This document shows, in pieces, positions 1 to 10,850 of a stretch of DNA of 10,850 nt. The position numbers and the translations under genes are program-made. The DNA is from a virus. Position 1 is the first letter of the stretch; every line of letters starts with the position of its first letter. The stretch lies in the UHGV virus genome UHGV-0105900. One strand, written 5' to 3'. A model generated the notes under the pieces. It was not told where the DNA came from. It did no database searches and worked only from the letters and a program-made list of their open reading frames with translations.

Positions 1-7
1 TACCAGA

Positions 8-43
8 TGTGTACCAAACCATTATTTCTGAGCGTACCAAATA
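8..43 (+). repeat. Two copies of a G(T/C)GTACCAAA motif (8-18 TGTGTACCAAA; 32-43 GCGTACCAAATA) immediately upstream of int; candidate integrase arm-type binding sites / left att region
   Basis: The same two motifs recur at 9300-9310 and 9313-9324 just after the last island gene; spacing differs (13 bp vs 2 bp). Confidence 0.45.
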
Positions 44-49
44 TTATTT

Positions 50-1228
50 ATGGCTATAAGCGACACAAAACTGCGTACTATTTATGGTAAACCATATTCG
101 GGCCCACAAGAAGTGGCTGATGCCGATGGCCTCAGCGTACGAATTTCACCAAAGGGAGTCATCCAGTTCCAGTACCGCTATCGCTGGCATGGCAAGCCTA
201 ATCGACTTGGTCTTGGTCGATACCCATCCCTGTCTTTGAAGGATGCCAGACAGATCACTGCTGACTTGCGAAAGCTCTATTTCTCAGGAACGGATCCACG
301 CACCTATTTTGAAGAGAAGGTGGAGAACTCCATGACGGTCGCCCAGTGTCTCGACTACTGGTTCGACAACTACGTCTCTACAACTCTCAGAGAAAAGACC
401 CAGGCACTTTACCGATCAACGGTTATGAAGCGCATGCATGACGCCTTCCCTAATCGTCCAGCATCTTCTATTACGGTTAAGCAATGGGTTGACCTGCTTA
501 CCGAAGAAGAAAAAGATAATCCACGCCGAGCAAGGCAGGTGCTAAGTCAACTAAGATCAGCAATTAGTTGGTGCATGCGGCGTCAGTTGATAGATAGTTG
601 CGCAATTATGAGCATCCAGCCAAGGGACTTCGGCTCCCGCGCTGAGGTAGGGGATCGGGTGCTGTCGTATCACGAACTGGCTAAGATTTGGCTTGCTATT
701 GAAAGAAGCCGTGCGTCTACGTCAAATAAGCTCCTTCATCAGATGCTTATGCTGTGGGGGGCGAGGCTCTCAGAGCTTAGGCTGGCAAAAAAGACAGAAT
801 TTGACCTGCTGGAAAACGTATGGACCGTACCGAAAGAGCATAGCAAGATGGGTAATGTTATCCGCCGTCCAATCTTCGAACAAATTAAGCCTTTTCTCGA
901 AAAGGCCATGACAACGTACAATGATGTTCTTTTCCCTGGAGAAGACATAAACAAACCGATCAGCATCGCTGCAGCCAACCGATTCGTAAATAGAATAAGG
1001 GGAGGGATGGATCTAGGTTACTGGCGAACACATGATTTCAGAAGAACGCTTGTTACACGTCTGTCCGAGATGAATGTCGAGCCTCATGTTACTGAGCGAA
1101 TGCTCGGTCATGAACTTGGCGGGATAATGTCCGTATACAATAAACACGATTGGATAGAGGCTCAGCGCAAAGCGTATGAGCTTCACGCTGATAAATTGTT
1201 CTGGCACATCAGGAGCATTTCTGATTAA
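50..1228 (+). CDS. int: Tyrosine recombinase / integrase, P4 (IntA) family
   Basis: 392 aa; N-terminal arm-binding-type motif (GLSVRISPKGVIQFQYRYRWHGK...LGLGRYPSLSLKDARQ) typical of P4-like integrases; C-terminal catalytic region with HDFRRT and LGH...Y motifs (R-H-R-Y tyrosine recombinase signature). Confidence 0.9.
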   Translation: MAISDTKLRTIYGKPYSGPQEVADADGLSVRISPKGVIQFQYRYRWHGKPNRLGLGRYPSLSLKDARQITADLRKLYFSGTDPRTYFEEKVENSMTVAQCLDYWFDNYVSTTLREKTQALYRSTVMKRMHDAFPNRPASSITVKQWVDLLTEEEKDNPRRARQVLSQLRSAISWCMRRQLIDSCAIMSIQPRDFGSRAEVGDRVLSYHELAKIWLAIERSRASTSNKLLHQMLMLWGARLSELRLAKKTEFDLLENVWTVPKEHSKMGNVIRRPIFEQIKPFLEKAMTTYNDVLFPGEDINKPISIAAANRFVNRIRGGMDLGYWRTHDFRRTLVTRLSEMNVEPHVTERMLGHELGGIMSVYNKHDWIEAQRKAYELHADKLFWHIRSISD

Positions 1229-1400
1229 CACCACCGTTAAGAATCCACCCCTCAACAGCTTCACGAAGGTATGATTTGGGGTGGGTTCTGACTGGCTTCG
1301 GAAATCCGTGCCGTTTGGTATAGTTCCAGATTGTCTGACGTGATGAAACACCGAGCTTGTTCATCACTTCTTTCTCAGGAATCAGGCTGGTATCGGTCAT
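1209..1400 (-). CDS. AlpA/Xis-family excisionase or transcriptional regulator (HTH_17-like)
   Basis: 63 aa; EKEVMNKLGVSSRQTIWNYTKRHGFPKPV...W matches the AlpA/Vis/TorI-type pattern; GGAGA Shine-Dalgarno upstream; 3' end overlaps int 3' end convergently by 20 nt. Confidence 0.7.
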   Translation of the reverse strand: MTDTSLIPEKEVMNKLGVSSRQTIWNYTKRHGFPKPVRTHPKSYLREAVEGWILNGGVNQKCS

Positions 1401-1415
1401 CTTAATTCTCCAGGC

Positions 1416-1438
1416 AAAAAGAAACCGCCATCAGGCGG
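1416..1438 (-). terminator. Intrinsic terminator (minus strand): CCGCC-ATCA-GGCGG hairpin followed by a U-run
   Basis: Plus-strand A-run 1416-1424 then 5-bp GC stem 1425-1429/1434-1438; on the minus strand this is hairpin plus TTTCTTTTT. Sits just upstream of the xis start. Confidence 0.5.
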
Positions 1439-1598
1439 CTTGGTGTTCTTTCAGTTCTTCAATTCGAATATTGGTTACGTCTGCATGCGCTATCTGCGCC
1501 CATATCATCCAGTGGTTATAGCAGTCGTTGATGCCCTCTGCTTCGATAACTCTGTTGAATGGTTCTCCATTCCATTCACCTGTGACTCGGAAGTGCAT
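1431..1598 (-). CDS. Hypothetical small protein (55 aa)
   Basis: ATG at 1598 preceded by GGAGA; MHFRVTGEWNGEPFNRVIEAEGINDCYNHWMIWAQIAHADVTNIRIEELKEHQAA; below the ORF-track size cutoff; stop codon lies in the loop of the downstream terminator hairpin. Confidence 0.35.
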   Translation of the reverse strand: MHFRVTGEWNGEPFNRVIEAEGINDCYNHWMIWAQIAHADVTNIRIEELKEHQAA

Positions 1599-1610
1599 TT
1601 ATCATCTCCA

Positions 1611-1636
1611 TAAAACAAAACTCGCCGTAGCGAGTT
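1611..1636 (-). terminator. Intrinsic terminator (minus strand), first of a tandem pair
   Basis: 7-bp stem 1619-1625/1630-1636 (core CTCGC/GCGAG, loop CGTA) preceded on the plus strand by A-run 1611-1620, i.e. hairpin then UUUUGUUUU on the minus strand. Confidence 0.55.
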
Positions 1637-1640
1637 CAGA

Positions 1641-1667
1641 TAAAAGAAAACCCGCACTCGGCGGGTT
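1641..1667 (-). terminator. Intrinsic terminator (minus strand), second of a tandem pair; likely end of the PL transcript
   Basis: 7-bp stem 1649-1655/1661-1667 (core CCCGC/GCGGG, loop ACTCG) preceded on the plus strand by A-run 1641-1650, i.e. hairpin then UUUUCUUUU on the minus strand. Confidence 0.6.
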
Positions 1668-1687
1668 CGCATTCGTTCAAATTGCGT

Positions 1688-1786
1688 TTACTTCTTGGCG
1701 TTCTGTTCATCCATATCGATATACCATGGGTTGCTTCCCTTGGGCATGTTTAACGACTGCTCGCGATAGTATCTGATGCGCTCCAT
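1688..1786 (-). CDS. Small ORF (32 aa) with weak recalled resemblance to the C-terminal part of lambda CIII; possibly a remnant
   Basis: MERIRYYREQSLNMPKGSNPWYIDMDEQNAKK; KGSNPWY resembles the KNGSNTYGY region recalled for lambda CIII; position (PL-distal, just before the terminators) matches cIII in lambda. Confidence 0.2.
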   Translation of the reverse strand: MERIRYYREQSLNMPKGSNPWYIDMDEQNAKK

Positions 1787-1946
1787 GAAATACTCGCGTG
1801 AGTGCTCAGGTTGCTCTCATGATACCTGCTCAGTGATAACAGGTATGTTAAGGCGCTCTCTGTACTCCATGCCTGATGCTGCAAGGTCAACGTTTACCTT
1901 GTTCTGTTTTTCTTTCGATTTCTCGGCGATGTTATGCCTGACATTG

Positions 1947-2231
1947 TCAACCCGCCTCCTTCTGAACATAACGGTTATAAATCAGTCCCTGAGGGCCATA
2001 AGGAAGCGGGATGTGCAACTCCTCTGGTTCAGAAACTATCCATTCTCCGGCCATCTCCGCTGGAGAGGTAATGATAAGTTGTTTGCTAATAAAAGGACCA
2101 CTCCTCTCAACAACAAGCTTACCATCTTCATTAATAAAAGCTTGGATGTCAGGTGTGCTTCCACACTTGGTGATGCAGCGTTTGAACATTTTGTGTCCCC
2201 CCATTTTATGTACGGGGTAATTATAACACAT
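1947..2231 (-). CDS. Hypothetical protein, possible Ral-like (restriction alleviation) protein; true start may be the internal ATG at 2189
   Basis: Contains FKRCITKC...INEDGKLV, which resembles recalled lambda Ral (FKRCNGCK...MEDGKYV); lies in the PL operon where lambda has ral; G-rich SD-like run precedes the ATG at 2189. Confidence 0.4.
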   Translation of the reverse strand: MCYNYPVHKMGGHKMFKRCITKCGSTPDIQAFINEDGKLVVERSGPFISKQLIITSPAEMAGEWIVSEPEELHIPLPYGPQGLIYNRYVQKEAG

Positions 2232-2315
2232 TGAAATATAGTAATATTTGACGTAGATTTCTTTTGATCTATAAGCGATTTTTTAATGCTTTTAAGTTAT
2301 AAATACTTGTTTTCA

Positions 2316-2642
2316 TCACCCATCTTGCTGCGGTGCTACTATTGAAAAGTGCTCACACCCTTTAGCCCAAATAGTTTTGATAGTTGTCCAACTGACTGGA
2401 ACCTTGATTTCGATTCTCCCGCTACAGTCACAAGTTTCGCAATCATCATCACCAAAGCATTCCGGGCAGCTTATAAACGTAGTTTCTGAAAATTCACCGG
2501 ATAGCACACCCTTAGCGCCGTTCTCGGCTGTTAGTCTCTTCGGCACCATGACCCAACCATCCGGAATTACCGGAGAGTTGCCGGGTTCTTTAATGTGCAA
2601 GCGAGGCTCACCATCTTTTGGCTCAGGCCACTGGCGCTCCAT
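2316..2642 (-). CDS. Hypothetical Cys-rich protein (108 aa) occupying the N-gene slot immediately downstream of PL
   Basis: ATG at 2642 about 75 nt downstream of the PL start; CPECFGDDDCETCDCSG cluster suggests metal binding; not N-like (no arginine-rich motif). Confidence 0.5.
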   Translation of the reverse strand: MERQWPEPKDGEPRLHIKEPGNSPVIPDGWVMVPKRLTAENGAKGVLSGEFSETTFISCPECFGDDDCETCDCSGRIEIKVPVSWTTIKTIWAKGCEHFSIVAPQQDG

Positions 2643-2658
2643 GTTGATCTTCAATTTA

Positions 2659-2684
2659 TCTTCAGGGCTTAATTTTTAAGAGCC
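2659..2684 (-). promoter_or_regulatory. nutL remnant: boxA-like GGCTCTTAAAAATTAA and truncated boxB (GCCCTGAAGA, lacking the closing AGGGC)
   Basis: Minus-strand leader ATCAGCAGGACGCACTGACCACCATGAAGGTGAGGCTCTTAAAAATTAAGCCCTGAAGA closely matches the recalled lambda PL leader, then diverges inside boxB. Confidence 0.6.
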
Positions 2685-2716
2685 TCACCTTCATGGTGGT
2701 CAGTGCGTCCTGCTGA

Positions 2717-2796
2717 TGGCTTAAAATTACAAGAAAGATTGTATGTTGTAAACAAGAAATATTGTAAAAAGGGGCGTGAAAAACAAACTCCATTGT
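2717..2796 (-). promoter_or_regulatory. PL promoter with three 434-type operators OL1 (2729-2742), OL2 (2752-2765), OL3 (2783-2796)
   Basis: 14-mers ACAAGAAAGATTGT, ACAAGAAATATTGT, ACAAACTCCATTGT (ACAA-N6-TTGT); minus-strand -35 TTTACA (2747-2752), 17-bp spacer, -10 TAATTT (2724-2729), start near 2717. Confidence 0.8.
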
Positions 2797-2845
2797 TTTT
2801 AAATGAAAAATAGTTTGTTTTTGGTTATCGAGATTGAGGTGGGGA

Positions 2846-4198
<1,353 letters not shown>

Positions 4199-4206
4199 GA
4201 CATTCC

Positions 4207-4238
4207 CGCTCTTACACATCCCAGCCCTGAAAAAGGGC
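4207..4238 (+). promoter_or_regulatory. nutR (boxA CGCTCTTACACATCCCA, boxB GCCCTGAAAAAGGGC), followed by a lambda tR1-like region up to the cII start
   Basis: boxB is a perfect GCCCT-GAAAA-AGGGC hairpin at 4224-4238; sequence from here to the cII ATG matches the recalled lambda nutR-tR1-cII leader. Confidence 0.8.
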
Positions 4239-4317
4239 ATCAAATTAAACCACACCTATGGTGTATGCATTTATTTGCATACATTCAATCAATTGTTATC
4301 TAAGGAAATACTTACAT

Positions 4318-4596
4318 ATGCAACTTACAAGTACTCGCAAGAAAGCGAATGCAATTACAAGCAACATCCTGAATCGAATTGCTGTACGTGGTCAGCGAAA
4401 GGTTGCCGACGCGTTAGGGGTTAATGAATCGCAAATTTCGCGATGGAAAGACAGCTTCATCCCCAAAATGGGAATGCTTCTGGCTGTTCTTGAATGGGGT
4501 GTTGAAGACGAGGAGTTGGCGGAACTGGCTAAGCAAGTAGCCAGAATGCTGACAAAAGAAAAAGCCCCGAAGAACGGCGAATTCTTCGAGGCCTGA
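4318..4596 (+). CDS. cII: CII-like transcriptional activator (lambdoid, diverged from lambda CII)
   Basis: 92 aa; SQISRWK...IPK..MLLAVLEWGV core shared with recalled lambda CII; AAGGA SD; start is the internal ATG of track ORF 4258-4596. Confidence 0.85.
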   Translation: MQLTSTRKKANAITSNILNRIAVRGQRKVADALGVNESQISRWKDSFIPKMGMLLAVLEWGVEDEELAELAKQVARMLTKEKAPKNGEFFEA

Positions 4597-4630
4597 TGTA
4601 GAAAGACTGGATCAATCCACAGGAGTAATT

Positions 4631-4792
4631 ATGACAAAACGTCGTAAGAAATACCAGGAAAAAGAAGAGATTCGACACCCTGATTCACCTGAGGGATTAG
4701 TGGTAGCCGCAGCAAATAACAGGGCGTTCGCAGAACGCCTTGTTGGTGTTTACAGACTAGCCAAAGCAGGAGTGAAACATGGGCGTCGTTAA
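4631..4792 (+). CDS. Hypothetical basic small protein (53 aa); possible 5' remnant of the replication-initiator gene or an independent small gene
   Basis: Strong SD AGGAG 6 nt upstream of the ATG; MTKRRKKYQEKEEIRHPDSPEGLVVAAANNRAFAERLVGVYRLAKAGVKHGRR; 3' end overlaps the Q start by 14 nt; below the ORF-track cutoff. Confidence 0.45.
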   Translation: MTKRRKKYQEKEEIRHPDSPEGLVVAAANNRAFAERLVGVYRLAKAGVKHGRR

Positions 4793-5471
4793 GTTAGCTG
4801 ATTACAGGCCTCAACTGGAGGTCGTGGAGCATCGCGTGGCAGATAACGGGAGTTCGGGAAGCGTAGCTAAATTTCATTCGCCAAAAAGCCCGATGATGAG
4901 CGACTCACCACGGGCTACGGCTTCTGACTCTCTTTCCGGTACTGATGTGATGGCTGCTATGGGGATGGCGCAATCACAAGCCGGATTCGGTATGGCTGCA
5001 TTCTGTGGTAAGCACGAACTCAGCCAGAACGACAAACAAAAGGCTATCAACTATCTGATGCAATTTGCACACAAGGTATCGGGGAAATACCGTGGTGTGG
5101 CAAAGATCGAAGGAAATACTAAGGCAAAGGTACTGCAAGTGCTCGCAACATTCGCTTATGCGGATTATTGCCGTAGTGCCGCGACGCCGGGGGCAAGATG
5201 CAGAGATTGCCACGGTACAGGCCGTGTGGTTGATATAGCAAAAACAGAGCAGTGGGGGAGAGTTGTTGAGAAAGAGTGCGGAAGATGCAAAGGTGTCGGC
5301 TATTCAAGGATGCCAGCAAGCGCCGCATATCGCGCTGTAACGATGCTAATTCCAAACCTCACCCAACCCACCTGGTCACGCACTGTTAAGCCGCTGTATG
5401 ACGCTCTGGTGGTGCAATGCCACAAAGAAGAGTCAATCGCAGACAACATTTTGAACGCGGTCACACGTTAG
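4779..5471 (+). CDS. Q: Lambda-type Q late-gene antiterminator (with a different N-terminal ~26 aa)
   Basis: From SVAKFHSPKSPMMSDSPRATASD... to ...ESIADNILNAVTR nearly identical to recalled lambda Q, including the Cys-rich zinc region CRDCHGTGR...CGRCKG; AGGAG SD 6 nt before the ATG at 4779. Confidence 0.88.
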   Translation: MGVVKLADYRPQLEVVEHRVADNGSSGSVAKFHSPKSPMMSDSPRATASDSLSGTDVMAAMGMAQSQAGFGMAAFCGKHELSQNDKQKAINYLMQFAHKVSGKYRGVAKIEGNTKAKVLQVLATFAYADYCRSAATPGARCRDCHGTGRVVDIAKTEQWGRVVEKECGRCKGVGYSRMPASAAYRAVTMLIPNLTQPTWSRTVKPLYDALVVQCHKEESIADNILNAVTR

Positions 5472-5513
5472 CAGCATGATTGCCACGGATGGCAACATAT
5501 TAACGGCATAATA

Positions 5514-5542
5514 TTGACTTTTTGAATAAAGTTGGGTAAATT
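5514..5542 (+). promoter_or_regulatory. PR'-like late promoter (-35 TTGACT 5514-5519, 17-bp spacer, -10 TAAATT 5537-5542) with Q-utilisation region
   Basis: ATATTGACT...GTTGGGTAAATTTGAC closely matches the recalled lambda PR' sequence directly downstream of Q. Confidence 0.75.
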
Positions 5543-5577
5543 TGACATCAACGATGGATAAATGCACTCGTTAAATA

Positions 5578-5614
5578 AAGCCCTGAGTTAATAGCTCTGG
5601 GCTTTTTGCGTTTT
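5578..5614 (+). terminator. tR'-like intrinsic terminator ending a ~60-nt PR' leader RNA
   Basis: Stem 5577-5587/5595-5605 (one T-T mismatch, 7-nt loop) followed by TTTTTGCGTTTT. Confidence 0.7.
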
Positions 5615-5887
5615 AAGCACGGCCTTTCTGAAAGCACATCAAACCAAATACCAGACAGACAATACCCTCACCTTATAGGGACACTTGCTTCAACAGGAGG
5701 GACGGTTAGGACCGCCATCCTATATGGGACGACCGCCAATAGAACCACGGCCACGGTAATAGAACTCTTCAGAGATGGCACAGTCGCTGCCGGGCATACT
5801 TTTACGCTGAGAGATATTTCTTTTGGAGACAGCAGGGCTCTAGGGGCTGATTTTGGAGGCTCCTTCGGGAATCTGTATAAGTTCTAA
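5579..5887 (+). pseudogene. Open frame without an ATG start, ending 1 nt before a GC hairpin; possible 3' remnant of a deleted late/structural gene
   Basis: Frame open from 5579 to TAA 5885-5887 with no internal ATG; Gly/Thr-rich C-terminal sequence; position corresponds to where a tail or tailspike gene abuts gtr in P22-like/Sf phages. Confidence 0.25.
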
Positions 5888-5888
5888 T

Positions 5889-5906
5889 CGGCCGCATCAG
5901 CGGCCG
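5889..5906. terminator. Perfect 7-bp GC hairpin (CGGCCGC-ATCA-GCGGCCG) between convergent units; probable terminator, possibly bidirectional
   Basis: Followed on the plus strand by TATCTCTTT; lies 8 nt downstream of the gtrC stop on the minus strand. Confidence 0.5.
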
Positions 5907-5913
5907 TATCTCT

Positions 5914-7515
5914 TTACAGATAAGCGACGAAATAGCCGTCAATTTTCTTTATTTTAAGTTTGTCGCCATAGATGGATAGGGGCTTCTTGAGCCATGTATC
6001 GTCTGTGGCGACATATATCTCATTATTCCTTAGCGTACCCTTAGCCTTAATTTCGGCTATATATCTTTTGTTATTATCTATCGCTGCTTTGTCTGCTCTA
6101 GCAAAATACCCAAAATTAAGTTTCATTTTTTCTGAAGAAGCAAATTCAGCAAATGGGAGCCAATGTCTTAAGCTGAACTCATCGTAATCAGTGGTTATGA
6201 TAGTGTCCTTCCCTTTGGAGATGACTTCCCACTCTTTACTCAACATTTGAGAGCTGTATGGCTTACCAGTATATATCTCTCGAACGGCTTTGAAAAAGTT
6301 GCTTTCATCCGCCACTGATATTAATAGAATAGGGAGCAAGACATAAGCAGAACTTTTCGAGGTTTTTGCTAAGTATGCCAAAACAATCAACATCAAGATC
6401 ATCGTCACCGGCCAGAAGAACCGACCAGAAGAGCGAAAAACGCCACCAACCTTCATGAGAAAGTCATTCATTGGAATTTCAATGAGATTAAATCCATAAA
6501 AGTTAATTCGATAAGTTATAGAAACGGCAGCCAGAACTAAACAGAAGTACAATACAGGAGATTTTATAATTCTCCTGAAATCTATGGACTTTCTTAAAGA
6601 GGAGTCTATCAGCATAAACAAAAATAGCGTGATGATGCCTAATCCTAGATAATTTATACCCTCAAAGTTAGCCTGTTGACTCCCATGACTCAAGATAAGA
6701 TGTGAGTATCTCTGGTCTCCTGGGTTGAACCAGCCGGCAAGATCCATGTTAAGGAATCCGAATCCAGGGTATGGGTCAGAGCCTTTAATAACAAAGTATC
6801 CGGTAGCATACATTGCGAGAAATATTAACACAGAGTAACACGCGAAAAAGAATGCCGATCTTTTTAAAGATAAACGGTTTGTGTTCAGTTTGTTTAAAAT
6901 GTCAAATGCAAAAATTAAATACACCATTATCAGCAAATATGCATGAATGGTGACTGAGAGAACTAAAATAGCAGCCCATCTTTTAAAGCAAAAAGACCTA
7001 TTGATATAAAGGTAAAATCCAAAAAGAATTAGCCACTGAGCGCCTAATGCAAAGTGACCACCGGCACGATTTAAGAATATTGGTGCAATGCAGAAGAAGC
7101 ATGAACCTATTGCAGAGAATATCTCATCCTTTGTTAACTTACGAAGAACCAAATACGCAGAAAACGTCATAAGCACAAAGCAAAGATACATCCAAAGCCC
7201 GTGATATTGAAATCTGGCGGGGAGAAAGTCGCTAAAAGGCTTGAATATGAAGGCCATAATTGGGATTGAGTCGGTGTAAACGATAGACCCACCTACACCC
7301 ATCCCATAGTTATAATTTAGGCCAAGGGGCCACTGCAACAACGGAGTATTTCGGAAGAAATTCCATCCTGACCAGCTTTGACCAGGATCACCTATCATAA
7401 GCCATCCAACTCTTTTGAAGTCCAGCACATTCACACCAACATACATAGCAAACATTGATGTCGTGAATATAAACATAAATAAGGACGCTAAAATCCTTTT
7501 TTGTGCCTTAGTCAT
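5914..7515 (-). CDS. gtrC: Serotype-specific O-antigen glucosyltransferase (GtrC-type, polytopic membrane protein)
   Basis: 533 aa, many hydrophobic segments, AT-rich codon usage; third gene of a gtrA-gtrB operon with an 8-nt overlap to gtrB; type specificity cannot be assigned from sequence alone. Confidence 0.8.
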
Positions 7516-8431
7516 TGTGTTTATTCCTTAAGATGTAACGAGGCCTAGCCTTGACTTCAATATATATTCTTCCGATATATTCACCAAGAACGCCAATGCC
7601 GATAAGTTGAATCCCGCCCAAGAACAGGATTGAAACAAGGAGTGAAGGATATCCTCTCACGGCATTTCCAAATGCAATAGTATCGATGATCATCCAGGCT
7701 CCGTAGATAAATGCAAGCCCAGCGACTAGTAATCCAATATAAGTCCACATACGTAGAGGGAATGTAGAAAAGCTAGTAATCCCTTCTAGAGCTAAATTCC
7801 AAAGCTTCCAGCCATTAAACTTTGTGCAACCAGCGACTCGCTCAGCTCTGGCGTATTCTACTACATCTGTTTTCCCGCCAACCCAAGACAAAACGCCCTT
7901 CATGAACAAGTTTCTTTCTGGCATTAGTTTGATATTTTCTACCACTTCTCGTGACATTAAACGGAAGTCACCGACGTTCTCTTCAATTTTGGGATTGCTG
8001 ATTTTATTGTGTAGCTTATAGAACCACTCAGCTGATTTTCGCTTTAAACGACCGTCAGTAGACCTGTCTGTACGTTTGGCCAGAACCATATCCGCCCCAG
8101 CCTGCCACTTCTCAATTAGGTGGGGGATTACTTCAATTGGGTCCTGCAGATCTACATCAATCGGAATGACCGCGTCGCCTGTAGCTTGGTCAAGGCCAGC
8201 AAACAAAGCCGGTTCCTTTCCGAAGTTACGCGTGAAGGAGAGAGGAACTACGAGTGGGTCAGCAATGGCAAGCGCGTTAATAATTGATTCTGTAGCGTCT
8301 TTGCTACCGTCGTTAATGAAGACTATTTCGACTTCATGCTGCTGAAGCCCTTCAAATTCCCGCACGGTTTTATAGAAGATTGGAATTGCTTCCTCTTCAT
8401 TAAACACAGGAACGACCAGAGAAATTTTCAT
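7508..8431 (-). CDS. gtrB: Bactoprenol (undecaprenyl-phosphate) glucosyltransferase GtrB (GT2 family)
   Basis: 307 aa; N-terminal GT2 motifs ([22 protein letters not shown]) plus two C-terminal transmembrane segments; ATGA overlap with the gtrA stop; AGGGA SD. Confidence 0.93.
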
Positions 8432-8790
8432 TTCACATCCCTAAAGACAATGAACTTTGAATAAATAAACCCGCACACCAGACTGATGGCGGAGAACAGA
8501 ATTAAGGTGATGATTGGTGCCAGACCAGATTTATCCGCCGCCCAACCCACAGCTGCGCTAAGCGTCCCCATAAAGCCGACGTAAAGCATGTATCGCATGG
8601 TTGTTGTGGATGACTTAAACGTGAATCTGGCATTTGCGAAGAAGCTAAATGACACAGCCACAACGAACCCGGCAAAGTTGCCAAGGGCCTGTCCTGTATG
8701 GAATGCATAGATGCAAATTGCGAACACTACCCAGTGAATGAGCGTGTTAATGACACCTATCGATGTGTACTTGGCGAATAACTTTAACAT
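8428..8790 (-). CDS. gtrA: Bactoprenol-linked glucose translocase (flippase) GtrA
   Basis: 120 aa from [23 protein letters not shown]..., matching recalled GtrA; the track ORF extends to a GTG at 8853 but the ATG at 8790 matches the homologue N-terminus. Confidence 0.88.
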
Positions 8791-8866
8791 TATAGAAATC
8801 AGTGAATTCGGAAAGGTCTGAAGTGTAGCACCACAAACGCTATTGATCGACACCGCCGATCAGTAC

Positions 8867-8886
8867 TACTGTATTAATATACAGTA
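8867..8886. promoter_or_regulatory. LexA (SOS) box TACTGTATTAATATACAGTA overlapping a candidate extended -10 (TGtATTAAT) for the downstream plus-strand gene
   Basis: CTGT-N8-ACAG palindrome, 19 of 20 matches to the consensus TACTGTATATATATACAGTA; 17 nt upstream of the humD-like start; lies in the 113-bp divergent region shared with gtrA. Confidence 0.85.
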
Positions 8887-8903
8887 ACTATCGGAGGTGA
8901 GTT

Positions 8904-9290
8904 ATGGGATTCCCGAGTCCGGCTCAAGACTATGTTGAAGAGCGCGTATTGCTCGACAAGCGCATCATAAGCAGACCAGCGGCCACGTATTTCATGAGAG
9001 CGGGTGCAACGCATCACCGCGAAGGCATCCTGAATGGTGCTCTTCTGGTAGTGGATGCATCGCTATCACCATGTGACGGCTCGTTGCTGGTTTGCAGAAT
9101 GGAAGGTGAGCTGAGGATTAAGCGATATCGCAAATCACCAAAGCCTCACCTGGAGGATTTGCAGACGGGAAGGCGTGAGGAGATACCGGCACACGATGAC
9201 GGCACGAGTCCGGATGCGATATTTGGTGTGATCACCTACATCATAAACGATGCACGCTCTGGCGAGTTTGATGATTGTCTGATTATGTGA
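8904..9290 (+). CDS. UmuD'-like (HumD-like) SOS mutagenesis accessory protein; S24-fold, naturally lacking the N-terminal arm, catalytic Ser position occupied by Thr
   Basis: 128 aa; starts M-GFPSPAQDYVEERV..., aligning with UmuD from Gly25 (the residue after the Cys24-Gly25 autocleavage site); aligned GDSM is GATH here, Lys of the dyad retained (RIKRY); GGAGG SD; in-frame stop at 8898-8900 directly upstream; no umuC follows. Confidence 0.8.
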   Translation: MGFPSPAQDYVEERVLLDKRIISRPAATYFMRAGATHHREGILNGALLVVDASLSPCDGSLLVCRMEGELRIKRYRKSPKPHLEDLQTGRREEIPAHDDGTSPDAIFGVITYIINDARSGEFDDCLIM

Positions 9291-9299
9291 AAATTTCGT

Positions 9300-9324
9300 T
9301 GTGTACCAAATTGCGTACCAAATA
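9300..9324 (+). repeat. Right-end copies of the GTACCAAA motifs (TGTGTACCAAA 9300-9310; GCGTACCAAATA 9313-9324); candidate integrase binding sites / right att region
   Basis: Exact 11-bp and 12-bp matches to the motifs at 8-18 and 32-43; located 10 nt after the last island gene and before host-like DNA. Confidence 0.45.
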
Positions 9325-9633
9325 AAAGTGTGATGAGAGAGATGGCTTTAATCACGCGGGTTTCGTGGCTGCTGCGCGTAATCGTGAAACAAAAAGGTAG
9401 ATTGTTGCTTACCGTCATTCATCATTAGGTTAAATCCGTTATTTCTGCTGTCTGCCAGAGTATCAAATATCACCGTGCTAATCAGCTTTAGCGCGACAAT
9501 TTGGCAGCGAGTGGCAACAGATCATGTCAGATAAAAATGAGGTAGTAGTCACATTTTCTTGCACTTTATTCCAGCCAGTTCATAAGTATTTCCGTAAAAA
9601 GAACAGCTATTTGAAACACCTGAGGGTTTGCTG

Positions 9634-10800
9634 TTGAAACGCCGTCTTATTATTGCTGCTTCTTTGTTCGTTTTTAATTTATCGTCTGGTTTTGCGGCGG
9701 AAAACATTCCTTTTTCACCTCAGCCTCCAGAGATTCATGCCGGGTCCTGGGTATTGATGGATTACACCACCGGTCAGATTCTCACCGCGGGTAATGAGCA
9801 TCAACAGCGCAATCCCGCCAGCCTGACAAAGCTGATGACGGGCTATGTCGTGGATCGCGCTATCGATAGTCATCGCATTACGCCAGACGATATTGTCACC
9901 GTGGGGCGTGATGCGTGGGCGAAAGATAATCCGGTGTTTGTCGGTTCTTCACTGATGTTTTTGAAAGAGGGCGATCGCGTATCGGTACGTGATTTAAGCC
10001 GAGGTTTAATTGTGGATTCCGGAAATGACGCGTGTGTTGCTCTGGCTGACTATATTGCCGGTGGGCAACGGCAGTTTGTTGAAATGATGAACAACTATGC
10101 CGAGAAGCTGCATCTCAAGGATACGCATTTTGAAACAGTGCATGGTCTGGATGCACCTGGCCAGCATAGCTCGGCTTATGATTTAGCCGTGCTTTCTCGC
10201 GCTATCATCCACGGCGAGCCCGAGTTTTATCATATGTACAGTGAGAAAAGCCTCACCTGGAACGGTATCACCCAGCAAAACCGTAACGGGTTATTGTGGG
10301 ATAAGACCATGAATGTTGACGGCCTGAAAACGGGCCATACTTCTGGTGCCGGGTTTAATCTTATTGCTTCGGCTGTAGACGGGCAGCGTCGCCTCATTGC
10401 AGTGGTAATGGGTGCTGACAGCGCAAAAGGTCGTGAGGAAGAGGCAAAAAAATTACTGCGTTGGGGGCAACAAAACTTTACTACGGTGCAAATTTTGCAC
10501 CGTAGGAAAAAGGTCGGTACGGAACGCATCTGGTATGGTGATAAAGAAAATATCGCCCTGGGAACGGAACAAGAGTTCTGGATGGTGCTACCGAAAGCCG
10601 AAATTCCACATATCAAAGCCAAATATACCCTTAATGGTAAAGAGCTCACCGCGCCAATTAGCGCCCATCAGCGGGTAGGGGAAATTGAACTTTACGACCG
10701 TGATAAACAGGTGGCGCACTGGCCGCTGGTTACCCTGGAATCTGTCGGGGAAGGCAGCATGTTTTCTCGCCTGAGTGATTATTTCCACCATAAGGCCTGA
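9634..10800 (+). CDS. dacD: D-alanyl-D-alanine carboxypeptidase, PBP5/6 family (PBP6b-like)
   Basis: Signal peptide, SxxK (SLTK), SxN (SGND) and KTG (KTGHT) motifs; sequence matches recalled E. coli DacD; probable TTG start at 9634 (388 aa) after GAGGG SD, alternative TTG at 9628. Confidence 0.88.
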   Translation: MKRRLIIAASLFVFNLSSGFAAENIPFSPQPPEIHAGSWVLMDYTTGQILTAGNEHQQRNPASLTKLMTGYVVDRAIDSHRITPDDIVTVGRDAWAKDNPVFVGSSLMFLKEGDRVSVRDLSRGLIVDSGNDACVALADYIAGGQRQFVEMMNNYAEKLHLKDTHFETVHGLDAPGQHSSAYDLAVLSRAIIHGEPEFYHMYSEKSLTWNGITQQNRNGLLWDKTMNVDGLKTGHTSGAGFNLIASAVDGQRRLIAVVMGADSAKGREEEAKKLLRWGQQNFTTVQILHRRKKVGTERIWYGDKENIALGTEQEFWMVLPKAEIPHIKAKYTLNGKELTAPISAHQRVGEIELYDRDKQVAHWPLVTLESVGEGSMFSRLSDYFHHKA

Positions 10801-10850
10801 CCTTTCTTTTGCAGCAGACTGGCAGGAGTGCGAGTCTGCTCGCATAATCA

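Follow-up and report, generated by a model that had tools for sequence, protein, structure and literature searches.

The window considered here, a stretch of 10,850 nucleotides, is a heavily deleted and defective lambda-like (lambdoid) prophage of Escherichia coli, integrated in the 5' end of sbcB, adjacent to dacD, with a 13-bp core repeat lying within the 5' codons of sbcB. It has kept a late-gene switch of the lambda type, i.e., Q, its promoter PR' and the promoter-proximal terminator, beside a cluster of O-antigen-modifying gtr genes, and this raises the question of whether the switch has been turned upon the gtr genes or simply left behind. An earlier note, drawn from the sequence alone, had offered both possibilities: a remnant with no function, or a means of shutting down O-antigen modification upon the switch to the lytic state. 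Of the two, the former is the better supported in light of the ancestral geometry of the locus, the altered N-terminus of Q and the ongoing decay among relatives. The retained gtr genes and the switch beside them look like ordinary prophage decay rather than a new regulatory device, and a decay remnant with gtrCBA as its retained cargo is quite likely the best explanation.

The late promoter and the loss of the late genes

The PR' late promoter (5514–5542, plus strand; -35 TTGACT, 17-nt spacer, -10 TAAATT) is identical to that of an intact prophage in E. coli strain 1506 and of the phages HK97 and mEpX1. Alignment with these and with lambda places the Q-binding element or qut site within it (5520–5540, plus strand); relative to lambda, the -35, the -10 and a downstream AACGAT match, with two mismatches in the Q-binding element, and the annotation of JQ182727 marks these bases as a promoter and Qut site. 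A consensus promoter scan of the whole window against shuffled sequences found 12 candidates with 18.6 expected, which is not above chance, and the PR' call therefore rests on homology, which bears out the PR'-like promoter that the earlier note had proposed at these positions. The AACGAT (5550–5555, plus strand), covering roughly +1 to +6 of the PR' transcript, is invariant in lambda, HK97 and mEpX1, and by analogy with lambda PR' we take it to be the -10-like, sigma-dependent pause element. The first PR'-proximal predicted intrinsic terminator follows at 5577–5614 (plus strand), matching almost to the base the tR'-like element noted before at 5578–5614. It combines a 13-position stem bearing one U.U mismatch, a 3-nt loop and a U-run, folds at -17.2 kcal/mol (z -2.9; -21.1 kcal/mol for the HK97 version) and is conserved in HK97, mEpX1 and the 1506 prophage; in the absence of Q it would yield an RNA of approximately 60–65 nt. 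No Rfam family was detected in the window at the gathering threshold, so no known RNA element accounts for the region, and nothing found suggests a new kind of system.

The prophage of strain 1506 (L003) occupies the same chromosomal site, and two further intact copies are available (L011 and L015). Positions 4859–5676 of the window, i.e., the Q-PR'-qut-terminator module, equal 16198–17015 of L003 at 100% identity, and positions 5674–10850 correspond to 40882–46058, with 99.4% identity from the end of the tailspike gene through dacD. Thus, the lysis and morphogenesis genes, whose absence the earlier note had rightly remarked upon, were removed by a single deletion of 23,866 bp relative to 1506. 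The comparison with an intact relative, which the note itself had proposed, shifts the junction from near 5615 to 5674–5676, where a 3-bp TAT microhomology lies about 60 nt past the PR' terminator. The other end of the deletion is codon 681 of the 750-codon tailspike gene, which in the intact prophage codes for a 750-aa pectate-lyase/GH28-like protein. Its last 70 codons and stop survive at 5675–5887 (plus strand); their translation matches the end of the 1506 tailspike protein residue for residue, and this is what had been seen as a short start-less ORF remnant. The longer open frame at 5606–5887 was considered as a real small gene and ruled out: from 5675 it is the tailspike frame and before that the PR' leader. 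The GC hairpin likewise described earlier is present at 5889–5906, with a 7-bp all-GC stem and a fold z of -4.3; the same sequence is found in the intact prophage. It sits in the 26-bp space between the tailspike gene and gtrC and probably acts as a terminator in both directions, with a weak U-tract on either strand.

A distance of 370 bp now separates the Q-PR'-terminator unit from the 3' end of gtrC. Already in the intact prophage of strain 1506, the stop codons of the tailspike gene and gtrC stand 26 bp apart around this same hairpin, and the late operon of SfIV likewise converges on gtrC. Hence, the antisense geometry toward the gtr genes is ancestral and not a product of the deletion. The earlier proposal that the unit was kept while the late genes were lost stands; its suggestion that the unit had thereby come to be aimed antisense into gtrCBA does not.

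The fused Q gene and its early region

The description of Q as an intact lambda-type gene holds in part. The ORF at 4779–5471 (plus strand) does belong to the Q-lambda family (Pfam PF03589, Antiterm, E 2.4e-57), whose members have a zinc ribbon and a DNA-binding body, yet blastn against the E308 and 1506 relatives and protein alignment reveal it to be a chimera of 230 aa. Codons 1–22 (4779–4844) encode the N-terminal end of a replication protein of the lambda-O type; five codons (NGSSG) from the out-of-frame 3' end of the replication gene form a linker; and the remainder, from 4860, comprises Q residues 5–207. Homology to Q begins at 4859, nt 12 of the gene, so that the first 11 nt, the native ATG and the ribosome-binding site are missing. 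No translation start of its own was found for Q, which can be translated only from the replication-gene start via the fusion, whose ATG is preceded by a good ribosome-binding site (AGGAG). An older junction of the replication gene with Q lies at 4858/4859, and that of a 710-bp deletion at 4844/4845, with a TA microhomology. Microhomologies of just 2–3 bp at the junctions are the mark of random illegitimate deletions. That the 710-bp deletion put a start codon back in frame had a one-in-three chance, yet would look the same as reactivation. The exact fusion protein was found on 8 of the contigs read, from at least four samples. A cII-box (TTGC-N6-TTGC; 5135–5148, minus strand) was also detected within Q by motif scan, presumably at the place of the lambda PaQ antisense promoter.

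The activity of the fusion protein is uncertain, since Q residues 1–11 form the first helix of the antitermination torus (PMC9388147). Residues 1–44 of Q-lambda fold into this torus in the RNA-exit channel, with a functionally important N-terminal segment, and a V6A substitution abolishes antitermination (PMC9388147). The fusion retains residues 5–44, including V6 and G39, but has residues 1–4 replaced and 27 foreign residues added at its N-terminus. The structural papers on Q-lambda, wherein the His-TEV tag was removed, are uninformative on such an extension.

The early region upstream is of the 434/Sf6 immunity type: positions 2664–4320 are 99.9% identical to Sf6 and 98.7% identical to phage 434. 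The cI repressor (3247–3879, minus strand) combines HTH and S24 self-cleaving domains (Pfam HTH_3 and Peptidase_S24), and a motif scan recovers three 434-type 14-mer OR operators at 3911, 3934 and 3956 (3911–3969), which enclose a PR promoter called from a promoter scan and the sequence (TTGACA-17-GAAAAT; 3927–3955). These are followed on the plus strand by a 71-aa 434-type cro (3983–4198; HTH_3, a gene call in L007 and the phage 434/Sf6 annotation), a nutR boxB (GCCCTGAAAAAGGGC; 4224–4238; from the sequence and the nutR annotated in phage 434 under the match), a 92-aa cII (4318–4596; PF05269 on the identical L007 gene and a lambda CII family annotation in E308) and, ahead of the replication gene, a 53-aa ORF (orf53; 4631–4792) without an assigned function, which is also present in the intact prophage. 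The N gene that nutR would serve is absent from the window, with no N-like ORF left of OL, and the promoter and terminator scan found no intrinsic terminator between PR and Q.

The gtr cargo, the relatives and the rival readings

The convergent gtrC-gtrB-gtrA operon is as the earlier note had it, with all three genes on the minus strand and supported by Pfam. The gene in the gtrC position (5914–7515) codes for a 533-aa DUF6311 membrane protein (PF19830, E 5.9e-64), a putative type-specific O-antigen transferase; gtrB (7508–8431; PF00535) for a bactoprenol glucosyltransferase of the GT2 family; and gtrA (8428–8790; PF04138) for a flippase. Neighboring ORFs share 4 and 8 nt. Upstream of gtrA, where Salmonella clusters carry a Dam/OxyR phase-variation signature, just two GATC sites were noted, at a spacing of 13 bp. 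At the DNA level gtrA and gtrB are 74–80% identical to phage genes, with the relatives of gtrB including SfIV, P22 and Enterobacter phages. The gtrC-position protein is indexed in its exact form in 429 blocks of the collection. No phage match to this DUF6311 protein was found in the collection searched. Beyond the operon, on the plus strand, lie a humD-like S24 gene (8904–9290) with its own near-consensus LexA box and dacD (9628–10800). Most bacterial gtrABC clusters have been reported to sit in prophages, at every stage between intact and highly degraded (PMC2629481).

The relatives at this site form a series of decay from one ancestor. The type represented by the window keeps cI and cro and carries the fusion Q. 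The E308 type (L012, L014 plus nine similar contigs, and L019) shares the same Q/tailspike junction but has lost cI, cro and PR; PSS-10 has lost these too, by a different deletion, and in both a Q start is possible only at Met16. L017 has additionally lost window positions 4395–5715, i.e., Q, PR' and the terminator, while keeping gtr at 99.98% identity, and TUM12357 and L016 represent independent decay in which gtr, but not Q, was kept. Roughly 14 of the approximately 21 long contigs read with this exact GtrC bear the junction, so the form is not rare in that sample, a point against simple decay. The intact progenitor and no fewer than six states derived from it share a single chromosomal site, with the gtr cargo as the sole constant part. 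It is most likely gtrCBA, for O-antigen modification, that is under selection, and perhaps the 434-type immunity as well. That the Q-PR'-qut-terminator unit is still there can be put down to deletion end-points that spared it and too little time for decay. In keeping with decay, all four contigs of the window type are 100% identical to the window and hence one recent clone. Counting against a reading of simple decay, there are no sequence changes by which relaxed selection could be tested.

Under the decay reading, the window would descend from a serotype-converting phage, of which strain 1506 still has an intact copy at this site. In this ancestor, PR' would have driven the holin, endolysin, spanin, head, tail and tailspike genes, ending 26 bp from the convergent gtrCBA. 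Illegitimate recombination at the 3-bp microhomology would then have removed 23.9 kb and grounded the prophage; other deletions would have taken N, and the replication and nin region along with 11 nt from the start of Q; and the later 710-bp deletion would by chance have joined Q in frame to the beginning of the replication gene. Today PR' probably makes a short terminated RNA constitutively. Cleavage of cI in the SOS response would presumably free PR for transcription through cro, cII and orf53 into the fusion Q, for which N would not be required now that the nin terminators have been lost. Should the fusion Q still antiterminate, polymerase would run antisense through gtrCBA, as a by-product like that in the intact phage and not as an evolved regulator.

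How much of this machinery still works, and whether selection has acted on it, is where the rival readings diverge. That the fusion Q functions and that SOS-induced antisense transcription of gtr occurs as a neutral by-product without fitness effect is a possibility worth keeping in mind, even if a doubtful one. It draws on the same cis and trans elements that would serve a selected switch; it is opposed by the replacement of residues 1–4 of helix 1 with a Gly/Ser-rich linker near the position where V6A abolishes antitermination. A stronger version holds that a functional cascade of cI434, PR, fusion Q and PR' has been domesticated, so that SOS induction elicits terminator- and Rho-resistant antisense transcription that lowers O-antigen modification as a selected response. 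In its favor, PR', qut, the pause site and the terminator are unmutated and identical to those of working phages; the cleavable cI, the OR/PR region, the terminator-free path to Q and the AGGAG are all in place in the window type; and residues 5–207 of Q, with V6, are kept. In lambda, as nin5 illustrates, N is dispensable without the nin region, and here, too, that region is gone and N unneeded. Also counted in favor are the ability of Q-lambda to suppress polarity and hairpin terminators (PMC12360218, PMC9388147) and the precedent of other prophages in which an antisense architecture switches accessory genes between the lysogenic and lytic states (PMC11087260). Against this, the geometry is inherited, as in 1506 and SfIV; sister lineages have lost PR or the whole Q-PR' unit while keeping gtr; and the first torus helix at the N-terminus of Q is altered. 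Independent recurrence is also wanting: the juxtaposition of Q-PR' with gtrC was found beyond common descent in no case, there being a single junction that is lost in L017 and absent from TUM12357 and L016, and gtr lay within 8 kb of Q in none of 40 loci from other species, a weak negative in that one genome per species was taken and lambda control-DNA contamination dominated the matches. A literature search found no report of late-operon antisense control of gtr. Further, growth would merely dilute the modified O-antigen already made, and the benefit of a transient pulse is therefore probably slight. Such a domesticated response is decidedly improbable, and so is the more specific proposal that the second deletion re-armed a start-less Q under SOS control through cI434 as a compact, N-free and non-lethal antitermination switch, whose terminator- and Rho-resistant transcript would silence gtrCBA by head-on and antisense transcription and continue in sense into the LexA-controlled humD-like gene and dacD.

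It is highly improbable that the read-through matters chiefly beyond gtr, with Q-modified polymerase entering the humD-like gene and dacD in sense and adding phage-switch control to them. Both genes do lie downstream on the plus strand, and the LexA box at the S24 gene makes co-induction with SOS coherent; however, the argument is one of position, the intact phage would show such read-through as well, and polymerase would have to cross more than 3 kb of head-on transcription. That the junctions are assembly artefacts or chimeras can be practically discounted: the window is identical to a metagenome-assembled contig, and no other point speaks for it, but two finished chromosomes carry the Q/tailspike junction, as do several draft assemblies of independent origin, and the fusion junction recurs in four independent samples. 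On account of this recurrence, the explanation was rejected.

The decay reading makes the locus a clean and well-resolved case of stepwise prophage decay, with each deletion end-point mapped, and both a worked example and a warning that a regulatory module may look complete and yet be left over. Should the fusion Q prove active, Q-dependent read-through and transcriptional interference could be studied on a chromosomal operon in a natural and non-lethal setting, with strains of the E308 and L017 types as ready-made negative controls.

Likeness to known systems

The closest parallel for the switch itself is the lambda/HK97/HK022-type Q module, with which the window shares the -35, the -10 and the AACGAT element. 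Over Q residues 5–207, the fusion has 98% identity with lambda Q and 100% with Q of an intact E. coli prophage, and the two differences from lambda in the Q-binding element recur in plaque-forming phages such as mEpX1 and HK542, among others. The promoter-proximal hairpin terminator is held in common with HK97, whose stem has a G.U where that of the window has a U.U. Unlike these modules, Q of the window lacks a native start, ribosome-binding site and residues 1–4, with 27 foreign residues in their stead, there are no late genes downstream, and a second conserved hairpin that precedes the holin gene has been deleted.

As for the cargo, a parallel might be struck with the gtrABC serotype-converting prophages and their remnants (P22, SfIV and epsilon34, and the gtr islands of Salmonella and Shigella), which are represented in the 74–80% DNA identity of gtrA and gtrB: there, too, the cluster lies at the prophage end, convergent with the tail genes, and is retained while the prophage decays. 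The window differs in that its third gene is a DUF6311 gene, its site is sbcB and a late promoter was left 370 bp from gtrC. The Shigella phage Sf101 resembles it in locus and lifestyle, combining sbcB integration with O-antigen modification (PMC4159516), but carries an O-acetyltransferase and not a gtr cluster. Finally, the tha/ith arrangement of the Staphylococcus aureus phage 80alpha is similar in that opposing transcription makes the lysogenic and lytic expression of accessory genes mutually exclusive (PMC11087260); however, that system is experimentally demonstrated and conserved, whereas the one in the window is known from its geometry alone, a geometry that has been lost in a sister lineage.

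The sbcB prophage and the loss of its late genes

The window, a piece of E. coli chromosome lying between sbcB and dacD, is matched at 100% identity over all 10,850 bases by an ENA metagenome contig (L007). Its prophage encodes an integrase (50–1228), a 434/Sf6-type immunity region comprising cI (3247–3879), OR/PR (3911–3969) and cro (3983–4198), a nutR ahead of cII (4318–4596), a 53-codon ORF between cII and a Q-family ORF (4779–5471), and, after a short intergenic stretch, the minus-strand genes gtrC, gtrB and gtrA (5914–8790); an S24 peptidase gene (HumD/UmuD'-like; 8904–9290) forms its right end, followed by dacD. The insertion point lies within the first sbcB codons: the 13-bp core CGTAATCGTGAAA occurs twice, at 9377–9389 (attR) and in sbcB at attL (window 9375–9427; 3651–3701 of L001, from strain E308), the displaced original sbcB 5' end (MMNDGKQQSTFLFHDY) is still present on the minus strand at attR, and the new sbcB N-terminus (MTDTDKQPTFLFHDYET) is phage-supplied. 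In Shigella phage Sf101, too, sbcB is the integration locus (PMC4159516). The immunity region (2664–4320) is 99.9% identical to that of Shigella phage Sf6 and 98.7% to that of phage 434. Its operators are OL-like at 2729, 2752 and 2783, with those of OR at 3911, 3934 and 3956; PL lacks the N gene expected behind it and faces a truncated dATP/dGTP pyrophosphohydrolase gene (2316–2654).

In E. coli strain 1506, this site is occupied by a complete prophage, in which Q (207 aa) is followed by holin, endolysin, spanin, terminase, head, contractile-tail and baseplate genes and a 750-aa tailspike, and then by convergent gtrC (DUF6311), gtrB and gtrA, the S24 gene and dacD. Window 4859–5676 corresponds to 16198–17015 of the 1506 record and 5674–10850 to 40882–46058 (99.4% identity), with 23,866 bp absent relative to 1506—i.e., all the lysis and morphogenesis genes, whose absence the earlier note had recognized, and tailspike codons 1–680. 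The junction, which that note placed near 5615, maps to 5674–5676, ~60 nt past the PR' terminator; there CACCTTAT is joined to AGGGAC, and the TAT shared by both parents is the signature of illegitimate recombination. The start-less ORF remnant noted downstream is the tailspike's final 70 codons, with identical translation, and the GC hairpin at 5889–5906 is the one filling the 26-bp gap between the tailspike and gtrC stop codons of the intact phage.

The PR' region and the Q reading frame

The segment 4859–5676 matches the 1506 prophage at 100%; against the corresponding Q-to-PR' stretch of HK97, HK022 and the mEp phages, identity is 96.6–97.6%. When the Q-to-holin spacers are aligned, the −35 (TTGACT), the −10 (TAAATT) and the AACGAT just downstream are invariant in the window, 1506, HK97, mEpX1 and lambda. 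In the Q-binding element, two positions depart from lambda; both differences are shared with the plaque-forming mEp phages, whose depositors annotate these bases as promoter and Qut site. The hairpin and U-run at 5577–5614 are conserved in HK97 and mEpX1, with a predicted fold of −17.2 kcal/mol versus −21.1 for the HK97 version; the difference comes from a G-to-T change, shared with 1506, by which HK97's G.U pair becomes a U.U mismatch. The PR'-like promoter and tR'-like terminator originally proposed are thus real, as are qut and the pause site, with support from homology far beyond chance; a bare consensus promoter scan (12 sites found versus 18.6 expected) would not have established this. 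The lambda Q-to-S stretch also occurs at 99.9–100% in 13 genome assemblies of unrelated species (e.g., Pseudomonas, Shewanella, Oceanobacillus, Bradyrhizobium and Kitasatospora), several of the contigs being about 48.4–48.5 kb, which is evidently lambda control-DNA contamination.

Q itself, taken to be intact in the earlier note, is not: its homology starts only at nt 12 of the gene, and therefore its ATG, its RBS and the upstream ninH have been lost. E308 and its relatives have a lambda-O-type replication protein of 265 aa whose end, in a different frame, is at the equivalent of 4864–4866; Met16 is their only possible Q start (annotated as 192 aa). In the window, a second deletion of 710 bp at 4844/4845, with TA microhomology, makes replication-gene codons 1–22 run in frame, via a five-codon linker (NGSSG), into Q from residue 5. 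The exact 230-aa fusion protein was read in 8 contigs from at least four samples; it keeps V6 and all beyond residue 5, with residues 1–4 changed and 27 residues added. In Q-lambda, residues 1–44 fold into a torus narrowing the channel through which RNA exits, with the first helix (residues 1–11) at the channel mouth, and either V6A or deletion of residues 1–38 abolishes antitermination while leaving DNA binding unaffected (PMC9388147). The fusion Q is rather unlikely to be active still, and the Met16-start Q of E308-type strains is very likely inactive.

Minus-strand cII-type boxes (TTGC-N6-TTGC/T) lie at 4327–4340 at the cII start, the position of lambda PRE, and at 5135–5148 inside Q, the position of lambda PaQ; as the cII gene is intact, an anti-Q antisense promoter may also survive. 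A strong minus-strand 14-pair hairpin with a T-run at the cII 3' end (4562–4594), where lambda has its oop RNA terminator, had no match in Rfam.

Predicted transcription toward gtrCBA

In the intact 1506 prophage, the end of the late operon is already head-to-head with gtrC. In SfIV, likewise, the tail genes and gtrC-gtrB-gtrA-int occupy opposite strands. The linear P22 record has gtrC at its very start on the minus strand, its convergent neighbor on the P22 map being tailspike gene 9. A late operon converging on gtrC is thus the ancestral layout. Since 1506 and SfIV are already convergent, the deletion did not aim PR' at gtr: of the earlier note's suggestion that PR' is now directed antisense into gtr, the convergence stands and its creation by the deletion does not, the latter having done no more than bring the two closer, from about 24 kb apart to 370 bp.

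Lambda PR' is constitutive, and that of the window would produce a ~60–65-nt RNA ending at 5606–5614. The window-type cI includes a self-cleavage domain of the S24 family. On the plus strand from PR to the fusion ORF, the only intrinsic terminator detected is a weak 5-bp candidate inside cro, and a Shine-Dalgarno AGGAG precedes the fusion ATG. In lambda nin5, Q expression is N-independent; with the nin-region terminators likewise deleted and no strong terminator on the way from PR, the fusion Q would be expressed despite the absence of N. If it were active, polymerase would read through terminator, tailspike stub and hairpin alike, transcribe gtrCBA antisense, and beyond it reach the S24 gene and dacD in sense. 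Q-lambda suppresses polarity as well (PMC12360218), and therefore Rho would not be expected to halt the untranslated antisense transcript. In E308-type strains, with PR lost and Q truncated, the short PR' RNA alone would be expected.

The 113-bp divergent gtrA/humD intergenic region contains a near-consensus LexA box (TACTGTATTAATATACAGTA; 8867–8886), 18 nt upstream of the S24 gene, and LexA might consequently also touch the gtr promoter. In E308, two ISKox3 copies (11992–13307 and 15401 onward of L012/L001) flank the S24-dacD segment; one lies in this intergenic region, with an 8-bp target duplication equivalent to window 8873–8880, and splits the LexA box. Upstream of gtrA (8845–8861), two GATC sites 13 bp apart resemble, in those sites alone, the regions behind Dam/OxyR phase variation in Salmonella gtr operons.

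Decay of the locus

The states of the locus, found by exact GtrC protein look-up and sorted by junction, range from intact prophages (1506, L011, L015) to the window type (L007–L010), with the late deletion and the fusion but cI and cro kept, and the E308 type (L012, L014 and nine similar places, L019), with an identical late junction and window 2664–4163 deleted (cI, OR/PR and cro gone). PSS-10 (L013) shares the late junction and lost cI and cro by a different deletion. L017, an E308-type derivative, has also lost window 4395–5715 and with it half of cII, the replication gene, Q, PR', the terminator and the late junction; across gtr it nevertheless remains 99.98% identical. TUM12357 and L016 represent independent decay routes that kept gtrCBA and have no Q.

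The observation of a Q-PR' unit facing gtr without its late genes is good and now precisely mapped. That Q-PR' was selected to regulate gtr through antisense transcription is, however, speculation and highly improbable: the geometry is inherited, the Q N-terminus is altered, the unit was lost in a sister lineage, and independent recurrence of the arrangement was not found among the loci compared. By a rough count, with no statistical test, about one of five later events in the lineage sharing the late junction struck the Q-PR' unit, close to the frequency expected from the proportion of the remaining non-gtr DNA that it makes up. The Q-PR'-terminator unit is very probably a decay remnant. Both the Q module and the gtr cluster are of well-known kinds, and this locus is an undescribed yet ordinary one. 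All its states have only gtrCBA in common, along with the S24 gene and the integrase end, which matches published work placing most gtrABC clusters of bacteria in prophages that are anything from intact to highly degraded (PMC2629481).

Follow-up and report, generated by a model that had tools for sequence, protein, structure and literature searches.

The open reading frame (ORF) of 53 codons at positions 4,631 to 4,792 of UHGV virus genome UHGV-0105900 (10,850 nucleotides, the whole stretch being called the window here) is most probably an intact HK97 gp53-family gene, namely the first cistron in a module composed of gp53, a replication initiator and a DnaB-type helicase, and is carried in the window as a passive relic; we give this reading a probability of about 0.8. 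The ORF is already known as a member of an annotated phage gene family, and what the present analysis adds is the evidence for purifying selection on this family, together with a conserved RNA hairpin within the ORF. For the window itself the significance is small, since a common, annotated prophage gene has been found in a dead prophage. The gene and its two neighboring translation signals are located as follows.

4631..4792, plus strand: small ORF, an intact HK97 gp53-family gene, with ATG at 4631 and TAA at 4790-4792 (53 aa)
4621..4625, plus strand: Shine-Dalgarno (SD) sequence AGGAG of the 53-aa ORF, placed by the sequence, by alignment with lambda cII-O and by PMC3349717
4768..4781, plus strand: initiator start, read from the sequence, with AGGAG at 4768-4772, the 6-nt spacer TGAAAC and ATG at 4779, inside the 3' end of the ORF

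The peptide, MTKRRKKYQEKEEIRHPDSPEGLVVAAANNRAFAERLVGVYRLAKAGVKHGRR, covers 53 of the 53 positions of phrog_1331 in a PHROG profile comparison (E 1.4e-37) and is 100% identical to ST104 orf27 and to Sf6 gene 42 (gp42), which is annotated as 'gene 42, Phage HK97 53 protein homolog'. The HK97 gp53 gene has 162 bp, as has the window ORF, and the two differ by a single base, a synonymous GAA-to-GAG change. When 50,697 phage records were searched by tblastn, the peptide was found in 97, in 61 of them at no less than 99% identity, and the phages with a near-identical ORF include Sf6, ST104, mEp213, HK544, HK446 and several Stx2 phages. Of 5,426 complete E. coli genomes, 571 (~10%) contain the DNA of the ORF, whose RefSeq entry is WP_000166961.1, a hypothetical protein. 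In HK97, Sf6, ST104 and the Stx2 phage 1717, the ORF is a stand-alone annotated gene located 5' of an intact initiator gene. The window ORF agrees with the HK97 gp53 family in sequence, length, ribosome binding site (RBS) and overlap with the following gene. The module context of the family is lacking at the window locus, where the helicase gene and ori have been deleted, and this loss of the helicase leaves the membership of the ORF in the family unaffected.

The family is narrow. A profile search over 1.84 billion representative proteins yielded only 24 clusters, all of 29-84 aa, with no larger annotated relative among them; Pfam and NCBIfam searches with the peptide or its profile gave no match, Phage_rep_O included, and a sequence search of PDB gave no relative. 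AlphaFold (AF2), used with the family alignment, predicts a disordered and basic stretch in the N-terminal 20 residues and a helix at residues 21-49 (pLDDT 70); the model, which is of moderate confidence, is essentially one kinked helix and carries little information, and Foldseek found no match for it in PDB. In the searchable literature on the gp53 family we found no experimental study of expression or function. Two of the collected loci, L003 ('Bacillota bacterium MAG') and L006 ('Chryseobacterium sp.'), carry the gene within typical enterobacterial lambdoid sequence, and contamination or misbinning of these contigs is probable.

Because the window contains 70 ORFs of at least 40 aa, a length of 53 aa is unremarkable and the reality of the ORF rests on its conservation. 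For the comparison, 17 loci from different species, mostly Enterobacterales (Edwardsiella, Trabulsiella, Yokenella, Enterobacter, Citrobacter, Chimaeribacter, Serratia, Rahnella, Brenneria and others), were taken from a genome collection; one of these has the window ORF unchanged and the other 16 have diverged from it (57-91% identity). Each of the 17 retains an ORF of 52-55 codons that begins with ATG, and the indels among the homologs are whole codons. In the window and 15 differing homologs, the gp53 frame contains no stop codon, against 26-55 stops in each of the five other frames. The summed entropy at codon positions 1, 2 and 3 is 30.7, 20.7 and 63.4, respectively, the third being three times the second. 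Nei-Gojobori dN/dS against the window ORF is 0.06-0.27, with a median of 0.155 over all pairs. The pN/pS ratio is below 1 throughout, ranging over segments from 0.16 to 0.55, with its lowest values (0.16-0.23) at residues 13-38, which reach beyond any overlapping signal. The gp53 ORF is thus a real protein-coding gene under purifying selection. Within the window lineage no selection is visible, related strains being ~100% identical over the matching parts of the region.

A sequence-only reading of this DNA had described a strongly initiated, basic 53-aa ORF, and the composition of the peptide (14 K+R against 6 D+E, pI 10.7) bears this out. The SD that it named, AGGAG, is also correct; the spacing that it gave, 6 nt, belongs to the ATG at 4779, and the spacer of the 53-aa ORF is 5 nt (TAATT). 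It had further placed the ORF where lambdoid phages begin their initiator gene, and this agrees with the alignment to lambda, in which window positions 4606-4641 are near-identical to the O start, forming a boundary sequence of 33-36 bp that holds the AGGAG of the ORF. A ribosome initiation region is therefore common to the 53-aa ORF and lambda O. The SD, the ATG and the first codons are near-identical in both, a pO -10 lies over the ATG, and an oop-type RNA ends inside cII; in lambda, however, this start opens O itself, whereas in the window it opens a cistron of 53 codons and the initiator begins 148 nt further on. The layout cII-oop-orf-O-P has been published, in the searchable literature only by Hayes 2012 (PMC3349717), and it has been described that the 33-bp conserved oop/pO segment includes the ATG and that lambda is naturally without the small ORF that P22 (orf48) and HK97 (gp53 homolog) have (Hayes et al., PMC3349717). 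The Sf6 annotation carries 'bsq5' at the SD region of the small ORF. Two signals of the opposite strand adjoin or overlap the start of the ORF.

4553..4620, minus strand: oop-like antisense RNA, from a terminator scan, fold z -5.4, alignment with lambda and PMC3349717
4628..4636, minus strand: pO-like extended -10, TGTCATAAT, the same sequence as in lambda

The oop-like RNA, whose 5' end was set by homology to lambda oop, contains two hairpins, and its terminator stem (4594..4562 plus a U tract) lies within the 3' end of cII. Rfam searches over this region gave no family and no match to the OOP model; a weak rsmX match at 1615-1750, the only one in the window, was below threshold and was taken as chance. 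The pO-like -10 overlaps the ATG and codon 2 of the 53-aa ORF, just as it overlies the O ATG in lambda, and divergent loci appear to keep a -10-like hexamer at the pO site, including loci in which the ATG has moved by one codon.

The overlap between gp53 and the initiator gene is conserved. The last 14 nt of the ORF (4779-4792) overlap the initiator gene from its ATG at 4779, and such an overlap is found in 19 of 19 loci (14 nt in 17 and 17 nt in 2), with the GGRG motif of the initiator SD embedded in conserved A/S-G-V-K codons of gp53. The initiators 3' of gp53 have a Phage_rep_O domain from residue 19-21 in 8 of the 10 tested, the others being of the Sf6 gp43 type. The gene following the initiator encodes a DnaB-like N-terminus in 17 of 18 loci, as judged from sequence and not by family search, and is annotated as DnaB helicase or gp12 in HK97, phage 1717 and ST104. 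The gene 5' of gp53 is usually cII, with exceptions among the loci; because this upstream gene varies, the stable unit is composed of the small ORF, the initiator and the helicase, and gp53 is linked to this replication module. As a separate observation, the Phage_rep_O-type and Sf6 gp43-type initiators, which are unrelated families, have a common N-terminal decapeptide, MGVVKLADYR (first 10 codons, loci L002-L019). Since it is common to both types, the mosaic boundary falls within the initiator gene, and the start of that gene moves together with the small ORF.

These data are consistent with the following course of events in an intact phage. The gp53 gene would be translated from the pR early-right transcript at the RBS that lambda uses for O, and its product would be small and basic, combining a disordered tail rich in Lys and Arg with an amphipathic helix. 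Because the gp53 stop is placed 11 nt past the initiator ATG, ribosomes finishing gp53 would be delivered to the initiator start. Such translational coupling, which the sequence-only reading took the 14-nt overlap to imply, is suggested by the conservation of the overlap in all the loci, and we infer that it occurs; against the need for it, the initiator has a good SD of its own. The protein itself would have a part in early replication, or in controlling it, and its binding target would probably be nucleic acid or a replication protein. Selection at the protein level, linkage to the initiator and DnaB-type helicase genes and the conserved RNA hairpin make gp53 a small and tractable subject for work on how lambdoid replication is controlled.

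Another signal lies within the coding region of gp53.

4717..4745, plus strand: RNA hairpin of 13 bp with a GCA loop (-19.7 kcal/mol), over codons 29-39, fold z -5.5

This hairpin is kept better than codon constraints predict. Codons 29-39 under it include the invariant FAER motif, and in its 8-bp core positions 4722-4729 pair with 4733-4740. Pairing is found in 88.7% of cells over the 17 divergent sequences, whereas controls with slid partners reach 38-47%; for the core the count is 132 of 136 cells, compared with 106.6 +/- 3.1 after synonymous resampling and 123.4 +/- 2.1 when synonymous codons were permuted among the sequences, the observed value being reached by neither null in 5,000 trials; since the sequences are mutually related, these counts overstate the number of independent events. 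Covariation is seen between the codon of Arg36 and that of residue 32: CGC or CGT occurs with Ala (GCN), and CGG with Pro (CCG) or Ser (TCT). Because many of the pairs are G.U on the plus strand, the hairpin is read as plus-strand RNA, and a minus-strand or DNA element was rejected on the same ground. An intrinsic terminator was likewise rejected, as the U tract is weak and is not kept in relatives and the scan made no call on the plus strand. Masking of the initiator RBS by the hairpin or by other structure is unsupported: the minimum free energy structure of the window pairs the initiator SD/AUG region, this pairing is absent from the consensus fold of the 17 sequences, and no conserved structure sequestering the RBS was found in that fold.

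In the window, the gene that follows the ORF has been reshaped by two deletions.

4779..5471, plus strand: chimeric ORF of 230 aa, composed of O(1-22), NGSSG and lambda-type Q(5-207)
4779..4844, plus strand: remnant of the HK97-type O/gp18 initiator, codons 1-22 (MGVVKLADYRPQLEVVEHRVAD), identical to residues 1-22 of the E308 and HK97 O proteins
4844..4862, plus strand: two deletion joints, from alignment with E. coli E308

The window ORF is a passive relic in a replication-dead E. coli prophage located between sbcB and dacD. The strains E308 and PSS-10 have the same decayed prophage between these two genes; there, an initiator of 265 aa corresponding to HK97 O residues 1-264 comes after the small ORF and is joined out of frame to Q codon 5. 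The joint between O codon 264 and Q codon 5 (~4859-4861 in the window) is the older of the two; this deletion took the last codons of the initiator, the helicase gene, the nin region and the first four codons of Q. The other joint, T4844/A4845, is that of a lineage-specific deletion of 710 bp inside the initiator gene, with TA microhomology, and at ~4844-4846 it lies 52-54 nt 3' of the stop of the 53-aa ORF. A frame-shifted piece of O codons 259-264, read as NGSSG, is left between the joints, and because 710 is not a multiple of 3, initiator codons 1-22 fall in frame with NGSSG and Q 5-207. The two nested deletions together took away ori as well as the helicase gene, the nin region and the first four codons of Q, and by chance brought the initiator start into frame with Q.

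Residues 1-24 of the chimera match positions 1-24 of phrog_345. Identity to lambda-type Q begins at residue 28, which is Q residue 5, and extends over 200 of 203 residues (99%), with the Antiterm domain recognized at E 2.4e-57 (PF03589); Q residues 1-4 have been replaced by 27 foreign residues. The 230-aa 'Q' of the window is thus a deletion-made O'-'Q chimera, a lesson for annotation. The overlap of 14 nt that the sequence-only reading assigned to the start of Q does exist, and the start that is overlapped is the native ATG of an HK97-type O/gp18 initiator, in agreement with the phrog_345 match. As one contiguous piece, the chimera junction is in no complete E. coli genome, and the adjacency of the small ORF to Q is therefore a lineage-specific accident. 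Antitermination by Q-lambda depends on a torus formed by residues 1-44, and proteins with residues 1-38 deleted or with the V6A substitution are defective (PMC9388147). Because this N-terminus is needed, a Q translated from the internal Met start that is annotated in E308 would be defective. The second, 710-bp deletion gave an SD-led start back to a Q that had lost its own. Downstream, the lambda pR' promoter (TTGACT, 17 nt, TAAATT; 5514-5542) is retained nearly unchanged, and conservation with lambda continues to ~5572; the stretch from there to 5913 diverges from its lambda counterpart and includes a GC-rich hairpin (5889-5906), which stands ahead of gtrC, a convergent gene on the opposite strand. 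Since the divergence past pR' leads into the opposite-strand gtrC, no late genes are left for Q.

The window ORF has the RBS of HK97 gp53, Sf6 gene 42 and ST104 orf27, follows cII/oop as they do and, like them, overlaps the initiator by 14 nt. Unlike in these phages, the initiator of the window is cut to 22 codons and fused to Q, and ori and the helicase gene are gone; because of this loss, any replication-linked role of the ORF is void in the window.

Several other explanations of the ORF were weighed against the intact gp53 gene. The sequence-only reading proposed that it is the 5' stump of a replication-initiator gene left by a deletion of the replication and nin regions, and in fact the prophage has such a deletion and the ORF begins at an RBS and ATG homologous to the lambda O start; this proposal nevertheless retains practically no probability, because the same 53-aa ORF precedes full-length initiators in many intact phages, the peptide is without a Phage_rep_O match, and the true initiator stump is the first 22 codons of the next ORF, where the joints lie at ~4844-4862. 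Being a separate cistron between cII and a full-length initiator in intact phages, the ORF is not a truncated initiator; with the full-length phrog_1331 match and the stand-alone genes of HK97, Sf6, ST104 and phage 1717, the idea that the peptide is simply the first 53 codons of a replication protein is contradicted as well, since stand-alone conservation is found instead and no Pfam initiator match. The same reading alternatively suggested a retained small regulator, and this is right in the weak sense that an intact, conserved phage gene has been retained. That its retention serves the control of Q, through coupling of its translation to Q expression, is very unlikely: the stop of the ORF does overlap the start of an ORF ending as Q, but this adjacency is limited to the window lineage, in E308 and PSS-10, the nearest relatives, 710 bp of initiator sequence intervene and Q is out of frame, the partner of gp53 in all the phages is the initiator, and late genes for Q are absent. 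The link to Q is a deletion accident of this lineage, and regulation by the ORF is not upheld.

Doubt about the peptide itself deserves somewhat more weight. The ORF might be kept for its overlapping DNA and RNA signals and for the act of translation that couples ribosomes to the initiator, the peptide being inert. The overlap of its 5' end with the pO -10, the hairpin conserved beyond codon constraints and the initiator SD and ATG within its 3' end are all in accord with this, as is the non-homologous 48-aa ORF of P22-type phages in the same slot, from which the slot may outweigh the sequence. We regard it as unlikely, however, because amino acids are conserved where no signal overlaps (residues 13-29, pN/pS 0.23), third codon positions are free to vary while first and second positions are not, and a length of 52-55 aa is held across genera. 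It is more doubtful still, and quite improbable in our estimation, that gp53 and the hairpin of its own coding region form a cis/trans control device for initiator synthesis, in which the Arg/Lys-rich N-terminal tail would bind either the hairpin or the oop/cII-O RNA close to it, and the number of ribosomes reaching the initiator start would depend on how the ORF is translated. If true, such a device would tie early replication to pR translation and oop antisense activity, and would be a phage counterpart of the leader-peptide and antisense control of plasmid rep genes, with a functional peptide in addition. In the plasmids R1 (tap-repA) and ColIb-P9 (repY-repZ), leader peptides are coupled to rep genes; the end of the short ORF overlaps the initiator start, and a small antisense RNA is encoded nearby. 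The gp53 stop likewise overlaps the initiator start. In contrast to the tap and repY leaders, the gp53 peptide is constrained (dN/dS ~0.15), conserved masking of the initiator RBS was not found in the consensus fold, and the antisense RNA, placed by homology to lambda, would begin just 5' of the SD and would not cover it.

The intact gp53 gene has an analog in P22, where orf48 (DUF2740), lying between c1/oop and gene 18, has the slot, the boundary sequence and the RBS in common with gp53. Like gp53, orf48 encodes a basic product (48 aa) and overlaps the initiator start (by 8 nt), and is followed by gp18 and the helicase gene. Homology between the two was rejected (hhalign probability 0.05), and they are analogous, not homologous. 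The slot between cII/oop and the initiator thus hosts small conserved ORFs, gp53 in HK97 and orf48 in P22. In the P22-like Salmonella phage SF3 (L026), a DUF2740 ORF of 48 aa, also basic, is present at 2585-2731 with an 8-nt overlap on gene 18; the slot region of this phage folds more stably than shuffled sequence (z -2.4), and one stem pairs the gene 18 start.

Decay of the prophage differs among strains. The window has cI and cro and is without the 710 bp of the initiator gene; PSS-10 and E308 have these 710 bp, and cI and cro are absent from them. In E308, an ISKox3 insertion adjoins gtrA. On the minus strand of the window, an ORF at 2846-3322 is located directly 3' of cI and overlaps its end; it has no Pfam match and contains a signal-peptide-like stretch, and it could be a prophage-expressed secreted protein or lipoprotein, for example one with an exclusion or conversion function.

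Follow-up and report, generated by a model that had tools for sequence, protein, structure and literature searches.

The HumD family has reportedly been described since work on the phage P1 protein in 1999. HumD is an already activated, shorter version of UmuD (PMC7092418), and a note in the P1 GenBank record states that it functionally complements UmuD'. The same record annotates a box as the LexA binding site for lxr and humD. Other UmuD-like proteins are carried by plasmids and ICEs, are SOS-linked and come with partners, as in MucA/MucB, RumA/RumB, ImpA/ImpB and SamA/SamB (PMC7092418, PMC8460599). The gene described here is likewise borne by a mobile element and linked to the SOS response. 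MucA, RumA, ImpA and SamA are, however, full-length proteins that need cleavage and are encoded in an operon with their own polymerase subunit, and none of these three properties applies to the present gene.

The gene is located in a stretch of 10,850 nt of viral DNA (UHGV-0105900), which is referred to as the window. P1 HumD (AAQ14073.1) is very similar to its product: it has 129 vs 128 amino acids, the same M-GFPSPA start, ∼70% identity (as also found for P1/P7 HumD by tblastn against phage genomes), a shared EFDDCPV tail, a LexA box ∼20 nt upstream of the gene, and no umuC alongside. It differs in its nucleophile residue, which is Ser (ADSH) as against Thr (GATH) in the window protein, and in its surroundings, as P1 is a plasmid prophage in which humD faces lxr and lies near phd/doc, whereas the window humD is found at attR beside gtrA. 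N15 gp26 (83% identity) and HK140_028 (72–74% identity) both have GATH with Thr, and phiKO2 gp23 is 67% identical; unlike in the window, these three phages have no gtr genes alongside humD, and N15 is a linear plasmid prophage. HK140 has an intact humD-attP-integrase (392 aa) module as in the window prophage, but its humD is the second gene of an operon facing dinI. E. coli UmuD and UmuD' (PDB 1UMU, 1AY9, 8GMT) share the S24 fold, the Lys general base and LexA-type regulation, and the first 13 residues past the cleavage point are almost identical (GFPSPAADYVEQR vs GFPSPAQDYVEER). Overall, however, the identity to UmuD is only 34%; the 24-residue arm and the Cys-Gly site are missing from the window protein, which has Thr for Ser60 and a one-residue deletion in the GDSM loop and carries a 10-residue acidic C-terminal extension, and its gene has no cotranscribed umuC. 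P1 HumD had been named as the precedent in the original prediction, which was made from the letters of this DNA, and that assignment is sound: the window protein is of the same type, as seen from an equivalog model match, 70% identity and the same start. The gene probably encodes a HumD-family Pol V accessory protein that is made directly as UmuD', and does so within a self-contained SOS cassette. The features of the region are as follows.

8428-8790, minus strand: gtrA (Pfam GtrA_DPMS_TM; a 363-nt gene in RefSeq on identical DNA), a neighbour outside the humD cassette
8843-8848, plus strand: -35-like hexamer TTGATC, recognised by conservation, containing a Dam GATC and lying 18 nt 5' of the TACTGT arm of the box
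8867-8886: predicted LexA (SOS) box TACTGTATTAATATACAGTA, with 2 mismatches to the 20-nt palindromic consensus, ending 17 nt 5' of the ATG
8893-8899, plus strand: ribosome-binding site GGAGGTG, read from the sequence and kept in related loci, overlapped by a TGA at 8898-8900
8904-9290, plus strand: humD-family gene (UmuD' homologue without the N-terminal arm), 128 aa plus stop, from the ORF list and family models
9009-9011, plus strand: codon ACG for Thr36, aligned with the UmuD nucleophile Ser60 (MAFFT and hhalign)
9120-9122, plus strand: codon AAG for Lys73, aligned with the UmuD general base Lys97 (MAFFT and hhalign)
9264-9287, plus strand: family-specific acidic C-terminal tail, EFDDCLIM in the window and EFDDCPVM in the family, extending past the end of UmuD
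9348-9425, minus strand: 5' stump of host sbcB, translated as MMNDGKQQSTFLFHDY followed by 9 foreign codons and a stop; 25 codons
9377-9406: attR core CGTAATCGTGAAACAAAAAGGTAGATTGTT, a 30-nt direct repeat (CGTAATCGTGAAA...) present at both prophage ends in E. coli PSS-10

Family membership and start of the gene

With the NCBIfam model NF051876 ('HumD family translesion DNA polymerase', an equivalog) the window protein scores 207.2 bits against a cut-off of 120 (E=6.6e-62), and the match runs from end to end, with residues 1–128 on profile positions 1–129. The model for the self-cleaving UmuD subfamily, NF007621, gives 80.7 bits, which is under its cut-off of 110. Peptidase_S24 (PF00717) is the sole Pfam domain found, and the Pfam search shows no N-terminal DNA-binding domain of the LexA/lambda cI type in the humD ORF; the true cI-like repressor of the window is encoded at 3247-3879 and has HTH_3 and S24 domains (Pfam). 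Searching solved structures with phmmer gives UmuD' and UmuD as the best relatives (1UMU, E=9e-17). In an AlphaFold model of the protein (mean pLDDT 71.9) the N-terminal 25 residues are disordered, and the top five fold matches in the PDB are UmuD/UmuD' chains, with LexA catalytic domains coming next. In RefSeq, E. coli genomes with 99.5–100% identical DNA name the gene either 'S24 family peptidase' or 'HumD family translesion DNA polymerase'. ORF 8904-9290 is a standard, already catalogued member of the HumD family, and its exact DNA is annotated in RefSeq. The family itself is a known kind that NCBI curates with a dedicated model, and nothing is overturned here.

The translation of the ORF starts with MGFPSPAQDYVEE, and in the alignment its M-GFPSPA start corresponds to Gly25 of UmuD, the first residue of UmuD'. 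Both MAFFT and hhalign place G2 on UmuD G25, which bears out the claim that the ORF begins at the N-terminal residue of UmuD'. Of the 120 best homologues in the database, 109 begin with M-GFPSPA as well. Neither the Cys-Gly cleavage site nor the 24-residue arm is present in the window protein when it is aligned to UmuD. An in-frame TGA at 8898-8900 lies two codons 5' of the ATG, and a longer form with the N-terminal arm is therefore excluded. All of the testable HumD features are found: the model score, the Gly25 start, the S24 fold, the LexA-like box upstream and the lack of an adjacent umuC. Three features of self-cleaving UmuD are missing, namely a score above the model cut-off, the arm with its cleavage site, and the Ser-Lys dyad.

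A self-contained cassette in a degraded prophage

The box TACTGTATTAATATACAGTA is the only match in the window at ≤3 mismatches to the LexA consensus, none of 200 shuffled sequences contained a match, and the pattern CTGT-N8-ACAG has a single occurrence in the window, at 8867-8886. The near-consensus LexA box that had been proposed at this place is in good standing also when related loci are considered. The survey covered 84 loci (the window, P1, N15, HK140 and 80 IMG/VR contigs), and a box was accepted if it had the form CTG-N10-CAG with ≤4 mismatches to the consensus and was found ≤450 nt upstream of the ATG. A LexA-like box precedes humD in 80 of these loci, including contexts without gtr genes. 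The distance from box to ATG is 14–21 nt in 40 loci, 41–43 nt in 6 and 254–285 nt in 34, and no box was found in 4. As read in HK140, the group with the largest distances has the box and TTGATC in front of an additional small ORF, in an operon with humD. This extra ORF of ∼79 aa directly abuts the 5' side of humD in HK140 (2676-3001 of the locus extract) and in 34 IMG/VR loci, and in HK140 the two-gene operon is divergent from a dinI homologue.

The 110 nt 5' of the ATG were compared in 25 loci with unrelated DNA further upstream, where terminators of other genes, tail-fibre genes or gtrA are found. Similarity among these loci starts abruptly at TTGATC and extends to the ATG, taking in an 18-nt spacer, the box, another spacer of 6 nt and GGAGGTG, and the distance from TTGATC to the box is fixed across all 25. 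This suggests a promoter in which TTGATC would serve as the -35 element and the TACTGT arm of the operator as the -10 element. A sigma-70 consensus scan of 8700-9650 called no promoter in the gtrA-humD spacer, a terminator scan of the same interval gave nothing relevant in the spacer or 3' of humD, folding of 9280-9400 was no better than for shuffled sequence (z = -0.43), and the window has no match in Rfam. It was considered that the box belongs to gtrA, but this was rejected as the primary assignment because, where gtr is absent, the box still lies at a fixed distance from the ATG of humD. As a side possibility, a shared operator could also link the divergent gtrABC O-antigen operon to the SOS response.

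The gtrA-humD spacer contains Dam GATC sites at 8845-8848, inside TTGATC, and at 8858-8861, in a CCGATC that recurs in many related loci. In Salmonella, regulation of gtr operons provides a basis for Dam-dependent control and phase variation. By analogy, humD could be under Dam control, or the divergent gtr operon could be phase-variable. A different kind of variation is found in E. coli E308 (NZ_CP030281.1) and in IMG/VR 2909246061_000003 (2941-2972 of the locus extract), where an ISL3-family element (ISKox3, with a 406-aa transposase) is inserted inside the LexA box at the equivalent of window position ∼8873. The insertion removes the TACTGT arm and TTGATC from an otherwise 100% identical humD gene, and is, on the predicted role of these elements, a natural uncoupling of humD from LexA.

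On its right side the window reaches the host chromosome. Empty-site E. coli genomes align to the window from 9377 onward only, and there the 5' end of sbcB abuts dacD. The prophage is inserted into the 5' end of sbcB, and dacD is the right flank gene. At attL the phage supplies a new N-terminus for sbcB (MTDTDKQPTFLFHDY..., 176-295 of the locus extract), so that sbcB (exonuclease I) stays intact. Between the humD stop and the att core there is a tandem GTACCAAAT-TGC-GTACCAAAT at 9304-9324, which may represent arm-type binding sites for the integrase.

The prophage in the window is a now degraded lambdoid prophage. It retains the integrase, an AlpA-like gene and a theta-subunit fragment, a cI-like repressor with an intact S24 domain, cro, cII and the Q antiterminator, as well as gtrA, gtrB and a DUF6311 gtrC-like gene; the ORF list and Pfam show no structural genes. 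The theta-subunit homologue fragment (1817-1969, minus strand) covers the first 39 of 70 positions of Pfam PF06440 and is annotated in PSS-10 as a pseudogene with an internal stop; phage P1 also has a theta homologue (hot) near humD. An ORF of 158 aa at 2846-3322 (minus strand) overlaps the 3' end of the cI-like repressor gene and has an internal stretch resembling a signal peptide; it has no match in Pfam and could represent a lipoprotein moron lying 3' of the repressor gene.

On the other side of humD, gtrA is the first gene of the divergent gtrA-gtrB-gtrC O-antigen modification operon, and the region under study was delimited accurately at 8791, the first base past the gtrA start codon. The junction of gtrA and humD is found in 34 of 5426 complete E. 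coli genomes, and at least the 3' part of humD is next to dacD at the sbcB-dacD site in 528 of the 5426. The humD cassette is a moron at the attR end of HK140-type phages, with gtrABC in an adjoining slot of some members only. The description of the gene as cargo of a serotype-converting island is correct insofar as humD does lie beside gtrABC in the degraded prophage, but the cassette is autonomous and typically found at attR with or without gtr, HK140 being an example of the latter. The same gtrA-humD spacer, with TTGATC and LexA box, occurs in Salmonella phage BTP1 (NC_042346.1, ∼18525-18685). In this case the humD copy is an unannotated pseudogene with G2E and a TAA at codon 29; what is annotated there is a hypothetical protein on the opposite strand. 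The possibility that the HumD-like gene is the BTP1 virulence gene st313-td was dismissed, as the latter is a different locus, STMMW_03531.

Active-site residues, C-terminal tail and selection

Thr36 on Ser60 and Lys73 on Lys97 are aligned both by MAFFT and by hhalign, where a profile of 42 family sequences was compared with UmuD and the same register was obtained. The substitution of Thr for the nucleophile Ser, with the Lys kept, had been proposed earlier and is supported by both methods. In the pairwise phmmer alignment to UmuD' from the PDB, a one-residue gap is placed elsewhere and H37 falls on S60; His37 as the residue at the nucleophile position was rejected, since MAFFT, the profile alignment and the 'DS' register of P1 favour Thr36. 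The motif at this site is ADSH in P1 HumD, GATH in N15 and HK140, and GDSM in UmuD, and it is the comparison of ADSH with GDSM that settles the register for Thr36.

How general this is can be seen from a set of 166 distinct family sequences of 120–132 aa, taken from phage-contig loci and from database clusters, the latter part being additionally chosen for an M-GFPSP start. Position 36 is Thr in 127, Ser in 35, Ala in 3 and Ile in 1 of them, and thus has a hydroxyl in 162 of 166. Position 37 is His in 156, a family-specific residue, and position 73 is Lys in 164. A neighbour-joining tree of the family has at least 10 changes at position 36, most of them Ser/Thr exchanges, which puts this position at the 69th percentile of columns, and two changes at Lys73. 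Having Thr at the nucleophile position is thus normal for the family and no quirk of the window gene. Position 36 is freed from the strict need for Ser of self-cleaving S24 proteins, yet it does not drift neutrally. The earlier interpretation as relaxed selection is therefore half right: the requirement for a catalytic Ser is gone and Ser and Thr have been exchanged at least 10 times, but the hydroxyl (162/166) and Lys73 (164/166) are kept.

The C-terminal tail EFDDCPVM is near-invariant in the family and absent from UmuD, and it is disordered in the AlphaFold model. Its codons vary synonymously, showing that selection acts on the protein. An overlapping att site was considered as the reason for its conservation; this was rejected, as the non-integrating N15 and P1 keep the tail and the codons vary synonymously. 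The tail may loosely resemble the C-terminal tip of SSB, through which SSB docks to its partners.

Pairwise dN/dS values between the window gene and 26 homologous genes are 0.05–0.13, which mostly reflects the history of the family rather than that of the recent lineage. The humD gene is real, and the family is under purifying selection. It is worth noting that the window allele has five residues that are absent from its nearest relatives: V15, L16, H38, L126 and I127. Position 16 (S16L) is Ser in 164 of the 166 family sequences and position 126 (P126L) is Pro in 161, and Leu126 is unique to the window allele among 75 distinct genes. Because of these rare residues, the allele could be impaired.

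Polymerase partner, mechanism and competing explanations

A umuC partner had been predicted to be missing, and the window indeed contains none: there is no ORF of such size or family, and tblastn with E. coli UmuC finds nothing. Within 3 kb of humD in the 84 loci (416 kb of flanks, with about a quarter of the loci ending right after the gene), tblastn likewise finds no UmuC homologue. Of 5426 complete E. coli genomes, at least 5415 contain the region from umuD to the start of umuC, so that a host partner is normally available. In the closest carrier genome, E. coli PSS-10 (NZ_AP027685.1), which has an identical humD allele (the best genomes cover 86–87% of the window), a ∼10-kb integrative element interrupts umuC after about codon 33, with umuD intact (region 2666360-2678210). 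This element encodes a tyrosine recombinase, two large ORFs without known function, AbiH-family proteins and a PIN-domain protein, and the same umuC junction is found in about two dozen E. coli genomes among the matches listed.

The cassette would work as follows. It consists of the TTGATC -35-like hexamer, an 18-nt spacer, the LexA operator doubling as a -10 element, the ribosome-binding site and the gene. In undamaged cells, LexA bound to the operator would block transcription of humD. Upon DNA damage, RecA would become activated, LexA would cleave itself, and humD would be expressed. As residue 2 is Gly, methionine aminopeptidase probably removes Met1, leaving GFPSPA as the N-terminus, as in UmuD'. 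HumD would then dimerise and bind the chromosomally encoded UmuC, itself under LexA control, giving a Pol V-like translesion polymerase that would not have to wait for the slow RecA-stimulated cleavage of UmuD. As self-cleavage would never be needed, the nucleophile Ser would be free to become Thr. That the protein acts as a pre-activated Pol V subunit is inferred solely from P1 HumD. The Ser-bearing P1 protein is the only HumD reported as tested (P1 record, PMC7092418), and no experiment on a Thr-type member was found in the literature searched.

Other explanations differ in what they take the gene to be, and in whether it still works. It might be a self-cleaving umuD that starts further upstream, or a 5'-truncated piece of a umuDC operon; the S24 peptidase homology and a weak, sub-threshold match to the UmuD model (80.7 vs 110) would fit this, but its probability is close to nil: an in-frame stop lies two codons upstream of the ATG. 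Further, humD has its own ribosome-binding site and operator, its start is shared by 109 of 120 homologues, and a Cys-Gly cleavage site, a Ser nucleophile and a umuC are all missing. A Ser at the nucleophile position combined with an upstream in-frame start restoring the arm was looked for, and what was found is an aligned Thr36 and the upstream stop; on the sequence as read, this explanation is already refuted. It is also unlikely, if more conceivable, that humD in this island is a decaying leftover that is no longer functional and looks intact because a disabling mutation has not yet had time to arise. In favour of this, no structural gene is left in the prophage, and the allele carries five substitutions private to its lineage at sites that are conserved elsewhere, among them S16L and, within the near-invariant tail, P126L. 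The orthologue in BTP1, joined to gtrA as in the window, is a pseudogene; the operator has been destroyed by an IS element in E308 and in IMG/VR 2909246061_000003; and PSS-10 has a broken umuC. Against this, nothing is disrupted in the frame, the start codon, the ribosome-binding site or the operator, and the HumD model score is far over the cut-off; the low pairwise dN/dS points the same way, though it is mostly family history rather than recent lineage history.

A functional HumD need not be a simple activator. It could instead be a modulator, forming heterodimers with UmuD or UmuD', competing for activated RecA or UmuC, or having an extra activity that depends on Thr/Ser-His...Lys or on the tail, and the outcome would be a tuning of SOS mutagenesis or of prophage induction. 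Lys73, the hydroxyl at position 36 and His37 are kept (164, 162 and 156 of 166) even though self-cleavage is impossible, the tail that UmuD lacks is near-invariant while its codons vary synonymously, and the cassette is maintained in plasmid prophages and integrating phages alike. This explanation is nevertheless very unlikely: it builds on conservation, which for the dyad residues may be structural, and the sole functional statement (P1 record, PMC7092418) supports plain UmuD'-like activity. Based on the kept hydroxyl, the family His, the Lys and the added acidic tail, it is also conceivable, though quite unlikely, that HumD has a second activity, such as cleavage of UmuD or of a repressor in trans, or docking to a replication or repair protein, with a tie between gtrABC and the SOS response as a side possibility. 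A HumD-family accessory protein of Pol V, made directly in the form of UmuD', is still the probable identity of the window protein.

As a discovery, the humD gene in this window matters little, as the family, the model and the exact DNA are already on record. About one tenth of complete E. coli genomes, however, carry at least the 3' part of humD at the sbcB-dacD site, and humD cassettes in prophages could shorten the delay that normally restrains the error-prone Pol V. The Thr majority at the nucleophile position, the conserved Lys, the invariant tail and the conserved promoter-operator module are starting points for a structure-function study of the family.

Follow-up and report, generated by a model that had tools for sequence, protein, structure and literature searches.

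gtr operons set the O-antigen serotype, the masking of phage receptors and recognition by antibodies, and the ability of a clone to escape antibodies and phages by switching depends on whether its gtr copy is phase-variable or constitutive. In the gtr operon of phage P22, transcription starts 25 bp upstream of the gtrA ATG, and four GATC sites start at positions -110, -97, -46 and -33 relative to this site (Broadbent 2010, PMC2909390). The -35 element of the gtr promoter has been described as encompassing GATC-4 (Davies 2013, PMC3688519). A 115-bp region of P22 was sufficient for switching and a 95-bp region was not, loss of the distal 20 bp abolishing it (Broadbent 2010, PMC2909390). A P22 construct consisting of the promoter and OxyR(C) only was intrinsically active, with 349 Miller units, whereas a construct of OxyR(BC) and the promoter only was locked OFF, with 9 Miller units (Broadbent 2010, PMC2909390). 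Methylated GATC3 and GATC4 prevented the binding of OxyR in vitro, and the methylation state of GATC4 was suggested to affect promoter activity directly (Broadbent 2010, PMC2909390).

A gtr operon of a different behaviour has been described in prophage BTP1 of Salmonella Typhimurium D23580. A 365-nt sequence disrupts its phase-variation signature, colonies carrying a lacZ fusion to the BTP1 gtr operon were uniformly Lac+ with phase variation absent, and the start of gtrA determined by dRNA-seq was the same site as that of gtrLT2_I (Kintz 2015, PMC4413052). The gtrA and gtrC genes of BTP1 were among the few prophage genes expressed above 100 TPM in the lysogen (Owen 2020). LexA, OxyR and GATC are never mentioned in the description of the BTP1 operon (Kintz 2015, PMC4413052). 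LexA or umuD had zero mentions in the gtr papers examined, including PMC4413052 and PMC3688519, and literature searches on gtrA with LexA and SOS and on humD with LexA yielded no publication that connects gtr with LexA. The BTP1 region is located between the tailspike/O-antigen-modification genes and attP/int, a placement that is shared with the locus described here.

In E. coli, the umuDC SOS operator, TACTGTATATAAAAACAGTA, overlaps the umuD promoter. HumD of phage P1 reportedly complements UmuD′ in SOS mutagenesis. The LexA box of P1 is located 14-19 bp before the ATG of its humD-family gene, as is that of gene 26 in phage N15, and both resemble the locus of this study. Furthermore, in the GenBank record of P1 a single LexA site is described as being "in the regulatory region of lxr and humD", which provides a precedent for one box placed between two divergent genes.

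A gtrABC-humD junction in an E. coli prophage

The 10,850-nt stretch of DNA analysed here (the window) is a degraded lambdoid prophage of E. coli, with sbcB on one side and dacD (9628-10800, plus strand) on the other. Its open reading frames include an integrase (50-1228, plus strand), a cI-like HTH/S24 repressor (3247-3879, minus strand) and antiterminator Q (4779-5471, plus strand), directly after which comes gtrC (5914-7515, minus strand; Pfam DUF6311). This is followed by gtrB (7508-8431, minus strand; Pfam Glycos_transf_2) and by gtrA (8428-8790, minus strand; Pfam GtrA_DPMS_TM, E 1.7e-14), which encodes 120 aa and is the first gene of gtrABC. Divergently oriented from gtrA and preceding dacD is humD (8904-9290, plus strand), encoding an S24-like protein of 128 aa that was assigned to the HumD equivalog NCBIfam NF051876. 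None of the genomes in the collection searched contained the whole window. The best two covered 86-87% of it at 100% identity, with internal deletions that differed between them, and E. coli PSS-10 exhibited 100% identity over the 1.4 kb surrounding the gtrA-humD spacer.

On the minus strand, the gtrA ATG is read from cat at 8788-8790, and the humD ATG is at 8904, leaving a spacer of 113 bp (8791-8903) between the two genes. The original prediction had described this spacer as a shared divergent control region containing a LexA box and two GATC sites, and its coordinates for the gene starts, the spacer, the LexA box and both GATCs were all found to be correct when read from the sequence. The divergent control region proved to be real and conserved. 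A spacing of 113-114 bp recurred in E. coli, Salmonella, Enterobacter, Citrobacter and a Candidatus Erwinia contig. GtrA identity in related loci was 93-96%, and the spacing was retained even at a GtrA identity of 62%.

The BTP1 spacer has the same length as that of the window and is identical to it at 98 of 113 bases, with the LexA box and the GATC pair among the identical parts; the 15 differing bases include those just before the LexA box. The gtr -10, the -35 and the leader of BTP1 are the same as in the window, and a humD-type frame begins at an equal distance. The spacer region is a new member, from E. coli, of the BTP1-type gtr control region. The genes on both sides of it differ between the two prophages. 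In BTP1, humD is an unannotated pseudogene with an antisense "hypothetical protein" annotated in its stead, and the supplements of Canals 2019 annotate no plus-strand feature at this remnant, whereas humD in the window is intact. Similarly, BTP1 has lost gtrB by deletion, carries a truncated gtrA and encodes an acetyltransferase as its GtrC, whereas gtrABC in the window is intact. Moreover, the host of the window copy is E. coli, where it resides in a prophage remnant at sbcB/dacD, unlike BTP1, which belongs to Salmonella ST313. From this comparison, the 365-nt sequence of BTP1 appears to be the LexA-controlled humD cassette, apparently unrecognised before. The identity of the disrupting DNA, together with the overlap between the predicted promoter of this cassette and the gtr promoter, would be a small new point.

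The leftward promoter and the truncated Dam/OxyR switch

Alignment of the window with P22 in the orientation of gtrA revealed near-identity over a stretch that starts at the ATG and takes in the leader, the -10, the -35 and the GATC pair, and the homology ended beyond GATC3. By homology to P22, the gtr promoter (Pgtr) is composed of a -35 hexamer TCGATC (8850 to 8845, minus strand), which includes GATC4, a spacer of 17 nt (8844 to 8828, minus strand) that was read from the sequence, and an extended -10 (8822-8830, minus strand) consisting of TG at 8830-8829, a C, and TACACT at 8827-8822. The extended -10, TGcTACACT, was identical in P22, BTP1 and the relatives from E. coli and Enterobacter. 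A candidate gtrA promoter of TCGATC, 17 bp and TACACT had been proposed from the window alone, and it turned out to be homologous to the mapped gtr promoter of P22, LT2_I and BTP1. The accompanying claim that one GATC falls inside the gtrA -35 was also borne out, as GATC 8845-8848 lies within TCGATC 8850-8845. As far as the alignment can tell, the window promoter is a P22-type gtr promoter with a start near 8815. The corresponding 5′ UTR of gtrA would span about 25 nt (8791-8815, minus strand); it aligned as near-identical to the P22 leader, and no obvious Shine-Dalgarno sequence was found within 8791-8815.

A simple consensus scan for promoters and terminators over 8400-9400 detected no promoter in the spacer in either direction, a negative result that is uninformative because the scan also misses the gtr promoter mapped in P22. 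A longer gtrA ORF beginning at GTG 8853 (141 aa) was considered and rejected, since GtrA homologues have 120 aa and the P22 transcription start is 25 nt before the ATG.

GATC is depleted throughout the window, with 26 sites compared to 42 expected, and the adjacent pair in the spacer stands out because of this scarcity. In alignment with P22, GATC4 (8845-8848) and GATC3 (8858-8861) constitute the motif GATCG-N7-CGATC (8845-8861), an OxyR(C)-type half-site. The motif was present once in the window against 0.01 expected, and arose in 1 of 200 shuffles. The two GATCs start at 8861 and 8848, which correspond to -46 and -33 from 8815, are 13 bp apart and match GATC3 and GATC4 exactly. Their assignment as Dam targets was upheld by these positions, which equal those of GATC3 and GATC4 in the known gtr phase-variation switch. 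By our own count, the C half-site here shares 6 of 10 positions with the OxyR half-site consensus, compared with 8 of 10 in P22.

The promoter, the 25-nt leader and GATC3/4 at -46/-33 are what the window has in common with the switch of P22, gtrLT2_I and gtrPT4_II (PMC2909390, PMC3688519). In contrast to this P22-type switch, the window has neither OxyR(A) nor GATC1/2, and OxyR(B) is replaced or overlapped by a LexA box. OxyR(A) and GATC1/2 would be expected at -110/-97, that is at 8909-8925, and no GATC occurs from 8862 to 9229. They are missing because the coding sequence of humD fills 8909-8925. At the place of OxyR(B), the sequence ATATACAGTAACTAT (8877-8891) agrees with 8 of the 10 specified positions of ATAGnTnnnAnCTAT and is the counterpart of OxyR(B) in the P22 alignment, where the perfect site ATAGATAAAAACTAT corresponds to ATAGTTACTGTATAT in the window. 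This OxyR(B)-like sequence overlaps the right half of the LexA box, with which it shares 10 of its 15 bases, and lies 31 bp from C as compared with 32 bp in the switch signature, i.e. 1 bp closer. It is probably not functional. Matches of this quality numbered 8 in the window against 5.3 expected, and the OxyR(B)-like match was given no weight because such matches are near chance frequency.

One explanation for the GATC pair is that Dam/OxyR phase variation has been kept despite the truncation. GATC3, GATC4 and the -35 are indeed intact and in exact register, but P22 loses switching without the distal 20 bp (115 bp being sufficient and 95 bp not), and BTP1 shows no phase variation (Kintz 2015, PMC4413052), making this explanation very unlikely. 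As for the proposal that Dam methylation could influence gtr expression, Dam is unlikely to switch the operon, since OxyR(A) and GATC1/2 are lacking and the BTP1 region, with 87% identity, is uniformly Lac+; epigenetic switching by Dam at the window gtr operon is not plausible. The uniform expression of BTP1 and the activity of P22 OxyR(C) alone together indicate that the window gtr operon would be of the constitutive, non-phase-variable type. The window gtr operon is accordingly classed, on the basis of its sequence, as predicted not to be phase-variable, and by analogy the E. coli copy would be expected to act as that of BTP1 does.

humD, its LexA operator and the second module

The window HumD scored 207.2 bits against the NF051876 profile, for which the cut-off is 120, with protein residues 1-128 covering profile positions 1-129. 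It exhibited 83% identity to gp26 of N15 and 70% identity to HumD of P1. The N-terminus of HumD (M-GFPSPA...) coincides exactly with that of processed UmuD′, its residue 2 corresponding to residue 1 of UmuD′ in 1umu and to Gly25 (residue 25) of UmuD in 8gmt. His occupies the place of the catalytic Ser60 of UmuD, and Lys97 is kept. Owing to its UmuD′-type N-terminus and the loss of Ser60, HumD is likely a ready-made UmuD′ analogue for which RecA-mediated self-cleavage is bypassed, and these alignments assign it as a putative UmuD′-type accessory subunit for DNA polymerase V. The window is like umuDC in having a strong CTGT-N8-ACAG box near the start of a UmuD-type gene. Unlike umuDC, it has no umuC downstream, and HumD is devoid of the 24-residue N-terminal tail and the catalytic serine.

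Of the 20 positions of the LexA operator TACTGTATTAATATACAGTA (8867-8886), 18 agree with the palindromic consensus, and both mismatches are located in the central AT-rich spacer. When up to 3 mismatches were allowed, the 20-mer LexA consensus was found once in the window and in 0 of 200 dinucleotide shuffles; CTGT-N8-ACAG was likewise found once, against 0.14 expected. The LexA box at 8867-8886 that had been noticed at the outset is therefore real, given its 18/20 match and its absence from the 200 shuffles.

The survey of humD-related loci covered 58 from species-representative genomes as well as loci of phages and of E. coli. In most loci that have humD's own upstream region, the LexA box was located 14-20 bp before the humD ATG. 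This was so irrespective of the upstream neighbour, which was gtrA, an acyltransferase-3 gene or an MBOAT/AlgX pair in some loci, and a hypothetical gene or a co-directional gene with a terminator after it in others. As it is conserved with humD regardless of the neighbour, the box is humD's own. P1 differs from the window in its divergent partner, which is lxr and not an O-antigen-modification operon, and in its spacer of 174 bp compared with 113 bp, which contains no GATC pair and no TTGATC at a matching offset.

The sole conserved blocks in an alignment of 18 humD upstream regions were TTGAT(C), AATACTGTAT...ACAG, GGAGGTG and the ATG. TTGAT was invariant or nearly so in these 18 loci, which represent at least 6 types of upstream neighbour, and was always found 17-19 bp before TACTGT. 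From this conservation we infer a humD promoter (PhumD) composed of a -35 TTGATC (8843-8848, plus strand), which shares its GATC with the Pgtr -35, an 18-nt spacer and a -10 TACTGT (8867-8872, plus strand), which forms the first six bases of the LexA box, with a start near 8879. Only 3 of the 6 bases of this candidate -10 agree with the consensus. The ribosome-binding region of humD, GGAGGTGA (8892-8903, plus strand), contains the GGAGGTG conserved in the humD-locus alignment. On the strength of the operator match, LexA would be expected to bind at 8867-8886 and humD to be induced by SOS. Several other -10 candidates inside or after the LexA box (TATTAA, TAATAT, TACAGT and AACTAT) were rejected, as they had no plausible -35 at 16-18 bp and their positions were not conserved.

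The distribution of partial matches delimited the two parts of the spacer. About 89 records of P22-like and Shigella phages matched the window only as far as 8865. Many E. coli humD loci without gtrA matched it only from 8843, and others only from 8857. Since the P22-like match ends at 8865 and the humD-only match begins at 8843, the region consists of two modules that overlap in the GATC-pair segment 8843-8865. The full junction was present in 8 phage records, comprising 2 Enterobacter phages and 6 BTP1-like Salmonella phages, and the complete gtrA-humD junction was found in 14 of 5426 complete E. coli genomes.

The best explanation for these observations, to which we assign a probability of roughly 60%, is that the 113 bp contain two back-to-back sigma-70 promoters derived from two separate prophage accessory modules. 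The first, leftward module would be a P22-type Pgtr that retains the promoter-proximal third of the Dam/OxyR switch, namely OxyR(C) with GATC3/4. Lacking OxyR(A) and GATC1/2, it would offer no bistable choice between OxyR(AB) and OxyR(BC), and because this choice is lost the gtr operon would be constitutive in the lysogen, with both GATCs probably simply methylated. The second, rightward module would be humD under its own LexA operator, with LexA bound over both the -10 and the start of transcription. Until SOS is induced, humD would stay repressed; it would then provide a pre-activated UmuD′ analogue for the host UmuC. The two -35 hexamers would share the GATC at 8845-8848, the start sites would be about 64 bp apart, and LexA, at -52 to -71 of Pgtr, would leave gtr unrepressed. 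Two back-to-back promoters of this kind would also supply a sequence rule for prophages of E. coli, Enterobacter, Citrobacter and Salmonella, by which a humD/LexA cassette abutting OxyR(C) would indicate a constitutive BTP1-type operon.

Possible effects of SOS on the gtr operon

That the short spacer shared by the two genes holds just one LexA box, a strong one, could point to direct repression of gtrABC by LexA, with O-antigen modification being SOS-induced, and the one LexA site annotated in P1 for the divergent lxr and humD would be in line with it. However, the box spans -52 to -71 of the homology-derived gtr start and overlaps neither the -35, the -10 nor the start of Pgtr. Its location upstream of the Pgtr -35 makes direct LexA repression of gtr unlikely. 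The BTP1 counterpart, moreover, gives uniformly Lac+ colonies and high transcript levels without induction, and gtr went down, not up, in an SOS-positive sample (see below). We consider direct repression extremely unlikely. The original prediction had held that LexA occupancy could influence O-antigen glucosylation; in the form of LexA repressing gtr, this is unlikely, with the box outside the core promoter and gtrA and gtrC of BTP1 highly expressed in uninduced lysogens, in which the box would be expected to be bound by LexA.

As the -35 hexamers overlap, any SOS coupling would be indirect and would operate via promoter competition. TTGATC (plus strand, 8843-8848) and TCGATC (minus strand, 8850-8845) share four bases, and with the predicted starts about 64 bp apart and a GATC in common, two polymerases could hardly bind together. 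LexA occupancy would in this case favour gtr, and after LexA cleavage the polymerase at PhumD would compete, with gtr expression going down. Published expression values for BTP1 in D23580 run in this direction. Between InSPI2 and peroxide shock, gtrA fell from 168 to 9.7 TPM and gtrC from 151 to 14 TPM, while the Gifsy-2 dinI homologue, an SOS marker, rose from 39 to 677 TPM (Owen 2020, Table S5). In the same peroxide sample, pid of BTP1 was unchanged (48 to 44 TPM) and other BTP1 genes fell by only about 1.5-3-fold (Owen 2020, Table S5). NaCl shock had an effect in the same direction, with dinI going from 109 to 443 TPM and gtrA from 187 to 55 TPM relative to the MEP baseline (Owen 2020, Table S5). 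Fully independent promoters would not predict a 10-17-fold drop of BTP1 gtr accompanied by a 17-fold rise of the SOS marker.

Nevertheless, the expression table (Owen 2020, Table S5) gives a single TPM value per condition and the comparison is without a canonical gtr operon as control. Peroxide also oxidises OxyR and disturbs mRNA levels globally. Furthermore, gtrA was down 3-4-fold in low-iron and anaerobic shocks without a rise of dinI, and was low in stationary phase (Owen 2020). The humD promoter, whose start is itself a prediction, is apparently weak, with 3 of 6 matches in its -10, and may be a poor competitor. The peroxide data from BTP1, being confounded, are a lead and not a test. Indirect coupling by promoter competition is accordingly regarded as possible but doubtful. 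It is possible that SOS and serotype conversion are linked; such a link, if real, would be indirect and probably negative.

LexA might alternatively act as an anti-repressor that excludes OxyR from residual BC sites, functionally replacing the lost OxyR(A). The difference in P22 between the OxyR(BC) construct and OxyR(C) alone (9 and 349 Miller units; Broadbent 2010, PMC2909390) is consistent with this, as are the B-like site matching at 8 of 10 positions at the homologous place, with 10 bp under the LexA box, and the decrease of BTP1 gtr on peroxide shock. On the other hand, the register of the B-like site is off by 1 bp, and matches of its quality are found at chance frequency in the window, most of this one being the LexA half-site itself. 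The C half-site is weaker than that of P22 (6/10 vs 8/10), and methylated GATC3/4 block OxyR in vitro (Broadbent 2010, PMC2909390). Furthermore, CTATCGG was found within the humD leader even in loci lacking gtr, and belongs to that leader. An anti-repressor function of LexA is quite improbable.

Taken more generally, a requirement of LexA occupancy for full gtr expression, by blocking either the PhumD polymerase or OxyR at the residual BC site, is rather unlikely. If true, DNA damage would transiently turn off O-antigen modification, and the SOS repressor would in effect serve a serotype-conversion operon as its "ON" factor in place of the lost OxyR(A). In other E. coli prophages, the O-antigen modifiers of the acyltransferase and MBOAT types that face humD would then be wired in the same way. 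If SOS does not modulate O-antigen modification, as would hold for two independent back-to-back promoters, the region would simply be two adjoining accessory-gene modules.

Given that GATC4 lies within the -35 of both promoters and that its methylation state has been suggested to act on the P22 promoter (Broadbent 2010, PMC2909390), a modest effect of Dam on promoter activity is plausible. The GATC pair was also kept in certain humD loci devoid of a gtr-type promoter (four loci: L071, L018, L026 and L072), which hints at a further function of the pair.

Partners of a conserved humD control region

The humD gene (8904-9290, plus strand) encodes a UmuD'-type accessory subunit for DNA polymerase V, and a 113-bp spacer (8791-8903) divides it from gtrA, the first gene of the minus-strand O-antigen-modification operon gtrABC. 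The segment equivalent to window 8843-8903 was compared in four fetched loci, namely three E. coli dacD-site prophages (L070, L071 and L073) and L072. The gene divergent from humD was variable, and three of these four loci had a candidate surface-polysaccharide modifier there. Among the partners recorded in this position were gtrABC, a gene of the acyltransferase family, a pair made up of an MBOAT O-acyltransferase and an AlgX-related protein, and a hypothetical gene adjoining a polysaccharide deacetylase. In the fourth locus, L072, the divergent gene was replaced by a hypothetical gene co-directional with humD. Despite the changing partner, humD, the LexA box (8867-8886) and the GATC pair (GATCG-N7-CGATC, 8845-8861) were constant across these loci.

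The GATC pair, or at least GATC3 (8858-8861), was also retained beside humD in loci that lacked the upstream gtr-type promoter (L071, L018, L026 and L072). These loci may have descended recently from an ancestor that was linked to gtr; alternatively, the pair may serve the humD promoter itself, for example as a methylation-sensitive -35 element or spacer.

The gtrA leader and the gtrLT2_I locus

No recognisable Shine-Dalgarno sequence was found in the gtrA leader (8791-8815, ttcactgatttctataATG), and the same was true of the gtrA leaders of phage P22 and of BTP1, the Salmonella Typhimurium D23580 prophage with a near-identical spacer. At the canonical Salmonella gtr operon gtrLT2_I, a small RNA, STnc1870, is annotated at 656640-656749 of the D23580 chromosome, divergent to gtrAa and approximately 107 bp upstream of it (Canals 2019, supplement). 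STnc1870 lies at roughly the place that humD holds in the window.

HumD and its remnants

The window HumD carries a His at the residue aligned with the catalytic Ser60 of UmuD, whereas Lys97 is conserved. This combination is consistent with a protein that never needs self-cleavage. BTP1 contains an unannotated humD pseudogene (L067, 3501-3900), whose reading frame is interrupted by a stop codon after about 40 codons; the record places a 'hypothetical protein', STMMW_03931, there on the opposite strand. A short humD remnant (residues ~73-124) adjoins dacD in E. coli strains that lack an intact humD in their present prophage (L004 and L005). The records of Stx-converting phages integrated at the dacD site (H63-H68) also contain the remnant, at their right end, and annotate that end as a duplication caused by phage insertion.

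The surrounding prophage and GtrC exchange

The prophage in window 1-5900 is a remnant. It encodes int, a cI-like S24 repressor and the antiterminator Q, and gtrC directly follows Q, with lysis and structural genes absent between them. The close relatives PSS-10 and E308 have 86-87% of the window in common at 100% identity, but their internal deletions or IS insertions are different. Relative to L002, L003 and L004, GtrC (5914-7515) was swapped while gtrA, gtrB and the control region were conserved. The window GtrC is of the DUF6311 type, that of PI6 belongs to DUF6056, and other loci encode 'glucosyltransferase domain' proteins, a pattern consistent with serotype-specific GtrC exchange.
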